60,826 bases of DNA from a virus (taxonomy: Duplodnaviria; Caudoviricetes). The translations under genes and the position numbers were made by a program. Under the pieces are notes generated by a model. The model made no database searches, was not told where the DNA came from, and saw only the letters and a program-made list of their open reading frames with translations. Positions within the stretch are counted from its first letter, which is position 1. Each line of letters begins with the position of its first letter. This document shows, piece by piece, positions 1-60,826 of this stretch. The DNA is taken from the IMG/VR virus record IMGVR_UViG_3300037670_000034, positions 1-60,826 of that record. One strand, 5' to 3'.

Positions 1-1230
1 ATGAAACGAGCGGAAATCAAGCGCCGGCCGATGGCCGATACCACCCTCTCCAGCCTCGAACCCGAAGAAAAAACATACCGCGAACACGACGGCCAGGGTC
101 TGTACTTTCGGGTGAAACCATCCGGCCAGAAACTGTGGGAGCTACGGTACTCGAAACCCGGATCGAAAGCCCGCTCTTGGCTGGGCCTCGGCCCTTACCC
201 CAGCGTCGGCGGCGCCCTGGCCAGGACCAAGGCTCAGGAAGCGCGCACGCTCATCGCCCAAGGCATAGATCCTTCCACCCAGCGCAAAGCGGTCGAGGCA
301 GAAGAGAAGGCACAATCCGAGAACCTGTTCGAACTCTTGGCGCGAGAATGGTATGCCACGCGCAAAGCAGGCTGGGGCGACGGGTATGCCAAGCGGGTGA
401 TAGGCGCCTTGGAACTGCATGTCTTCCCGAGAATGGGTAATCGTCCCTACGCCGATATCACCCCGATGGAATGGATGGAACTGTTCCGCTCCATGGAGAA
501 GAAAGGCATCCTCGACCAGATGGGCAACGTGCGGCGCTTCTGCAAAGAGATTTACGACCTCGCCCGGGTTACCGGCCGAGCGATCAACAACCCAGTCGAC
601 GGCCTCGATAAGTTCCTCCAGAAGAAGCAGTCCACGAACTATGCCCACGTCGAGCAGGTCCAGCTTCCCGCTCTCCTACGTGCGATCAGCGCCTACAACA
701 ATAGAACAGTCAGGATTGGGCTACGCCTGCTGGTGATCAACGGGTTGCGCCCTAGCGAAGTACGCGAGGCCCGCTGGAGCGAAATCGACTTGGACAAAGC
801 TATCTGGGAAATCCCGGCTGAACGGATGAAAAAACGGCGGGCGCACATCGTTCCGCTCTCCACCCAGTCGGTCGCCTTGCTCAAGGAGCTGCAACTGTAC
901 TCAGGCTCCTACGACCTGCTATTCCCTGGGCGGAATGACCGCACCAAACCGCTGAGCAACATGGTTTTCAACATGGCCCTTCGCCGCATGGGCTATGAGG
1001 GGATGCAGACAGGTCACGGCTTCCGCCACATCGCGTCGACCATTCTGCGAGAGAACGACTTCCCGAAAGACCACGTCGAAGCGCAACTCTCCCACGCCGA
1101 GGAAGGTGTGGCCAGGATCTACAACAAGGCCACTTACCTTGAGCAACGGCGCACCATGATGCAGTGGTATGCAGACTACCTTGCCGCGCTCGAGCGCGGC
1201 AACGTGATCCAGCTTGATAAGAGGGCCTGA
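1..1230 (+). CDS. int: Tyrosine integrase, P4-like, with arm-DNA-binding N-terminal domain
   Basis: DGQGLYFRV...LGPYP N-terminus; catalytic GLRPSE, HGFRH, QLSH and YN motifs. Confidence 0.95.
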   Translation: MKRAEIKRRPMADTTLSSLEPEEKTYREHDGQGLYFRVKPSGQKLWELRYSKPGSKARSWLGLGPYPSVGGALARTKAQEARTLIAQGIDPSTQRKAVEAEEKAQSENLFELLAREWYATRKAGWGDGYAKRVIGALELHVFPRMGNRPYADITPMEWMELFRSMEKKGILDQMGNVRRFCKEIYDLARVTGRAINNPVDGLDKFLQKKQSTNYAHVEQVQLPALLRAISAYNNRTVRIGLRLLVINGLRPSEVREARWSEIDLDKAIWEIPAERMKKRRAHIVPLSTQSVALLKELQLYSGSYDLLFPGRNDRTKPLSNMVFNMALRRMGYEGMQTGHGFRHIASTILRENDFPKDHVEAQLSHAEEGVARIYNKATYLEQRRTMMQWYADYLAALERGNVIQLDKRA

Positions 1231-1238
1231 ACAGGCCC

Positions 1239-4200
1239 TCAGTCCGCCCTCACCGCCTCGATCTGCTTACCGACCTGATCAGTGATCATGCTGCGCATCA
1301 GCGTGAGCCTGTCGATTTCCTTGCGCTTCCACGCACCATCCCGGTCAGAGCGGCGCACGTTCTCCATCTGCTTGTTGATCTCGCTGATACGACGCTGCTG
1401 GCGGTTCAACTGCTGCCGCATCGCCAGGATGCCGCGCTTCTCGGCTGCCAGATCTTGCGCCTCTGCCGTTTTCCCCAACCCCTGCAGTTCGCGCACGTCC
1501 GAGTAAATGCGGTTCGCCTCGCGCAGCCCATCGTAGAACAGCGTGCTGTACCGGGTGTAAGGCGCTGGTGCGCCCAGGTCGCGATAGAAGCGGCGAATCG
1601 GCTGGTACTCGCTCCAGCGCTTGTCCGGTGCCTCTTGGCCAGTTGCCCCGCGCCATACCGTATCGATGATGCCGGCCGCGTTCGCACCCACGGTACCGAA
1701 GTAGCCGCGGATCAGATGATCAGCCTGCACGGGCGACAGCGCGAACGGCGTTTCATCGCCAAACACCCGGCTCGCGCTCGACACGGCTTGCGCCGCCACA
1801 GTGGTGCTGTCCCTGGAGCGCAGCCCTTTGCTCAGCCGCTCCATACCAGCGGTTTCGATATCACGGCCAGTGAAGGCATCCCGGTTGGAGTAGATATCGA
1901 TCACCGGCTGGAACATCTGCGGTACCGGGTTGAAGCTGAAAGTCTGCATCATCATGTCTTTCAAGCGATCGGCGAACAGCTTGCCGGTCGCTTTGTCGTC
2001 GACGAGCTGCTCGGTCACACGCTCGGCCATGGTAGCGATCGCCCCCACCTCGAATGGCTTCGGAATGAAGAACGCATTGTCACCGATGCGGATAAACCAG
2101 TAGGCGTCCTTCTGCCAGTCCTCGAGCTTGCGGTATTCATCGTCATCCGCATTCGCCAGGTACAGGGCGATGCTGGCCAGCGTCAGAGCACCAGTCACTG
2201 CACTGAAGCGTGCAGCAGCCTGCTTGTCACTGGCGGTACCCTGCCCCATGGCCGTCAGCAGCGCCGGCTTAACGCCTGAGCGATACAGCTTGTCCAGACC
2301 TTGAAGCCGCGCATTGAGGAACGGCACCACCCGAATCAGGAAGCGGATCGCCGGCCATGCCCCGTGCTGGCTGAAGTCCATAATGTCGCGCGCCTCATAG
2401 GCAGCACGCAGGCGCCCCAGGTCATCGACGTTCTGCAGGTAGGTGGCCGCACGGCTCACGTTCTCCGCGGTATCCGCCACCTCACCCCAGCGCCTCCAGC
2501 CAGCTCGCAGCAGCTTCGGTACCATGCTCACATCGGTTACCAGTTCGGCACCGGTAACGGCCTTCTTCAAGCTGGCCTTCACCTCGTTGACGTCAGCGCC
2601 GTACAGGTGGCCAAAGCTGAACGCACCGCCACTGGCCTGCATTTCCGCCCGGGTGCGCGCATCCCGGTAACCAGCAACGCCCTGCGACAGGTTCTTGAAC
2701 AGGTTCTTGCTGGTCGGCGAGGTCGCCGAGGCCTGCATCAGATCGCGCATGGTGTTGGCCAGGATGAACTGCGGCGTAACCGTGGTCATGTTGGTGAACA
2801 GCCGCTTAAAGGCAGACATGGTCTGTACCGCCAGGTTGTTCAGCCCAGGATCTGCCAGAGCAGTCAGCGACTCGAATACCAGGGGATCATCGATCTCGTA
2901 GAAAACCCGATCGCCATCCTTCAGGACGAACGTGCTGGTCTTCGGATCACGGCGGCTCTCTGGCACCACTCGCGCAATGCCGGCGCGCTCGGCGTTGACC
3001 ATTGCCTGCGTCGCGGCCTGGTTCTTCAGGCTGGCCGAAATCAGATGATGGAAGTTCATCAGGGTGTTTTCCAGCAGGTCATTCAGATTCTGCTTGCCAC
3101 CCTTCAGCTTCTTGTAGGCCTCCTGACGGCTCAGCCCCTTACCGGCGCGCGGGCCGCCGGCGGCAGCCTCTTCATCCATCACCCGATAGAACGGCACGTA
3201 GAACTCGTCACGCCACATCGCCCTGGTGTCGGAGTTGATGATGCCGTTTGCCTCGGCGATGGCCAGCACATCGTCACGGTACTGCTGAAACTCGCTGAAT
3301 ACCTTGCTGTACAGCATCTGCCGGCTCTTGCCATCAGCCGTCCGCCCGCCGTTCAACTGCTTGCCACTGGCAATTTCATCGGCGGTGAACAGGTTCTCGC
3401 GCCCTTCCTGCATCAGGCGATCAGCGCGATTCGCGGCAATCCACCCCATGAAGCGCTCCACTTCTGCGGCCGACCCCAATTGCGTCAGCACGGCAGAAAG
3501 GCCACCAGTCTTGTCGCCGTCCTGCAGGGTGATCACCCGCTCTTTTCCGTCAAAGCGCAGGCGCCCAGTGGTCAGCATCGCATTCAGCGCACCAGAGGCC
3601 GACGACGACATACGCGCCAGCACCCAGGAACTGCTGTGGATGGCGTTGTCGATGAAGTCTTTGCCCAGCAGCCTCTCGTCGAGCTCTTTCAGTGCCGCAT
3701 AGCGATCAACCACGCCTTGGCGGATTTTCGTGGCCACGCGATCAGTACGCTCGCGCACCCATTCCTTGGCCTTGGTCAGCGCCGGCGGCGAGCCGATCTT
3801 GTTCAGGAAGTCGCGCGCGCCCTGATTCAGCTCGGGGAAGGCATCTGCAGTTTTCCCGGTAACGAACCGATCGGTGAAAGCGTCGAGCAGATCAACAGTA
3901 CCCTGGCCTGTACGGCGATAGCGGATATCAGGATCGACCTGATCGAAGGCCCCCGTGTTGTTCGTGGCCGATTTCACCTGGTTGTTATAGAACGCCACCC
4001 AAGTACCGGTGTTCGCAAGTTGGATGCCGTCATATCCCTCGGCTTCCAGCCGCTGCCGCATAGCAATCGCCTTCTCGAAGGAATCCAGGCTCTGCGATTC
4101 CGCCACGCTCATGCGATACGGATTCTTGATTGAGGCGAACAACGGCATCACGTTGGCCAGCCCTGGCATGCCGTCGGTTGCTTTCTCCGCGTAGGCTTTC

Positions 4201-7200
4201 GCCAGGGTGCCGTCATTGGTGAGGAATACACCAAGCGGCGCAGTGGTGTGGCCGGTACTGCGACCCGGCCGGCTCTGATCAAAGATGGTGAACTGCTCGG
4301 CGGTGCCGTGGTACAGCACCAGCGGTTCGCCGTTACCGTCCGTCACCTTGGAGACAGTCTCCGGGTTGACGCGATCAAGCACACGGCGTGAGAATGATTC
4401 CACCTCGGTGAGAGCCGAGGTCTGAGCCCCGGTATTGGCCGATGTCGATCTCTGACCCTCACGGGTCACCTCGCGCGGAGATGCTACCGGGGCTTTGTTT
4501 TGCCCGTCGAGCGTGACGGTGTTGTAGAAGAACCTGCCGTTGCCATCCTCCTGCACCGTAAATACCGCCACCACTGGAGTGCCGTCTATCTCGATAGGCG
4601 CCAGCAGCTTGTGGTATGCCATGCGATTGCGCGCACCTTCACCAGGCCTGGCGCTGGCATAAATGGAATGCTGAAAAGTCGCGCGCAGTCTGTCGAGCAC
4701 AGCCAGTTTTGCAGGGTCTGCTGCACTGGATGCGGCCTTGTTCAGTGCATTGCTGCCAACCTTCACCTCGCCCAAGTGGTCATGGGGCAGCGTGTCGCCA
4801 CTCTTTGCCATAGCCTCAAGCGCAGAACGCACCGCATCCTGTTTCTGCTTGCTCGTCATGTCGCGCCAGGCATCCGGCGTTTTCAGCTTGAGCGGCTTCA
4901 TTGCCGCCAGGCGCTCTTCCACGCTCACCGCCTGCCAGTCACCAAACCAACGCTTAAAGTTCTCGCTGCGCGCCTGATGCCACTGTTTCTGATTCAGCTT
5001 CGACGGTTTTCCGTTGGGCGCCAGCAGGCGACCTTGTTCGTCGACGATCTCCGCGTCCATGCCTGAGCGCCCATCACGCGAGAACGCCTCCCGAGTACCA
5101 GCACGGCGCCGGCCGTTCTCGATATAGGCCCGGGCATTGGCCAACAGCCCCTGAATATCGCCCTCGGTCCAACGCATGTTGACGCCGATCGAGCGCAACG
5201 CGTTGCGCATGGCGGTCACCAGGCGTGGCCAGAACGCTTGCTGCTGGATGGTGCCGGCGCCAGCCATATCAGCCAGCACTTCCTCCATGGCCACGGCCGG
5301 CGAGTAGCCGAAGCGACGCACCAGGGCGTCAGCCTGGGCCTTCATTTCTGGATTGCCGTTGTAGATGCTCATGAGCAGCGGCGTCAGGCGCTGGCCGTAA
5401 GCACCCTGCAACCCGGCATGGCCAAGTACTTCGTGCTGCAGGACGAATGCCGCATGCCGGGCGTCGCGCAGGTTGTCGGCCACCAGATACACCTGGCCAT
5501 CAGCGAAGATGCCTTCCACGTCGAAGGCGCCATCGCGCTCAACACGCTGCCGCTGGCGAGTCGGCAGATCCTTGATCGACTGCACCACCTTGATATCCGG
5601 CGCATTCTGCCAGGATCCAGCCAGCACCTTCATAGCGATGCGCAGTTGGCCCGCACGGGCGCCCTGCCCCTGCTCTGGTGCACGGCGGTAGCTGTTGCGC
5701 GAGTACTGCTGCTGGCCGAACTCCTGACGCAGCGCTTCCCAGGCCTGGCGGTTCACGCCCTCCGGGCTGTCGCTGTTCAGTTCGTTGTACTGCTCGAAGG
5801 TGATGCCGGCCGAGGCGCGATCAACGTCTGCCTCATACTGATCCTGCAAGCGCTGGATGGCCTGGTCGTAACCTGGCGATCCTTTCTTGATGCCGGCGGC
5901 CTTGGCCTTGCGGTCGATGTAGCGCTTGCGCGGCGTCGCCAGGATCTCGGGTAGGGCCGGCGCCTGTTCAGCGGCTTGAACTGGTGCAGTTTCTTCACCG
6001 GCTGCGGATTGATCAGTAGCAGGCTGCTCGCTCAGTGCACGCTGTCCGTTATCCCCCTGTGCTGCAGTAGAAACACCAGCTCCACCTGCTTCTGCCGATC
6101 GCCCGGCAGCGGCAGGCCGTTCAGCCACAACTGGCTCTCGCGCCATGTTATCTGCCGCATCTGGCACAGCAGGCGTATCGCCTGCGGCTCGGTCATTAAC
6201 AGGCCCTGGCCGACTATCAGCACCCTGCACCTCCTGACGGCGCTGGATGCGCCACTCGCGATTGCCACTTTTCACGACTTCGAACGCGGCCGGCTCCGGC
6301 ATCGAGCGCAGCGCCTTGTTCGCACCGGGAACGCTTCGGTAGACGGTGGAAACCGCCTGCTGCTCGTCCCGCACGGCTTTGATTGCCCGCGCAGCCTGCG
6401 CCCGGGTTGCGCCACTCGAGGCGGCCAGCGTCTCGGCATCCGCCTGCTCTCCAGCCTGGCGAGCCTGCTGCAACACCTGATCGAATTTCGGGCGTTGGCC
6501 AGGCACAGCCTGGGCGGTCATGCCATCCACGCGCGGCGCCGGCTCGGTCGGCTGCTGATTCGGCACCCTGCCCACCTGAGCCTGGCCAACGCTGTCCACC
6601 ACCACGGCCTCTGGGCGAAGGTCAGGCAGCCCCTGGCGCACCGGCTCAGCGTCGAAAGTTCTCTGGGTTGCCAGCGGCTGCGCCTGTGGCACCCGAGCAG
6701 CCGGGATCACCTCTCCAGTGATAGGCAACTCACCACGCGGCGTCTGTTGGTCCATGCCGGGTCCACCGCCTGGCTGGCCAGCCTCGCGCCCTGGTACAGG
6801 ACGCTGCTCGCGGTCCACGTTGCGAGCAGGCCCTCGCTCGCTGACCTGGCCAGCGGCATCTGCGTACAGCACCTGCTCAGGCGCAGGCAGCGCCAGACGA
6901 TCCGGCGCCGGCAGTTGCGCGGCAGTGCGGGAGATAACGCCAGCAGCAGGATCTGGAGCAGGTACCGGCGCCGGCATCGGGTTTTCGGCAGACGGCGACG
7001 GCTGAACCATGCGCGTGCGCGCCATGTTCCAAGATGCCTCTGCAGTGCTCTGGCCAAGGGAGAGCAAGCTCTCCAGCACGGCATCAGGGATGTTCCCTTC
7101 ACCAGTGGCTGCCAGTTCGCCAAGATACTCGCCAACGCCCTCGCCGATAGTCTCCATGCCCAGTAGCGCGCCGCCAGTCGCCATGCGGCGCCCTAGGCGA

Positions 7201-8078
7201 TCAGTGACCTTGCGCGCATTGTCTTGTGCCGCTCGCACGGCAGCGGCGATTTCAGGATTCGCCCGAGCAGCCACCACCGCAGCTTCGCTGGTCACGTCCA
7301 CACCACGATCAACCAGCGCCTTGCGAGTAGCCGCCTCCAATGCAGTACTGCCGGTGCGCTGCACGGTACTGGCAAACTTGCCGCCAATGCCAAGCGTGAG
7401 AGCATCCACCCCAGTAATCACGCCACCTTTGATAGCGCCCTCACGCCTGGCCTGTGCCAGTTCTTCCTGGGTCACCTCGCCATCATCGGCTGCAGCCATG
7501 GCCTTGTTGCCGGTTTCCAACGCGGCGTTACCAAGGAACATGCCGGCCAGTCCACCGATTACGCCCCCCACGGTACCGCCTGCAGCCGTACCAACCCCCG
7601 GAAAGACGGACCCGATACCAGCGCCTACAGCCGCGCCACCTTTCAGGCCAGCCCAGCCACCGCCTAGTACTGCTGCAGCATTCGGCAACTGCTCGAGCAC
7701 TGCCAGTCCTGCGCCGGCCGGGTTATCGACGATGGCACCGATGCCCTGGCCAATGGTCGGCAGCAGGCCAGGATCTTCACCCAGTGCCGCGGTGCGGTCT
7801 GCATAGTCAGCCTGGAACTGCTCAAGACGAGGATCGCGAGGCGCCTGCGCCTGCTCGACGGCGCGATCCGCGACGCCCTGCGTGTTGCCGGTGTAAGCAT
7901 CGACGGTGGAGGCGATCGCGCGGCCAGTGTTCTTGGCTCCCTCGACAACAGTGTCGACGATACCGCTGGCCTTTGGCTTCTGCGGCTGAAGGCCAAACTC
8001 CTGCGCAAGACTGGAGCCGCCAGTGGATCCTGCCGACTCATTGGCCCCTAATCCAAACTCATCAGCCAGCTTGCTCAT
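1239..8078 (-). CDS. Large polyvalent (likely DNA-co-injected) protein: metallopeptidase-like, LPD3-like, ADP-ribosyltransferase-like and C-terminal LPD38-like domains
   Basis: Start MSKLAD after GGAGGGG RBS; motifs HEVLGH, APNGKPSKL..FKRWFGDW, EPLVLYHGT, GYDGI, YWFIRIG..IPKPFE. Confidence 0.75.
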   Translation of the reverse strand: MSKLADEFGLGANESAGSTGGSSLAQEFGLQPQKPKASGIVDTVVEGAKNTGRAIASTVDAYTGNTQGVADRAVEQAQAPRDPRLEQFQADYADRTAALGEDPGLLPTIGQGIGAIVDNPAGAGLAVLEQLPNAAAVLGGGWAGLKGGAAVGAGIGSVFPGVGTAAGGTVGGVIGGLAGMFLGNAALETGNKAMAAADDGEVTQEELAQARREGAIKGGVITGVDALTLGIGGKFASTVQRTGSTALEAATRKALVDRGVDVTSEAAVVAARANPEIAAAVRAAQDNARKVTDRLGRRMATGGALLGMETIGEGVGEYLGELAATGEGNIPDAVLESLLSLGQSTAEASWNMARTRMVQPSPSAENPMPAPVPAPDPAAGVISRTAAQLPAPDRLALPAPEQVLYADAAGQVSERGPARNVDREQRPVPGREAGQPGGGPGMDQQTPRGELPITGEVIPAARVPQAQPLATQRTFDAEPVRQGLPDLRPEAVVVDSVGQAQVGRVPNQQPTEPAPRVDGMTAQAVPGQRPKFDQVLQQARQAGEQADAETLAASSGATRAQAARAIKAVRDEQQAVSTVYRSVPGANKALRSMPEPAAFEVVKSGNREWRIQRRQEVQGADSRPGPVNDRAAGDTPAVPDAADNMAREPVVAERPAAAGRSAEAGGAGVSTAAQGDNGQRALSEQPATDQSAAGEETAPVQAAEQAPALPEILATPRKRYIDRKAKAAGIKKGSPGYDQAIQRLQDQYEADVDRASAGITFEQYNELNSDSPEGVNRQAWEALRQEFGQQQYSRNSYRRAPEQGQGARAGQLRIAMKVLAGSWQNAPDIKVVQSIKDLPTRQRQRVERDGAFDVEGIFADGQVYLVADNLRDARHAAFVLQHEVLGHAGLQGAYGQRLTPLLMSIYNGNPEMKAQADALVRRFGYSPAVAMEEVLADMAGAGTIQQQAFWPRLVTAMRNALRSIGVNMRWTEGDIQGLLANARAYIENGRRRAGTREAFSRDGRSGMDAEIVDEQGRLLAPNGKPSKLNQKQWHQARSENFKRWFGDWQAVSVEERLAAMKPLKLKTPDAWRDMTSKQKQDAVRSALEAMAKSGDTLPHDHLGEVKVGSNALNKAASSAADPAKLAVLDRLRATFQHSIYASARPGEGARNRMAYHKLLAPIEIDGTPVVAVFTVQEDGNGRFFYNTVTLDGQNKAPVASPREVTREGQRSTSANTGAQTSALTEVESFSRRVLDRVNPETVSKVTDGNGEPLVLYHGTAEQFTIFDQSRPGRSTGHTTAPLGVFLTNDGTLAKAYAEKATDGMPGLANVMPLFASIKNPYRMSVAESQSLDSFEKAIAMRQRLEAEGYDGIQLANTGTWVAFYNNQVKSATNNTGAFDQVDPDIRYRRTGQGTVDLLDAFTDRFVTGKTADAFPELNQGARDFLNKIGSPPALTKAKEWVRERTDRVATKIRQGVVDRYAALKELDERLLGKDFIDNAIHSSSWVLARMSSSASGALNAMLTTGRLRFDGKERVITLQDGDKTGGLSAVLTQLGSAAEVERFMGWIAANRADRLMQEGRENLFTADEIASGKQLNGGRTADGKSRQMLYSKVFSEFQQYRDDVLAIAEANGIINSDTRAMWRDEFYVPFYRVMDEEAAAGGPRAGKGLSRQEAYKKLKGGKQNLNDLLENTLMNFHHLISASLKNQAATQAMVNAERAGIARVVPESRRDPKTSTFVLKDGDRVFYEIDDPLVFESLTALADPGLNNLAVQTMSAFKRLFTNMTTVTPQFILANTMRDLMQASATSPTSKNLFKNLSQGVAGYRDARTRAEMQASGGAFSFGHLYGADVNEVKASLKKAVTGAELVTDVSMVPKLLRAGWRRWGEVADTAENVSRAATYLQNVDDLGRLRAAYEARDIMDFSQHGAWPAIRFLIRVVPFLNARLQGLDKLYRSGVKPALLTAMGQGTASDKQAAARFSAVTGALTLASIALYLANADDDEYRKLEDWQKDAYWFIRIGDNAFFIPKPFEVGAIATMAERVTEQLVDDKATGKLFADRLKDMMMQTFSFNPVPQMFQPVIDIYSNRDAFTGRDIETAGMERLSKGLRSRDSTTVAAQAVSSASRVFGDETPFALSPVQADHLIRGYFGTVGANAAGIIDTVWRGATGQEAPDKRWSEYQPIRRFYRDLGAPAPYTRYSTLFYDGLREANRIYSDVRELQGLGKTAEAQDLAAEKRGILAMRQQLNRQQRRISEINKQMENVRRSDRDGAWKRKEIDRLTLMRSMITDQVGKQIEAVRAD

Positions 8079-8119
8079 TGCCCCTCCAAACAGCCGCACC
8101 GTGCGGCACCGTTCAGAGA

Positions 8120-8147
8120 ACGCTATGTCACTGGCCCACTTGGACAA
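8120..8147 (-). promoter_or_regulatory. Putative late promoter copy 1 (TTGTCC-N10-GTGACA-TAGCGT)
   Basis: Repeated motif with fixed spacing, ~40 nt upstream of the 8078 start. Confidence 0.7.
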
Positions 8148-8151
8148 GGCG

Positions 8152-8177
8152 AAAAAAATCCCCCAGTAGTGGGGAAT
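8152..8177 (-). terminator. Intrinsic terminator
   Basis: TTCCCCA-CTAC-TGGGGGA followed by a T7 run, downstream of 8198..9016. Confidence 0.7.
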
Positions 8178-8197
8178 TGTCAGAATGGACCGGAGCA

Positions 8198-9016
8198 TTA
8201 CGCCGTAGAGTTTTGATCAGGCTCGGCAACCATTCCTGGGTGATCCAGAAGGTTGTCGACGATCGCATCGTACTCTTGATGGTCATTATGATCTTTCTCA
8301 CGCAACCACCAGAGCACGAATTTAGCCTCGGCATGGCTACGCGGCTTTATTTCAGCGAGCAGACCAAAGACAAACCATTCTCGAACAGTCGCTTCAGCCG
8401 GCCCATCACAGCTACTAAATGAGTTACGAAGCCAGTAGAGGTCGTTCCAATAATTGAGTTCATACAAGCAGTCAGTGAGAGTATATGGCAGCAAATCGTC
8501 ATATTTTAAAAAGCGTTTCCTTACCGCAGCCCCATCATAGTCATGGCAACCTTTAAACTTCGGGCAACGCTTAAGCGTAGTTACACAGAAATCCTCGGCA
8601 GGCGTGTTGTTCCAAATAGTCTCCCCTGGAAATCTTGCGTTCGCCTCTCGCCTCTTCATCTCCTTTTCAATGGATCGCTCCGCCAACCCCTGAATATCAG
8701 CAAATCCAAAAGAAGAAAAAGCGGCGGCCCAATTTCCGGGATTGTCTTTGATGAGCTTCTGCGTATACCGCTTCTCCAACTCTTTAAACGGGGTCTTGAT
8801 GTTTTTTGCCGCTTCCAGCGCAATTGCGATAAGCCCCTCCTGCCCGGTACTAATCACCTCACGCAACCACAGCAGTGCATCAACCTCTTTGTCGCCCGTG
8901 ACAACCTTCTGAGGCGGCAAATCCTGAGCAACAAGGGCGGTCTCGTTGCTTGATTGAATTGGCGGCAAGCTGAACATGGCGCGATGTTTCTGGTTATCTT
9001 CCAGAAGTTTATTCAT
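8198..9016 (-). CDS. Hypothetical phage protein, last gene of the antirepressor operon
   Basis: 272-aa ORF overlapping the antirepressor stop, lower GC. Confidence 0.75.
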   Translation of the reverse strand: MNKLLEDNQKHRAMFSLPPIQSSNETALVAQDLPPQKVVTGDKEVDALLWLREVISTGQEGLIAIALEAAKNIKTPFKELEKRYTQKLIKDNPGNWAAAFSSFGFADIQGLAERSIEKEMKRREANARFPGETIWNNTPAEDFCVTTLKRCPKFKGCHDYDGAAVRKRFLKYDDLLPYTLTDCLYELNYWNDLYWLRNSFSSCDGPAEATVREWFVFGLLAEIKPRSHAEAKFVLWWLREKDHNDHQEYDAIVDNLLDHPGMVAEPDQNSTA

Positions 9017-9899
9017 CGTTGCGCCCTCCTGTGTCCTTTCCAGAAAGCACTCTTCCTATCTTTCCTTCTGCGACCAGCTTCACCATGGTGAACTCGCCAT
9101 CCCACCCCTTCTTCATTGGTAGCTTGTGCATGAGATAAAACTGATGAAGACGCTGCGCCCCTGCTAGCAACAACTGCAGGTCATACTTTATGAAAGAGTC
9201 ACAGCCCTCAGCCGAAATGGTTCGCGGCTTTTCTGTCAAATAGCGGTCGCGTACCCTGCTTGCAACACGATACTTGGGGGAGCGCTCAGCATCGCGCTCG
9301 GAGTTATATATCCAGCCAAGCTCCAACAATGTCGCGTTCACCTGCTGAGTATTGACACCGTTAAGTCGCTTACAAAACTGCGTTGGAGTCTCTCCCGGCA
9401 GAAATAGATTTTCCAGGCTGTCAATTCGTTGCGCCTGCTGCTTGTTCTCAACCTGCAGCTTGGCCTTCTGCTCTTCCAAATCTGCCGCCAAACGCAAGGC
9501 ATCAGCGAATGACTGGGGCAACGATGGCAACTGCACCTCGCGTTTGGTGAAGTACCCCTTGACCAATTGCCGCTGTACTTCCCAAGCCAAATCGTCGGTG
9601 AAGCTCTTGACCAGCATCAGGTAACCCGATTCGGTCAGCAGGATTCCTTTGGGCGTCCTGGGCGGGAATACACCCCCCAGCGACTGACGACGAATTTCGT
9701 CGGAATGCACAGTTAGGTAGTCCTCGGCCTCAATGAAGCGCTGGCGGTTCTCTCTGAAGTTGCGACCAGCAGTGCCGTCCGGCCGCTGATGCACCTTGTC
9801 CACCATCGCTAGAGTGACTACGCGCTGCCCGTTGAACTCAACGATAGGGATCTGCTGACCATGAATACTGACTGTGGGGGATGTGAGGTTTCCCATCAT
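9009..9899 (-). CDS. Antirepressor-like protein (ORF6N domain plus KilAC-like C-terminus)
   Basis: GQRVVTLAMVDKVHQRP..NFRENRQRF; LLTESGYLMLVKSFTDDLAWEVQRQLV; LPQSFADALRLAAD. Confidence 0.85.
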   Translation of the reverse strand: MMGNLTSPTVSIHGQQIPIVEFNGQRVVTLAMVDKVHQRPDGTAGRNFRENRQRFIEAEDYLTVHSDEIRRQSLGGVFPPRTPKGILLTESGYLMLVKSFTDDLAWEVQRQLVKGYFTKREVQLPSLPQSFADALRLAADLEEQKAKLQVENKQQAQRIDSLENLFLPGETPTQFCKRLNGVNTQQVNATLLELGWIYNSERDAERSPKYRVASRVRDRYLTEKPRTISAEGCDSFIKYDLQLLLAGAQRLHQFYLMHKLPMKKGWDGEFTMVKLVAEGKIGRVLSGKDTGGRNDE

Positions 9900-10156
9900 G
9901 CAGCCTCCCGATCGCACAGCGCGCGATCCAGATAGGTTTTCATCTGGCTCAGCTGCGACTCCAGCAGCCAGAGCACGTTCTTCTCATGCGTAGGCAGGGC
10001 ACCGCCCTGCAGCACAACGGCCAGACCGATGGCTCGACCAAGGAAGGTATTGAGCACATCCTGATTCAGCGGCACATTGTCGGGCAGGCTGAATATCTCC
10101 TCCGGCGTAGTGGCGTCCTCAAGGTTGCATTCCACGGGCTTTGCGTTAGCATTCAT
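9896..10156 (-). CDS. Hypothetical protein
   Basis: MNANAK start after GGAG; ATGA-coupled to the antirepressor. Confidence 0.6.
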   Translation of the reverse strand: MNANAKPVECNLEDATTPEEIFSLPDNVPLNQDVLNTFLGRAIGLAVVLQGGALPTHEKNVLWLLESQLSQMKTYLDRALCDREAA

Positions 10157-10226
10157 CGGGTGAACTCCTTCCAAAGTTTTCACATCCGAAGCCTCAGGTG
10201 TTACCAGCACCTGGGGCTTCATCCTT

Positions 10227-10397
10227 TCAGGCGTCTGCCTGCTTGCCTCGCTGACTCTCATCTTGCTTCCTCGATTGTTCCAGCCTGTATATGACCTCGG
10301 CCGTCTGACTGCGCCGATTCAACTCTGCCTGCTCAGACAAATAGTTTTTCAACTCCTGCGGCAGGCGTAATTTGAACTGCGGATCAACTCGACTCAT
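10227..10397 (-). CDS. arc: Arc-family ribbon-helix-helix repressor
   Basis: DPQFKLRLPQELK..AELNRRSQTAEVIYRLEQS; GGAGGG RBS. Confidence 0.9.
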   Translation of the reverse strand: MSRVDPQFKLRLPQELKNYLSEQAELNRRSQTAEVIYRLEQSRKQDESQRGKQADA

Positions 10398-10408
10398 TTT
10401 CCCTCCAT

Positions 10409-10480
10409 ATGCATCACCGTGATGCATTGATTTAAATGTAGAACGGTGGTGCATTGATGTCAATACCACGGTGATGCATT
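10409..10480. promoter_or_regulatory. Operator repeats between the divergent Arc-family genes
   Basis: Palindrome ATGCATCAC-C-GTGATGCAT (10409-10427) plus CGGTGGTGCATT (10444) and CGGTGATGCATT (10469). Confidence 0.7.
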
Positions 10481-10523
10481 CTTCATGAGGTGCGTTTAAT
10501 GCACCCGCCACACAGAGAGCCGC

Positions 10524-11039
10524 ATGAGCAGGAAAGACCCACAGTTCAACCTTCGCATCCCAGAGCTGCTTCGTGACAAGGTCATGGGGGCGGCGAAGGC
10601 GAATAAGCGATCCTCAACCGCAGAGATCATCGCTCGCCTTGAAGCCAGCTTTGATGCGGAGGCTGCAGGCTTCGCGCCTACTACCCCAGCAAGAAGCGCC
10701 GCCGGCACCTCGCTTGCTCGGCCACTCGCACTTGGGGATGCAGAAAGCCTCCTAGAAGCAGCTCGCGCAGCCTTTCGCAAAGAGCAGATCGCATTGCTCA
10801 CCGACCAACTCATTGCAGAAATCGAGTTGACGGCTGTTCGCGGCGAAGGCACTGATTTCGACTTGACCATGACCGATTCGATTACCGAGAACATCGACAA
10901 GTTGGCCGCTTTGAAAGGGACTGACCCGCTTCAGGAGTACGCCGCCCTGATGGAGACGGTGGAAAAACGCCTGGACGAGGCTGCAGCCCCCAGCACAGGC
11001 GCCAAACGCATCAGGCGCACCCGCAGGCCTAAGGCTTAA
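10524..11039 (+). CDS. Mnt/Arc-family repressor with C-terminal extension
   Basis: DPQFNLRIPELLRDKV..ANKRSSTAEIIARLEASF. Confidence 0.85.
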   Translation: MSRKDPQFNLRIPELLRDKVMGAAKANKRSSTAEIIARLEASFDAEAAGFAPTTPARSAAGTSLARPLALGDAESLLEAARAAFRKEQIALLTDQLIAEIELTAVRGEGTDFDLTMTDSITENIDKLAALKGTDPLQEYAALMETVEKRLDEAAAPSTGAKRIRRTRRPKA

Positions 11040-11136
11040 TCCCTCAGGGCAGGCGCTGGCCATGGATGAATGACCAGCTACCGAAATGGCTCTTGATAGT
11101 CTAGCGTCACAAGGCCACCAACCACGGATGATAGCC

Positions 11137-11394
11137 ATGAGCGACTTGGAACAACGCGTTGAAGTGCTGGAAAAGCTACTCCTGAACCTTCAAGCCCAGA
11201 CGGTTGGTATGCGCAATGCACTGCATGCCATTATTGAAACGCGCCACAACCCCGCCGCTCTGGACGCCATGCTGGCTGACTACAAACTCAAGCTCGAAGC
11301 TACTCTTGGGGCTTCAATCGCGTCTGACTCGGCGATTGAAGAGGCACTAGCGCTGCTTGATTTAATGCGTCTATCTGCGCAGAAAGACCGCTGA
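11137..11394 (+). CDS. Hypothetical protein
   Basis: 85-aa helical ORF MSDLEQRVEVLEK. Confidence 0.55.
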   Translation: MSDLEQRVEVLEKLLLNLQAQTVGMRNALHAIIETRHNPAALDAMLADYKLKLEATLGASIASDSAIEEALALLDLMRLSAQKDR

Positions 11395-11602
11395 CAGCTC
11401 CAGAACTTCGCGCATCCAGCTTCTCCACCACCTTGCCGGCCAGCCGCTCAAGGAACTCTTCATCGTCCAACAGATAATCAGACCCCGGCCTTGAATCCGC
11501 TCGTCCAAGTACTCTGCTGGCAAACTCGAACAGCGCATTGACGTTGCCCTGCAGGCGGCTTTGCCTACCGCGGCCATCGCTCGATGCTTTACTATCGTCC
11601 AT
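11300..11602 (-). CDS. Hypothetical protein
   Basis: ATG preceded by GGAGGTG; overlaps the 3' end of the opposite-strand ORF. Confidence 0.45.
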   Translation of the reverse strand: MDDSKASSDGRGRQSRLQGNVNALFEFASRVLGRADSRPGSDYLLDDEEFLERLAGKVVEKLDARSSGAVSGLSAQIDALNQAALVPLQSPSQTRLKPQE

Positions 11603-11627
11603 CTCACACCTCCAGGCTGTGAAGCCC

Positions 11628-11975
11628 ATGAAAAAACTGCTGATCACCACCGCCCTGCTCTCGTTCTCCTGCCTGGCCCAGGCTGGAAACTTCGCTACGT
11701 GCTTGCTCGACGAGCTGCCCGGCGTCCAGAACAACAACGCCGCGGGTGCGGCTTATCAGGTGTGCAGCGCCAAGTATCCAGAGCGCTACGCTGGCGTTGC
11801 GCAGGGATCCGGCCGCGGCTTCTGGGGATACGAATCTGGCGCCGAGTGCGCGCTGAAGAAAGCGCGCGACACTCGAAGCCAGGATGCAGCGGGGATGATT
11901 CGAGTAGCCTGCAATCGCCTGTACAACAAACAATGCTCAGCACTGGCTACCGAGTTCGGTCTGAACTGCAACTGA
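11628..11975 (+). CDS. Secreted cysteine-rich protein (VF_A0006-like four-cysteine repeat)
   Basis: Signal peptide MKKLLITTALLSFSCLAQA; duplicated C..C motif. Confidence 0.7.
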   Translation: MKKLLITTALLSFSCLAQAGNFATCLLDELPGVQNNNAAGAAYQVCSAKYPERYAGVAQGSGRGFWGYESGAECALKKARDTRSQDAAGMIRVACNRLYNKQCSALATEFGLNCN

Positions 11976-13289
11976 TCAACTGACGGCAACACCCTGAGCA
12001 GTAAGAGCCCTGATGTAGTCGTCGATTGAAACGCCATCCTCCTTGGCAGCCTGCTCAACCTCCTGCCGAGTTACGCTCATTCTGCGACTGACACCACCCG
12101 TCGATACCGGCCGCCCAGTAGTCACATCGATCAGCTGCGAGCCGCGGATATCACGACCGCTCTCGTCACGTCCGATGATAATGTCCTGCGACTGGTACCG
12201 GTCTTTCGCCGGCGTGCTTAGCGAGGTGTAAGCGCTGCGCGCCGCCTCGCGCTGATCTGCGCTCAGATTAGGATCTGCGATCTGGTCGCGAAGAGATTGC
12301 AGGCGCCGCTGATCTTGCGAAACAAGCGCACCCTGATCGACTTCCTGAGACAAGCGTTGACGCTGCAATTGACCAGTCAGGCGTTCATCGATACCGGAGA
12401 GGATGCTTTGCTGTGCCTGCTGGTTCTGCAGGCTGGTCTGGGCCTGACGAGCATCGAGGCGGGCATTTTGGATATCAGCGATGCTCGGCGCGCGGGAACT
12501 GTCACGCACGACAGTCACCCGACCACCGCCCTCGCCTATTTGCCCCCGGCGGCTGATTTCGATCATCCGCTGCCTTTCTTGGTTTGCACGCTCAAACCGA
12601 CCAAGAGCCAACTGGCTATCGCCAGGCTGCATTTGGGAGAACGCCCCAATGCCATTGCCGATGCTTGGCGGCGTCCTGCCATTGACAGTGATCATTGACT
12701 GCGTCTGACCAACAGCATCAGCCTGCACTGGTGCAGAAGCTTGATTCGGCATGTCTGAAGCAATGCTTTGCGCCTGCGTCGGTGCAGCGGTGCTTTGAAC
12801 CGCTGGAGCAGCCTGCGCCGGGGTAGACATTCCGTCGATGATGCTTTGCGGTTGCACCCCGAGCGCTGCCCGCGTGCCGGCCTTAACCTGATCGGACGCC
12901 TGCGAAGCGCGATCAATACCCTGCGAAAGGGTCGCCGATGCCGCGTCTGCATAGCGATTTGCGCCACCCGGAAGCGTGCTTGGGTCGCCACCAGCAAGCC
13001 TTGCGATTCCGCCGCGAGCGGCGTCGAGGCCTACGGCGAATGGAAGCGCCGCACCACCTGCGACAATCTCTGCGCCGCCAGCCAGCCCTGAAAGTATGCC
13101 GCCAGACTGAGGTGGTCGCGGGACGCCAGCCGAAACTGGCTGGATGACACCACGCGGCCCGCTGACTGGTTGGCTCATTTGCGCTTGCATGCGATCGGCA
13201 CGCGTCGTCGTTGGCATATTGGAGATCAGCGGGTTCTCACCTTGGCGCCGGCGCTCCTGATCTTCCTGCGTTTGGTATTGAACGGCCAT
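11976..13289 (-). CDS. Putative internal virion/ejection protein
   Basis: A/G/Q-rich 437 aa at the end of the virion operon, with its own late-promoter motif. Confidence 0.6.
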   Translation of the reverse strand: MAVQYQTQEDQERRRQGENPLISNMPTTTRADRMQAQMSQPVSGPRGVIQPVSAGVPRPPQSGGILSGLAGGAEIVAGGAALPFAVGLDAARGGIARLAGGDPSTLPGGANRYADAASATLSQGIDRASQASDQVKAGTRAALGVQPQSIIDGMSTPAQAAPAVQSTAAPTQAQSIASDMPNQASAPVQADAVGQTQSMITVNGRTPPSIGNGIGAFSQMQPGDSQLALGRFERANQERQRMIEISRRGQIGEGGGRVTVVRDSSRAPSIADIQNARLDARQAQTSLQNQQAQQSILSGIDERLTGQLQRQRLSQEVDQGALVSQDQRRLQSLRDQIADPNLSADQREAARSAYTSLSTPAKDRYQSQDIIIGRDESGRDIRGSQLIDVTTGRPVSTGGVSRRMSVTRQEVEQAAKEDGVSIDDYIRALTAQGVAVS

Positions 13290-13320
13290 GCTGCCTCTCC
13301 AGAGTATTCGAGTTATGCCA

Positions 13321-13348
13321 AACCTATGTCACCAACCGCAATTCGCAA
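13321..13348 (-). promoter_or_regulatory. Putative late promoter copy 2 (TTGCGA-N10-GTGACA-TAGGTT)
   Basis: Motif with identical spacing, intergenic. Confidence 0.7.
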
Positions 13349-13355
13349 GCATCAG

Positions 13356-13892
13356 TCAGATGATTTCCATCGCCGACCTGAATGCAGTCCAAAAACCAGC
13401 CGGCGGCGGCACAACACCACCCGCGCCAGCAACCAGAAGCGCGCCCATCACCAGATCGGCGCCAGGCAGTTGTGCGGCAATGAACGACCCTGAATCCGGC
13501 CCTTGCTCAATCGTTGCAGAGGGAGCCCAGCGCACGCCCTGCGCTAGTGGGGAGGGGATGAAATCTGGGTCGTAATCAGCCGTGAAAGTAACCATCAACG
13601 GCAGCTCGCCCGACGCGACGTAGACGGTACCGCTCGACTGATCAGCCCCTGTCTCTGTCACGCCCTCGACAACAACCAACCCGTCGAAGCTAGCCGAGGC
13701 AATAACCCCTGGATACAGACGCACCAACGCTGGAAACGCATCGCAGCGCGAAGGGTCAAACACTGACCAACCCCCAGAAGTCTGGCTTTCCCAGTTCCAC
13801 CAGCTGGCGTAGTCACGGTTAACCGTCTCAGAACTCGCCGATATCTCAGACAGGTTTATCGGAGAGAAGACCTGAACATAACCAGTTGCCAT
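13356..13892 (-). CDS. Hypothetical virion-module protein
   Basis: Coupled ORF in the tail region. Confidence 0.6.
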   Translation of the reverse strand: MATGYVQVFSPINLSEISASSETVNRDYASWWNWESQTSGGWSVFDPSRCDAFPALVRLYPGVIASASFDGLVVVEGVTETGADQSSGTVYVASGELPLMVTFTADYDPDFIPSPLAQGVRWAPSATIEQGPDSGSFIAAQLPGADLVMGALLVAGAGGVVPPPAGFWTAFRSAMEII

Positions 13893-14404
13893 TATGTGAA
13901 ATCCTCTGCGCGAACCAGCCTGCATTCCCCGTTGGCGTAGTACGCCAATCCGTTTGGCATGTACTCAAACGAGAGATCTTGCGGCTGCATGGCCTCATCA
14001 AACTGAAGTGCACGGTACTGGCGCACCACCCCTTCAGCCGACACAAGAAAATACGTCCGCACAACGACGCCAGCGCTCGACTCTTCACCGTAGAAGACCA
14101 TGTTGTCGCCCGTGCTACCCAAATCGCCAAAGTCGTAGTACTCCGAAAGCATGGCCATGGTGAACCGGTGAATCTCCACCGCGGCAGCCGGCGGCGTGTC
14201 CTTGTCCGCGCTCGGCACGCATCGCATGACCCTCAGATCATCACCATCCCAACTGCTGACCAGCACCACATCGCCCACCAAAACACCAACGGTGTCGGAC
14301 TCTGCAGCGACGCGGCGCAGCACTTCAGCGCCGCCAGGTGTGTAGGTGTACAAGTAGCAGTACCCGGTGTTGAAGTCTTTTACCGCCCGATAGAAAACAG
14401 CCAC
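13892..14404 (-). CDS. Hypothetical virion-module protein
   Basis: GGAGG RBS, coupled ORF. Confidence 0.65.
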   Translation of the reverse strand: MAVFYRAVKDFNTGYCYLYTYTPGGAEVLRRVAAESDTVGVLVGDVVLVSSWDGDDLRVMRCVPSADKDTPPAAAVEIHRFTMAMLSEYYDFGDLGSTGDNMVFYGEESSAGVVVRTYFLVSAEGVVRQYRALQFDEAMQPQDLSFEYMPNGLAYYANGECRLVRAEDFT

Positions 14405-14413
14405 CGCGACCTC

Positions 14414-16291
14414 CTATTCCCTAACTTTCAAAGCTGTGCCGCAGTAATAAGCACCTGCCGGCGAGCCGTAATCGGCCAGCAAGGACCAGGTCGCGCCAGA
14501 GTCAGCACTGATGAATGTTTGCCCACCCTCGACTCCAGGCTCGCCGGCAGACTGGCCAAGGCCGCCGAACGTGATGATCACCGTCGCCTGGCGAACGATT
14601 ACACCGTCGACAGCACGCTCGGCCACCGGGCAATCGATCGACCCAATAAAAAGGTTTGTGCGCAACTGTCGTTCCGTAATAACGGCGCCTGCGACCGACA
14701 ATTCATTCAGGTTGCTGTCGTAGACCATGACGACGAGATCGCCGCGGCTGTTGAACACGCCGGGGCTTATCTCGATCTGGTCAGTAGCAGGAAACAGATA
14801 CTTGCCATTTCCTATGTAACGAACACAGGAGAAACGGCTTTCTACGATGTTCCGGCAGTACCGTTGCGGTATCAGCTCGCTGAGCACCATCACCGCACCA
14901 GCCGCTGTCAGCGCGACGATATCGATGCTGGTTTCGGTAGTGCGTGCACCAGCGCTGTAGTCCACATCACTGGAGAAGAAGACGGCGTAGGCTGTTTCAC
15001 CGTCCGTATCGATTCCTATCGGAAACGAGAAGTCATGAGGCTGCCCGTCAGTCGGATCAATCATCGCCGCCACAGGTCCGGTGATCAGATCCTTCGTCAA
15101 CCCGCCTTCGCTCCAGCGATATGCATACACAGCATTGAACGGGGCGAACCCTTCATCTACAGATGCATAGTTGAGGTGCAGGACAACAGCGATCACCATC
15201 CCTGAATCAAGCCGAGCCAGCATCGCTGGGTACAGGGTGTTTGACGAATACACATCATCAACAGGATCCAGCACCGGGACCATAAGCGGCTCTGAGCCGA
15301 GCCGCGTGTCATCCAGAGAGAACCACGGCAGATCAAGGTATGGCCCGGCCGACTCGGGTTGAATCCCCCTTACCACCCCAAACCACAGCCCCTTCGCGCC
15401 GTACCGATCATCATCGTTTCGCATCTCTGCAACGACATGGATCACCAGCAGCGTATCGAAATAGGCCTGCCCATCATCATCGACGCCCGTGCTCAGTTGT
15501 ATCGCGCGCGCCCACGGCTGCTGGGCAGCACTGAATACCGTTGCAGCAGAACTACCAGGGTCGTATGCCGGCGGCGAAATGCGCTTGCAGAACGGCAACG
15601 CTCCGGCTGTATCCCACAGCGCACTATCGGAAACAGCGATCGACCAAGTATGCGATGGCACCTCATGGTCAGATACTTCCCAGCCATCGTCGCCAACGCT
15701 GTATCGAGCGCGCGCGATAGCCGGCGAGTAGAGATTCAGCAGGTAGACAATGTTGCTATCTCCACGCCCCACGAATGCATATGGGTTCACCACGTAGGGT
15801 CCAGGCATATAGAGCGGCACGGTCAGTTCGACGACGCCGATTCCCTGCCGCACCGAAAGCGACGGCTGAATGCGACTCTCAATGACGCTCACAGCCGGTT
15901 CCAACGTGCCGCCGAGCACCACAGGTAGTGGTGGGCATCCAGCATGATCAGGAAACAGGCTCGCCGGCCCACGGCTCCACGCACGCGCTATATCGTCCCT
16001 ACCACCAGGCAGATCGATCAGTGGGCAATGCGTAGGCTCGTATCCAGATCCAGGCCCGCCGACCAGAGCTCTGCCCGGTACAGCCACAGTTCCAGGGGTG
16101 TCGATCAAGTAGACTGTCGCCCTATTGCCGACCCGCGATGCCTTCATGATGTAGCCGTCGAAGATCCTCGATCGCGTTATGTTCATCGCCCCGGGCAATG
16201 ACCTGGCAAAGCGCACAGCCTCGTCCCGTAGCCACGCGGCCGAGACCGCAAGCAGCTTCACCGTGACGCCAAGCCGGAAATTCACTGTCAC
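14414..16291 (-). CDS. Putative tail/receptor-binding beta-rich protein
   Basis: 625 aa; C-terminal Asp-box (BNR)-like FISADSGATW. Confidence 0.55.
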   Translation of the reverse strand: MTVNFRLGVTVKLLAVSAAWLRDEAVRFARSLPGAMNITRSRIFDGYIMKASRVGNRATVYLIDTPGTVAVPGRALVGGPGSGYEPTHCPLIDLPGGRDDIARAWSRGPASLFPDHAGCPPLPVVLGGTLEPAVSVIESRIQPSLSVRQGIGVVELTVPLYMPGPYVVNPYAFVGRGDSNIVYLLNLYSPAIARARYSVGDDGWEVSDHEVPSHTWSIAVSDSALWDTAGALPFCKRISPPAYDPGSSAATVFSAAQQPWARAIQLSTGVDDDGQAYFDTLLVIHVVAEMRNDDDRYGAKGLWFGVVRGIQPESAGPYLDLPWFSLDDTRLGSEPLMVPVLDPVDDVYSSNTLYPAMLARLDSGMVIAVVLHLNYASVDEGFAPFNAVYAYRWSEGGLTKDLITGPVAAMIDPTDGQPHDFSFPIGIDTDGETAYAVFFSSDVDYSAGARTTETSIDIVALTAAGAVMVLSELIPQRYCRNIVESRFSCVRYIGNGKYLFPATDQIEISPGVFNSRGDLVVMVYDSNLNELSVAGAVITERQLRTNLFIGSIDCPVAERAVDGVIVRQATVIITFGGLGQSAGEPGVEGGQTFISADSGATWSLLADYGSPAGAYYCGTALKVRE

Positions 16292-17229
16292 GCACCGCCG
16301 CTAAGGATATTGGCATTCAACGTCGACGCGGCGCTTGCTGCCGACGATGCGATATCTCCATATGCCCGCACGGCCTGGCCAAGCGCGTTGTTGCGGGTAT
16401 CGCTTGCCACGGCGCCAACGGCGATACGTGACTTATCCAACTGCCCATTCATGCGCAGGTTTGCCGCCTGCAGGCGCAGTTCCTCGAAGCCGAGTTGCAC
16501 ACGCCAGTACGACGAAAGAGAATCTTGGAACGTCGCATAGGCCTGCGTCCTGATCCTGCTGGCCTCCAGATCCTTGTTCGGCAGTTCGATCCACTGCCGG
16601 TAGAAGTCGGCCATCGCCTGCAGCACACCGATCTTCAGGTTCAAAGCCTGCTGCTGGGCAAACTTCAGCAGATCGAGCTTGATCTCTGCGTCGCGCACAG
16701 TCTGCGCACGGTTGACCTCACCAATCGCATCACTGGCTCGCTCTTCTGCCCGGGCAATCGCCTTCAGCATGGCACCTGGCGGCGCACTGAACCCGCTAGC
16801 CGAGAACTCCGAGCGGATCTGCTCAACAGCACTGTTGCGCGCTCGATATTCACGATCCCGACTGTCGTGCCAGACCGCCTCGAATACTTGCTTGTTCAGC
16901 CCGAACGGCTTCTGCCCGGTGATGATTCCAACCAGCCACTCTTCCGGCGCATACCGCAGTGCGCCCTGCAACTCAGGAAAGTACTTATCCAGCCACTGCT
17001 CACTTTCCGAGTTCAGGAACTGGATCGTTGCACTGCTGTTGTCCGGAGAAAGAAGATCGCCAAGGCTGGTGGGCACCGGCATGTTCACCGTCTTCTCGGT
17101 GAACGCCAGGTTTCCGCCAGAAACCTGCGGCAGATATGTCGATAGCCGCCCTTCTGCAGCTCTGGCATTGCCAAGTGCAGTATTCGCAAAGGCGAATAGC
17201 TCAGCAATGTTGTCGTCTATACCGGCCAT
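16288..17229 (-). CDS. Putative virion structural protein
   Basis: Helical Ala-rich ORF in the virion operon. Confidence 0.6.
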   Translation of the reverse strand: MAGIDDNIAELFAFANTALGNARAAEGRLSTYLPQVSGGNLAFTEKTVNMPVPTSLGDLLSPDNSSATIQFLNSESEQWLDKYFPELQGALRYAPEEWLVGIITGQKPFGLNKQVFEAVWHDSRDREYRARNSAVEQIRSEFSASGFSAPPGAMLKAIARAEERASDAIGEVNRAQTVRDAEIKLDLLKFAQQQALNLKIGVLQAMADFYRQWIELPNKDLEASRIRTQAYATFQDSLSSYWRVQLGFEELRLQAANLRMNGQLDKSRIAVGAVASDTRNNALGQAVRAYGDIASSAASAASTLNANILSGGA

Positions 17230-17230
17230 G

Positions 17231-19126
17231 CTATCCCCTCCTGCCATAGCCACGGCGCTGGGTCACGCCAACTTCAAGTTCAACGCTATCGATGGTCGCG
17301 TACGTTGCGTCAGCCAACTCCAGACGCACATTCCAAGTCCGGCCGGTCACGCCCTTCGCCAGGATCGATCGCTTCTGCGCGCTGTCGCCGACCATCTTGT
17401 AAACCCGCTCAGGACCATCATCGGTGCACAACCTCAGGTAGCACTCGCCATCGGTACGCAATCCAACGAATGCCATGGCCATGCGCTTCAGGTGAGCGTC
17501 GCCGTAGTCAGATGCGCCGAAGTCGACCAGGGCACTGATCACTTCTTCGCTTTCACCACCCAGGCGGTACAGCCCATCCTTGCGCCATGCATAGGCCTGA
17601 CCTTCGTCATAGGTGAAGCCGAGAAAATCGAAGTCGCGATAGGTGGTCAGCGCGCCGGTCATGAAGTTGACCGCGTACTGCAGGGCCTGCTGGTGAGCAG
17701 CAAAGGATCTGGACAGCACCGCAATGCGCTCCATGGCGATCATCTCTATGATCGAGCCAATATGCGCATCATCCGAAAACGAAATGCCGTCCTCTGCAGC
17801 CATCTCGAGGACGATGATCATGTCCGCACTACCGGCGACTTCGAGCGAGTCCAAAGCAACCAGCAACAGCGCACTCTCAAGCACATGCAGTTCGGTTGCG
17901 ATTATCGCGTCGCTGCCGTCGTATACCCCTGCATCCAGATACGGCACCTGGGTATACACGACGGGTATGCACGGCATCGATACCGCTACGAGATTGAATG
18001 GCTGCTCACCAATTGCAGATCGAACCGGAAGCTCTGCGGAAAAACGCAGCGCCTCTCCCTGAGCGCCAACAGCACTACACAGGACCGGCGGCGTCAGCCC
18101 AATGAAACTGGTCAGGAGCTCTTCGACACTTCCTAGCCTCGCGCTAAGCGATATTGCCGGTAATTCCGACTTCACCCACTGCGCACTCGACTCAGTCCCG
18201 ATAGCTGCGATCAGCCCTGGTAACTCAGCCTCGAAGCGAATCGACCCAGTTACTGCAACCGCCGTTGCCTCCAGCCTGATAAGAGGCATACGGATATCGA
18301 CTGCCGTGTAGTCGGCAGTTTCACTGATCGCGGCCACCAGACTGAGAATGTCGCACTCAAACGATATCGGCGATTCGGATGCAGCGATCTCCGGTGAATC
18401 GACATAATCACCAACGCTATACAGCAATGCCCCGCCGTAAATCTCCCCAGCGGAAGGCACCGCCGATGCGTAGACCTGCGTCCCGTTAATGCTGTAGGTC
18501 ACGGCGCCGTTAAAACGCTTGATCTCGACAATGGCTTGGGCTGGAAGCGGCTGTGGTCCGTATACCGCAATGCCGCTCTCGACAATGGTGTACTCGTCTC
18601 GCCTGGCTACCAGGCTATGCGTCATAGCGCCGATAACAGGCTCGTAGGTTCGACGGCTGAACCCGATCTGCACACCAACCGGCGACGGCGGTAGCACTCC
18701 ACGAAAGAATCCGATCGCGGGAACCTGGGCCAGGCTGCGAGCGCCTGCGCTCCATCCCGTGTTGTTTCCGTAATCGTAGCGTGACGGTGAGCCAGGCACT
18801 GCCGGAATAGCCGGATAGCAGACTTGGTCGCCAACCTTTGTAGGTGTGTAGGGGCTGTAACCAGATTGACCACTTACGCTTGAGGCCCCGGCGGCCAACT
18901 GATTGTAAATCCCACTTGGGATATTCAGTTGCCCGCTCGACGTATAGTTACTGGTTGGCAGCGTCACATAGGGCGATACTGCCTTTCCCGAACCGCTACT
19001 GCTGCCACTGGCAAACGCGAAAGACCGCTCTGTCGAACCACCAACACAGAACGCCGCTCTTCCCGGTACGGGAGGAACGGCCGGCACATAGATCAGCTTC
19101 TGAGTCCTGGCCAGGCGGTTGCCCAT
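17231..19126 (-). CDS. Putative tail protein
   Basis: 631 aa, beta-rich, position in the virion operon. Confidence 0.6.
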   Translation of the reverse strand: MGNRLARTQKLIYVPAVPPVPGRAAFCVGGSTERSFAFASGSSSGSGKAVSPYVTLPTSNYTSSGQLNIPSGIYNQLAAGASSVSGQSGYSPYTPTKVGDQVCYPAIPAVPGSPSRYDYGNNTGWSAGARSLAQVPAIGFFRGVLPPSPVGVQIGFSRRTYEPVIGAMTHSLVARRDEYTIVESGIAVYGPQPLPAQAIVEIKRFNGAVTYSINGTQVYASAVPSAGEIYGGALLYSVGDYVDSPEIAASESPISFECDILSLVAAISETADYTAVDIRMPLIRLEATAVAVTGSIRFEAELPGLIAAIGTESSAQWVKSELPAISLSARLGSVEELLTSFIGLTPPVLCSAVGAQGEALRFSAELPVRSAIGEQPFNLVAVSMPCIPVVYTQVPYLDAGVYDGSDAIIATELHVLESALLLVALDSLEVAGSADMIIVLEMAAEDGISFSDDAHIGSIIEMIAMERIAVLSRSFAAHQQALQYAVNFMTGALTTYRDFDFLGFTYDEGQAYAWRKDGLYRLGGESEEVISALVDFGASDYGDAHLKRMAMAFVGLRTDGECYLRLCTDDGPERVYKMVGDSAQKRSILAKGVTGRTWNVRLELADATYATIDSVELEVGVTQRRGYGRRG

Positions 19127-19566
19127 TACTGCTCCGGAATAGCGAGTTGGAACAGTTCAAACGAAAGGGGCTGACCGTTCACCAAGGGGAGCGTGGCAAT
19201 AAACATGTCACTCCCAAGCACCCCCGCCGAACCCTGGAAGCGAACAGCAGAAGCACTAGCATCCCCTGCGTCGCCACTCAACACATAGCGGAAGAAGGTC
19301 GGGGTACCATCGGCCTCATTCGTGCCGACCCAGGTCTCGGCGACGTTCTTCACCAAGATTCCGCCTGGCGCCGTTGCCTCGAATGTGACAGGCGTGCCGC
19401 TACCCCCGGCGCTGATTTCGTTGAGCAACACGGCACTGCCGAGAGCCGCATCAGCAGATGCTGGAATAGCCCCCGAGTAGATTCGGATCAATCCACCGTC
19501 CAAGGTTTCCTTGAGCGATCCACTGATGGCAAGCGCCTGGCGAAATCCGGTACTGAGCTTGATCAT
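19126..19566 (-). CDS. Virion structural protein
   Basis: IRIYSGAIPASADAA..GTPTFFRY, typical small phage tail-associated protein. Confidence 0.65.
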   Translation of the reverse strand: MIKLSTGFRQALAISGSLKETLDGGLIRIYSGAIPASADAALGSAVLLNEISAGGSGTPVTFEATAPGGILVKNVAETWVGTNEADGTPTFFRYVLSGDAGDASASAVRFQGSAGVLGSDMFIATLPLVNGQPLSFELFQLAIPEQ

Positions 19567-19576
19567 GATCGTTCTC

Positions 19577-20095
19577 CTAGATCACGTTGGTGGGAATGTA
19601 GGTAAGGCCGCACACCAGCCTGGCTTCGAGCCCAACGGACAGTTGTTTGGCGGTAGAGAAGCGGACAACCGACAGCAGCAGCCCTGAGTTGGCGCCCTTG
19701 GTGGGGTTAGAAACGATGAACGAGCCGTAGACAGTGCGATCGGCGGTCGGCGTGTAGACGGCTTTGGCATCGACGTTGTCGTAAGTGCCTGCACCGTTGT
19801 AGTTACGCTGCCAGATCGGTCGAGTGGCTTCGCTGTACTCAACGAACTCCCCCATCACCGCAGGAATGTCCGCGGCCGATGTATTCGCGTCGGCGAGGAA
19901 GTTGTTTCGGAACAGGCCGCAGTAGAAGTTCGGTACCGGGGCAACGTCGCCGAACGGGGACTGGATCAGGAAATCGATACCGGCCTGCGGGATGCGGTTG
20001 TACTTCACTTCACGGGCAACCAGCAGACCGGTTTCCTTGTCGTAGAGCTCCAGCTCATGGCGAAAGCCCAGTACTTTCAAATGGTCAGAGTGCAT
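19577..20095 (-). CDS. Virion structural protein
   Basis: Position and beta-rich composition. Confidence 0.6.
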   Translation of the reverse strand: MHSDHLKVLGFRHELELYDKETGLLVAREVKYNRIPQAGIDFLIQSPFGDVAPVPNFYCGLFRNNFLADANTSAADIPAVMGEFVEYSEATRPIWQRNYNGAGTYDNVDAKAVYTPTADRTVYGSFIVSNPTKGANSGLLLSVVRFSTAKQLSVGLEARLVCGLTYIPTNVI

Positions 20096-21275
20096 CGCCT
20101 ATCTCCAGATCAGCAAAGTCGCCAGTGGCGAGGTTGTTCGGCTTGGCTTCGCCACGCATGGTGGTCACCACCATCGGAATGCCGTTGTTTTCAAGCACGC
20201 CAGCAGCCCCCGAGTACGCAATGTCGGGCGCATAGTTCTGGCGGTTAGGTAGGGAGATCTCGCCGGCCGCGTTGCCGATAGCCATGCCATATCGGGTAAA
20301 CCAAGCAACGCGCATATCTGGAAGGCGTGCAGCAGATCCGCGCACAGCCCTCATATCGAGCACAGGAACCTGGTTCGGCGTGCCGGTATCGAGTCCGGTG
20401 ACAAAGTAGGTGCGATCAGCAACCACATAGACGCCGCCCTCGGTCGGAGCGATGACGGTCGGTTGCTCCGGGTACTGCAAGAACCCCGCGACCGGATCCA
20501 TCAGGTGCGGGGTCATCGGCGCCGTGAAAACCACGTAGTTACCGCACACCCCGACCAACAGGGAGTGGAATGCAGCCAGCATCGAGCAGACTGGCAACGG
20601 CACAAGCCCAGCAGTTGTGAGCCTGGCGGTTTGATCATCGACACCGGTAATCGCCATCGCGCCACCGATCAGCGGCCCCTGGCTGTAGAGCGTCGCGCCA
20701 TTGGCAGGACTGACGTACACCTGCAGAGGCCGGCTATCATCGCTGACCACACGAAACGCCTGACCCTCTGCGAGCCTGAAGATGACCGGCTCGACGCCGG
20801 ACTCTTCGCCGTCAGCACCGAACGCTGTGACCGCAACTTTGTAGATGCCAGCCGGCAGCGCACCTGCGATCAGCTCAACGTCAAAACCAGGCGCCGGGAC
20901 AGCCCAGGGCTTCACCACTCGGCCATCAGTACGCAAGCTGTCGAAAGCGCCGCTCAGATACACCTGGCCATTGAGGACAGCGCCAGCAATGTCACCATCA
21001 GCAGCCATGCTGCCAATCACCTGGCTTGAGTCGGAATCAGCGCTGTAGCAGCTGATGTCGCCGCCGTCGACGAACACCACGCGCCCGGACAGAGATACTG
21101 CAACGCGCACGTTGTCGCCTGCCGCAATACGCTGGTAGCCAACCCGAGTATCAAGCTGGCCACCCTCACCCGGGTCAAGATTGACGAGATCGCGCACAAA
21201 GCCAGCAGGCAGCCGCTCGGGCTTCGCGACGTTGTTCGCGCCCTTGGCCCAGTTGTCGGTGCGGATGGTGTCCAT
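20085..21275 (-). CDS. Putative tail nozzle/stabilization protein
   Basis: GANNV..LVNLD..G.L.TR.GY N-terminus, propeller-like; follows the adaptor gene. Confidence 0.55.
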   Translation of the reverse strand: MDTIRTDNWAKGANNVAKPERLPAGFVRDLVNLDPGEGGQLDTRVGYQRIAAGDNVRVAVSLSGRVVFVDGGDISCYSADSDSSQVIGSMAADGDIAGAVLNGQVYLSGAFDSLRTDGRVVKPWAVPAPGFDVELIAGALPAGIYKVAVTAFGADGEESGVEPVIFRLAEGQAFRVVSDDSRPLQVYVSPANGATLYSQGPLIGGAMAITGVDDQTARLTTAGLVPLPVCSMLAAFHSLLVGVCGNYVVFTAPMTPHLMDPVAGFLQYPEQPTVIAPTEGGVYVVADRTYFVTGLDTGTPNQVPVLDMRAVRGSAARLPDMRVAWFTRYGMAIGNAAGEISLPNRQNYAPDIAYSGAAGVLENNGIPMVVTTMRGEAKPNNLATGDFADLEIGDAL

Positions 21276-21277
21276 GC

Positions 21278-21922
21278 TCACCCCCGGTACCGAATGGAGC
21301 GAGCACCACCACGACGACGTAGCTCGTCCTCGTAGATGCGCTGGCACTCGTAGTTGAACTCGGCTAGGTACTGGCCAGCCTTCACAGCGTCGAAGATCTC
21401 AGCATCCTTGACGTTGTAGGCGCGATGCTTGATGAACAGCAGCAGGTACTCGCGGTGAACCGGGTTCACGTCGACCAGCTTAGAATCCTTGGCGAGTTCC
21501 TTGATCGGACGGCGGATCGCCTGCAGCACGACCTTGCCGCTCTCGCGTGGCTTCGGCACCAGACGCATGCGCCCTACGGCAGAGTTGGCGAGTAACACGC
21601 AAGGCCTGCCAGTGGTCGGCAGGCGGGAACGGCGTATCTCCGCTGGGGAACGCACGTCGATCGGCCAGTTGCGCTCACCGAGGAAAAGCTCGGCGTCGAT
21701 CACGTCGATTATGTAGGCCGGGTATTCGATTTCATCTTCACCGGCGGTGAACTCGACCTCGATACCGTCGCCAATGATGCTCTTGGTTCTTTCAGCGAAA
21801 GCCGCCAGAGCCCCATTCGTGAAGCGGACCAGTTGGCCATCGCTCCAGAAATAGGGGTCGACCAGATCCTTCTCGTCATCACGGAAGGCCTTGATCAGGT
21901 CGCTGACGGTTTCGTAGGCCAT
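21278..21922 (-). CDS. Head-tail adaptor protein
   Basis: DLIKAFRDDEKD..YFWSDGQLVRFTN; HREYLLLFIKHRAY. Confidence 0.7.
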   Translation of the reverse strand: MAYETVSDLIKAFRDDEKDLVDPYFWSDGQLVRFTNGALAAFAERTKSIIGDGIEVEFTAGEDEIEYPAYIIDVIDAELFLGERNWPIDVRSPAEIRRSRLPTTGRPCVLLANSAVGRMRLVPKPRESGKVVLQAIRRPIKELAKDSKLVDVNPVHREYLLLFIKHRAYNVKDAEIFDAVKAGQYLAEFNYECQRIYEDELRRRGGARSIRYRG

Positions 21923-21924
21923 GA

Positions 21925-22353
21925 TCAGTCGTCGACGCCGTCGTCGTCTTCGTCTTTATCGCCAGCACCCAGGCTCTCGACGAACTTCGGCCAGGCGGCC
22001 TCGTACTGCACCTTGGTGACTTTGAAGCCGACCTGCTTGCTTACGGCTGCGAGCTTGGCTCGCCCGTCGCCTTCCAGTTCATCAGGGGCTTGGCGCTCCA
22101 TCACCGCAGTGATCGCAGCCAGAATCAGGTCTTCCTTGGTAGGCCCAGCGCCACCACCTTCGTCATTCAGGTTCAGACCGACAACGTCGCAGCCCTCGCC
22201 CACTGCCTGCTTACGGAAGCGGTCGGGAATGATGCTGCCAGGCTTGCCGTCGGAAGGATCGATGCGATAGATCACGCAGGAATGGCCGTCAGTATTGGCC
22301 AGGTGCAGCATATCCAGGCCTTTCGGCGGCAGGAATCGCGGTGCATTGCTCAT
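21925..22353 (-). CDS. Hypothetical head-associated protein
   Basis: DGRAKLAAVSKQVGFKVT..EAAW motif; downstream of the capsid genes. Confidence 0.6.
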   Translation of the reverse strand: MSNAPRFLPPKGLDMLHLANTDGHSCVIYRIDPSDGKPGSIIPDRFRKQAVGEGCDVVGLNLNDEGGGAGPTKEDLILAAITAVMERQAPDELEGDGRAKLAAVSKQVGFKVTKVQYEAAWPKFVESLGAGDKDEDDDGVDD

Positions 22354-22374
22354 GAGGTTGCCCCTCTAAAGGTT

Positions 22375-22405
22375 GAAAAGAGAGGGGCCGAGTCACCCCG
22401 GCCCC
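22375..22405 (-). terminator. Probable intrinsic terminator after the capsid genes
   Basis: GGGGCCGG-GGTGAC-TCGGCCCC followed by TCTCTTTT. Confidence 0.55.
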
Positions 22406-22412
22406 GTTGCAC

Positions 22413-22811
22413 TCAACCCTGAGTGCTCTGGGTGCGCTTGCCGACGATGTACTCGACGAACAGGCGGCACTTACCAGTGGTGGCTACGGCACCGGTCGAC
22501 GCATAGGTGACGATCAGGTTGCCCTGAGCCGGCATCGCATAACCGGTAACGTCCAACTCGACCACTGCGAGCGCTTTCACGTCCGCAGGAGTGGCGGTGT
22601 AGCGATCGTCATCGACCGAGTCGCCGACCTTCAGGGTTGCGGTAGTAGCCGCGTTGAAGGTGGTGATGGGCTGGATGAATCCGCCAGTGACGATGGCGCC
22701 ACCGGGCAGTTCGATCGCTGCCTGCACTGCGCCGTCGGAGAAGTCCGCCAAGTTGATATCGACCCAGGCAACCAACGGGGCCTGGCGCTGATCGTTCTTC
22801 GTGATGCTCAT
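22413..22811 (-). CDS. Putative capsid decoration/minor head protein
   Basis: Beta-sandwich-like 132 aa immediately after the major capsid gene. Confidence 0.65.
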   Translation of the reverse strand: MSITKNDQRQAPLVAWVDINLADFSDGAVQAAIELPGGAIVTGGFIQPITTFNAATTATLKVGDSVDDDRYTATPADVKALAVVELDVTGYAMPAQGNLIVTYASTGAVATTGKCRLFVEYIVGKRTQSTQG

Positions 22812-22869
22812 GATTCAGTCCTCAGTTGCTGGCCGGGAGTCCCGGCCAGCTTTGCCAGAAACCCCGGGA

Positions 22870-23973
22870 TCAACCCAGGAACAGATCGATGGCGAGCACG
22901 CCGAAGTCCTCGACCGACTTGTCGTAGATCGAGTAGAACTTCGGCTTGAGCAGGCCAAACATCTTGTCGACGCTGATGCCGACCTTGGAGTCGTAGTCGA
23001 ACTTCTTCTCGACCCACTCCGGTACACCCAGGTCAGCCATGCCCAGCGCCTGAGCACCGCACAGCAGCGCGCGGGTACCGTTGACATTGCCATCGGCGCC
23101 CCACTTGTTGCCGGCCGACGCGCCAGTGGTGCTGTACACCAGGCGGTGTTCATGGATCACCGCGCCGTCGATGGTCACAGTGCCCCCAGTGAACCAGGGC
23201 GAGCTCTTGCCATCCTTCTGCGCCAGGGCCACCACCGCGCGCTGGTAGTCCGCGTCCTTCTTCAGCTGAGCCAGGGTGCCCGGCTTCACCAGAATGACGT
23301 AGTACTCCTTGCCACCAGCCATCAGTGGCTTGATGTAGTGGTCCTTCGCATAGGCGACGGCATCCACGATCATCTTGTAGCTGGCCACGAACGCACTGGT
23401 GATGCTGGCGGTGTTGCTGGTGACGAGGTTGGTGCCGTTCCACATCAAATGCCGCTTGGACGAGGGGGCAGACACGTCGGCAGCAAAGGACAGCGATGGG
23501 AACGGCGACCCAACGCGGGTGCTCCCGTCGTTATGCAGGGCATACGAAATGCCCGACAACGTCAGGAAGACGAGCTGATCGATACGGTTGGCGAGCCAGT
23601 AGGCCAGGCGATCGCGGGCCTGCTCGCGGAAGTTGATGACGGTCTTCTGGTCCGCCATCTTGCCCTTGTTGCGCACTTGGTGAGAGATGAGATCGATGTT
23701 CAGCTCGACCTCGAAGTTCTGCATCTCTTCTTCGTTGCCTTCGCGCTCGTTGTCACCGATCACGCCATCCTCGACCAGATCGGCGACGAGCTGCATCAGC
23801 ACCTTCTCGCCTTTCTCGGTCTTGGTCAGCTCAGTGATGCGCTGAATCATCGCGCCCGGGCCGGTGCCCAGGAATTTTTTCACGAACATCTGATCGCGGG
23901 CGGCGCTCCATACATCGCGCGACCAGACGATCTTCTGCTTGCTGTTCAAGCGAGCAAAGTTGGTAACAGCCAT
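22870..23973 (-). CDS. Major capsid protein (N4-gp56/DUF4043-like)
   Basis: IQRITELTKTEKGEK; GDNEREGNEE; RALLCGAQALG; GLLKPKF..DFGV. Confidence 0.9.
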   Translation of the reverse strand: MAVTNFARLNSKQKIVWSRDVWSAARDQMFVKKFLGTGPGAMIQRITELTKTEKGEKVLMQLVADLVEDGVIGDNEREGNEEEMQNFEVELNIDLISHQVRNKGKMADQKTVINFREQARDRLAYWLANRIDQLVFLTLSGISYALHNDGSTRVGSPFPSLSFAADVSAPSSKRHLMWNGTNLVTSNTASITSAFVASYKMIVDAVAYAKDHYIKPLMAGGKEYYVILVKPGTLAQLKKDADYQRAVVALAQKDGKSSPWFTGGTVTIDGAVIHEHRLVYSTTGASAGNKWGADGNVNGTRALLCGAQALGMADLGVPEWVEKKFDYDSKVGISVDKMFGLLKPKFYSIYDKSVEDFGVLAIDLFLG

Positions 23974-24199
23974 GGCTGCTCTCCTCGTCAATTTATGTCG
24001 TCGTGTCTGGGTTGTGTCGCCACCCGAGCGAGGACAGGCTTTTGGGGAGAGCCAGAAACTCTGTTGCAGCTTTACGCCCTGCCTGGCGGGAACACCGTGT
24101 CTCGGTGAGCGAGCAGCCTTGCTGCGGGGTTAAATGCCCCTGGCCTTTCGGCTCAGGGGCTCCCTTTCAACCCTGGGCCATCCCTCGACCCTGGCTGTC
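23974..24199 (-). ncRNA. Structured 5' leader of the major capsid mRNA (candidate cis-regulatory RNA)
   Basis: ~230 nt without a credible ORF; several GC-rich hairpins, one with a GAAA tetraloop. Confidence 0.45.
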
Positions 24200-24227
24200 T
24201 GGTTATGTCACTGGCGGGCGCCGTCAA
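24200..24227 (-). promoter_or_regulatory. Putative late promoter copy 3 (TTGACG-N10-GTGACA-TAACCA)
   Basis: Motif; the TTGA overlaps the scaffold stop codon. Confidence 0.7.
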
Positions 24228-25327
24228 TCCTTTTCACTGACAAAATCACCACGCGCCTTGCGCTTCTCAGATTCAGGCAGCGCGTCGAACTCGTCCTCGG
24301 ACAGATCGGCGTAGTCAACGTCCTTGCCACGCTCGCCGACGCCAGGCATGACTGCTGGGATCTGCTTCTGCCGCTCGACGTTGCGCTCGATCTTCTCTTT
24401 GCTCAGATTCGGCTTATCCTTCACCGGCTTATCTTTCCCATCGTCGCCATCATCCTTAGCCTCAGGTGCGTAACGAGGCGCGACCTTCTCCACCGCCGCA
24501 GCGACCGCCTTCGACGGCGACATACCCTTGCGCAGGTAGTAGTCACGGCGCGCGATCACATCCTCGATCGCTTCCTGATTGGATTCTTCCGAGTCGTTGT
24601 TTAGGAACGGATACTTGGTCAGAACGTCATTGAGCACCTTCTGCAGGCGCTCGGTTTCGGCGCTTTGGTCGCGCTTCTGCAACTCTTCTTCAGCGGCCTT
24701 CTTCGCATCCTGGCCAGCCTTACTCTCGAAGAGCTTCAGCTCTTCGGCGCGGATCTCGCGACGAATTTCCTTCGCTTTGTCCGCGTCACCATCGAGGATG
24801 GCGGCCATGTAGCGATCTTCGGCCGCGTCGAAGTCATAGGTCGCCGGCTTCTCCGGTTTCTGTTCTTCCGGCTTAGGCGCAGCGCCCTTGAGTCGCGCGT
24901 TTTCCTCTTCCAGGCGCAGGCGCTCTTCACGCTCACGCTTCAGCGACTCGTTCACTTCATGGAAGCGCGAATGCGGCACGACCTTGGATTTACCACCCTC
25001 AGCCAGTTCTGCCAGGGCCTCGGCATCGAGATCAGGATCTTCGTCAGCATCAGGATCATCATCACCGCCCTTACCGCCATCGCCGTCATCACCCGGCTCT
25101 TCATCCGGATCGTCTTCGGCCTCGGTCAGATCAGGGTCGATATCGTCGCCGCGATCGTCGTCGCCCTGCTCGTCTTCCGGATCTTCGTCCTCGTCCTCTT
25201 CTTCCTCTTCTTCCTCGAAGTCGGAATGCAGAGTTTCCGGGTCGATATCGTCGGAACAGTCGACCAGGGTGTTGTAACGCATGCCCAGCGCCAGGTCGGC
25301 GCTCGCGTGTTCGGGTTTCATGGCCAT
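24224..25327 (-). CDS. Scaffolding protein
   Basis: Very acidic N-terminus, VPHSRFHEVN, coiled coil; lies between portal and capsid. Confidence 0.8.
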   Translation of the reverse strand: MAMKPEHASADLALGMRYNTLVDCSDDIDPETLHSDFEEEEEEEDEDEDPEDEQGDDDRGDDIDPDLTEAEDDPDEEPGDDGDGGKGGDDDPDADEDPDLDAEALAELAEGGKSKVVPHSRFHEVNESLKREREERLRLEEENARLKGAAPKPEEQKPEKPATYDFDAAEDRYMAAILDGDADKAKEIRREIRAEELKLFESKAGQDAKKAAEEELQKRDQSAETERLQKVLNDVLTKYPFLNNDSEESNQEAIEDVIARRDYYLRKGMSPSKAVAAAVEKVAPRYAPEAKDDGDDGKDKPVKDKPNLSKEKIERNVERQKQIPAVMPGVGERGKDVDYADLSEDEFDALPESEKRKARGDFVSEKD

Positions 25328-25355
25328 GGGTGCCCCCTTGATTGCCGTTGGTGGG

Positions 25356-25526
25356 TTACTTCTTGGTGATCTGCTGCATGGCGGCCATCTTTTCCTTGGC
25401 CATCGCACGGGCCGCAGCCAGGCGCTTCGGGTCCTTCTCGATTTCCTTGGCTCGCATTAGGGTCCGCATGTCTTCCTCTGCCTGCCATTTCTTGTCGTCG
25501 CTCACCGGTGATGCAGAACCTTTCAT
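25356..25526 (-). CDS. Small basic 56-aa protein (not in ORF track)
   Basis: MKGSASPVSDDKKWQAEEDMRTLMRAKEIEKDPKRLAAARAMAKEK..; ATGA-coupled to the portal stop. Confidence 0.7.
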   Translation of the reverse strand: MKGSASPVSDDKKWQAEEDMRTLMRAKEIEKDPKRLAAARAMAKEKMAAMQQITKK

Positions 25527-27607
25527 GCTGGTGCTCCCTCGATCTGCTGCGTTTCAATGCCGCTCATGAGCCCCACGCCAGGGTTGGCCGGCGTGATGGG
25601 ATTGGTGTTGGTCGGTAGATTGCCGGCGATGCCAGCGCCCCCTTGGAGCTCAGGCACGATCGGCGGAAGGTCTTGATCGATGTATCCGGCCGAGCGCAGC
25701 AGTGCATCGGCGAGTCCTGCAGTCAGTGGATTGGTTGCGATCACACCAGCGGTCTGGATTGCGCTGTACTGCGCTTCGACGGAACGATTCACCGTCTCCT
25801 GGCGTGTTTTGTCGGCCTGGGCCTTGGCAAGCTCTGCGCGGGCCTCGTTGAGCGGATCAGGCTGAGCGGTGGCCTGCTGCTCGATCGCATCGATAATGTC
25901 GTTCTTGTCCGTGACGTTGCTGTGCTTGATCACGAACGAGTCAGGGATGCGCACGCCCTTCTCGCGCATTTCCATGATCTGGGTGAACTGGCTGTTCTCG
26001 AAGGTCACCTGCATCGGCTGCTCGGAGACAACCACGCTGTATTCGCCAATGGTCAGGTCGTTCAGTACGCCGCCTTCCTCGGTCGGATAGTTGACGTACA
26101 GGTCTTCGGTAACCGGGCGCCCGCGGCTGTCCTGCTCGGTGATCTTGAGAATGCGCGGCTCGTCGTAGAAGTCCTGTATCAACTCAAGGATGCGTTTGGC
26201 CATCATGTTGCGGGTCTTGGCCAGGTTATCCAGCGGCACGGCCAGGCCCTGCTGGGCAGCGAACTGGCGAGACTGGATGGCCACGCCGCTGATCTCGCGG
26301 CCCAGGTTGCCGGTCATGGCGTCATTGATGCCGGTGGTCTCGTCGATCAGTTGGCCAGCACGCTCGATGACGCGATCGATCCCGGTGGGGACCTGGTTGG
26401 GCTGGATCTTCTGCGGCTTTTTCTCGACCGGGGTTTCATCCTTGAGCACGATCGCGAGCCCGGTTTCTGCGCCTCGATCAGCCAACTCATCGTCCGACAT
26501 GTTCGACAGGGTGTTTGCCCACCACACCCAGCCGCTGTTGGCTGTGGTATTGATCGTGTGCAGGAACTGACTCATGGACTTGTTCAGCAGCTGCTGCGGG
26601 CCGATCGCGTCATCCACCAGGCCGGTGGTCTTGCCGCGACGGAAGAACGGGAAGAACGGCACGACCGTGAAGTGCTTGAACGGGCTCCACTCGTCGAAGA
26701 GCGTGTAGTTGTAGGTGGTGATCACCCAGCGCACGCGACGAATGCGGCGCTTTGCCCGCACCACACCCTGCGCTGCCGCGATCTGCTCTTCGGTCATACC
26801 CTCGATGGTGCGGATATCACCGGTCATGGTGATCAGCACGTCGGCATTCTCGGTCTTCCAGAACTGGCGCTCGATCACCCGGACGCGCTTGCTGCCGTCT
26901 GCAAGGGTGGCAGAGCCCATGTAGCCGGTGCTGCCGGTATCCTCGTTGCCGAACTTGTTCCGCTCTTCGTCAGCCTCGTCGTCACCGAAGTCCTGATCTT
27001 CAAGGTCTTCCTGCTCGCACTTGTCGCGAGCTTCCTTGCCATACAGATCCTCGATCTCGTCCAGGGTCAGCCAGCGCGTGATGATCACGTCCGACCACTT
27101 GTCCGGGTCGTAGCTCTTGGCGTCTGGATCGGGGATAACGTCGAGCGGGTCCAGATCGGTGATAGCGATCTCGCCCATTATCGAATCTTGATAGCTGATG
27201 CGGATGTCGAAGTAGCCGCGCTGCTGGATCAGGCCATCGGAGAAAACCTGCGTCTCGATCCAGTGCAGGCCCGTGTTGTCGCCCACCTGCTTGGCCACCT
27301 TGCTCAGTACCTTGGCCTTTTCTTCGTCGGCGCCCTGGCCGCGAGGCTGGAAGGCGATATCCATGCGGTTCTGGATCTGGTACCCGATTGCGGTGTTGAG
27401 CTTTGGCTTGACCTGATTGAACTCCAGGGCCGGACGCCCCTCGGCCTCGAGCGCCTCGCGATCCTCTGGCGTCCACTGCCGGCCGCCGCCCAAGTAGAAG
27501 TTTTCGCACTCGCGCGCTTTCCGGCAGAAGCTCTGATGGCCCCGCATGCGCCCGTACTCGTAGCGCTGCCAGTTTTTGTTCGCCTGCTCGTCTCGGTTTC
27601 CGGACAT
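25523..27607 (-). CDS. Portal protein (P22/N4-like)
   Basis: FYLGGGRQW..GRPALEFN; GLVDDAIGPQQLLNK; SGVAIQSRQ. Confidence 0.9.
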   Translation of the reverse strand: MSGNRDEQANKNWQRYEYGRMRGHQSFCRKARECENFYLGGGRQWTPEDREALEAEGRPALEFNQVKPKLNTAIGYQIQNRMDIAFQPRGQGADEEKAKVLSKVAKQVGDNTGLHWIETQVFSDGLIQQRGYFDIRISYQDSIMGEIAITDLDPLDVIPDPDAKSYDPDKWSDVIITRWLTLDEIEDLYGKEARDKCEQEDLEDQDFGDDEADEERNKFGNEDTGSTGYMGSATLADGSKRVRVIERQFWKTENADVLITMTGDIRTIEGMTEEQIAAAQGVVRAKRRIRRVRWVITTYNYTLFDEWSPFKHFTVVPFFPFFRRGKTTGLVDDAIGPQQLLNKSMSQFLHTINTTANSGWVWWANTLSNMSDDELADRGAETGLAIVLKDETPVEKKPQKIQPNQVPTGIDRVIERAGQLIDETTGINDAMTGNLGREISGVAIQSRQFAAQQGLAVPLDNLAKTRNMMAKRILELIQDFYDEPRILKITEQDSRGRPVTEDLYVNYPTEEGGVLNDLTIGEYSVVVSEQPMQVTFENSQFTQIMEMREKGVRIPDSFVIKHSNVTDKNDIIDAIEQQATAQPDPLNEARAELAKAQADKTRQETVNRSVEAQYSAIQTAGVIATNPLTAGLADALLRSAGYIDQDLPPIVPELQGGAGIAGNLPTNTNPITPANPGVGLMSGIETQQIEGAPA

Positions 27608-27610
27608 TCG

Positions 27611-29152
27611 CTACGCACTCATTGCTGATTTGCGGCCTCTGCCGGCGATAAGCCGGCGCTTCCATTCCGGCACTTCTATGTCACTGGAGGCGATTGGCAA
27701 TGCGAACGTGAGCGCCAGCGCGTCGCCGGCATCAGGGGACTTCTTCAGCTCTTTCTTGATCTCTTCCTTCGAGTTGAGCTTGATCTGGCCGTTAGAGCTA
27801 TAGCGGTAGCCGGGCGCAGTGAGGTCGGCGTGCAGCTTGTCGCAGTCAGGAATGCTGGGCGGGATTATGTCGGCAATCCACTCGGCCATTTCCCCCCACA
27901 TTTCAGAGCGCTTGTTGAAGTACTTGCGCTGGTCCGTGGCCTTGCCACCGAAGTTCACCGCCGTGACGCGATCGCCATAGCCCAGTTCCACCAGGCGATC
28001 GTAGATGCCAGCGCCCAGGCCACCGATATCGACGAAGACGCGGCGAATCGTCTTGTCGTCTTCGAGCATCCTCACGACCACCCCGACCACAGCCATGGTG
28101 TCGAACTGGTCGATCTTCTCCAGCCCCCAGGCCTTGCGCCCCTGGCGGTGAATGATCGCGGTGGAGTCATCGCCGAAACGTGCAGGGTCGACGCCGACAA
28201 CGTGAGCACCGATCGCCTGCAGGTGAGCCGGGTTTACCTTGCGTGCCCTGGCGACGGCCAGCGTATTGACCAGAGCCTTGTGGCCGACTCGCTGGAACGC
28301 CATGTCTGGCGTGGCTGGGTATTCCTGATCAAACCAGGCGAAGTCGCCCTTGAAGTCGGTGAAGACCTTGGCCTGCCGCCATGCCATCTGCTCGTCGCTG
28401 AGCCCGAACGTCTCCTGATACTCGGCTTCCTCTGGCGATAGTTCGAAGTCAGGCGGCACCTCGCGCTGATACTCGCGCTGGATGAACCAGGGGATGAAGA
28501 CGGCCATGTAGTCGCTTTTCTCAGCGACGGCAAGCGTCCACATTTCATGGAAGAGGTTGGCCAAGCCGTTGGCCGTCGACTCCAGAATCGCCTCACTGCC
28601 TGCAACCAGGGGCAGCGTCTGCCCGAGGCCGGCCATGATGTTGATTGCGTTCGGCCAGAACGCCACTTCTGATCCGTGCAGGTACTGGATCGTGTCGGAG
28701 CGGCCGGCGTGCTTACTGCCTGCCGTGGCAACCTTGTAGCCACTGCGCAGCTTTGCGAAGTTCAGTTCTGTGTCACTGTTGTTCTTCGTGGCCGGCTTGA
28801 GCGTGGCATCGCTCAGCTCGTAGTACGTCTTGGCGATCCGGAACAGGTTCTGAGTCGCCGCGTCGAGGTGGGTGATGATCATCGTGCGCTTGCCGAAGCG
28901 CATGCTGGTGCGTTTGTAGAACCTAGCCGCCACGTAGGTGCTGATACCCTGCTGCCGCCCTTTCAGCACGATGACGCGAACCCAGCCCCTCGCCGCCAGC
29001 TGCTGCTCGATCTTCTCATGCAGCACGCGCTGGGCATCGTTCCACTCGAACGGCAGCACCTTACCGCTCTTGTCGCGGATCTTCAGGTTCTTGGCGCAGT
29101 AGAGCTCGTCATCCTCGATGAGCCTGGCCAGGAGATTGTCGGCTGTGGACAT
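27611..29152 (-). CDS. terL: Terminase large subunit
   Basis: LKGRQQGIST Walker A, LHGSEVAFW, ESTANG, GVDPARFGDD, SPDAGDALAL. Confidence 0.95.
   Translation of the reverse strand: MSTADNLLARLIEDDELYCAKNLKIRDKSGKVLPFEWNDAQRVLHEKIEQQLAARGWVRVIVLKGRQQGISTYVAARFYKRTSMRFGKRTMIITHLDAATQNLFRIAKTYYELSDATLKPATKNNSDTELNFAKLRSGYKVATAGSKHAGRSDTIQYLHGSEVAFWPNAINIMAGLGQTLPLVAGSEAILESTANGLANLFHEMWTLAVAEKSDYMAVFIPWFIQREYQREVPPDFELSPEEAEYQETFGLSDEQMAWRQAKVFTDFKGDFAWFDQEYPATPDMAFQRVGHKALVNTLAVARARKVNPAHLQAIGAHVVGVDPARFGDDSTAIIHRQGRKAWGLEKIDQFDTMAVVGVVVRMLEDDKTIRRVFVDIGGLGAGIYDRLVELGYGDRVTAVNFGGKATDQRKYFNKRSEMWGEMAEWIADIIPPSIPDCDKLHADLTAPGYRYSSNGQIKLNSKEEIKKELKKSPDAGDALALTFALPIASSDIEVPEWKRRLIAGRGRKSAMSA
27673..27700 (-). 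promoter_or_regulatory. Putative late promoter copy 4, inside the terL 3' end (TTGCCA-N10-GTGACA-TAGAAG)
   Basis: Motif with exact spacing ~65 nt upstream of the portal start. Confidence 0.6.
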
Positions 29153-29177
29153 GCGCACCCTCACTTCTGTGAGGGCT

Positions 29178-29206
29178 ACGCGATGTCACTAGCTGCACTC
29201 TGTCTA
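29178..29206 (-). promoter_or_regulatory. Putative late promoter copy 5, variant (TAGACA-N11-GTGACA-TCGCGT)
   Basis: Degenerate copy upstream of terL. Confidence 0.5.
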
Positions 29207-29869
29207 GCCTACAACTGCAATGGCGATGATATGGACGACGTTCAGGTATGGGTTGCGAATGTCGACCGGCGAGCCAGTTCCCACTGAAATCTGCTCAATA
29301 GCGCCGTAATCAACCGGCACGCTGCCCTCGTTGCTGTACCAAATATTCACCTGCGAAGGGCCCGCACTACCACGACCCAAAATGTTTTCAGTAGCACTAG
29401 GCTGTGCAACGGCCCCAGTCGTATTGTTCTCTCCCCGCAGCTTCAACTTAACATCATGACTGTGCGACGGCAGCTGATCTGTGGTGAGTGTCGCGCTGTC
29501 GTTACCGCCTATTTCACCGACATCTGAAACCGCACTCCCCCGCAAGGATCGGCCGATAGAGTTCGGCACCCCGAACGTCGTTATACCGTCCCCCCCGTAG
29601 CGATCCCCCAACAGTTCAGCGGCTTCTGGGTAGTCCGCCACGTTATAGATGGCACCGTCCATCACCACCCATCCAGCAGGTATAACGCCGTGGCATATCG
29701 ACTTAACGTCGCCCACGCTATACGTAGCGCTACCGACCAGCGCTACAGTGCCGCTTTTATCGGGCAGCGTGACCGTGCGCGCAGCGGTCAGTGACGCAGC
29801 GCTGATCGTCGCCCGGCCTATGCCGAACGACGTCCGAAGGGTCCCGCGCAGATCGCTCAGCCACCGCAT
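29204..29869 (-). CDS. Tail-collar domain protein
   Basis: VGDVKS..PAGWVVMDG..LGDRYGGDGITTFGVPN; QLPSHSH; NPYL..IIA. Confidence 0.85.
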   Translation of the reverse strand: MRWLSDLRGTLRTSFGIGRATISAASLTAARTVTLPDKSGTVALVGSATYSVGDVKSICHGVIPAGWVVMDGAIYNVADYPEAAELLGDRYGGDGITTFGVPNSIGRSLRGSAVSDVGEIGGNDSATLTTDQLPSHSHDVKLKLRGENNTTGAVAQPSATENILGRGSAGPSQVNIWYSNEGSVPVDYGAIEQISVGTGSPVDIRNPYLNVVHIIAIAVVG

Positions 29870-29873
29870 AGGA

Positions 29874-30557
29874 TCAGCTCGGGATCACGTAGGAAACGAG
29901 CATGCGTGCCGCGCCTTCAGTCGCGCCGCCGGCACTATAGGTCGCGATCAGATCCTGGTCAGTAACTTCGGCGGTAGCGGCTGGATCGACCTCGAATACA
30001 GTGCCAGCGGCAGCGGTCAGATCGACCTGAGTGCTGCCCAGGTAGCGCGACAACTCGCCTGTCACGCCGATCGAGAGCGATGGAGCGCCATCGAACGGCG
30101 CGTCAACGATAATCGCAGCCAAGCGCACGACCGCGTTGGCCGGCAGTTGGAACATGGCCACGGTACCGGTCGAGTCGAACTCAAGGTCGGTGGTGTCGGT
30201 CGCCTCGAGGTTGGTCGCAGATGCCGAAGCCCCCCAAGACAGATTGCCGGTGCCATCGGTCTTCAGGACGAAGTCCGCAGTACCGTAGTTCGCCGGCATT
30301 TTGAAGTTCAGGTTCTGAGTCATGCCGGTGTCCGGCCGGCTGATTGTCAGCGTCCAGTCATCGCCAGCGCCTGCAGCCCCCTCGTTCAGCGTCAGGCTAT
30401 CGCCGCTGGCCTGGATGCTGCTGCCCACCAACGGTACGTCATCGGTGTCGTCAGCATTACGCGCACGGACCTTGCCGCCCGCGCTCTTCAGCTGCAGTCC
30501 GTTGATGCCCAGTCGAAACAGGGTGCTGAATGTGCCGCGTAGGTCGAGAAAGCGCAT
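29874..30557 (-). CDS. Putative virion fibre/decoration protein
   Basis: N-terminus paralogous to 29204..29869 (DLRGT..FG/RLG); VLKTDGTGNLSW motif. Confidence 0.65.
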   Translation of the reverse strand: MRFLDLRGTFSTLFRLGINGLQLKSAGGKVRARNADDTDDVPLVGSSIQASGDSLTLNEGAAGAGDDWTLTISRPDTGMTQNLNFKMPANYGTADFVLKTDGTGNLSWGASASATNLEATDTTDLEFDSTGTVAMFQLPANAVVRLAAIIVDAPFDGAPSLSIGVTGELSRYLGSTQVDLTAAAGTVFEVDPAATAEVTDQDLIATYSAGGATEGAARMLVSYVIPS

Positions 30558-30567
30558 GGTGGTTACC

Positions 30568-31029
30568 TCAGTTTAGGTTGAGCACAACGAAACCAGAGCC
30601 GGCTGTTGCGCCTGCGCCTGGGGTGATTTCGAGATAGATGCCAGTGCCCGCGGCTAGCGATGCACCCGGCGTGGATTCGTAGGTCGCGGGGTAGTCGGGC
30701 GCCACCTGATCGCTGTCGAGCAGCACTGCGCCGGCCTGGGTACGGATGCGTAGTGCAGCGTCCTCGCCGTCAAACGGCGTCGCTACGATCAACTGCACGG
30801 ACACCAACAGGCCTGAGTCGCTGAGCACGTGCAGCAGGCGCGGAGACGCATCGCCATAGGCGAAGGCAATCGGCGGCAGTACCTGGCCGCTCTCTCCCTT
30901 CGGCCCGCGCAGCCCTGCAGCGATGACAGCGCGCGGAGCCTTCTGGCGAACAGCAATTGGCCCTGGCCGCTTCTGTACAACGGCAACGGCCGAGCTGGTG
31001 CGCGCAGCGCGGGTGGCGATCGCTGTCAC
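30568..31029 (-). CDS. Putative virion protein with a short collagen-like stretch
   Basis: GTGA-coupled start; GLRGPKGESG; C-terminal domain resembles that of 29874..30557. Confidence 0.6.
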   Translation of the reverse strand: MTAIATRAARTSSAVAVVQKRPGPIAVRQKAPRAVIAAGLRGPKGESGQVLPPIAFAYGDASPRLLHVLSDSGLLVSVQLIVATPFDGEDAALRIRTQAGAVLLDSDQVAPDYPATYESTPGASLAAGTGIYLEITPGAGATAGSGFVVLNLN

Positions 31030-31637
31030 GTCGTCACCTCGCGAGTTACCTCGATCGGGCTGATCGCGGTCAGCTTGTAGACCTGACCGCCCGGGGCGAT
31101 GACTTCGGCCTCGTAGACGCCCTTGCTCCAGTCCAGCGCCTCGGACTGCTCGGCGGTCATGGTCAGCACGAACTGGCTCAACGCAACGTCGACGGTTACC
31201 AGACTGTCGGGGCTCTGTGCCGGATCGCTGTCCCAGGTATGCAGCAGCTCGCCGCCAATGGATTTGCGCACCTGGGCACGGCACCGCCAGCCTGTGATAT
31301 CTGCTGGCTTCGGTACGATCAGCAGACCGGTACCTGAAAACGGACGCCAACAATGGGCGTTCACGCCGTTCAGTTCCAGGGTGTCGGCGTCGATGACTTT
31401 CGGGTAAACCCAATCATCTGCCGGCGTGTTCAGCTCGGCCGGAGTCTTCACGCACTCGATGCGCACCGGCCAGCCGTCCGGCACGCCATGGTTCTCGACA
31501 GTCAACCGGGCCGGCGCCGTCTGCGGCATCGCAGTGATCACCGGGTACGGAGACATGAACTCTCCCTCGGCATACATGATGCCGAACTCGAAGGTCTCGC
31601 CTCGGTAGATGGTGATGGGGATTTCAGGCGCCGACAT
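31026..31637 (-). CDS. Putative virion structural protein
   Basis: ITIYRGETF..DITGWRCRAQVR..GVYEAEV; AGGAG RBS. Confidence 0.65.
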   Translation of the reverse strand: MSAPEIPITIYRGETFEFGIMYAEGEFMSPYPVITAMPQTAPARLTVENHGVPDGWPVRIECVKTPAELNTPADDWVYPKVIDADTLELNGVNAHCWRPFSGTGLLIVPKPADITGWRCRAQVRKSIGGELLHTWDSDPAQSPDSLVTVDVALSQFVLTMTAEQSEALDWSKGVYEAEVIAPGGQVYKLTAISPIEVTREVTT

Positions 31638-31666
31638 GCCGATGCTCCTTTTCTCGATAGGCACCG

Positions 31667-31694
31667 ACGCTATGTCACTGATCACACCTGACAA
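31667..31694 (-). promoter_or_regulatory. Putative late promoter copy 6 (TTGTCA-N10-GTGACA-TAGCGT)
   Basis: Motif immediately after a terminator. Confidence 0.7.
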
Positions 31695-31702
31695 GCATCC
31701 AC

Positions 31703-31728
31703 AAAAAAGCCCGCACTCGGCGGGCTTT
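31703..31728 (-). terminator. Intrinsic terminator
   Basis: AAAGCCCGC-CGAGT-GCGGGCTTTTTT. Confidence 0.8.
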
Positions 31729-31744
31729 CTCGCACCAGCATCTG

Positions 31745-32047
31745 TCAGGACGGTGATTCGCTGGCGACCAGCACCAGATCCATTGCGCCCTGGAACACGG
31801 CACCGGCACTGGCGATGCGCATATCGCTGCGCAGGATCGGGCTGCGGCCGACGTCAGGCACCGGCAGCGACAGCCGCTGCAGGCCGTAGACGCTGACCTG
31901 GCCAACATCGCGCGCCAGGTCGTGCGCAGCAACGGATTGCACAGCGACAGCAGGCAGGCCAGTGTCGCGCGCCGGCTCAGCCATAACAGCGCCGCCGGCC
32001 AGCGCCAGGGCGATCAGAGGTACCAGCATGGATTTCGTCTTGAGCAT
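31745..32047 (-). CDS. Hypothetical exported protein
   Basis: Signal-peptide-like MLKTKSMLVPLIALALAGGAVMA; has its own promoter motif and terminator. Confidence 0.6.
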   Translation of the reverse strand: MLKTKSMLVPLIALALAGGAVMAEPARDTGLPAVAVQSVAAHDLARDVGQVSVYGLQRLSLPVPDVGRSPILRSDMRIASAGAVFQGAMDLVLVASESPS

Positions 32048-32097
32048 GGGGAAAGCCTCTTGGTTGGTGACGAATCGATCAGATCGACTGCACCACC

Positions 32098-32125
32098 TGG
32101 GTATGTCACTGCGCGGCTCTGGCAA
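32098..32125 (-). promoter_or_regulatory. Putative late promoter copy 7 (TTGCCA-N10-GTGACA-TACCCA)
   Basis: Motif begins right after the terS stop. Confidence 0.65.
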
Positions 32126-32704
32126 CTATCCCTCGCCCATCAGGCGACGCAAGCGCTCTTCATACGGCTCTTCATGCTCCTGCTCGTCGAGGTTATAGGC
32201 CTGGCGCTCGAGCGGAATCAGGTTCTTGAGTGCTGATGACAGGTCGCGCACCACGCCAGCATGCGACGCAAGGCTCACCAGTTTCAGGAGTTGGCTACGC
32301 CGCCGGCTGTTCTCGTCGCCGGCCGTTTCTTCGTGAATGGCGTCCTCGATCTCTTCCCGGCTGGTCGCGGCCTGCTCCAACTGCATGAACAGCATCGACA
32401 CAATGTAGTGACCCTTGGCGATATCCCGGCGATGCCTTCGTACCACGTCCGCCCCAGTGTTTGCGGCTGCTTCGACGATTTCCTTGTCGCGCGCGTTCGG
32501 GGCTCGTACCTCTTCTCGTACCAGCTTCTCCTTCACCTTATCGCGCACAGCACCTGCCAGATCCTTCTGCCAGTTCTCAGCCTTCGCCTTCTTCCTGATC
32601 ATTCCTTCGCTGACGCCGTACTTCTTGCCCAGCATCACGTTGGATAGCTGGCCTGCACGGTACTCGTTGTGGATAGCCTCCCAGTCAGGCTTGTTGTCTG
32701 CCAT
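32126..32704 (-). CDS. terS: Terminase small subunit
   Basis: KPDWEAIHNEYRAG..KYGVSEGMIRKKAKAENW; LERQAYNLD. Confidence 0.8.
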   Translation of the reverse strand: MADNKPDWEAIHNEYRAGQLSNVMLGKKYGVSEGMIRKKAKAENWQKDLAGAVRDKVKEKLVREEVRAPNARDKEIVEAAANTGADVVRRHRRDIAKGHYIVSMLFMQLEQAATSREEIEDAIHEETAGDENSRRRSQLLKLVSLASHAGVVRDLSSALKNLIPLERQAYNLDEQEHEEPYEERLRRLMGEG

Positions 32705-33176
32705 TGCACACCTCCAACATCTCTATCCATGGCTGCTCATGCTCTGCTATGCAGCCCAACGGCAGCCACTGCACACCAGCAGCAGTGCATGCCTGGCTCA
32801 TAAGCAACGACTCGGCTCCAGTCATATCTGCGGCCACCATCAGGCGGATGGCCGTCGGCAGCCTGGCGTAGCCGAGTTGTACGCCATAGCTGATCACCTG
32901 CCCTATCGCTCCCAGAATGGCGCGCTGCTCGTCCCCGGCTTTCTTCACCTCCAGAGCGGTGATGCTCCCGTCTGCGTGAAACAGCACGAAGTCGACACGC
33001 CCACGCGGCAGGGGATACTCACGCTCCCAATGCAGGATTACGGGCAGACCAGCCGCCTCGGCGAACTGGCCTTGCTCCAGCAGAACCTGCACCAATTGGC
33101 ACACGCCAGCTTCCGCACGCAGAAAGCGACCGCGGTCGGCGACCAACCTGGCAACAGCGTTGTCGCGCCTACCCAT
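32685..33176 (-). CDS. PD-(D/E)XK nuclease-family protein
   Basis: EREY..GRVDFV..ALEVKK..AIGQVISY. Confidence 0.65.
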   Translation of the reverse strand: MGRRDNAVARLVADRGRFLRAEAGVCQLVQVLLEQGQFAEAAGLPVILHWEREYPLPRGRVDFVLFHADGSITALEVKKAGDEQRAILGAIGQVISYGVQLGYARLPTAIRLMVAADMTGAESLLMSQACTAAGVQWLPLGCIAEHEQPWIEMLEVCNGRQQA

Positions 33177-33627
33177 CACGGCCACCGTCACAACCTGTCA
33201 CAGTGACAGCAGCGTGACCGGTCACACTGTCCAGCGTGACTGCGTTCGGCTGCACTGCCTGCATCGCAGCCCGGCGCAGCTCATGAATGCGAGTGCCATT
33301 GGCGCGGATGTGCTCGGCCAACTGCTCGGCCGCGCCGATGATCACCTCGCCCAGCGCCTCGAACTGGCAGGTGATATGCCCATCGTTCACGCTGTGCTGC
33401 ACGTCCTGGCCGTCGAACTGCACGGTGATCTGAATACGCCAGCGCTGGCCACCTGGCTTGCGCACTCCGAACGGACGGGCGATATACAGGCGGTAGATGC
33501 CATGGCGCGGCACCTGATGCTCGACGAACAGGCGCCGCGGCCCGTCGTTGAATACCTCGGCCAGGGTTTTGCCCTGGATCTGGTCAGCCGCCTCCTGGGC
33601 GACCTCCTGCAGGGTTTTGGCTTCCAT
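33169..33627 (-). CDS. Hypothetical protein; 3' end carries a GTGAC/GTCAC repeat cluster
   Basis: Coupled ORF; C-terminal VT-rich tail encoded by DNA repeats. Confidence 0.6.
   Translation of the reverse strand: MEAKTLQEVAQEAADQIQGKTLAEVFNDGPRRLFVEHQVPRHGIYRLYIARPFGVRKPGGQRWRIQITVQFDGQDVQHSVNDGHITCQFEALGEVIIGAAEQLAEHIRANGTRIHELRRAAMQAVQPNAVTLDSVTGHAAVTVTGCDGGRDG
33187..33240. repeat. GTGAC/GTCAC cluster, copy of the putative ori iterons
   Basis: 33194-33231 matches 41733-41770 at 33/38 nt. Confidence 0.85.
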
Positions 33628-33926
33628 TACGCGCTCCTACGTGAAATCTGACGGCCTGCATCAGCCTGACGCCTTGCGGCTTCACGTAGCGCCGCGCGCC
33701 GGGTGCGCCAACAGTCGGTTACGCTACAGGCGTAGCGCGCTATCTCTGGATGCATGCGGTATGGATGTACGACGTTCGGCTCTGGCTGCGGCTCACGCCT
33801 GCTGGTGATCAGATGCTCGGCCACTCCGAATCGGAATGCGCCAGCGTGATCGAGCCAGGTGAAGGTGACGATGAATACAGTGCGGCCGGCGCGGAGTTCG
33901 TCGGCACGGTAGGTCTTGCGTCGCAT
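33627..33926 (-). CDS. Hypothetical protein
   Basis: 99-aa coupled ORF. Confidence 0.6.
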   Translation of the reverse strand: MRRKTYRADELRAGRTVFIVTFTWLDHAGAFRFGVAEHLITSRREPQPEPNVVHPYRMHPEIARYACSVTDCWRTRRAALREAARRQADAGRQISRRSA

Positions 33927-33960
33927 GGTCTGCCCCCATGTTCGCGATTGGTTGGGAGGG

Positions 33961-34461
33961 TTACGGCGCCAACTTGCACACCCTGTGCAAGCTGACGAGC
34001 TCTTCCTGCAAACTCAGGATCTGAGCTCGCTGGACTTTGAGGCCGGCAACGAGGGCTGGATAAGCTCGTCGAGCAGCGGCTGTAAGTTCTGGGGTTCCTG
34101 CATCAGGCTCGCCGGTAACGGCCCCGGCTGCCCCCACTCGCACTGCGGGGCAGGTGGCAGCGACTCGCAGCCCGCAAGTGCCATCAGCAAGGCAGCGATA
34201 CATAGAGTCGGCATAGTCTTCGGCACGTTGTTTCTCCTTCAGAAAGGCGCTCTCGCGCGCCGCCTGGTCGTTGGCCAGTTCGCGTTGCAGTCGCATGGTC
34301 CCGCGCAGGGAGTTGGCTGCAGCCGCGTGCTGGCTGGCCAAGGTCACGGCGTTGTCTCGCTCAAGCGCAACGGTGTCGAGGCGCAGCCAGAGCAGCGCTA
34401 TGGCAATGGCCATGGCCATGCAAGCGGCAACCAGGGCGCGGATCACTGGACGCTCCAGCAC
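33961..34461 (-). CDS. Rz-like inner-membrane spanin
   Basis: N-terminal TM segment, coiled coil, LRVAATCP. Confidence 0.85.
   Translation of the reverse strand: MLERPVIRALVAACMAMAIAIALLWLRLDTVALERDNAVTLASQHAAAANSLRGTMRLQRELANDQAARESAFLKEKQRAEDYADSMYRCLADGTCGLRVAATCPAVRVGAAGAVTGEPDAGTPELTAAARRAYPALVAGLKVQRAQILSLQEELVSLHRVCKLAP
34014..34214 (-). CDS. Rz1-like outer-membrane lipoprotein spanin embedded in Rz
   Basis: Lipobox LAGC, Pro-rich, alternate reading frame. Confidence 0.75.
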   Translation of the reverse strand: MPTLCIAALLMALAGCESLPPAPQCEWGQPGPLPASLMQEPQNLQPLLDELIQPSLPASKSSELRS

Positions 34462-35048
34462 TTGGCGTGGCGCTCAAGCTGGCGAGTCCACACGCCATGG
34501 CAGACCTTGTTGCCTGGTGTGGCGCAATCGAACCGCCAGCGCGTCGGCTTGCCATCCTTGAACCTGAACGGCTCCCAGCCCTTGATGTATCGCTCACTGG
34601 TCACGAAGCGGTATTGCAGCAGCGCGTTGCAGGCCTTCGGATGGTTGCCGGCGATCAACTCACGACGCATATCCGACGCCCGCCAGGTGCCAATGCCGTA
34701 CTGGCCGGTGAAGTCGATGTAGAGGTCGTATTCCTCCTGATACAGCTTCACGCCTGGCAGCGATGCCTGGAATCGTCGCTCTTCCTCGCTGTGCAGCGCC
34801 CTGGCCAACTGCTGGGCGCGCTCGCGGGTGATGGGAGGATCTGCGAGGGTGACGCGCGTACCGTCTTCGTAGCGGGTCGAGCCGTGGCCGATGGTTGGCA
34901 CGTCGCCCTTGGTTGGGATGTGCGGTGCAAGCAGCTCGACGCCATCCTTCTGCACCACCGGGCTTTCGCCCTCGCTCTTGATCCAGGCGCCGAAGCCGGC
35001 CAGGCTGAGCGTCAGCGCCGTGACGGCAATTCGATTGCGGATGCTCAT
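34443..35048 (-). CDS. GH24 endolysin, SAR-like N-terminus
   Basis: IAVTALTLSLAGFGAWIKSEG..GDVPTIGHGST..GVWTRQLERHAKC. Confidence 0.85.
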   Translation of the reverse strand: MSIRNRIAVTALTLSLAGFGAWIKSEGESPVVQKDGVELLAPHIPTKGDVPTIGHGSTRYEDGTRVTLADPPITRERAQQLARALHSEEERRFQASLPGVKLYQEEYDLYIDFTGQYGIGTWRASDMRRELIAGNHPKACNALLQYRFVTSERYIKGWEPFRFKDGKPTRWRFDCATPGNKVCHGVWTRQLERHAKCWSVQ

Positions 35049-35311
35049 TGCTGCCTTCCTTCGAGGCCGCACCGCTCGCGCAGCGCCTCGATGCGCGCCA
35101 GGCTCTCGGCCTGCTCGCGCTTGTCGCGTCGGTGCTGGAAGTAGAAATTCACCGCCAGGCCCATGACGGCGATCAGCACGCCTGAGAGGCCTATCCAGTT
35201 GATCTGCGCCAGCCAACCCAGCACACCGGCTATCGCGCCGGCCTGAGTCACCTTGTTGGCTGCGGCAGCGCCAACTACCTCGACCATCCCCTCATGAACT
35301 TGCTGTGCCAT
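35045..35311 (-). CDS. Holin
   Basis: Two TM segments and a charged C-terminus; precedes the endolysin. Confidence 0.8.
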   Translation of the reverse strand: MAQQVHEGMVEVVGAAAANKVTQAGAIAGVLGWLAQINWIGLSGVLIAVMGLAVNFYFQHRRDKREQAESLARIEALRERCGLEGRQQ

Positions 35312-35350
35312 GCCATCGCTCCCGTGCTGGCTTCGTGTGCATGGAAGGCC

Positions 35351-35410
35351 ACGCTATGTCACGCGCCGGAATCTGCAAGCGCTTGCAGATTCCGGCGCGT
35401 GACATAGCGT
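35351..35410. repeat. Perfect 60-bp palindrome forming two back-to-back late promoter copies (8 and 9)
   Basis: ACGCTATGTCACGCGCCGGAATCTGCAAGC|GCTTGCAGATTCCGGCGCGTGACATAGCGT. Confidence 0.95.
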
Positions 35411-35441
35411 CGGAACCTCACTCACAAAGAGGGCATCACCC

Positions 35442-35729
35442 ATGGGGCAGCAGAAGTTCAACATCGACAAGGTGAGCGACGATCAGTACTTCGCCGTGAC
35501 CGAAGCCATGGCGCTGGCAGGCGCTGCATTTGAAGAGAAAGGCCCGGAAACCCTGCTGATCATCAGCCTGGGTGCCGAAGGCCATAACGACGCAATCCTT
35601 GCAGGCCACCTAGGCGATGGCCGCCTGGAAAAGCTGGAAGAATTGATGCAGCAACTGAAGGATCAGATCGGCACGCTTGGCGAGCACGACGATGCTTCAG
35701 TCCTGCATCTTGAGGAAGGTCCGGCCTAA
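35442..35729 (+). CDS. Acidic hypothetical protein, opposite strand to its neighbours
   Basis: 95 aa, GAGGG RBS, downstream of the palindromic promoter. Confidence 0.7.
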   Translation: MGQQKFNIDKVSDDQYFAVTEAMALAGAAFEEKGPETLLIISLGAEGHNDAILAGHLGDGRLEKLEELMQQLKDQIGTLGEHDDASVLHLEEGPA

Positions 35730-36193
35730 GCCTCGCTCAGCACCCAAAGCGACTTTTTCACGTCATCCGGTGTTGCCGGCTCTGCCGGCATCGCCACCGT
35801 AGTCGTCGCGCCGAACTCTTCGGACAACACCTGCTGGATACGCTGCATTACTGCCGACTTCACGCCATTTGGAACTCCGGTTACCACTACATGCGCTACC
35901 GGCGGGATCTTGATTTCAAGGGTCGTCATCTGAATTGCTCCGTTGATGGTCATCTTTTTCCGCAGTTGCGCGGGCACCGCCATTGGGCTGTTGAAAGGCG
36001 TCCTGCGCAGGTAGGGCTGGAATGCATCACTCCACGAATCCCCCCGGTACCGCCGCTGGCGTACCGTGTCCCACGCAATCCCCAAGCGCGCAGCCCAATC
36101 ACGCGCCGGCATTTCCATCGATACCTGAACCACACGCCCGCCCAGCGACAGCCGGACAGGAAGATCTGCAGCACACAGAACGTCTTCGCGCAT
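35726..36193 (-). CDS. Putative DNA-binding protein (HTH-like)
   Basis: ARDWAARLGIAWDTVRQRRYRG. Confidence 0.55.
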   Translation of the reverse strand: MREDVLCAADLPVRLSLGGRVVQVSMEMPARDWAARLGIAWDTVRQRRYRGDSWSDAFQPYLRRTPFNSPMAVPAQLRKKMTINGAIQMTTLEIKIPPVAHVVVTGVPNGVKSAVMQRIQQVLSEEFGATTTVAMPAEPATPDDVKKSLWVLSEA

Positions 36194-36277
36194 GGTCCCC
36201 TCCCACTTAATGAATCAGCCCTGCATCACGCAGGATCTTGTACTGCTCGGCCAGCCAGGCCTGGAATACTGGGTCTT

Positions 36278-37177
36278 TCACTTGTCGCCGCCCTTCCACT
36301 CCAGCGCCCTGGCGCTATCCAGTGCTGACTTCACGCTGCAGGCGGCATCGTGCTGGTCGACAGTGACGCAGTTGTCCTCGTCCTCGATCTCGTCGCGCAT
36401 GTAGCCCTGCAGGTACACGCCAGTGGCGTCTCGCAGGGTGCGGAGGGCCTCGAGTTCGGCGTATAGGCCGGCAGGGATGCGGTTCACCTGGGCAGGCTTC
36501 GCCAGTGCACTACCCTGCTGCTTCAGCGCATCGCGTGCGCCATCCTCGACGGCATAGAGTTGCAGCAGCTCGTCGACCACAGCCGTATCGCCGCGGTACC
36601 AGCGCTGGCCCAGTTCCGTCATGTGCCCATGCAGTTGGCTCAGCAATTCCGCCAGGCCAAGCTCTTTAGTTCCGGAGCGCAACGCTCTGCACGACTGTGT
36701 CAAAAGCCCCGAATAGTCCACGCGCATGCCCTTGTGATCGGCGGCCAGCAGTTCAAACGGATGCGGCGCAGCCAGCAACGGCTCGACCGGCACTACACGC
36801 TGATTCTCTGGAGCCAGTGCACGTTGCGCCTGGGTTGCGCCGAGCATTTCCCGTGCATCGTGCAGTGCGGCGCCATATGCTTCGAGACTGCATGCAGTGG
36901 TGAGGCGCTGGATCATTCCCCGCGCCGCTTCCAACTCCCCAACTACCGCCTTTACACGTGATGGAATGTCGGCATGGGAGTAACGAGTTAGAGCAGGTTC
37001 AGGACCGCGCAGAGCGATGGCCGTCTGACTGAGAAGGTCAGACTGGCGATTGCGCAGGGCGTCCAGCTCTTCGATCTCAGCCCGCAGCGACTCTATCCTC
37101 TGCTGCATGTAAACCGGGCATGTGTCGGCGTGGCGGTCGGGGTTCCAGGCGCAGTTGCATTCAACTTGATCAGTCAT
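36278..37177 (-). CDS. Hypothetical mosaic phage protein (Ead/Ea22-like)
   Basis: Coupled ORF starting MTDQVEC. Confidence 0.6.
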   Translation of the reverse strand: MTDQVECNCAWNPDRHADTCPVYMQQRIESLRAEIEELDALRNRQSDLLSQTAIALRGPEPALTRYSHADIPSRVKAVVGELEAARGMIQRLTTACSLEAYGAALHDAREMLGATQAQRALAPENQRVVPVEPLLAAPHPFELLAADHKGMRVDYSGLLTQSCRALRSGTKELGLAELLSQLHGHMTELGQRWYRGDTAVVDELLQLYAVEDGARDALKQQGSALAKPAQVNRIPAGLYAELEALRTLRDATGVYLQGYMRDEIEDEDNCVTVDQHDAACSVKSALDSARALEWKGGDK

Positions 37178-37383
37178 TTCAGTTCTCCATGGGTGATGCG
37201 CTCTGCGCTGCTTGCCCACTCGCTGCCGAAAACTTCCATCGACTCGAAGCACGGCGGTTCGGATTTGCTCTTGAAGCCGGCCAGCCAGTAGTAACCACTG
37301 TGCTGGGTGGCGCCGCAGTGGTCGCACTGCATCCAGGCGCCGAAACTGGGGGCGCTCTGGCGCCGGTATAGGTGCTGCCTCAT
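37174..37383 (-). CDS. Small Cys-containing hypothetical protein
   Basis: ATGA-coupled; CDHC motif. Confidence 0.55.
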   Translation of the reverse strand: MRQHLYRRQSAPSFGAWMQCDHCGATQHSGYYWLAGFKSKSEPPCFESMEVFGSEWASSAERITHGELK

Positions 37384-37583
37384 GCCTGGCCACCGTGCTT
37401 GTTCAGGAACTTCCTGCACTTCGCCTTCACCGTCTCGCCATTGCGCTGGTCGATGGCGTCCTCACCGTGAATGACCACGTCGCGAAGCAGTCTCAAGGCT
37501 TCCTTCAGGTGATCTTTGGCAGCCTCAGACTCTGCGCGCAGGGCGACAAGCTCCTGCCCAAGATTGTGGAAGTGGTCGCTCAC
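37380..37583 (-). CDS. Hypothetical protein
   Basis: GTGA-coupled to the ninG stop. Confidence 0.55.
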   Translation of the reverse strand: MSDHFHNLGQELVALRAESEAAKDHLKEALRLLRDVVIHGEDAIDQRNGETVKAKCRKFLNKHGGQA

Positions 37584-38209
37584 AGTGGCACCTCCTGCTT
37601 TTTCAGGTCGCGCAGCAGCGCCCGGTACTTGGCCTTGATCTGCTGCAGGTCTTCGATGGTGTACTTCTTGGGTTCGTGGGGGCCTTCCAGCCAGGCCACG
37701 GCGTCGGTGCCGATGCGCTGCACCAGATTGAGCCGGTATTCCACGATGTTTCCGGACTTGTGCTGATTGCAGGGCACGCACTGCTTGTGGCAGTTCAGGG
37801 GCTCGAAGCGCAGCGCCGGGTTGCTGCCGACGGTGCGGTAGTGGCCAGCGTCGTACTTGCCCTGGTGGTGACGGCCGCAACTGATGCAGGGCAGCAGGCG
37901 ATCGCGTTCGCGTATCCAGGCATTGAAGGCGGCCTGTGCCTCACGCATGTAGTCGCCCTTGGGCTTGATGCGCTCCCGCGCCGCGCGCAGTTCCTTCCGA
38001 CCGAGTTCGTCGATCGCCTTGCGCGCCTTCTCTCGGTTCTCCGACACCACCGCCAGGGCGCATGCGATCTCGCCGCACACGGCCTGGAACGGACGCACAG
38101 GGACGAACATCGCCTGGCAGGCCTTGCAGCGCTTCTTGCGTGCGCGTGGCTTGATACCGCTGACCTTTGCCTTCAGCGGCGTCTTGCGCTTCAATTCCGT
38201 GCGCTTCAC
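37580..38209 (-). CDS. ninG: NinG/Rap recombination endonuclease
   Basis: AQAAFNAWIRERD..CISCG..DAGHYRTVG..LRF..NCHKQC..CN..KSGN. Confidence 0.92.
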   Translation of the reverse strand: MKRTELKRKTPLKAKVSGIKPRARKKRCKACQAMFVPVRPFQAVCGEIACALAVVSENREKARKAIDELGRKELRAARERIKPKGDYMREAQAAFNAWIRERDRLLPCISCGRHHQGKYDAGHYRTVGSNPALRFEPLNCHKQCVPCNQHKSGNIVEYRLNLVQRIGTDAVAWLEGPHEPKKYTIEDLQQIKAKYRALLRDLKKQEVPL

Positions 38210-38523
38210 GCTGGCACCTCGCTGGACTTCTCGCGCTCAGGGGTGAAGTCGCCGCGCAGCGGCATCAAAGATCGTTCCCGGAAAAGGGCATGACCTTCCT
38301 CGAAGAAAGCCTGGCCATCGCTGTGGCGAACACCCATACCCTTGACGTTACCCACGCATAGCCAGCCTTCTCCCGTCGAATAGCGGGTTTCGCCGTTGCT
38401 CGGAGCCACATACAGGTCACCAGGCGTCAGGTACTGAACCAGTTCGACAACGCGCCCGATGTTCTCCGGCACCTGCTTGCACCTGACGACAAGTGCCTCG
38501 TCTCCAACCTTGAACTGGCTCAC
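38206..38523 (-). CDS. Hypothetical protein
   Basis: FKVGDEALVV..NIGRVVEL..LMPLRGD. Confidence 0.7.
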   Translation of the reverse strand: MSQFKVGDEALVVRCKQVPENIGRVVELVQYLTPGDLYVAPSNGETRYSTGEGWLCVGNVKGMGVRHSDGQAFFEEGHALFRERSLMPLRGDFTPEREKSSEVPA

Positions 38524-39086
38524 TGCTCACGCTCCCCAGGCATCAGGTCAGTCATGCGTTCGATGCCCTCTTCCGTCATGTCCGGCCAGTAGACGGCGAT
38601 CAGGTGCTGGCAGATGCCCCGCCAGAACTCTTTGAAGCGCTCTTCGGTCATGTAGTCGAAGGCGATCGACTCCGGCACCTGGCGCATGACGCGGCCCAGG
38701 TCGGGAATGTCGAAGGCTTCGAATGAGCAGCACACGCCTGCGTCGAGCTGCAGTTTCTTGATGGTGGTGTGGGCGTCGAGCCCCTGGAACTTGTCGACCT
38801 GCTCGGCCACCACCCGGCCGAGGGCGTGCACCAGCCTATGGAATTTCACATTCCTGGCTTGCTTGATCTCGCAGCGGACCTGATCGTTGATCCGATACTC
38901 GCGCTCTTTGCACAGGAAACGGTCGATGCTGCTGTCGGCCACCAGGGCCTTTAGCACCTCACCGGTTTCCTGATCGACTACGGCGCGCCAGCGCATGTAG
39001 ATCGGGCGCTGGGCACGTGCCTGGCGCTTCTTCTTGGCCTCTGGTGTCTCAGCCTTTGGTCTTGTGGCTGTCGCTGCCTTACCCAT
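38520..39086 (-). CDS. NinB/DUF1367-like protein
   Basis: RNVKFHRL..PESIAFDYMTEERF. Confidence 0.7.
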   Translation of the reverse strand: MGKAATATRPKAETPEAKKKRQARAQRPIYMRWRAVVDQETGEVLKALVADSSIDRFLCKEREYRINDQVRCEIKQARNVKFHRLVHALGRVVAEQVDKFQGLDAHTTIKKLQLDAGVCCSFEAFDIPDLGRVMRQVPESIAFDYMTEERFKEFWRGICQHLIAVYWPDMTEEGIERMTDLMPGEREQ

Positions 39087-39393
39087 GGCGCACCCCCTGC
39101 TGATCTGTGTTCAGGGCCGGCTGATCCCAGCCATAGGCACGGTTGAAGCACAGGGCGCACATGCGTATGTACTGGGCGCCAACGGCGCTCACCGGCTCGA
39201 CCTGGCCGCGAATGTCATAGAAGCGATCGCCGATCTTGGTGATGACGTGATCGCTGTCATACCAGGGCTCAGCATCAGGAAACGCCTGCTTGAGCAGCAG
39301 ATAAACCCGGAAACAGCCTCCATTCAGGCCGTACCGAGCCATATCCGGGTGCACGTCGCGCAGGGCAGCGAGGAATGCGAGTACGTCAGCCAT
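39079..39393 (-). CDS. Small protein with a Cys-His-Asp (transglutaminase/papain-like) pattern
   Basis: NGGCF..DHVITKI..FYDIRG. Confidence 0.55.
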   Translation of the reverse strand: MADVLAFLAALRDVHPDMARYGLNGGCFRVYLLLKQAFPDAEPWYDSDHVITKIGDRFYDIRGQVEPVSAVGAQYIRMCALCFNRAYGWDQPALNTDQQGVRHG

Positions 39394-39724
39394 TGGCGCC
39401 ACCCTCGGCCATCGCCCTGTCGATAGATCGATCCACGTCCGACTGACGGAAGCGAACGCCAGTCATCCAGATCGGGGTACTCAGGTAGAATGGATGCGCG
39501 TTTTCGCTTTTGTCGCGCAGCCACAGATACCGCGCTGAGTTCGCACGCAGCCGGCCATTCTCTTCCAGCAGCGACAGGATCTCCTGCGGCTCAGTCAGGC
39601 GCTGGTACTCTTCGATCTGCGCCGGCAGCAGGGCTGCCTGTTCAGCAGTGAAGTCTTCGCCGTGCGCATCGCGGAGCATGATCAGCGCCAGTTCGTGCAG
39701 GCGCTTTTGCTGTTCTGCGTTCAC
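39386..39724 (-). CDS. Hypothetical (Ead/Ea22-like) protein
   Basis: PQEILSLLEEN..NSARYLWLRD. Confidence 0.6.
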   Translation of the reverse strand: MNAEQQKRLHELALIMLRDAHGEDFTAEQAALLPAQIEEYQRLTEPQEILSLLEENGRLRANSARYLWLRDKSENAHPFYLSTPIWMTGVRFRQSDVDRSIDRAMAEGGANG

Positions 39725-39957
39725 TGGTCCACCTCCTGCACCAGGGCAATGATGCTTTCCACGCCCTTGGCGAAGCTGGCAGGCTTGGATTGCATGCACT
39801 GGCGCAGGCGTTCGACCAGTTGCGGCCGGCCACCCTGCAGCTCGAGCAGCAGGCGACCATCGCGGACGATATCGAGCGCGTGCTTGCGGCCTTCGAGGTA
39901 TCCAACTCGGTCGAAGTGGCCCTTCTGGGCGATTGGCAGATGGGCGAGCATGTTCAT
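39721..39957 (-). CDS. Hypothetical protein
   Basis: Coupled ORF. Confidence 0.6.
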   Translation of the reverse strand: MNMLAHLPIAQKGHFDRVGYLEGRKHALDIVRDGRLLLELQGGRPQLVERLRQCMQSKPASFAKGVESIIALVQEVDQ

Positions 39958-40421
39958 TTGGTACCGCCTTCGACCAAGGCGGCCGGAACAGACACTACGT
40001 CGCCCAGTTCGAACTGCACGATGGCACGCATAGCCGCCACCAGAGGCTGGTCCGGATGATTGAACGAACGGCGGCGATGCTTGCGCTCATTGCCGAAGAT
40101 CGTGGCACCCCAGACGCCTGACTCATACCAGCCATTGCGCTCGTCGAAGTTGCCGTAGTTGCGGTGCACCATGCTCTTGGGTGGACTGAGCAGGACGCCA
40201 TACTTCTGGGTCAGCGGGCCGCCCTGGCTCCAGTCACTGGTTGGCGATAAGGTCAACGTCTGCGGGCTGTCCTCTTCCTCTGGCTCACAGAAACGCACAT
40301 CGCAGGTTCCGTCGGTGTAGTTCCAAATCTGCAGGCCGTATGCACCAACAGCAGTACCTACAGCCCAATCCAGCGCCAACCCGGTCAAATCCCCGACCTT
40401 CACCTCGATCATGTCACTCAC
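39954..40421 (-). CDS. NinX/DUF2591-family protein
   Basis: LTGLALDWAV..SPTSDWSQGGPL..PLVAAMRAIV..LGDVV. Confidence 0.85.
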   Translation of the reverse strand: MSDMIEVKVGDLTGLALDWAVGTAVGAYGLQIWNYTDGTCDVRFCEPEEEDSPQTLTLSPTSDWSQGGPLTQKYGVLLSPPKSMVHRNYGNFDERNGWYESGVWGATIFGNERKHRRRSFNHPDQPLVAAMRAIVQFELGDVVSVPAALVEGGTK

Positions 40422-40591
40422 CGCACACCTCCCCGGCCGATCACGGCCAAACGCCCGTCGGCCACCAGCACACGGCGCTGGCCACGGATCAGAATCAGTT
40501 GGTCACCCTCACGCGCTACGCAGTAGTTGCGCGAGAGCAGGAAATCGACGGACTCCCGCAGATCGCTCTGCAGGCGGCGCTCAAGCTTCAT
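40418..40591 (-). CDS. Hypothetical protein
   Basis: 57-aa coupled ORF MKLERRL. Confidence 0.5.
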   Translation of the reverse strand: MKLERRLQSDLRESVDFLLSRNYCVAREGDQLILIRGQRRVLVADGRLAVIGRGGVR

Positions 40592-41330
40592 GGTTGTCAC
40601 CTCGGCGGATGCGGAGCTTGGCCAGCAACTGCTGGCGGGCCTGTTCTCCGGTGAGTTTGTCCAGGCCCTGCACGCGCATGACGCGCTGCACGAACCGTTC
40701 ACCGCGGCGCTCGGCCTGCTCTGGCGTCAGTTCGCGGCCTTCGCTCTGGTCTTCGATGCCCTGGCGCGGCTGTTCCAGCGGCAGGCCCAGCGATGCACGG
40801 CGGCGCAGCTGGTAGTACGCATGGTCGAAACGCTTGCGCAGCGTCTCTTCGGGAATGCTGCTGCAGCGCAGGTTGAACCAGCCGACGGCCTCGCCAGCCA
40901 GGCGCACAGCCTCATGGCTCCAGTTGTGCCGGCCAGGGTTCGTGCAGTGGCGCACCACCTCACGCCAGGCAATATCGTCTGCCGGAAAACCCAGATCCTC
41001 GGCAGTCGGCGTGCACAGCTTCACGAACTTGCCCACGCTGGGCGCGAAGTCGGTTTCGAGTTGGCGGCACGCCTCGATGCCGTACCGCAGTTGTTCGATG
41101 GTGAAGATTCCGGACTTCATGAAGCCCTTCACCCAGGTGCGCTTCGCACGCTTCTCTGCGTCCTCGTTCGGCCAGGCCTGGCGCCATGCCGGGAAGATGC
41201 TTTTCAGCTCGTCGAACAGCGTGTTCACGATGCGCGCCGTCTCGGCATTCGGCTTCTTGGCCACGTTGTCGCGGACCTGCTCAGCAGGCAGGTTCGGCAG
41301 CGTCTTCACCACGTCGATTGCGGGTTTCAT
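40581..41330 (-). CDS. Replication protein P-like helicase loader
   Basis: LFDELKSIFPAW..AKRTW..FAPSVGKFVKLC. Confidence 0.85.
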   Translation of the reverse strand: MKPAIDVVKTLPNLPAEQVRDNVAKKPNAETARIVNTLFDELKSIFPAWRQAWPNEDAEKRAKRTWVKGFMKSGIFTIEQLRYGIEACRQLETDFAPSVGKFVKLCTPTAEDLGFPADDIAWREVVRHCTNPGRHNWSHEAVRLAGEAVGWFNLRCSSIPEETLRKRFDHAYYQLRRRASLGLPLEQPRQGIEDQSEGRELTPEQAERRGERFVQRVMRVQGLDKLTGEQARQQLLAKLRIRRGDNHEA

Positions 41331-42289
41331 ACACCATCGTCCTCTTCGATCCAGTCCACGTCGTTAGCGCCCTTCTTCACCGGCTTGGCCAGCCCTCGCT
41401 CTACCAGCCTGGCCTGCGAGGTACGCATCCAGCGTTGCCAGGTGGCCTTCCAGTCAGCCATTGGCTTGCCGTTGCCCTTCCAGTAGTCGAGGAACTGCTC
41501 CAGCTCCCAATCCAGATTCACGTCGGGCGCCTTCTCCTTCGCCCAATCCAGCATTTCGGTTGTCACCAAGAACGGCAGCGGTAGCGGCCTCTTCGGCTTG
41601 GCGCGTGAGCCTTCCGCCGCCGGCTTCTTCGCCGGCTGTCCCTGTGACTGGTCACCAAGGGGGACTACAGGGGGTTCTATTCCCTCTCCCTGTCCCTTCC
41701 CTGTCCCTCTCTTAGCCGTGACATGTCCGTGACCTGTCACCGTGACATGTGCGTGACCGGTCACACCGTCACCGCCCTGCTCAAGCGCCGCGAACGCCTC
41801 GCGCAGCACGCTGGTCGGTGTGTTCCACGCCAGCACCTGGCCTGCGCTACGCAACGCTTCAAACATCACCGCGCGGTCCTCTCGCTCCTTGCGCTTGCGC
41901 TCGCTCTCGTTCGCCTTCGCCGTCCTGTGCTCGACTCGCTGCGCCCAGGCGTCTATCGCCTTCTCTGCGACCACGGGGTGGTACAGGCGCCCGTCTGAGC
42001 ACTTCACGAACCCGCGCAGCGCGCCATCGCGCACCTTCTTCCAGATCTTCAGGTCACGGCCGAACCCTGCATAAGCAGCCAGGGCCTGTTCGGCATCCGG
42101 CAAAGAGCCGGCCGGTACCTGATTCCAACTTGCGCACCACAGCAGCACCGCGGCGCGGAACTCGTCACCGCTCGCCTCGATCGCCAGGTCGCTGTCACGC
42201 AGCCTGTTCACATCCAGCGGCATGAACGGCAACCCACGCAGATCAACGTCAGCAGGCACCAGCGGCGCCGGCAGATCAGTGGCTGTCAT
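41327..42289 (-). CDS. Replication initiator (DUF1376/YdaU-like)
   Basis: FMPLDVNRLRDS..LLWCASW.QVPAGSLPD; C-terminal FLDYW..DWKATWQRW. Confidence 0.85.
   Translation of the reverse strand: MTATDLPAPLVPADVDLRGLPFMPLDVNRLRDSDLAIEASGDEFRAAVLLWCASWNQVPAGSLPDAEQALAAYAGFGRDLKIWKKVRDGALRGFVKCSDGRLYHPVVAEKAIDAWAQRVEHRTAKANESERKRKEREDRAVMFEALRSAGQVLAWNTPTSVLREAFAALEQGGDGVTGHAHVTVTGHGHVTAKRGTGKGQGEGIEPPVVPLGDQSQGQPAKKPAAEGSRAKPKRPLPLPFLVTTEMLDWAKEKAPDVNLDWELEQFLDYWKGNGKPMADWKATWQRWMRTSQARLVERGLAKPVKKGANDVDWIEEDDGV
41717..41772. repeat. Putative replication origin iterons inside the initiator gene
   Basis: Two 24-bp direct repeats (CGTGACATGTCCGTGACCTGTCAC / CGTGACATGTGCGTGACCGGTCAC) beside a pyrimidine-rich tract. 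Confidence 0.7.
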
Positions 42290-42464
42290 CAGCACCCTCG
42301 GCAGCCAGGTAGTCGGTGACGATCTGCACTGTCGCCTGCTCGGGTGTCATGCCCTTGCTGCGCGCGTAGTGCTCAAGCCTGATGCGCTGCACCGCAGGCA
42401 TTTCCGCCATCGACTCGCGCGCCAGATCGTCGATCTGTTCCGGTGTTGGTGTTGTCATGCCCAT
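42276..42464 (-). CDS. Small hypothetical protein, possibly DNA-binding
   Basis: MGMTTPTPEQ..LEHYARSKGMTPEQA. Confidence 0.55.
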   Translation of the reverse strand: MGMTTPTPEQIDDLARESMAEMPAVQRIRLEHYARSKGMTPEQATVQIVTDYLAAEGADDSH

Positions 42465-42483
42465 AAGGGCCTCCCGAGGGCCT

Positions 42484-42657
42484 TCAGGCCGCTGCACTGG
42501 TTGCTTTACGCTCTTCCTCGTCGAGCCAACGCTCGACGATTTCCCGCACAAGTACCGCGCGGCGTTTCCGCTGCTTACGGCACTGGTCCTCGATGCGATC
42601 GAGGGTTTCATCGTCGAAACGCGCCTTGATTTCGTTGTGCTTCACCGGGGGAAACAT
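42484..42657 (-). CDS. Ribbon-helix-helix regulator at the cII position (not in ORF track)
   Basis: MFPPVKHNEIKARFDDETLDRIEDQC..RAVLVREIVERWL; AGGAG RBS. Confidence 0.75.
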   Translation of the reverse strand: MFPPVKHNEIKARFDDETLDRIEDQCRKQRKRRAVLVREIVERWLDEEERKATSAAA

Positions 42658-42667
42658 GCAGAACTCC

Positions 42668-42913
42668 TTACGCCACCTCTTGGGCCGGCACCTGATCCAT
42701 GAACCTTTCTGGGTACAAGATCTGGAGTTCTGTCAGTTCGCCGCCGAAGACCAGGCACAACTTCTCGGCCAGCCCCGGCGAAGCGGTTTGTTTGCCGCGC
42801 TCAATGCGGGAGAGGTTCCCGGTATCGAGGCTGCAGTTGATTTCGTGCAAGCGGTCGACGACGTGCTGCAGACGCCATCCACGCTGCTTGCGTGCTTTTC
42901 GCAAAGGGGACAT
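42668..42913 (-). CDS. cro: Cro-like HTH repressor
   Basis: MSPLRKAR..DTGNLSRIERG; divergent from cI. Confidence 0.85.
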   Translation of the reverse strand: MSPLRKARKQRGWRLQHVVDRLHEINCSLDTGNLSRIERGKQTASPGLAEKLCLVFGGELTELQILYPERFMDQVPAQEVA

Positions 42914-42945
42914 GCAACACCTCCTAGGTGGTCTCCTGAAAATAT

Positions 42946-42996
42946 TCTGCTCTATAAGCAGATTGCACGGCAAGCAGAATCTGCGCAACAAGCTTT
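42946..42996. promoter_or_regulatory. OR-like operators
   Basis: TCTGCTCTATAAGCAGA plus adjacent degenerate copies. Confidence 0.7.
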
Positions 42997-43029
42997 GTCG
43001 TCTGCGCTGGACTCAAGGAAAATTGGCGT

Positions 43030-43662
43030 ATGAAGATTGGCGCAACTATTCGAGCTGCACGCAAAGCGAAGAAATGGACGCTGGAACGTCTCGCACATGA
43101 AGCGGGTACTGACACCGGCAACCTTTCTCGCTTGGAGCGTGATATGCAGGGAGCAAACAAGGATCTCCTAGAGAGAATCCTGCAGCTCCTTGATATCTCT
43201 TTGGGCGGCTCTCAGAACTTCGACACCAATATCAGCGAGGCCCTGCACGTTAAAGGACGGGTGCCGCTGATCTCTTGGGTTCAGGCAGGCTGCTGGAGTG
43301 AGGTGTCCGATATCTACGCGGTTGGCGACGCCGAAGAATGGCTGCCCTGCCCCGCAGCCCACGGGCCGCGGACCTTCGCCCTGCGGGTGCGCGGACTATC
43401 CATGTACAACCCGAGCGAACGCCACTCCTTCAACGATGGCGATATCATTTTCGTCGATCCAGATCGCGATGCGATTCACAAGTCGCTGATCGTGGCCAAG
43501 CTCACCGACACCCAGGAAGCCACCTTCAAACAACTGCTTATCGAAGGTGATCAGCGATTCCTTATGGCCCTTAACCCGTCCTGGCCGAATCGTATCTTCG
43601 GTATCAATGGCAACGCAGAGATATGCGGTGTCGCGATCGCCAAGCATGAGCCTCTGATCTAG
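43030..43662 (+). CDS. cI: CI-like repressor (HTH plus S24 peptidase)
   Basis: HTH; VPLISWVQAG cleavage region; VRGLSM; ATFKQL. Confidence 0.93.
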   Translation: MKIGATIRAARKAKKWTLERLAHEAGTDTGNLSRLERDMQGANKDLLERILQLLDISLGGSQNFDTNISEALHVKGRVPLISWVQAGCWSEVSDIYAVGDAEEWLPCPAAHGPRTFALRVRGLSMYNPSERHSFNDGDIIFVDPDRDAIHKSLIVAKLTDTQEATFKQLLIEGDQRFLMALNPSWPNRIFGINGNAEICGVAIAKHEPLI

Positions 43663-43686
43663 CCCTCACCCCGAATAGCACAAACC

Positions 43687-43714
43687 AAGCCCGCCATTGA
43701 GCGGGCTTTTTTTT
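43687..43714 (+). terminator. Intrinsic terminator after cI
   Basis: AAGCCCGC-CATTGA-GCGGGC followed by T8. Confidence 0.85.
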
Positions 43715-43729
43715 GCGACCTTTCTATTT

Positions 43730-43793
43730 TCTGCTCTTGACACAGATTTGAGTCTGCTCATAATGCAAACCATAAATCTGCTCTTTAAGCAGA
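43730..43793 (+). promoter_or_regulatory. PL/OL: three 17-bp operators overlapping TTGACA-16-CATAAT
   Basis: TCTGCTCTTGACACAGA, TCTGCTCATAATGCAAA, TCTGCTCTTTAAGCAGA. Confidence 0.8.
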
Positions 43794-43809
43794 ATTTGCG
43801 AGGTCGAGA

Positions 43810-44169
43810 ATGTATCTGCATCCCGAAAAGATCAACAGCGCACAGCCGCTTCCGTATCCGGGTCTGCCGGAGCGTGAGGCAATCCGCAAGCGCGCACTGG
43901 GCATCATGCAGCGCCAGGTGCTGAACGAGCTGCAGCAGGGCGAACCGAAGCTGTGCCACGCCTTCACCCAGTTCTGCACCGATCGCTTCGACGAAGCCAC
44001 CAGCTATGCCCTGTGCGTCTCTCGCATCGTTGGCGACAAGGCCGAGCAAAAGAAGGCCGACAAGCTGGTCACCGATCATGTCGAGAAGTGCCGCCCGCTC
44101 TTCGTAGCCGAAGAAGTCGAGCGCCGCATCATCGGCGCCAAGCTCGAAGCCCTGGGCCTGCAGCCATGA
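43810..44169 (+). CDS. Hypothetical early protein
   Basis: First ORF after PL. Confidence 0.7.
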   Translation: MYLHPEKINSAQPLPYPGLPEREAIRKRALGIMQRQVLNELQQGEPKLCHAFTQFCTDRFDEATSYALCVSRIVGDKAEQKKADKLVTDHVEKCRPLFVAEEVERRIIGAKLEALGLQP

Positions 44170-44318
44170 ACCGCAGCGACGCATGGCGCCGGAACCTCGA
44201 TCCGCGCGATCCCAACTACCTCGATCCGCTCGACGAAACCGAGCAGGCCGAGCAAGAGGATGACCAAGCCTGGCTGGCCGAGTGCCGCGAGCAGGATGCA
44301 GAGGTGGCTTATGTCTAA
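44166..44318 (+). CDS. Small acidic hypothetical protein
   Basis: ATGA-coupled; DPRDPNYLDP. Confidence 0.55.
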   Translation: MNRSDAWRRNLDPRDPNYLDPLDETEQAEQEDDQAWLAECREQDAEVAYV

Positions 44319-44538
44319 GGCAGCCCACTACCGCGCCCCCGCTACTGGTCAGTTCATTTCTGAGAAGACCGCGAAACACCTCGACCTGATGTTCATGGCT
44401 GAGGACTTCAAGCGCTGGGCCCTCCAAGCATCTGCAACTGGCCGTAAGGACGAAGCGCGCGATATGGCTCGTCGTCACAACGAACTGAAGCGTGAAGCTC
44501 AGGCAGCACTTCGTGATGCGGAGGTGGCCCATGTCTGA
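44311..44538 (+). CDS. Hypothetical protein
   Basis: GAGGTG RBS. Confidence 0.6.
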   Translation: MSKAAHYRAPATGQFISEKTAKHLDLMFMAEDFKRWALQASATGRKDEARDMARRHNELKREAQAALRDAEVAHV

Positions 44539-44782
44539 CTGGAGCAAAGCCAAGGCCCGCCAGGTGATCGACAACCAGATCGCATTCGAGGGCAAGTCGC
44601 AGATGCCATCCCAGCAGAGCGGCGAGGGAATGATCCAGTTGGCCTATGCCCTCGGCCTGCTGACCGATCAGGAACTGCAAGGCCTGACCGACCAGCTCAC
44701 CGAAACCGTGAAGGCTCGCCGCAAGCAACTGCGCGACAACCAGAACGCGGCCCTGCTGGGCCTGGGGGTGCCTCATGCCTAA
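44531..44782 (+). CDS. Hypothetical protein
   Basis: GGAGGTG RBS; EGMIQLAYALGLL. Confidence 0.65.
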   Translation: MSDWSKAKARQVIDNQIAFEGKSQMPSQQSGEGMIQLAYALGLLTDQELQGLTDQLTETVKARRKQLRDNQNAALLGLGVPHA

Positions 44783-44915
44783 CCCATTCACAGGCACCAG
44801 TTTCGCCGAGGCATTCGCCCGCGCCACTGCGGCCGGCGTGACCGATATCCGCCAGATCAAGCGAACCGTCCGCCGCCGCGGCACTTGGTTCATCACCTGC
44901 GAGGTGCCGTCATGA
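44775..44915 (+). CDS. Small hypothetical protein
   Basis: 46 aa, coupled. Confidence 0.5.
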   Translation: MPNPFTGTSFAEAFARATAAGVTDIRQIKRTVRRRGTWFITCEVPS

Positions 44916-45019
44916 GCCGTTTCACGAAAGACGCCCTGCGCGCTGCCGCTGTGTGGCTCGCCATCTGGGGCGCCTGCATGGCAGCAGCCCTGATCACGTA
45001 CGGAGTACCGCACGCATGA
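44912..45019 (+). CDS. Small membrane peptide
   Basis: 35 aa, one TM segment, ATGA-coupled on both sides. Confidence 0.5.
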   Translation: MSRFTKDALRAAAVWLAIWGACMAAALITYGVPHA

Positions 45020-45246
45020 CAACAACAGCCACAGCACAGGACAGCCTGATCCGCCTGCCCGAAGTGCTGAAGAGAACCGGCCTGTCGCGCAGCTCGGTTT
45101 ACCGACTGCTCGACGCCGGCGACTTCCCGGCCAAGCGGAAGCTGATGGGAACCGGCCGCAGTTCTCCCGTCTGCTTCTCGGCAAACGAGGTGCAGGCCTG
45201 GATCGATCAACGCAAGAACCCCGCCAACGACGGCGAAGAACAGTAG
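45016..45246 (+). CDS. AlpA-family regulator/excisionase
   Basis: LIRLPEVLKRTGLSRSSVY..FP..EVQAWI. Confidence 0.88.
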   Translation: MTTTATAQDSLIRLPEVLKRTGLSRSSVYRLLDAGDFPAKRKLMGTGRSSPVCFSANEVQAWIDQRKNPANDGEEQ

Positions 45247-45256
45247 GACGGCAACC

Positions 45257-46027
45257 ATGGCAACTCAGGACAAAGTCGCGCCGAAGATGGCGTTGTGGGA
45301 ATCGGTGAAAACCACCGACAAGGACTTCACCAAAACTCAGAAGTTGGAAGGCCGCGACGTTACCAGCATCAACGGCATGTATGTCGTTCAGCGCGCCACC
45401 GAGACTTTCGGCCCGATCGGCAAGGGCTGGGGCTACGAGATCCTTGCGGATCGCTTCGACCAGGGCGCCCCGATCAGGGACAAGAAGACTGGCGAAGTGA
45501 TCGCCCATGAGCAGATGCACACCATCCTGCTGAAGCTCTGGTACGTGCATGGCGGCAAGCGGAACAACGTCACTCAGTACGGGCACACCCCTTTCGTTCG
45601 TGAAGGCTCATGGGGGCCATACACCGACTTCGATGCCCCGAAGAAGAGCCTCACCGATGCCATCAAAAAGTGCCTGAGCCTGCTCGGCTTCTGCGCTGAC
45701 GTGCACCTCGGCATGTTCGAGGACGAGATCTACCTGCAAGGCCTCGACCTGAAGAAGCGCCTGGAAGAAGCCGGCGAAGGCGGCAAGCAGGAAGTTATGA
45801 ACGAGGCAAAGGCTGACTTCCGCGCGTGGGTTGAAACCCAGATCGAAGTGATTGAAGCCACCAACAACCAGCGCGCGCTGGAATCCATGCGCAAAACCAT
45901 CTGCGAGAAGGCTCGCGAGAAAGCAAAGGTCGTGAACTACGACCCCGCCGAAGTAGAGCGCCGCATCAACGAGGCTGCCGACGAGCGCCTGCAGTACCTC
46001 AACGACAAGTACCCGGCCGGTAAGTAA
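45257..46027 (+). CDS. Rad52/Sak-like single-strand annealing protein
   Basis: TETFGPIGKGWGY; DAPKKSLTDAIKKCLSLLGFCADVHLG. Confidence 0.75.
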   Translation: MATQDKVAPKMALWESVKTTDKDFTKTQKLEGRDVTSINGMYVVQRATETFGPIGKGWGYEILADRFDQGAPIRDKKTGEVIAHEQMHTILLKLWYVHGGKRNNVTQYGHTPFVREGSWGPYTDFDAPKKSLTDAIKKCLSLLGFCADVHLGMFEDEIYLQGLDLKKRLEEAGEGGKQEVMNEAKADFRAWVETQIEVIEATNNQRALESMRKTICEKAREKAKVVNYDPAEVERRINEAADERLQYLNDKYPAGK

Positions 46028-46052
46028 CCCCATCCATCACGGAGAAGCAGAC

Positions 46053-47120
46053 ATGACCACTATGAATGACGTGAACCTCGAAACCGGCACCGTGAACATT
46101 GCCGTTTTCAACCAAACCGACGCAGCCCTGGCTGCGCTGCGCGAGAAGTATCAGGTCGTGCCTGATGCCAACACCGAAGACGGCTATGCCTTTGTCAAGG
46201 AAGGCATCAAGGAACTGACCACCCTGCGCACCCGCCTCGAGGCAGTGCGCAAAGAGGTGAAGGAACCCTACCTGCAGGCCGGTCGAATCATCGACACCGA
46301 AGCCAAGCGCATCACCACCGAGCTAACCAACTTGGAAGAGCCGATGAAGGCTGCGAAGAAAGAGGTCGATGATCGTGTCGAGCGCGAGCGCCAGGAACGT
46401 ATTGCCCGCCTGCAGGCGAAGGTCGACGCGATCAAGGCCATGCCCGGCCAGGTACGGGGCAAGAGCAGCCAGGAAATCGAGGCCATGTATGACCGCGTCG
46501 GCGAGATCGACGCCATGCATGACTTCTTCGACCTCACCCGCGAGGCCGTCGCCGCTCGCCAGGCTGCCCTGGATGAACTGACCCAGATGCTGACTGAGCG
46601 CCTGGAGTTCGAAGTGAACGAGAAAGCTCGCCTGCAGGCTGAAGCCGAGCGCGCCGAACTGCAACGCCAACTCAAGGCACAGCAGGAAGAGAACGATCGC
46701 ATCCTGCGCGAGCAGCAAGCCGAAATGCAGCGCCAGCAGGACGAGATCAAGCGTCAGCAGCAGGAAATGCAGCGTCAGCAGGACGAAATGCGCCAGCAGC
46801 GTGAAGCGCTAGAGCGTGCCCAGGCCGCCCTGCAACAGCCCGCACCTGCCGCCGAAGTCGCCCAGGTCGAAGCGCCAGCCGAAGTGGTCGCAGCCAAACC
46901 GGCACCGGCAACCAGCAAGGCCAAGCCCGACAACCGCCAATGGCACGCAGTGGTTACCGACAAGTCCGCGCTGATCGCTGCGATCGCCGAAGGCTTCGGC
47001 ACCGAGGATCTGCTGATCGTCGACCAGGCCGCCCTCGACAGCCTGGCCAACGACAAGCGCAACAGCCTGGAACTGCCGGGTGTTGTCGCCCAGCCGGTAC
47101 CGGCCACCCACGCCGCCTAA
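46053..47120 (+). CDS. Coiled-coil phage protein with Gln-rich heptad repeats
   Basis: RKEVKEPYL..IDTEAKRI; EMQRQQD repeats. Confidence 0.75.
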   Translation: MTTMNDVNLETGTVNIAVFNQTDAALAALREKYQVVPDANTEDGYAFVKEGIKELTTLRTRLEAVRKEVKEPYLQAGRIIDTEAKRITTELTNLEEPMKAAKKEVDDRVERERQERIARLQAKVDAIKAMPGQVRGKSSQEIEAMYDRVGEIDAMHDFFDLTREAVAARQAALDELTQMLTERLEFEVNEKARLQAEAERAELQRQLKAQQEENDRILREQQAEMQRQQDEIKRQQQEMQRQQDEMRQQREALERAQAALQQPAPAAEVAQVEAPAEVVAAKPAPATSKAKPDNRQWHAVVTDKSALIAAIAEGFGTEDLLIVDQAALDSLANDKRNSLELPGVVAQPVPATHAA

Positions 47121-47187
47121 CTCAATCCCTGAGTAACCGACCGCGCCGGACCATCCGGCGTGAGTTGGGGCTCCTTTGGAGAACGAA

Positions 47188-47265
47188 ATGTACAGATCAC
47201 TCAACGCATTCATGGGTTTCTACCTCGGTTTCGCACTGATAACCCTCATCGCCTTTTCGATGTAA
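47188..47265 (+). CDS. 25-aa hydrophobic peptide
   Basis: GGAGA RBS; MYRSLNAFMGFYLGFALITLIAFSM. Confidence 0.5.
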   Translation: MYRSLNAFMGFYLGFALITLIAFSM

Positions 47266-47347
47266 CGCACCGCGCCGCAAGGCGCGGCATCCGAGTGCGC
47301 TCCGCCGTAGAGCGCAGCCAGATGCCTAACAACCCGAGGACTGCACC

Positions 47348-47923
47348 ATGAGCTTGACCAACGTATTCGACACCGAAAGCACCGGCCTTCCAGACTGGAA
47401 AAACCCCAGCGAAGCCGGCCACCAGCCCCACATCGTCGAGATTGCCAGCCTGCTGTGCGACGCAGAAGGCAACGTGATCGACCGCTACCAGGCGATCGTC
47501 CGCCCGGCCGGCTGGGAAATCACCCCGGAAAATTCCGCCATTCACGGCATCACCCACGAACAGGCCATGGACGAGGGTATCCCAGAGATTGAAGCCCTCG
47601 ACGGCTTCCTGGCTCTGCATGCCCGCGCCGGCATTCGTGTCGCCCACAACGCCACTTTCGATGACCGAATCATCCGCATCGCTATGTCGCGCTACCACAG
47701 CAAAGAGCTGGCCGACAGCTTCAAGGACAACACCGAGAAGTTTTGCACCTGCTACAGCTCGCGTGGCCCGGTAGGCCTGGGCAAGTTGCCAACCCTGGCC
47801 GAGGCCTACAAGCACTTCACTGGCGAAGACCTGGTGGAAGCCCACCGCGCCATGCCCGACGCCCTTGCCTGCGCACAAATTTACTTCGCCTTGAAAGGCA
47901 TCCGCATGCCGGATGCCGCGTAA
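47348..47923 (+). CDS. DnaQ/DEDDh 3'-5' exonuclease
   Basis: FDTESTG, HNATFD, AHRAMPDA. Confidence 0.9.
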   Translation: MSLTNVFDTESTGLPDWKNPSEAGHQPHIVEIASLLCDAEGNVIDRYQAIVRPAGWEITPENSAIHGITHEQAMDEGIPEIEALDGFLALHARAGIRVAHNATFDDRIIRIAMSRYHSKELADSFKDNTEKFCTCYSSRGPVGLGKLPTLAEAYKHFTGEDLVEAHRAMPDALACAQIYFALKGIRMPDAA

Positions 47924-47924
47924 C

Positions 47925-48223
47925 GGCCCGGATGGGCAGGGCGCGGCAAGGCTAGGCACGGCCGGGCGCGGCAAGGGCTACTCGATAGCGGTCTGGCGAT
48001 TCACTGAGTCGCCTTTCCGGTGCCGAGAGGCATCACACGGCGGGACGTGCTCAGGCACGGCGAGCCGGGGCGAGGCGCGGCCAGGCAAGGGCTGTAATCA
48101 GCGGTCTGCCGATTCTTCGAGTCGGCTTTCCGGTGGCATCAACCACTAGCGGCATCGCATGTCCGGGCAAGGCGAGGCACCGCGGGGCGCCGCGCGGAAT
48201 GGCGAGGCAAGGGCGCATAGCGC
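47925..48223 (+). ncRNA. Array of three GGC-NN pentamer-repeat units (candidate guide RNAs) with hairpin tails
   Basis: Phased pentamer tracts at 47925-47974, 48039-48088 and 48151-48210, each ending GGCAAGGGC; conserved 36-nt hairpin tails at 47987-48022 and 48100-48135. Confidence 0.8.
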
Positions 48224-48244
48224 ACACATTCTTGGAGAAGTCAG

Positions 48245-48814
48245 ATGCAAACGATCAAGGTAAAAATCATCGGCACCCGTCCTCTGCTCATGCACAGCGA
48301 CATTTTCGCCGATCCGCTGAACCCGCTGACCAAGGCGCACAAGGCGCTGACCAGCAAGCGGAAGAAAACCGACGAAGACCATGAAGCGATCGCCCAGTCC
48401 GAATGGCGCGGCGGCATGTACTTCGATGAAGAGCTCGGCCCGTATGTCCCTGGCGTGAACATCGAATCAGCGATGGTCGCCGGCGGCAAGCTCTCCAAGA
48501 TGGGTACCCAACTCAAGCGCTCCGTCGAGGTCATGGACGAGCGCTGCAAGCTTGAATACACCGGCCCTCGCACCGTTTCCGGTTTGTGGGAACAGCGTTT
48601 CTACGACGCACGCAGCGTGAAGGTGCAGACCGCACGCCTCACCCGCTACCGTCCTCTTTTCCGCGAATGGTCGCTGACCTGCGAGATTGCTTTCGACTCC
48701 GAGACGATCAACCGCGAGCAGGTCGTCAAGTGCCTCGAAGATGCCGGCCAATACTGCGGCATCGGCGACTACCGCCCGAAGTTCGGCCGCTTCTCGGTGG
48801 AGGTGCTGGCATGA
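48245..48814 (+). CDS. Stand-alone Cas7/RAMP-like RNA-binding protein
   Basis: beta1 IKVKIIGTRPLLMH; PYVPGVNIESAM (cf. Csm3/Cas7 P.IPGSS.KG); RPLFREW..EI; G-rich loop GQYCGIGDYRPKFGRF. Confidence 0.75.
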   Translation: MQTIKVKIIGTRPLLMHSDIFADPLNPLTKAHKALTSKRKKTDEDHEAIAQSEWRGGMYFDEELGPYVPGVNIESAMVAGGKLSKMGTQLKRSVEVMDERCKLEYTGPRTVSGLWEQRFYDARSVKVQTARLTRYRPLFREWSLTCEIAFDSETINREQVVKCLEDAGQYCGIGDYRPKFGRFSVEVLA

Positions 48815-49299
48815 CCTCTTCCACTTGGAGCCTGGCCGGCGCCGTCGAGAAATTCATCGCTGACAACTTCAACGATGGCGACCTGATCAGCCATGACTGG
48901 CTGTCCTGGGCGCTCGAACTTCCGACCCCGAAAACGGTTGATCAGGCGCGCGAAGCTCAGTTCGTCGCCATGAGCCGCATCGAGGACTTCAAGCAAGCGC
49001 TGCTCGAAGACCACTGCATCTACATCGTGTCCGTCCGTGGCCAGGGTTACCGCATCGTGCCGCCACGCGACCAGGCGCGCCTGGCAGCAGCTCGCGCCCT
49101 TCAGGCAACCCGTCGCGAAGTGGCGACCTGCCAGAAGGTCATGACCAAGACACGCACAACACTGCTCAGCACAGACGAAATGCGCCGCCACACCGACACC
49201 CAACTCAAGGTCGCCGCCCTGGCCGGGATGCTCGACAAGCGCGGTCGCAACATCTTCGCCCTCTTCGACGGCAACAAATCTTCTAACCAGGGAGCATAA
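48811..49299 (+). CDS. Accessory protein coupled to the RAMP gene (possible winged helix plus helical tail)
   Basis: ATGA overlap and GGAGGTG RBS; IVSVRGQGYRIV wing-like motif. Confidence 0.7.
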   Translation: MTSSTWSLAGAVEKFIADNFNDGDLISHDWLSWALELPTPKTVDQAREAQFVAMSRIEDFKQALLEDHCIYIVSVRGQGYRIVPPRDQARLAAARALQATRREVATCQKVMTKTRTTLLSTDEMRRHTDTQLKVAALAGMLDKRGRNIFALFDGNKSSNQGA

Positions 49300-49301
49300 C
49301 C

Positions 49302-49565
49302 ATGATTGCCCAACGGAATACTGCAGCCCATCTGAAAGAAATTCAGATGATTTGCCCGGAAAAAACCATCATACGCATACCTGAAGTGACGGCTCTGACG
49401 GGCCTGGCGCGCAATACCATCTACAAGCGCCTCAAGGGCGATCCCTCCTTTCCGAAACCAGTACCACTGAGCGACAGCAAATTGCGTGGAGCTCCAGTTG
49501 GCTGGGTATTGGCCGAGGTTCAAGCCTGGATTTCTTCCCAAATCACTAAACGTGATCAGGAGTAA
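49302..49565 (+). CDS. Second AlpA-family regulator
   Basis: IIRIPEVTALTGLARNTIY..FPKPVPL..VGW..EVQAWI. Confidence 0.88.
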   Translation: MIAQRNTAAHLKEIQMICPEKTIIRIPEVTALTGLARNTIYKRLKGDPSFPKPVPLSDSKLRGAPVGWVLAEVQAWISSQITKRDQE

Positions 49566-49569
49566 ATCC

Positions 49570-49980
49570 ATGCACCACGAAACAACACTCAACCTGCCGA
49601 CCCTGTCATCCAAGGATGCAGCTCGTCAGTGGCTCGCTGACAAGCTGGCTGAGTACCAAGCCGGGGCCGAGCAGGTAACCGAGTCGCCGATCGAGAAGCG
49701 CCCACTGGTCAGTGGCCAGTGGCGCTCTCCCGACATGACGATCATCACCGAGTCCCGCCGTCATGAGCAGGCCGCCAAGGCCCATCGCAAAGGCGGTCGC
49801 CCGATTGGCTCTGTCGTCGAAGACAGTCCCGCCCTGATCGAGCGCGCACGTGCAATGGCCGGCATTGGCATCGCCAAGTCTACCGCCGCCAAACGCCTGG
49901 AGATCGGCACCACTCGCCTCGAGCGTCTGGCCGAGCAGAACGGCATCCAGCAGTACAAAAAATCCCCTAAAGCCGCCTGA
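49570..49980 (+). CDS. Hypothetical protein with C-terminal HTH
   Basis: [18 protein letters not shown]. Confidence 0.65.
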
Positions 49981-49990
49981 GGACACAGCC

Positions 49991-51202
49991 ATGTGGTTCC
50001 GTAGCCTACTGATTTACCGCCTTACACAAGCCATCGACTTGGCCGCCGAAGCGCTGGAAGTCGCGCTGGGCAGCAAGCCCGCCCGCCCCTGCGAGAGCCA
50101 GGAGCTGACCACCTACGGCTTTGCCGCACCGCTCGGCAAAGGCCCCAATGCGCCCCTGGTGCACGCCGTCGAAGGCATGCTGCTGATCCGCGCCCGCAAG
50201 GAAGAGCGCATCCTGCCCGGCTCCGTAGTGCGCGACGCACTGAAGGAGAAGGTCGACGATATCGAAGAGACCCAGATGCGCAAGGTCTTCAAGAAGGAGC
50301 GCGACCAGCTGAAGGACGAGATCGTGCAGGCCTTCCTGCCTCGCGCCTTCACCCGTAACGCCAGCACCTACGCAGCGATCGACCCGGTCGCCGGCCTGAT
50401 CTATGTCGATGCCACGTCGCCGAAGCGCGCCGAGGATCTGCTGTCGACCCTGCGCGAATGCATCGGCTCCCTGCCGATTCGCCCGGTGTCCGTGAAGATC
50501 GCCCCCAGCGCCACCCTGACCGACTGGCTCAAGCAGCAGAGCGCGGCCGAAGGATTCTTCGTGCTCGACGAGTGCGACCTGCGCGACACCCACGAAGACG
50601 GCGGCAGCATCGCCGCCAAACATCAGGATCTGACCAGCGAAGAGATCCAGTTGCACCTGTCCACCGGCAAACAGGCCACCAAGCTCTCCCTGGCCTGGCA
50701 GGACAAGCTGTCGTTTGTCCTCGACGACAAGCTGCAGATCAAGCGCCTGCGCTTCGAAGACCTGCTGACCGACCAGGCCGAGCAGGACGGCGGCGATGAC
50801 GCTCTGTCCCAGCAGTCCGCCAGCTTCTTCCTGATGATGCGCACCTTCCGCGACTTCGTGCCCGAACTGCTCACCGCCCTGGGCGGCGAAGAAACCCCGC
50901 AAGGCCTGGGCGAATGCGCAGTTATTGGACTCGACCCGGCCAAGCCAGGTGCTGACACCACTGTCGTCACCCTCGCCCCTGCCGCCTCCATTCCGACCAG
51001 CGATCAATTGCTGGATGACGTGCTGTACGACGATGCAGTGGCCTTCGTCCGCAAGAGCGGCCGCGCCAGCATTTCCGCTGTCCAGCGCAAGCTGAAGATC
51101 GGCTACAACCGCGCCGCCCGCCTGATCGAATCCATGGAAGTGGCCGGCATCGTCAGCGCCATGAACAGCAACGGGTCGCGCGAGGTAATCCGCCATGGGT
51201 AA
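49991..51202 (+). CDS. rdgC: RdgC fused to an FtsK-gamma domain
   Basis: [26 protein letters not shown]; [22 protein letters not shown]. Confidence 0.9.
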
Positions 51203-51893
51203 CTACCTCGCTCGCGTGAACCCGCTGTACTTCGCTGCCCTGCATCGCACTGCAGGCGATGGTGACGTTCGCTATTGGCTCAACTCCGTGCACATTGAGC
51301 GCCACCAGAGCGAAGGCGTGATTTTGGTTGCCACCAACGGTCGCGTAATGGCGGCCATGCATGATCCTGAAGGCTGGCTGCATCCTGACCGCGCCACCCT
51401 GACAGTTCAGCGAACTAACAAGCGCGTCCTGTCGGCGATATCCAAGCGGCCCAGCAAAGGCGGACTCAGCCCTAAAAGCCTCTGGATTGGCGAAAGCTGC
51501 CTGGTGCTGAGCGCCAATGAAGATACCAGCGAAGAATCGGAGCCGTTTGGCCCTTTCAGTTTGGTAGCCGAGCGGAGCGCACTGGTCGTTGATCATGAGC
51601 CGTTGAACTGGCGTCGCCCGATCCCGAAAGGCGAAGACACCGCTGCACCCTGGCTGAACGCGCAGTATCTCGCGCTTTTCAGCGATATCGCACAGGTTCT
51701 GTTCCCTTCCAAGTACTGCCCTGGTGGCGGCATGCGCCTGATCGCCAGCGACGAGAACGGCGCCGTGCTCGTTCGCCTGGCCGCTCCAGATCTGGTGGAA
51801 AGGTTCCTCGGCGTGATCATGCCCATTCGGAACGACCCGGTTAAATCGCCGCACCCTGCGTTCGTGAAACTGGACGAAGGGGTGTCGCCATGA
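51195..51893 (+). CDS. Truncated beta-clamp-like protein
   Basis: [20 protein letters not shown]; NAQYL; GVIMPIR. Confidence 0.65.
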
Positions 51894-52141
51894 GCCTGAC
51901 CAGCGAAGCCAAAACCTTCCACGTCTGCGTTGCAGTCAGCTACGTGATCGCCCGGGCGCGCCGACCGCGCGCCCTGGATGACCTGCTGAGCGAGCGCGGT
52001 ACCGGTCGCCCGATCCCTGGTGAAGAGGCACTGGCCATCGCCCGTGATTGCGCAGAACGCGGCTTCACCATGATCCCGAGCTGTGACCACCACGGCGAAC
52101 ACGGCCAGTGCCTTGGCCATCCGGTGGAGGCCTCGGTATGA
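51890..52141 (+). CDS. Hypothetical protein
   Basis: Coupled; C-terminal CDH..GQCLGH. Confidence 0.6.
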   Translation: MSLTSEAKTFHVCVAVSYVIARARRPRALDDLLSERGTGRPIPGEEALAIARDCAERGFTMIPSCDHHGEHGQCLGHPVEASV

Positions 52142-54759
52142 CGGTCTGCTACGAGAAGTTCCTGCAGCAGAAGGTGCGCCTGGCTGAGCCGCAAGGCTTC
52201 GAGGTCGACCAGTCTGCCTTCCACGAACTGCTCAAGCCTCACCAGCGCGCCATTGCTGCATGGATGGTTCGCCAGGGTCGCGCGGCGTGCTTCGCCGCGT
52301 TCGGCCTGGGCAAGTCGATGATCCAACTGGAAGTGGTGCGCGTCACCCGCCAGCTGGCCGGCGGCTATGCGCTGATCACCCTACCGCTCGGCGTGCGCCA
52401 GGAGTTCGTCCGCGACGCCGCCAAGCTGGGTATTACGGTGAAGTTCATCCGCCGCTTCGAAGAGGTGGAGGACGAGCAGACCATCTACCTGACCAACTAC
52501 GAGACAGTCCGCGACGGCAAGCTAGATCCTCGCCTGTTCAGTGTGGCCAGCCTCGACGAGGCGAGCTGCCTGCGCGGCTTCGGTGGGTCGAAGACCTTCC
52601 GTGAGTTCATGGCGCTGTTCGCCGGCGACGATCGCGCCAACGGCGTCCGCACCGAAGGTGTCCGGTACCGGTACGTGGCCACGGCCACACCGAGCCCGAA
52701 CGAATACATCGAAATGCTCGCCTACTCGGCCTTCCTGGGCGTGATGGATGTTGGCCAGGCCAAGACCCGGTTCTTCAAGCGCAACAGCGAGCACGCCGAC
52801 CAACTCACCATCCATGCCCACAAGGAAGCTGAGTTCTGGATGTGGGTCGCGTCCTGGGGGATTTTCGTCCAGCGCCCGAGCGACCTGGGTTTCAGTGACG
52901 AAGGCTACGACCTGCCAGAGCTCGACATTCGCTGGCATGAGGTGCCATCCGACCATTCCAACGCCGGCCATGAACGCAATGGCCAGGGCCGCCTGCTGCG
53001 TAACACCGCCATCGGCGTACAGGACGCCGCAGCCGAGAAGCGCGAAAGCCTGACCGCCCGTGTCGCCAAGATGATGGAACTGCGCGCCGAGGATCCAGAC
53101 GCCCACCGGATCATCTGGCACGACCTCGAGGCCGAGCGCCACGCGATCGAGAAAGCCATTCCCTCTGTCGTCAGCGTGTACGGCTCGCAGGATATCAACG
53201 AGCGCGAGAACGCGATCATCGACTTCAGCGACGGCAAGTTTCCCGAACTCGCCGCAAAGCCTGTCATCGCCGGCAGCGGCTGCAACTTCCAGCGCCATTG
53301 CTCCTGGGCCATCTACCTGGGCATCGGCTTCAAGTTCAACGACTTCATCCAATCCATTCACCGCCTGCACCGCTTCCTGCAGCTCGGCCGCGTGCGCATC
53401 GACCTGATCTACACCGAGGCCGAGCGCGACATTCGCCGCCAGTTGGAAAGGAAGTGGCAGCAGCACAACACCATGGTTCAGCGCATGACCGAGATCATCA
53501 AGAAATACGGCCTGTCCGTGGCCGCCATGGCTCAGCAGCTCACCCGCGCCATGGGCGTCGAGCGCGTCGAGGTCACTGGCCAGAACTATCGCATCGTCAA
53601 CAACGATTGCGTCGACGAGGCTCGCCGCCTGGCCGACAACAGCATTCACCTGACCGTTACCAGCATCCCCTTCAGCACCCAATACGAGTACTCGCCCAAC
53701 TACGCCGACTTCGGCCACACCGACAGCAACGAACATTTCTTCGAGCAGATGGACTACCTGACGCCCGAAATGCTGCGCGCCACCGTGCCCGGGCGCCTGG
53801 CCCTGATCCACGTGAAGGACCGCATCGTGCCAGGTGGCATGACCGGCCTGGGCTTCCAGACCGTTTACCCCTTCCACATGAAGGTGGTCGAGCACTTCAC
53901 CAAGCACGGCTGGGGTTACATGGGCATGAAGACCATCGTCACCGACGTGGTGCGCGAGAACGCCCAGACGTACCGCCTCAGTTGGACCGAGCAATGCAAA
54001 GACGGCACGAAGATGGGCGTCGGCATGCCCGAGTACCTGCTGATCTTCCGCAAGCCTCCGACCGACACCAGCAACGCCTACGGCGATATCCCGGTGGTGA
54101 AGGCCAAGCCGCTGTGCATCGACGAGAACGGCCAGGTTGTGCCCTTCGCCATGGACAAGAAGCTGACCGTCACCAGGGGCAACGGCTACAGCCGCGCCCG
54201 CTGGCAACTGGATGCCCACGGCTTTACCCGCAGCAACGGCAATCGCCCGCTGACCGAAGCGGACTTCGAAGGCATCCCGCATGACGTGATGTTCAAGCTC
54301 TATCGCGACTACAGCCTGTCCACCGTCTACGACTTCGAGCACCACGTCACCATCGGCGAATCGCTGGAAGTCACCGGCAAGCTGCCCACCGGCTTCATGC
54401 TGCTGCCGCCGCAGTCCTGGCACCCGGATGTTTGGACCGACGTTGCACGCATGCGCACGCTGAACGCCGAGCAGTACAGCAAGGGCCAGGAAATGCACCT
54501 CTGCCCCCTGCAGTTCGACATTGTCGATCGCGCCATCGTCCAGTACTCGATGGAAGGCGAAACCATCTACGACCCCTTCGGCGGAATCATGACGGTGCCC
54601 GTCCGCGCACTGAAGCTGAAACGCAAAGCGATCGCCTCCGAGCTGAACCCACGCTATTTCCTCGACGGCGCCGGCTACTGCAAAGGCGCCGAGGAAGACA
54701 TGGCCATGCCCGACCTCTTCGCCCTGCTCGATGCCGAGCAGCAGGAAGGTGCGGAGTGA
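52138..54759 (+). CDS. SF2/SNF2-like helicase fused to an N4/N6 DNA methyltransferase
   Basis: FGLGKS, LDEAS, TATPSPN, QSIHRLHR; TSIPF, HLCPLQFDI, DPFGG. Confidence 0.85.
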   Translation: MTVCYEKFLQQKVRLAEPQGFEVDQSAFHELLKPHQRAIAAWMVRQGRAACFAAFGLGKSMIQLEVVRVTRQLAGGYALITLPLGVRQEFVRDAAKLGITVKFIRRFEEVEDEQTIYLTNYETVRDGKLDPRLFSVASLDEASCLRGFGGSKTFREFMALFAGDDRANGVRTEGVRYRYVATATPSPNEYIEMLAYSAFLGVMDVGQAKTRFFKRNSEHADQLTIHAHKEAEFWMWVASWGIFVQRPSDLGFSDEGYDLPELDIRWHEVPSDHSNAGHERNGQGRLLRNTAIGVQDAAAEKRESLTARVAKMMELRAEDPDAHRIIWHDLEAERHAIEKAIPSVVSVYGSQDINERENAIIDFSDGKFPELAAKPVIAGSGCNFQRHCSWAIYLGIGFKFNDFIQSIHRLHRFLQLGRVRIDLIYTEAERDIRRQLERKWQQHNTMVQRMTEIIKKYGLSVAAMAQQLTRAMGVERVEVTGQNYRIVNNDCVDEARRLADNSIHLTVTSIPFSTQYEYSPNYADFGHTDSNEHFFEQMDYLTPEMLRATVPGRLALIHVKDRIVPGGMTGLGFQTVYPFHMKVVEHFTKHGWGYMGMKTIVTDVVRENAQTYRLSWTEQCKDGTKMGVGMPEYLLIFRKPPTDTSNAYGDIPVVKAKPLCIDENGQVVPFAMDKKLTVTRGNGYSRARWQLDAHGFTRSNGNRPLTEADFEGIPHDVMFKLYRDYSLSTVYDFEHHVTIGESLEVTGKLPTGFMLLPPQSWHPDVWTDVARMRTLNAEQYSKGQEMHLCPLQFDIVDRAIVQYSMEGETIYDPFGGIMTVPVRALKLKRKAIASELNPRYFLDGAGYCKGAEEDMAMPDLFALLDAEQQEGAE

Positions 54760-56327
54760 TCACCTACGGCTCAATCTGCAGCGGCATCGAGGCTGCCAGC
54801 GTCGCCTGGCATCCGCTGGGCTGGCGGGCGGAATGGTTCGCAGAGATCGAGCCGTTCCCGTCTGCGGTGCTCGCGTACCGCTGGCCCGAGGTTTCCAACC
54901 TGGGCGACATGACCAAGCTAGCCCGCCAGGTACTGGCCGGCACCATCACCGCGCCGGATGTGCTGGTGGGCGGCACGCCCTGCCAGGCGTTCTCTGTCGC
55001 CGGCATGCGCGCCGGCCTCGACGACCCGCGCGGCCAACTCACCATCAAATATGTGGAGCTTGCAGATGCAGTTGACCATGTTCGACCAGCAGGCGACGAG
55101 TGCGTCATCGTCTGGGAAAACGTCCCCGGTGTGCTCTCCGACAAAGGCAATGCGTTCGGCTGCTTCCTCGGCGCCCTGGTGGGCGAATCCGATGCGCTCC
55201 AGCCGTCAGGGGGAAAATGGACGGACGCTGGTTGTGTGTATGGCCCCCGCCGAGCAGCCGCATGGCGGGTGCTGGATGCCCAATATTTCGGCCTGGCCCA
55301 ACGACGCCGCCGTGTGTTCGTTGTCGCAAGTGCTCGAGCAGGTTTCGATCCCGCAGCGGTACTTTTTGAGTCCGAAGGCATGCGCCGGGATCATCCGCCG
55401 CGCCGAGGCGAGGGGGAAAACCCTACCGGCACAATTGCTGGCGGCGCTCGCCGAAACGGCGGATACAGCACCGACGATATCCCGCTGACCGCAGTTTCGC
55501 TCAGGGCTCAAGCGCAGTGCAGCCACCGCGAAGACTCGGAGACGTTTATCCCGGTAGCCTTTGGTGGCAACAACACCAGCGGCCCAATCGACATAGCGCC
55601 AGCCCGCAACGCATGCGGCAGCGGCAGCGGCAGGATGGACTTCGAGAGCGAGGCGTTTATCGTCTCGGGCACCCTGCAAGCCAACGGCAAAGCCGCCGGC
55701 AGCGCCACCCAGCAGGATGCGGAAAGCGGCCTGCTGGTAGTGCACGGCACGCAAGATCCATGCGTCGATGAACATATTGCCCATGCTCTTGGCCGAAACC
55801 ATGGCCAGGAAAACGCAGTCCTGGCCTTCGCAGAAAACAGCCGCGCAGAGGTTCGCTTAGAGAATGGTGACGGTCAGATAGTCGGAGCGCTGTCCACTGG
55901 CGGTGGCAAGGCCGGCCAAGGCACTCCATGCATCGCCTTCAGCTGCAAGGACTACGGCAACGACGCGACCAGCGAACTATCGCCAACCCTGCGTGCCATG
56001 GGCCACGGCGAAAGTCACGCCAATGCTGGTGGCCAGGTTGCCGTAGTGGCTCCGACCCTGCGCGCCGGCAATCCGCGGAACAACAGCAACCCTGTGACAG
56101 AGGCAGACATGCTAGTCGCTGCCGCTGGCGTGCGCCGCTTGACTCCGCGCGAGTGCGAGAGCCTGCAGGGCTTCCCTGACGACTACACCCTGATCCCCTG
56201 GCGCGGAAAACCTGCCGAGGAATGCCCGGACGGCCCGCGTTACAAAGCGATCGGCAACAGCAAGGCGGTACCGGTTGTTCGCTGGATCGGCCGGCGCATT
56301 CAGCGCGAGCTGGAGCGTGCCCAATGA
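54756..56327 (+). CDS. C5 cytosine DNA methyltransferase with a long variable region
   Basis: CSGIE, GGTPCQ, WENVPG, QRRRRVF, RRLTPREC..QGFPD, IGNS. Confidence 0.92.
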   Translation: MITYGSICSGIEAASVAWHPLGWRAEWFAEIEPFPSAVLAYRWPEVSNLGDMTKLARQVLAGTITAPDVLVGGTPCQAFSVAGMRAGLDDPRGQLTIKYVELADAVDHVRPAGDECVIVWENVPGVLSDKGNAFGCFLGALVGESDALQPSGGKWTDAGCVYGPRRAAAWRVLDAQYFGLAQRRRRVFVVASARAGFDPAAVLFESEGMRRDHPPRRGEGENPTGTIAGGARRNGGYSTDDIPLTAVSLRAQAQCSHREDSETFIPVAFGGNNTSGPIDIAPARNACGSGSGRMDFESEAFIVSGTLQANGKAAGSATQQDAESGLLVVHGTQDPCVDEHIAHALGRNHGQENAVLAFAENSRAEVRLENGDGQIVGALSTGGGKAGQGTPCIAFSCKDYGNDATSELSPTLRAMGHGESHANAGGQVAVVAPTLRAGNPRNNSNPVTEADMLVAAAGVRRLTPRECESLQGFPDDYTLIPWRGKPAEECPDGPRYKAIGNSKAVPVVRWIGRRIQRELERAQ

Positions 56328-56791
56328 GCCGCCGCAAGCCCAACAACCAGCGCGCCCGGCTGGAGCGATCCTGCCGGGCCATCCTGAGCAGCAACCACGT
56401 TGCAGTGGTGAGCATCAGCCCGAGCGGCTGGCAGGGCATGGTCAACTGGAAGTTGGCCAAACGCATTCCGCCCGGGCGCCAGGTGGCCAATGCCCTCTGC
56501 GATATCCCGCATCGCTGGACGATCTACGTTGCCGGCCTGTGCGTGGATTGGTCTGGCAATCGGTACATGAAGAGCATCGAGGCCATGCCCGATGGCAACT
56601 ATCTGGCCGCACACCTGACGGACGTGATCGAAACCTGCGTGCTCGACCAGCGCGCCACCTGCAACCCGCGTGACCTGATCGGCTCTGGCTGGATCGCCAT
56701 TCCTGCCCAGGTATCCCTGACCGAAGAACAGGCCTACCGCATATTCGATCTGGTCGGTGCCTGGAATCAGGTTCAGCAGGTGAGCGCATGA
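56324..56791 (+). CDS. Hypothetical phage protein
   Basis: MSRRKPNN..GSGWIAIP, coupled. Confidence 0.7.
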   Translation: MSRRKPNNQRARLERSCRAILSSNHVAVVSISPSGWQGMVNWKLAKRIPPGRQVANALCDIPHRWTIYVAGLCVDWSGNRYMKSIEAMPDGNYLAAHLTDVIETCVLDQRATCNPRDLIGSGWIAIPAQVSLTEEQAYRIFDLVGAWNQVQQVSA

Positions 56792-56946
56792 ACGCCCCTA
56801 TCTACTGCCGCACCACTGGCCTTCGGGTCGGTGTGTGCACCTGCCTGCGCTGTATCAGCCCAAAACCTGAAACCAACCTGGCCGGACTTCCCTGCCCGAT
56901 GCCGCCGGCCAGGCCAGACAACGATTATCCCACACCTGTGAGGTGA
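56788..56946 (+). CDS. Small Cys-rich protein
   Basis: IYCRTTG..CTCLRC, ATGA-coupled. Confidence 0.5.
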   Translation: MNAPIYCRTTGLRVGVCTCLRCISPKPETNLAGLPCPMPPARPDNDYPTPVR

Positions 56947-56949
56947 GCC

Positions 56950-58380
56950 ATGAACGAAGCAATGGAACCCATCGACCCAATCCATTCCGCGATGATGCTC
57001 GGCATGACGCCAGAGCCGTGCGAGCCGATCATCGAAATCACTCGCCAGGCCGTGACCAAGCTGCTCGACGTTGTCGAGTTCGGCGATCAGCTGGAGCGCG
57101 TCGAGAAAGATCGCCTGGTCGCATTCGTGAAAGAGCTGCTGGCCGAGCCTCAGCCAGAACTGTGGGCGATGCACAGCGTAGGCCCCAACGAAGTGCACCC
57201 AATGATCTCGAAGGAGGAAGCCGAGCGCCAGGCTTCCGAACTGATCGCCCTGTGCAAGCAACAGTTTCCCGAAGTACCCATCACCGTGAACGTGATCCCC
57301 TCGCCGTACTCTCCGTTCGAGCATTTCGAAATTCTGGCGGAAGAGCTGACCGAGCAAGTGGCCAGCCTGCGCGAGGCGCTCGACAAGAAGAACGCCGAAG
57401 CCGCAGCACCTGCAGTTGTAAACCAGCAGGTTACTACTGCCGCCATTGCGCCTGATGCACTGGAGCAAGCCAGGCGCCACCTGTCCAACGCCATCGAGGA
57501 CGCCGAGGACGGCAAGACCGCCGCCGCACTGCCGGCGTTGCGTGAGGCCGCGCACTTCCTTGCACAGGCCGCCGCATCAACCGTCAAGGATTCCTTGTCA
57601 GTTGCCGCAGGCGTCGAGGCTGAGCAGCCTGACATGGCCGAAGCCTACGTTGGAGCACGCGAGGATCTGGCCATCTGGAAGCGTCGCGCGCTGGAAGCTG
57701 AGCAGAAGGCTCGGCGTCAAGAACAGATCATCGACCATCTGACGCTTGAGGCGCAGGGCGAAACTCGATTCGGCGAACCATCAATGCCGTCCGCTCAACC
57801 GGTGGCCGTGATCGAATACGCCGGCTATGACCCTGCGAATTCGATTAAGTGGCTGAACAAGGGGCTGCAGTACATGGAGCCAGGGACGCTTCTGTACGCG
57901 CAAGCCCCCTCCCTGCCGGCTGCTGGATCGGCTGTGGAAGAGGTGGAGGTGGTTGGTTACAGATTCTTCCACGTAGACCACGGGTACATTTTCCGGCGCA
58001 CGCATATTTACGAGGGGAATCCGAGCCTTGAGGCGCACAGCCTAATGACCGTCGCCCAGCATCGCCGAATCCTCGATGCGCTGATCAACACCCCGCACAC
58101 CGACGAATGGTTTGATGCCGTTCGCCTGGAAGCCGCTCACCAGATCCAGCGCTGGGGGACCGACCACGACGCGGGCAAACAGCCGGCCGACTGGTTCTGG
58201 CTGCTCGGCTATCTGGGCCAGAAAGCCATGACCGCTCAGATAGCAGGCGACGAACAGAAGGCCAAACACCACACCATCAGCTCCGGCGCGATGTTGCTCA
58301 ACTGGTTCCGCGCCATGGTCGGCGACACCAACGCCATGCGCCCGGGCATTGCGCTAGCACAGCAGGAGCAGCAGCCATGA
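56950..58380 (+). CDS. Mosaic hypothetical protein; C-terminus possibly MazG-like
   Basis: 476 aa; HQIQRWGTDHD..DWFWLLGYL. Confidence 0.6.
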   Translation: MNEAMEPIDPIHSAMMLGMTPEPCEPIIEITRQAVTKLLDVVEFGDQLERVEKDRLVAFVKELLAEPQPELWAMHSVGPNEVHPMISKEEAERQASELIALCKQQFPEVPITVNVIPSPYSPFEHFEILAEELTEQVASLREALDKKNAEAAAPAVVNQQVTTAAIAPDALEQARRHLSNAIEDAEDGKTAAALPALREAAHFLAQAAASTVKDSLSVAAGVEAEQPDMAEAYVGAREDLAIWKRRALEAEQKARRQEQIIDHLTLEAQGETRFGEPSMPSAQPVAVIEYAGYDPANSIKWLNKGLQYMEPGTLLYAQAPSLPAAGSAVEEVEVVGYRFFHVDHGYIFRRTHIYEGNPSLEAHSLMTVAQHRRILDALINTPHTDEWFDAVRLEAAHQIQRWGTDHDAGKQPADWFWLLGYLGQKAMTAQIAGDEQKAKHHTISSGAMLLNWFRAMVGDTNAMRPGIALAQQEQQP

Positions 58381-58940
58381 TCGTCGACGACGTAATGACC
58401 GACAAAATCACCCTGCACGGGCTCGGCTTTGTGCAGGTTCAGCTACCGGCCGACCAGCGCCTGCACGTCTGGCACCCTGAACTGCCCCGACGCCACTGCT
58501 TCGAGCACTCGGCCATCCACAACCATCGTTTCTCGTTCTCATCCCGTGTGCTCGTCGGCGAGCAGATCAATATCGAGTTCGACGCCACCAAGCTAGGCGA
58601 CCCGACCCACGTCCTTTACCTGCACGAAGGACCGCGCACTGCGCGCGGTGGGCGTCCATGGGTTCCGGACGGGGAAGCTCGGATGATCGAGAAGTGGCGC
58701 AGTTCCTGCCACCCCGGCTGCACCTACAACATGCGCGCGTATGACTTCCATAGAACCGAGCCTGGCGGCGACGGCAAGGTGGCCACCGTCATGACCAAGA
58801 CCTTCGAAGGCCAGCAAGGCGCGCACTCCACCTGCCTTATCGGCATCGACCCTGATGGCGACTTCGATCGCTACCAGTGGTCGCCGGCGCAACTGTGGGA
58901 AATCGTCAGCGATGTTCTGACCGGGAGCAAGCGGCCATGA
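58377..58940 (+). CDS. Cupin/double-stranded beta-helix-like protein
   Basis: RLHVWHP..IHNHRFSFSSRVLVG..FHRT. Confidence 0.6.
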   Translation: MIVDDVMTDKITLHGLGFVQVQLPADQRLHVWHPELPRRHCFEHSAIHNHRFSFSSRVLVGEQINIEFDATKLGDPTHVLYLHEGPRTARGGRPWVPDGEARMIEKWRSSCHPGCTYNMRAYDFHRTEPGGDGKVATVMTKTFEGQQGAHSTCLIGIDPDGDFDRYQWSPAQLWEIVSDVLTGSKRP

Positions 58941-59344
58941 CCAAGAAACTGCGCTGCTACTTCGCCGGCCATCGGTACCCGGACGAATACCCCTATGTCG
59001 AGGCGTGCTTTGCGTATAGCCACAAAGAGGCAAAGCCCCTGCTGTGGCGCGACGGATCAGAGATCAAGGCCGTCTGCGACGGCGAGTATTTCGACATGTC
59101 GGTGAAGCACCAGCCCGAGCACGACAGCCTCGCTGAGAAATATGGGATCAACAGCCCCCGCGTTATCGGTGACGACAAGCTGCTGCGTGAAATGGGCTGG
59201 AGCATCGAGGGCGATTCACGCTGCGCCAACTGCAACCTTGCCGAGTACGACGGTGAATACCCGCTCTGCGAGCACTGCGACCAGTGCGAGGAATGCGGCC
59301 ATCCCCACGACTGCCCGGAGCACGGCAAGGCTGGTGGCGAATGA
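58937..59344 (+). CDS. Cys-rich hypothetical protein
   Basis: Three CxxC motifs. Confidence 0.6.
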   Translation: MTKKLRCYFAGHRYPDEYPYVEACFAYSHKEAKPLLWRDGSEIKAVCDGEYFDMSVKHQPEHDSLAEKYGINSPRVIGDDKLLREMGWSIEGDSRCANCNLAEYDGEYPLCEHCDQCEECGHPHDCPEHGKAGGE

Positions 59345-59631
59345 GCACCCTGCACCTGCCAATGAAAGGCGAGTACTTCGACCAGATCAAAGCCGGCACC
59401 AAGCCCGAAGAGTTCAGGCTGGCCAACGACTACTGGCGCAAGCGCCTGGTAGGCCGCACCTACGACCGTATCGAGCTGACCCGCGGCTATCCGAAGCGCG
59501 ACGACGCCGACCGGCGCCTGGCACTGCCCTGGCGCGGGTACCGCCTGACCACCATCACCCATCCGCATTTCGGCGACCAGCCTGTCGAGGTGTTCGCCAT
59601 CAACGTGTCACAGGAGGCTGTCAGCGCATGA
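59341..59631 (+). CDS. ASCH-domain protein
   Basis: YFDQIKAGTKPEEFR..YWRKRL. Confidence 0.8.
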   Translation: MSTLHLPMKGEYFDQIKAGTKPEEFRLANDYWRKRLVGRTYDRIELTRGYPKRDDADRRLALPWRGYRLTTITHPHFGDQPVEVFAINVSQEAVSA

Positions 59632-60254
59632 AAATCGAAACCACCCAGGTGACCAAGCTCCTGATCAGCGACCTGATGGGTGAGCCGTACAAGCTCGACC
59701 CGGTGACCGTATTCATCGAAGACCTTGGGGTGCGCGCCGAGAACGAAGGCCGCAAGACACGCCAAGGCAAGATCACTATCGAATGCTACGGCGAGTCCTG
59801 GGCGACGTACTGGGGCAGCATGGGCGACCGTACTGTGGCGCAGTTCGTGGTCGACGAGAGCGTCGACTATGTCGTGGGCTGCCTGCGGCGAGGGGTAGGC
59901 CTGGAGCCTACGGTTTTCTCAGGCGAGGCGCTGGCGAAAGCCGTGCGCAAGATAGCCATTGACTGTCGCCGAGGGCGTGAAACCTGGCGCTACGAATGCG
60001 GCCACCTTGACCAAGACGAGGCGCGGCGCATTTACGACGACGCGGAATGCCTGCAGCAGTTCGAAAGTCCCGAGTCGCTGATGCACAGCCGCGAGGCTGA
60101 CGAAGTGCTGACAGCCCTGTTCGGTTGCGAATGGCATTACGCGGTATCTGATCATGCCTTTGCGCCTAACCCTCGCTACGAATACCTGACTCGCGTCGTC
60201 TCCGCTGTTCGTGACGCATTGCAGGGGCTAGAGCAGAAAAAGGAGGCCGCATGA
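59628..60254 (+). CDS. Hypothetical phage protein
   Basis: LDPVTVFIED..GKITIECYGESWATYWGSMG. Confidence 0.7.
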   Translation: MKIETTQVTKLLISDLMGEPYKLDPVTVFIEDLGVRAENEGRKTRQGKITIECYGESWATYWGSMGDRTVAQFVVDESVDYVVGCLRRGVGLEPTVFSGEALAKAVRKIAIDCRRGRETWRYECGHLDQDEARRIYDDAECLQQFESPESLMHSREADEVLTALFGCEWHYAVSDHAFAPNPRYEYLTRVVSAVRDALQGLEQKKEAA

Positions 60255-60826
60255 ACCATCAGCCCAAAGCCGGCCGCTGCCGCGCCTGCGCCAAGCTCTG
60301 GGAGGACTGCAGCGCGCTGCCCTTCCACACTATGCCGATTCACAGCCAGGACGGTACCGACGCGGTGGTGATCTGCAGCGAGTACGTCAAGGGCGCCAAT
60401 GTGGTGCCCTCGGCGACACCCGCAACTGCACCGCAGCGGATCTACCTGAGCGGGCCGATGACAGGCCTCCCCGGCTACAACTATCCCGCATTCAATGCCG
60501 AAGCCACTCGCCTACGCGCGCTCGGCTACCACGTCGAGAACCCCGCCGAGAACCCGCCCCAGGATAGCTGGGATGACTACATGGCCGTTTGCATCCCGCA
60601 GATGGGTACCTGCGACACGATCGCCCTGCTACCCGGCTGGTCGGAGTCGCGCGGCGCCCTGCGGGAACGGCAGGAGGCGGTAAAGCTCAGCATGACGATC
60701 ACACCAGCGGCGAAGATCATCGCCAGGAGAGTGCACCATGAGCATGTCCCAGTCCCATGCAGTGAAACTGATCAACGCCCAGGCGGCCGGCATCACGTTG
60801 GCGCGAGCGGTCGAGCTTCTGGATGA
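60251..60826 (+). CDS. DUF4406 (nucleoside deoxyribosyltransferase-like) protein with a Cys-rich N-terminus
   Basis: RIYLSGPMTGLP.YNYPAF..NPAEN..LPGWSESRGA..E. Confidence 0.8.
   Translation: MNHQPKAGRCRACAKLWEDCSALPFHTMPIHSQDGTDAVVICSEYVKGANVVPSATPATAPQRIYLSGPMTGLPGYNYPAFNAEATRLRALGYHVENPAENPPQDSWDDYMAVCIPQMGTCDTIALLPGWSESRGALRERQEAVKLSMTITPAAKIIARRVHHEHVPVPCSETDQRPGGRHHVGASGRASG

What the first reader, a model, noticed from the sequence alone, without database searches (positions are those of the whole stretch)
47925..48210. Dinucleotide code in the three pentamer tracts
Seen: unit 1 is GGCCC GGATG GGCAG GGCGC GGCAA GGCTA GGCAC GGCCG GGCGC GGCAA. Unit 2 is GGCGG GACGT GCTCA GGCAC GGCGA GCCGG GGCGA GGCGC GGCCA GGCAA. 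Unit 3 is GGCAT CGCAT GTCCG GGCAA GGCGA GGCAC CGCGG GGCGC CGCGC GGAAT GGCGA GGCAA. The phase is never broken. Positions 1-3 are GGC in 9/10, 7/10 and 7/12 pentamers, while positions 4-5 vary freely, unlike a slippage microsatellite. The NN strings are CC-TG-AG-GC-AA-TA-AC-CG-GC, GG-GT-CA-AC-GA-GG-GA-GC-CA and AT-AT-CG-AA-GA-AC-GG-GC-GC-AT-GA; the final AA is invariant and probably scaffold. Inference: these specify gapped targets such as NNxNNxNN, which would tolerate codon wobble changes.
Basis: partly seen in the sequence, partly recalled or inferred. Interest (0 to 1): 0.85.

Follow-up and report, generated by a model that had tools for sequence, protein, structure and literature searches.

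The report
Phage VIPR guide RNAs, gapped code
The three five-base-periodic tracts are the guide RNAs of a phage VIPR system, a CRISPR-like DNA silencer published in 2026, and the first guide reads a gene of sister phages that lack the system.

Summary
Window 47925-48210 holds three in-phase GGC-NN tracts of 10, 10 and 12 pentamers, and nothing else in this 60.8-kb phage genome looks like them.

The reading is supported, but it is already published. The tracts are the vrRNA array of a type II VIPR system. The next gene (48245-48814) matches the solved SUSP1 Vipr protein at E 6.6e-52, and a vap1-like gene follows it. Preprints of 2026 show that each NN pairs with DNA while one target base is skipped (NNxNNx), usually the codon wobble.

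This scan has met VIPR before on other DNA: 62 notes in at least 56 genomes.

One result is new here. Guide 1 without its terminal AA matches 18 of 18 read letters at a 1-base gap in 8 IMG/VR records. All eight hits lie at one site, in codon register, at the 3' end of the DnaQ-like exonuclease gene of relatives that carry no Vipr. In the two closest of these records the whole VIPR cassette is absent. The window's own copy, just upstream of the array, differs at 4 of the 18 read letters, and divergence from the sisters begins exactly at that site.

No target was found for guides 2 and 3.

The parts
47925..47974 (+). vrRNA1 repeat tract: 10 GGY-NN pentamers, one of them a deviant GGA unit. NN = CC TG AG GC AA TA AC CG GC AA.
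   Evidence: The natural target of the first 9 NN is.
47975..48038 (+). vrRNA1 3' tail with four helices: hairpin P1, a two-pair stem that encloses hairpin P2, and hairpin P3.
   Evidence: Alignment of 29 tails. RNAalifold predicts 17 pairs, 10 of them with changes on both sides. 97.3% of cells are paired, against 80.7% when shuffled and 35-61% when slid. Covariance model score 67.1 bits (this tail was in the model).
48039..48088 (+). vrRNA2 repeat tract: 10 pentamers, with units 2, 3 and 6 deviant. NN = GG GT CA AC GA GG GA GC CA AA.
   Evidence: No target found.
48089..48150 (+). vrRNA2 3' tail, with the same fold as tail 1.
   Evidence: 66.7 bits (this tail was in the model).
48151..48210 (+). 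vrRNA3 repeat tract: 12 pentamers, 5 of them deviant. NN = AT AT CG AA GA AC GG GC GC AT GA AA.
   Evidence: No target found.
48211..48244 (+). Short tail of vrRNA3. Only the first hairpin is present (GCGC/GCGC), and the sequence then runs straight into the GGAG ribosome site and start codon of vipr.
   Evidence: Sequence; fold; no full-tail match here. L002 and L003 have the same layout.
48245..48814 (+). vipr: 189-aa RAMP-type protein that reads one repeat per protomer.
   Evidence: PDB 36pp 'SUSP1 Vipr protein', E 6.6e-52, residues 1-188 aligned. phrog_4652. No Pfam or NCBIfam match. Contact residues checked.
48811..49299 (+). vap1-like accessory gene of 162 aa; its start overlaps the vipr stop.
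   Evidence: Homologous to the gene that follows vipr in LESphi2 (27% identity, E 2e-22), in Medea1 (36%, E 5e-26) and in Felixounavirus VpaE1 (28%, E 3e-18). All are phrog_5926.
47873..47899 (-). The phage's own, changed copy of the vrRNA1 target: codons A Q I Y F A L K G of the exonuclease gene. It matches the guide at 14 of 18 read letters.
   Evidence: Self-scan hit of 15 of 20 at minus 47898. Codon table against 8 relatives. Divergence from the sister phages starts here.
47348..47923 (+). DnaQ/RNase_T-like exonuclease gene. Its last ~160 nt belong to the block shared with other VIPR-bearing phages.
   Evidence: Pfam RNase_T, E 7e-16. Identity to L002 is 61-93% up to about 47764 and about 100% from 47765 to 49297.
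49302..49565 (+). AlpA-family ORF between vap and the next gene. It is an extra found in this phage only and is not part of the shared VIPR block.
   Evidence: Pfam Phage_AlpA, E 1.3e-12. No homolog in L002 or L003, where the 136-aa gene follows vap directly.

Best explanation
Window 47925-48244 is the guide-RNA (vrRNA) array of a type II VIPR system carried by a temperate Pseudomonas-type phage. Three RNAs are encoded, the first two about 112-114 nt long. Each is a run of GGY-NN pentamers followed by a structured tail.

By homology to the solved SUSP1 system, Vipr protomers (gene at 48245-48814) line up along the RNA one per pentamer. They bury the GGY bases and present each NN pair. The NN pairs bind double-stranded DNA while one target base is skipped between pairs, so the target reads NNxNNx. 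Skipping the codon wobble base lets one guide follow a protein motif across diverged alleles. Binding silences transcription, and the vap1-like gene (48811-49299) assists.

Shown here:
- the repeat anatomy and its rarity;
- the homology of Vipr and Vap;
- the covarying tail;
- free NN in relatives, including a 99%-identical sister phage with guides 2 and 3 swapped;
- a natural target for guide 1.

The guide 1 target is the motif A-R-V-Y-F-A-L-Q-G at the 3' end of the exonuclease gene. It occurs in relatives that hold no Vipr and, in the two closest, no VIPR cassette. The window's own allele differs at 4 of the 18 read letters.

Inferred, not shown here: transcription and processing of the RNAs, filament assembly, and silencing of the sister phages' early operon.
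For: 1. Protein. The Vipr ORF hits PDB 36pp 'SUSP1 Vipr protein' at E 6.6e-52 over residues 1-188. Of 13 SUSP1 residues that the cryo-EM paper names as RNA or DNA contacts, 9 are identical: H17, K33, R39, K82, G87, R138 (R136 here), C173 (C171), D177 (D175) and R179 (R177). W178 is Y176 here. E71, M72 and K88 differ.

2. Architecture. [quoted passage not shown] The Vap homologs share phrog_5926 with the gene after vipr in a Felixounavirus.

3. RNA. The tracts have 10, 10 and 12 repeats, within the published 9-16. The tail fold has 17 pairs, 10 with compensatory changes, and 0 of 500 shuffles reach its covariation score.

4. Family. My caller found GGY-NN arrays in 22 of the 27 loci that were fetched with the Vipr protein. 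L002 keeps the three guides with 2 letter changes. L003 keeps guide 1 but has other NN in guides 2 and 3, between identical flanks and near-identical tails.

5. Target.
- The guide 1 pattern without AA gave 8 exact IMG/VR hits, all at one homologous site, antisense to the exonuclease gene with the skip at the wobble base.
- For comparison, an 18-letter pattern from guide 3 gave 4 hits in 3 unrelated genes.
- 0 of 8 target records hold a Vipr homolog; the positive control found it in 5 of 5.
- L048 and L050 are syntenic sisters (neighbouring genes 90-99% identical in tblastx) in which window 47924-49569 is missing.
- Window and sisters are near-identical for about 80 nt upstream, and they diverge from the first codon of the site.

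6. Independent sample chosen by protein homology. 9 of 301 genomes of the genus of the Pseudomonas juntendi record (L023 = G001) hold an exonuclease homolog. The best gap-1 match of guide 1 in these loci is always that site: 17, 17, 16, 15, 14, 13, 13, 13 and 13 of 18. No shuffled guide reached 17 (0 of 2000). One of the two 17s, and one of the 13s, rest on genomes flagged unpublished (G100, G152).
Against: Guides 2 and 3 have no target above background:
- exact IMG/VR scans found 0 hits for each;
- guide 3 with up to 3 mismatches found 0 matches in 401 genomes;
- guide 2 with up to 2 mismatches found 3 hits in 151 genomes, in unrelated chromosomal genes;
- 10 whole related virus records held 0 matches.

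Full-length guide 1 with AA gave 5 hits in 301 genomes against about 30 hits for the reversed-pattern control (my count of the rows), so that search shows no enrichment.

The 8 IMG/VR hits are homologous, so they are not independent. One chance match in a conserved motif would be multiplied by homology, and I had scanned 5 window-derived patterns.

Gap sizes 0, 2 and 3 were never scanned in IMG/VR for guide 1. The gap comparison inside L044-L051 is circular for gap 1.

Two LESphi2 guides also gave 0 exact hits, so I have no positive control for the exact scans.

Expression is not shown. RNA-library contigs cover the array, but they cannot prove transcription. No sigma-70-like promoter or plus-strand terminator was found in the gap.
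Confidence: 0.93

Rival explanations
1. The locus is a VIPR array, but the guide 1 match to the exonuclease gene is a chance match amplified by homology. The real target lies elsewhere or is unknown.
For: 18-letter gapped patterns do give chance hits in IMG/VR: 4 for the guide 3 core. The 8 hits are one homologous site. I scanned 5 window-derived patterns before this one hit. GC-rich coding DNA favours in-frame matches, and all 4 chance hits of guide 3 were also in frame.
Against: The site lies in the one gene that flanks the array. It sits exactly where the window and the cassette-free sisters begin to diverge. The own copy is changed at 4 read letters, one of them a synonymous Leu change. 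In a sample chosen by protein homology, the same site is the best gap-1 match in 9 of 9 loci and reaches 17 of 18 twice, against 0 of 2000 shuffled guides. No unrelated hit accompanied the 8.
Confidence: 0.12
2. The tracts are binding sites for a ring-shaped, TRAP-like RNA-binding protein that controls translation or termination of the downstream gene. The NN would be mere spacers. This was my first guess.
For: A fixed triplet plus a 2-nt spacer repeated 10-12 times recalls the TRAP binding site (recalled, not from a call). Tract 3 ends 34 nt before the vipr start codon.
Against: The neighbouring protein is a homolog of a solved filament-forming Vipr, not of TRAP. The published structures show NN paired to DNA. 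Guide 1's NN spell a real target. Guides are swapped between near-identical phages, which spacers would not need.
Confidence: 0.02
3. The tracts are a slippage microsatellite, a glycine-rich coding repeat, or chance periodicity.
For: ORF 47913-48149 (78 aa) runs across tract 1 and most of tract 2. Tandem Repeats Finder reports weak period-10 arrays.
Against: NN entropy is 1.9-2.0 bits against 0.2-0.8 bits for GGY, so the units are not copies of one another. L003's guide 2 differs from the window's by a gap of 3 and a gap of 5 columns, a net 2 nt, which would shift a reading frame. Only 8 of 200 simulated windows reached even 6 of 9 in-phase GGY.
Confidence: 0.01

Closest known systems
Type II VIPR system of the Pseudomonas fulva prophage clade (bioRxiv 10.64898/2026.04.26.720920)
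   Same: Three upstream vrRNAs, then vipr, then vap1 (passage read). GGY/NN repeats with a structured tail. Phage-borne. The paper reports natural targets on other Pseudomonas prophages and no self-target at 80% NN match or above. Here the own genome's best match is 15 of 20.
   Different: I could not compare sequences, because the P. fulva Vipr is not in my PDB copy (only 36pp was hit). Whether this phage is one of the paper's 32 loci is unknown. The paper's main text names lysis-lysogeny regulators and other VIPR systems as targets. The exonuclease site next to the cassette is not in the main texts I searched.
Type II VIPR of Escherichia phage SUSP1 (PDB 36pp; bioRxiv 10.64898/2026.04.26.720927 and 10.64898/2026.10.15.759431)
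   Same: Vipr matches at E 6.6e-52 over its full length, and most contact residues are kept. The related Felixounavirus Vipr genes show about 46% identity by tblastn. The vap1 family is shared. The pentamer code and the wobble-aligned target are the same.
   Different: SUSP1 is a virulent Felixounavirus-type phage with one vrRNA upstream and three downstream of the genes, and its guides hit a satellite's recombinase. Here all three guides lie upstream in a temperate phage, and guide 1 hits sister phages. W178 is Y here, and the pyrimidine-pocket residues E71 and M72 are V and N.
Class 1 CRISPR-Cas backbone (Cas7 filament on crRNA)
   Same: According to the papers: a RAMP-fold protein polymerises on a guide RNA, and a thumb interrupts pairing at fixed intervals. 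I did not test the fold here.
   Different: No repeat-spacer array was seen in the repeat scans of the locus. I did not search for cas genes. The guide is a 5-nt repeat with 2 read letters per unit, not a contiguous spacer with every sixth base flipped. It binds without cutting (per the paper, type II).
Homing endonuclease genes and other selfish cassettes that attack their own empty site (recalled; an analogy only)
   Same: The element aims at a sequence at its own insertion boundary in cassette-free alleles, and it carries a changed, immune version of that sequence.
   Different: No nuclease is known in type II VIPR. Conversion of the empty site has not been shown. The effect may be plain silencing of a competitor.

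Membership tests
VIPR system, type II | Vipr protein: a RAMP homolog of the SUSP1 / P. fulva clade | tested here: met
   phmmer against PDB 36pp_D, E 6.6e-52, query residues 1-188 of 189. tblastn finds homologs in 134 phage records, including Felixounaviruses.
VIPR system, type II | Residues that hold the GGY bases and the DNA in the SUSP1 structure | tested here: met
   9 of 13 named residues are identical, W178 is replaced by Y (aromatic kept), and E71, M72 and K88 differ. The residues were read from the HMMER alignment, not from a structure.
VIPR system, type II | vrRNA: 9-16 tandem GGY/NN pentamers with conserved GGY and hypervariable NN | tested here: met
   10, 10 and 12 units. Entropy is 0.23/0.35/0.78 bits for GGY against 1.90/1.98 bits for NN, over 741 pentamers of 65 tracts.
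VIPR system, type II | Conserved structured 3' tail after the repeats | tested here: met
   Tails 1 and 2: 4 helices, 17 pairs, 10 with double changes, 97.3% of cells paired. Tail 3 is cut down to the first hairpin. I did not test the pseudoknot reported for the SUSP1 clade.
VIPR system, type II | vap1 accessory gene next to vipr | tested here: met
   The 162-aa ORF is homologous to the gene after vipr in VpaE1, Medea1 and LESphi2 and shares phrog_5926 with them. That these genes are 'vap1' is inferred from their position; I did not see the SUSP1 record itself.
VIPR system, type II | Targets follow the 1-nt skip rule (NNx), often wobble-aligned, with no self-target | tested here: inconclusive
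   Met for guide 1: 18 of 18 in 8 records, in codon register, with a best self-match of 15 of 20. No target was found for guides 2 and 3. Other gap sizes were not scanned in the large collection.
VIPR system, type II | vrRNAs expressed as ~100-nt RNAs that co-purify with Vipr, and binding represses transcription | not testable with these tools
   Only assembled contigs from 4 RNA libraries of 4 studies cover the array of 95-99% alike relatives. That is a weak hint and no proof.
CRISPR-Cas (class 1) | Repeat-spacer array together with cas genes (Cas5, Cas6, Cas8, a nuclease, adaptation genes) | tested here: inconclusive
   No repeat-spacer array was seen near the locus. The neighbouring ORFs are an exonuclease, vap, an AlpA-family gene and RdgC. 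I ran no dedicated cas search, so I do not file this locus under CRISPR-Cas.

The most novel reading that the evidence does not exclude
The VIPR cassette may behave as a selfish element that polices its own empty site. The block shared by VIPR-bearing phages (about 47765-49299) brings its own recoded 3' end of the exonuclease gene. Its first guide reads the unrecoded version of that same stretch, which lies at the cassette's left boundary in cassette-free sister phages.

In mixed infection, or on superinfection of a lysogen, the cassette-free sister would be silenced at that point, or its R-loop would provoke recombination there. Only genomes that acquire the cassette together with its recoded end would escape. 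That would drive the cassette through the phage population, much as a homing element spreads.

Other notes of this scan report guides beside recoded neighbouring genes in other phages, so the layout may be general.

The main texts of the two preprints I searched for it hold neither 'exonuclease' nor 'homing'. I did not search the third, and supplements were closed.
Probability: 0.3. Interest if true: 0.65.

Novelty: new member of a known kind. Interest (0 to 1): 0.33.

Why it matters
The 'dinucleotide code' is real, but it was published in 2026, so the finding itself adds another VIPR locus rather than a new mechanism. The window does give a clean natural example of why the code skips the wobble base. 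One 9-unit guide matches every read letter of a protein motif in exonuclease alleles that are only 50-82% identical in protein to the window's own, while 4 of the 8 skipped bases vary. It also raises a testable idea: that VIPR cassettes aim a guide at their own empty site and carry an immune copy of it. If true, that would explain how such cassettes spread and persist among sister phages.

Tried and rejected
Rfam, E up to 10, over 47000-49000: nothing relevant.

Pfam and NCBIfam on Vipr and Vap: no family. PDB search with Vap: no hit.

TRAP-like ring idea: dropped after the PDB hit.

Self-targeting: the best matches at gaps 0-2 were 15 of 20, 15 of 20 and 17 of 24, the same as shuffled NN orders. 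Gap 3 finds only the guide genes themselves.

Cross-targeting: 64 unique guides against the window and 28 loci at 85% or better gave 2, 1 and 0 hits at gaps 0, 1 and 2, against 0-4 for shuffles.

Exact scans of IMG/VR:
- Full guides 1, 2 and 3: 0 hits each.
- Guide 3 core (last 9 NN): 4 hits in 3 unrelated proteins, on contigs of 43-56% GC, read as chance.
- LESphi2 guides 2 and 3: 0 hits, so there is no positive control for exact scans.

Metagenome scan with full guide 1: 1 hit on a 1.6-kb contig with no convincing gene, read as chance.

Genus-level pattern searches (the genus of G001):
- Guide 3, up to 3 mismatches: 0 of 401 genomes.
- Guide 1 with AA, up to 2 mismatches: 5 hits in 301 genomes against about 30 reversed-control hits. 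The G209 hit was later confirmed as the exonuclease site, one mismatch plus the AA place. The G100 hit lies inside that genome's exonuclease homolog.
- Guide 2, up to 2 mismatches: 3 hits in 151 genomes against 0 control hits. They lie in unrelated chromosomal genes.

Whole records of 5 VIPR-bearing proviruses: 0 hits for all three guides. Whole records of 5 target-bearing sister records: 0 hits for guides 2 and 3 without AA.

Search for further tails or solo vrRNAs in the window with covariance model R1, filters off: only the two known tails; the next best scored 15.2 bits, E 0.03.

Promoter and terminator scan of 47300-49700: 0 promoter-like sites and no plus-strand terminator.

RNA libraries: contigs of 4 runs cover 47869-49400 or more in relatives. 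They cannot show transcription, ends or strand.

Not run: structure prediction, fold search, complex prediction, the two wide protein searches, and equal scans of gaps 0, 2 and 3 in a large collection. Supplements of the three preprints were closed. Data S3 of 10.64898/2026.04.26.720920 may already list this target.
Full report
WHAT IS THERE

The window is a whole virus record of 60,826 bp. Between a DnaQ/RNase_T-like exonuclease gene (47348-47923; Pfam RNase_T, E 7e-16) and a 189-aa ORF (48245-48814) lies a 321-nt gap. The gap holds three units.

Each unit begins with a tract of in-phase GGC-NN pentamers: 47925-47974 with 10 units, 48039-48088 with 10 units, and 48151-48210 with 12 units. GGC is present in 9 of 10, 7 of 10 and 7 of 12 units. 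Units 1 and 2 continue with tails of about 62-64 nt. Unit 3 has only a short hairpin before the ribosome site of the ORF.

IS IT MORE THAN CHANCE?

I counted in-phase GGY in 9 consecutive pentamers over both strands of the window. Only these three tracts reach 6 or more (8, 6, 6). Of 200 Markov-1 simulations of the window, 192 peaked at 4 or 5, 7 at 6 and 1 at 7. No sigma-70-like promoter or plus-strand terminator was found in the gap, and Rfam has nothing for it.

WHAT IT IS

The 189-aa protein has no Pfam or NCBIfam family. It does match PDB 36pp, 'SUSP1 Vipr protein', at E 6.6e-52 over residues 1-188. That led me to three bioRxiv preprints of 2026 on VIPR (Viral Interference Programmable Repeat) systems:
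- 10.64898/2026.04.26.720920: I read the Results and two Methods sections.
- 10.64898/2026.04.26.720927: I read Results part 1.
- 10.64898/2026.10.15.759431: I read one Results section and the Discussion.

They describe vrRNAs of 9-16 GGY/NN pentamers with a structured 3' tail. One Vipr protomer binds per pentamer and buries the GGY. The NN pairs bind double-stranded DNA with one target base skipped between pairs (the '1 nt skip rule'), usually the codon wobble. There is no PAM, either strand can be bound, and the outcome is transcriptional silencing. [quoted passage not shown]

MEMBERSHIP TESTS

Of 13 SUSP1 contact residues named in the cryo-EM paper, 9 are identical here: H17, K33, R39, K82, G87, R138 (R136 here), C173 (C171), D177 (D175) and R179 (R177). 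W178 is Y176. E71, M72 and K88 are V, N and T.

The 162-aa ORF that overlaps the vipr stop (48811-49299) is homologous to the gene after vipr in LESphi2, Medea1 and the Felixounavirus VpaE1. All belong to phrog_5926.

An alignment of 29 tails from this window and 11 related loci folds into four helices with 17 pairs, 10 of them with changes on both sides. 97.3% of cells are paired, against 80.7% in shuffles and 35-61% when the partners are slid. 0 of 500 shuffles reach the covariation score. A covariance model of the tail finds only the two known tails in the window, so there is no solo vrRNA elsewhere.

ARE THE NN FREE?

The Vipr protein fetched 20 IMG/VR loci and 7 genome loci at 31-99% identity. 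My caller found GGY-NN arrays in 22 of these 27 loci, and also in LESphi2. Over 65 unique tracts (741 pentamers), entropy is 0.23, 0.35 and 0.78 bits at the GGY positions and 1.90 and 1.98 bits at NN. All 16 dinucleotides occur.

The clearest case is the pair of 99%-identical relatives. L002 has the same three guides with two letter changes. L003 keeps guide 1 but carries different NN strings in guides 2 and 3, between identical flanks and near-identical tails. The refuting condition 'NN invariant across homologous loci' is therefore not met.

The terminal NN is AA in 3 of 3 tracts here and in 40 of 65 in the family, against 11% at other places.

Most of it was negative, and I report that in full.
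- The phage's own genome: best matches at gaps 0-2 equal shuffled guides (15/20, 15/20, 17/24).
- 64 guides against the window and 28 loci: background level.
- Exact scans of IMG/VR with the full guides at gap 1: 0 hits each.
- The last 9 NN of guide 3: 4 hits in three unrelated proteins, read as chance.
- A metagenome scan with full guide 1: one doubtful hit.
- Mismatch-tolerant searches in the genus of a Pseudomonas juntendi genome: guide 3, 0 of 401 genomes. Guide 1 with AA, 5 hits in 301 genomes against about 30 for the reversed control. Guide 2, 3 hits in 151 genomes, in unrelated chromosomal genes.
- Two LESphi2 guides: also 0 exact hits.

THE ONE POSITIVE RESULT

It gave 8 exact hits.

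All 8 lie at one homologous site, on the strand antisense to the 3' end of an exonuclease gene that is 50-82% identical in protein to the window's own. On the coding strand the read letters are the first two bases of the codons A R V Y F A L Q G, just after the conserved H-R-A-M-P-D motif. Every skipped base is a wobble base, and 4 of the 8 skipped bases vary among the 8 records. The place facing the terminal AA reads CA in all 8.

The window's own copy of this site (47873-47899; A Q I Y F A L K G) differs at 4 of the 18 read letters. The changes are R to Q, V to I, a synonymous CTG to TTG, and Q to K. This is the 15-of-20 self hit already seen.

WHO CARRIES THE TARGET?

None of the 8 target records encodes a Vipr homolog. 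The same search found Vipr in 5 of 5 known carriers.

L048 and L050 are proviruses of about 58.5 kb. They are syntenic with the window, with neighbouring genes 90-99% identical in tblastx. Their exonuclease gene is followed within about 25 nt by the homolog of the window gene that starts at 49570. So window 47924-49569 is absent from them.

The window and these sisters are near-identical for about 80 nt upstream of the site, with only 2-4 differences. They diverge from the first codon of the site onward.

Conversely, the window and L002 are only 61-93% identical across most of the exonuclease gene but about 100% identical from 47765 to 49297. The recoded end of the exonuclease gene therefore travels with the array, vipr and vap.

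The AlpA-family ORF (49302-49565) is an extra found only in this phage.

REPLICATION ON A SAMPLE NOT CHOSEN BY THE PATTERN

A protein search with the exonuclease found homologs in 9 of 301 genomes of the same genus, at 53-72% identity. In each locus the best gap-1 match of guide 1 is the homologous site: 17, 17, 16, 15, 14, 13, 13, 13 and 13 of 18. The best matches at gaps 0, 2 and 3 were 14, 13 and 16. Among 2000 shuffled NN orders at gap 1, none reached 17 and 3 reached 16. None of the nine 3.5-kb loci holds Vipr or Vap. Two of the nine genomes (G100, G152) are flagged unpublished. One of the two 17s rests on G100.

LIMITS

The 8 IMG/VR hits are homologs, not independent events, and I had scanned five window-derived patterns. 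Gaps 0, 2 and 3 were not scanned in IMG/VR. The gap comparison inside the 8 loci (18 of 18 at gap 1 against 13-14 at other gaps) is circular for gap 1. Guides 2 and 3 remain without a target, which is not unusual: the paper found targets for 66 of 96 guides of the P. fulva clade.

Expression is not shown. Contigs from 4 RNA libraries of 4 studies cover the array, vipr and vap of 95-99% alike relatives, but contigs cannot prove transcription.

MECHANISM

The first two steps below come from the preprints and apply here by homology. The last two are my inference.
1. The three RNAs are made from the early operon and bound by Vipr, one protomer per pentamer.
2. The NN pairs read DNA two letters at a time and skip the wobble base. 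Binding blocks transcription, helped by Vap1.
3. Guide 1 binds the exonuclease 3' end of cassette-free sister phages and would block their early operon at that point.
4. The phage itself is spared by four changed read letters.

COMPARISON AND NOVELTY

This is a member of type II VIPR, closest to the P. fulva prophage clade. The scan has met VIPR many times: 62 notes in at least 56 genomes. One of those notes concerns a near-identical Vipr.

The 'dinucleotide code' is therefore known. What may be new is a guide aimed at the cassette's own empty site, with a recoded immune copy carried by the cassette. 'Exonuclease' and 'homing' do not occur in the main texts of two of the preprints. I did not search the third preprint for those words. 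Only those three papers use 'vrRNA' in this sense. Supplements were closed. Other notes of this scan report similar guide-beside-recoded-gene layouts; I took these as a lead, not as evidence.

Noticed in passing
L003:2796-2965 against window 48039-48210: A 99%-identical sister provirus keeps guide 1 but carries different NN strings in guides 2 and 3, between identical flanks and near-identical tails. Whole guides appear to be exchanged, with the conserved tails as likely crossover points. Its tail 2 also shows a compensatory G-C to A-U change.
   Followed up: partly
window 48211-48244: The third vrRNA has only the first tail hairpin and runs straight into the vipr ribosome site. It may therefore be part of the vipr mRNA leader, which could allow Vipr to regulate its own translation. 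L002 and L003 have the same layout, and L008 appears to.
   Followed up: no
window 49302-49565: An AlpA-family ORF sits between vap and the next gene in this phage only. In L002 and L003 the 136-aa gene (window 49570-49980) follows vap directly.
   Followed up: partly
L002:2680-2729: L002's guide 1 differs from the window's by one read letter (NN 4 is AC instead of GC). It matches the 8 target records at 17 of 18. It may track an exonuclease allele with Val in place of Ala, which I did not look for.
   Followed up: no
L022 and L025 (genome contigs): A record titled Vreelandella andesensis holds the same VIPR locus and guides as IMG/VR provirus L004. A contig binned as a Methanobacteriota archaeon MAG holds a 71%-identical Vipr with arrays. 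The host labels look doubtful: possible contamination, mis-binning or transfer.
   Followed up: no
L024:4024-4138; L018:2809-2951 and 3602-3739; L020 minus strand 2241-2346: Array variants occur in more distant relatives: one tract of 23 pentamers; back-to-back tracts joined by a short AGTAG-AGC linker instead of a long tail; and arrays on a GCT-type scaffold rather than GGY. The preprint mentions staggered arrays and 'a related consensus'.
   Followed up: no
window 47869-48644, runs X4 and X6: In two RNA libraries from different studies, short contigs start at 47869 and 47911. That is just upstream of the array, and one of them spans only the array and the start of vipr. This is a weak hint of a transcript that begins near the array.
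   Followed up: partly
L007:2257 (plus strand): Guide 3 of L004 (10 NN) matches L007 at 18 of 20 at gap 1, about 750 nt upstream of L007's vipr. Shuffled controls gave 0-4 such hits, so it may be chance.
   Followed up: no
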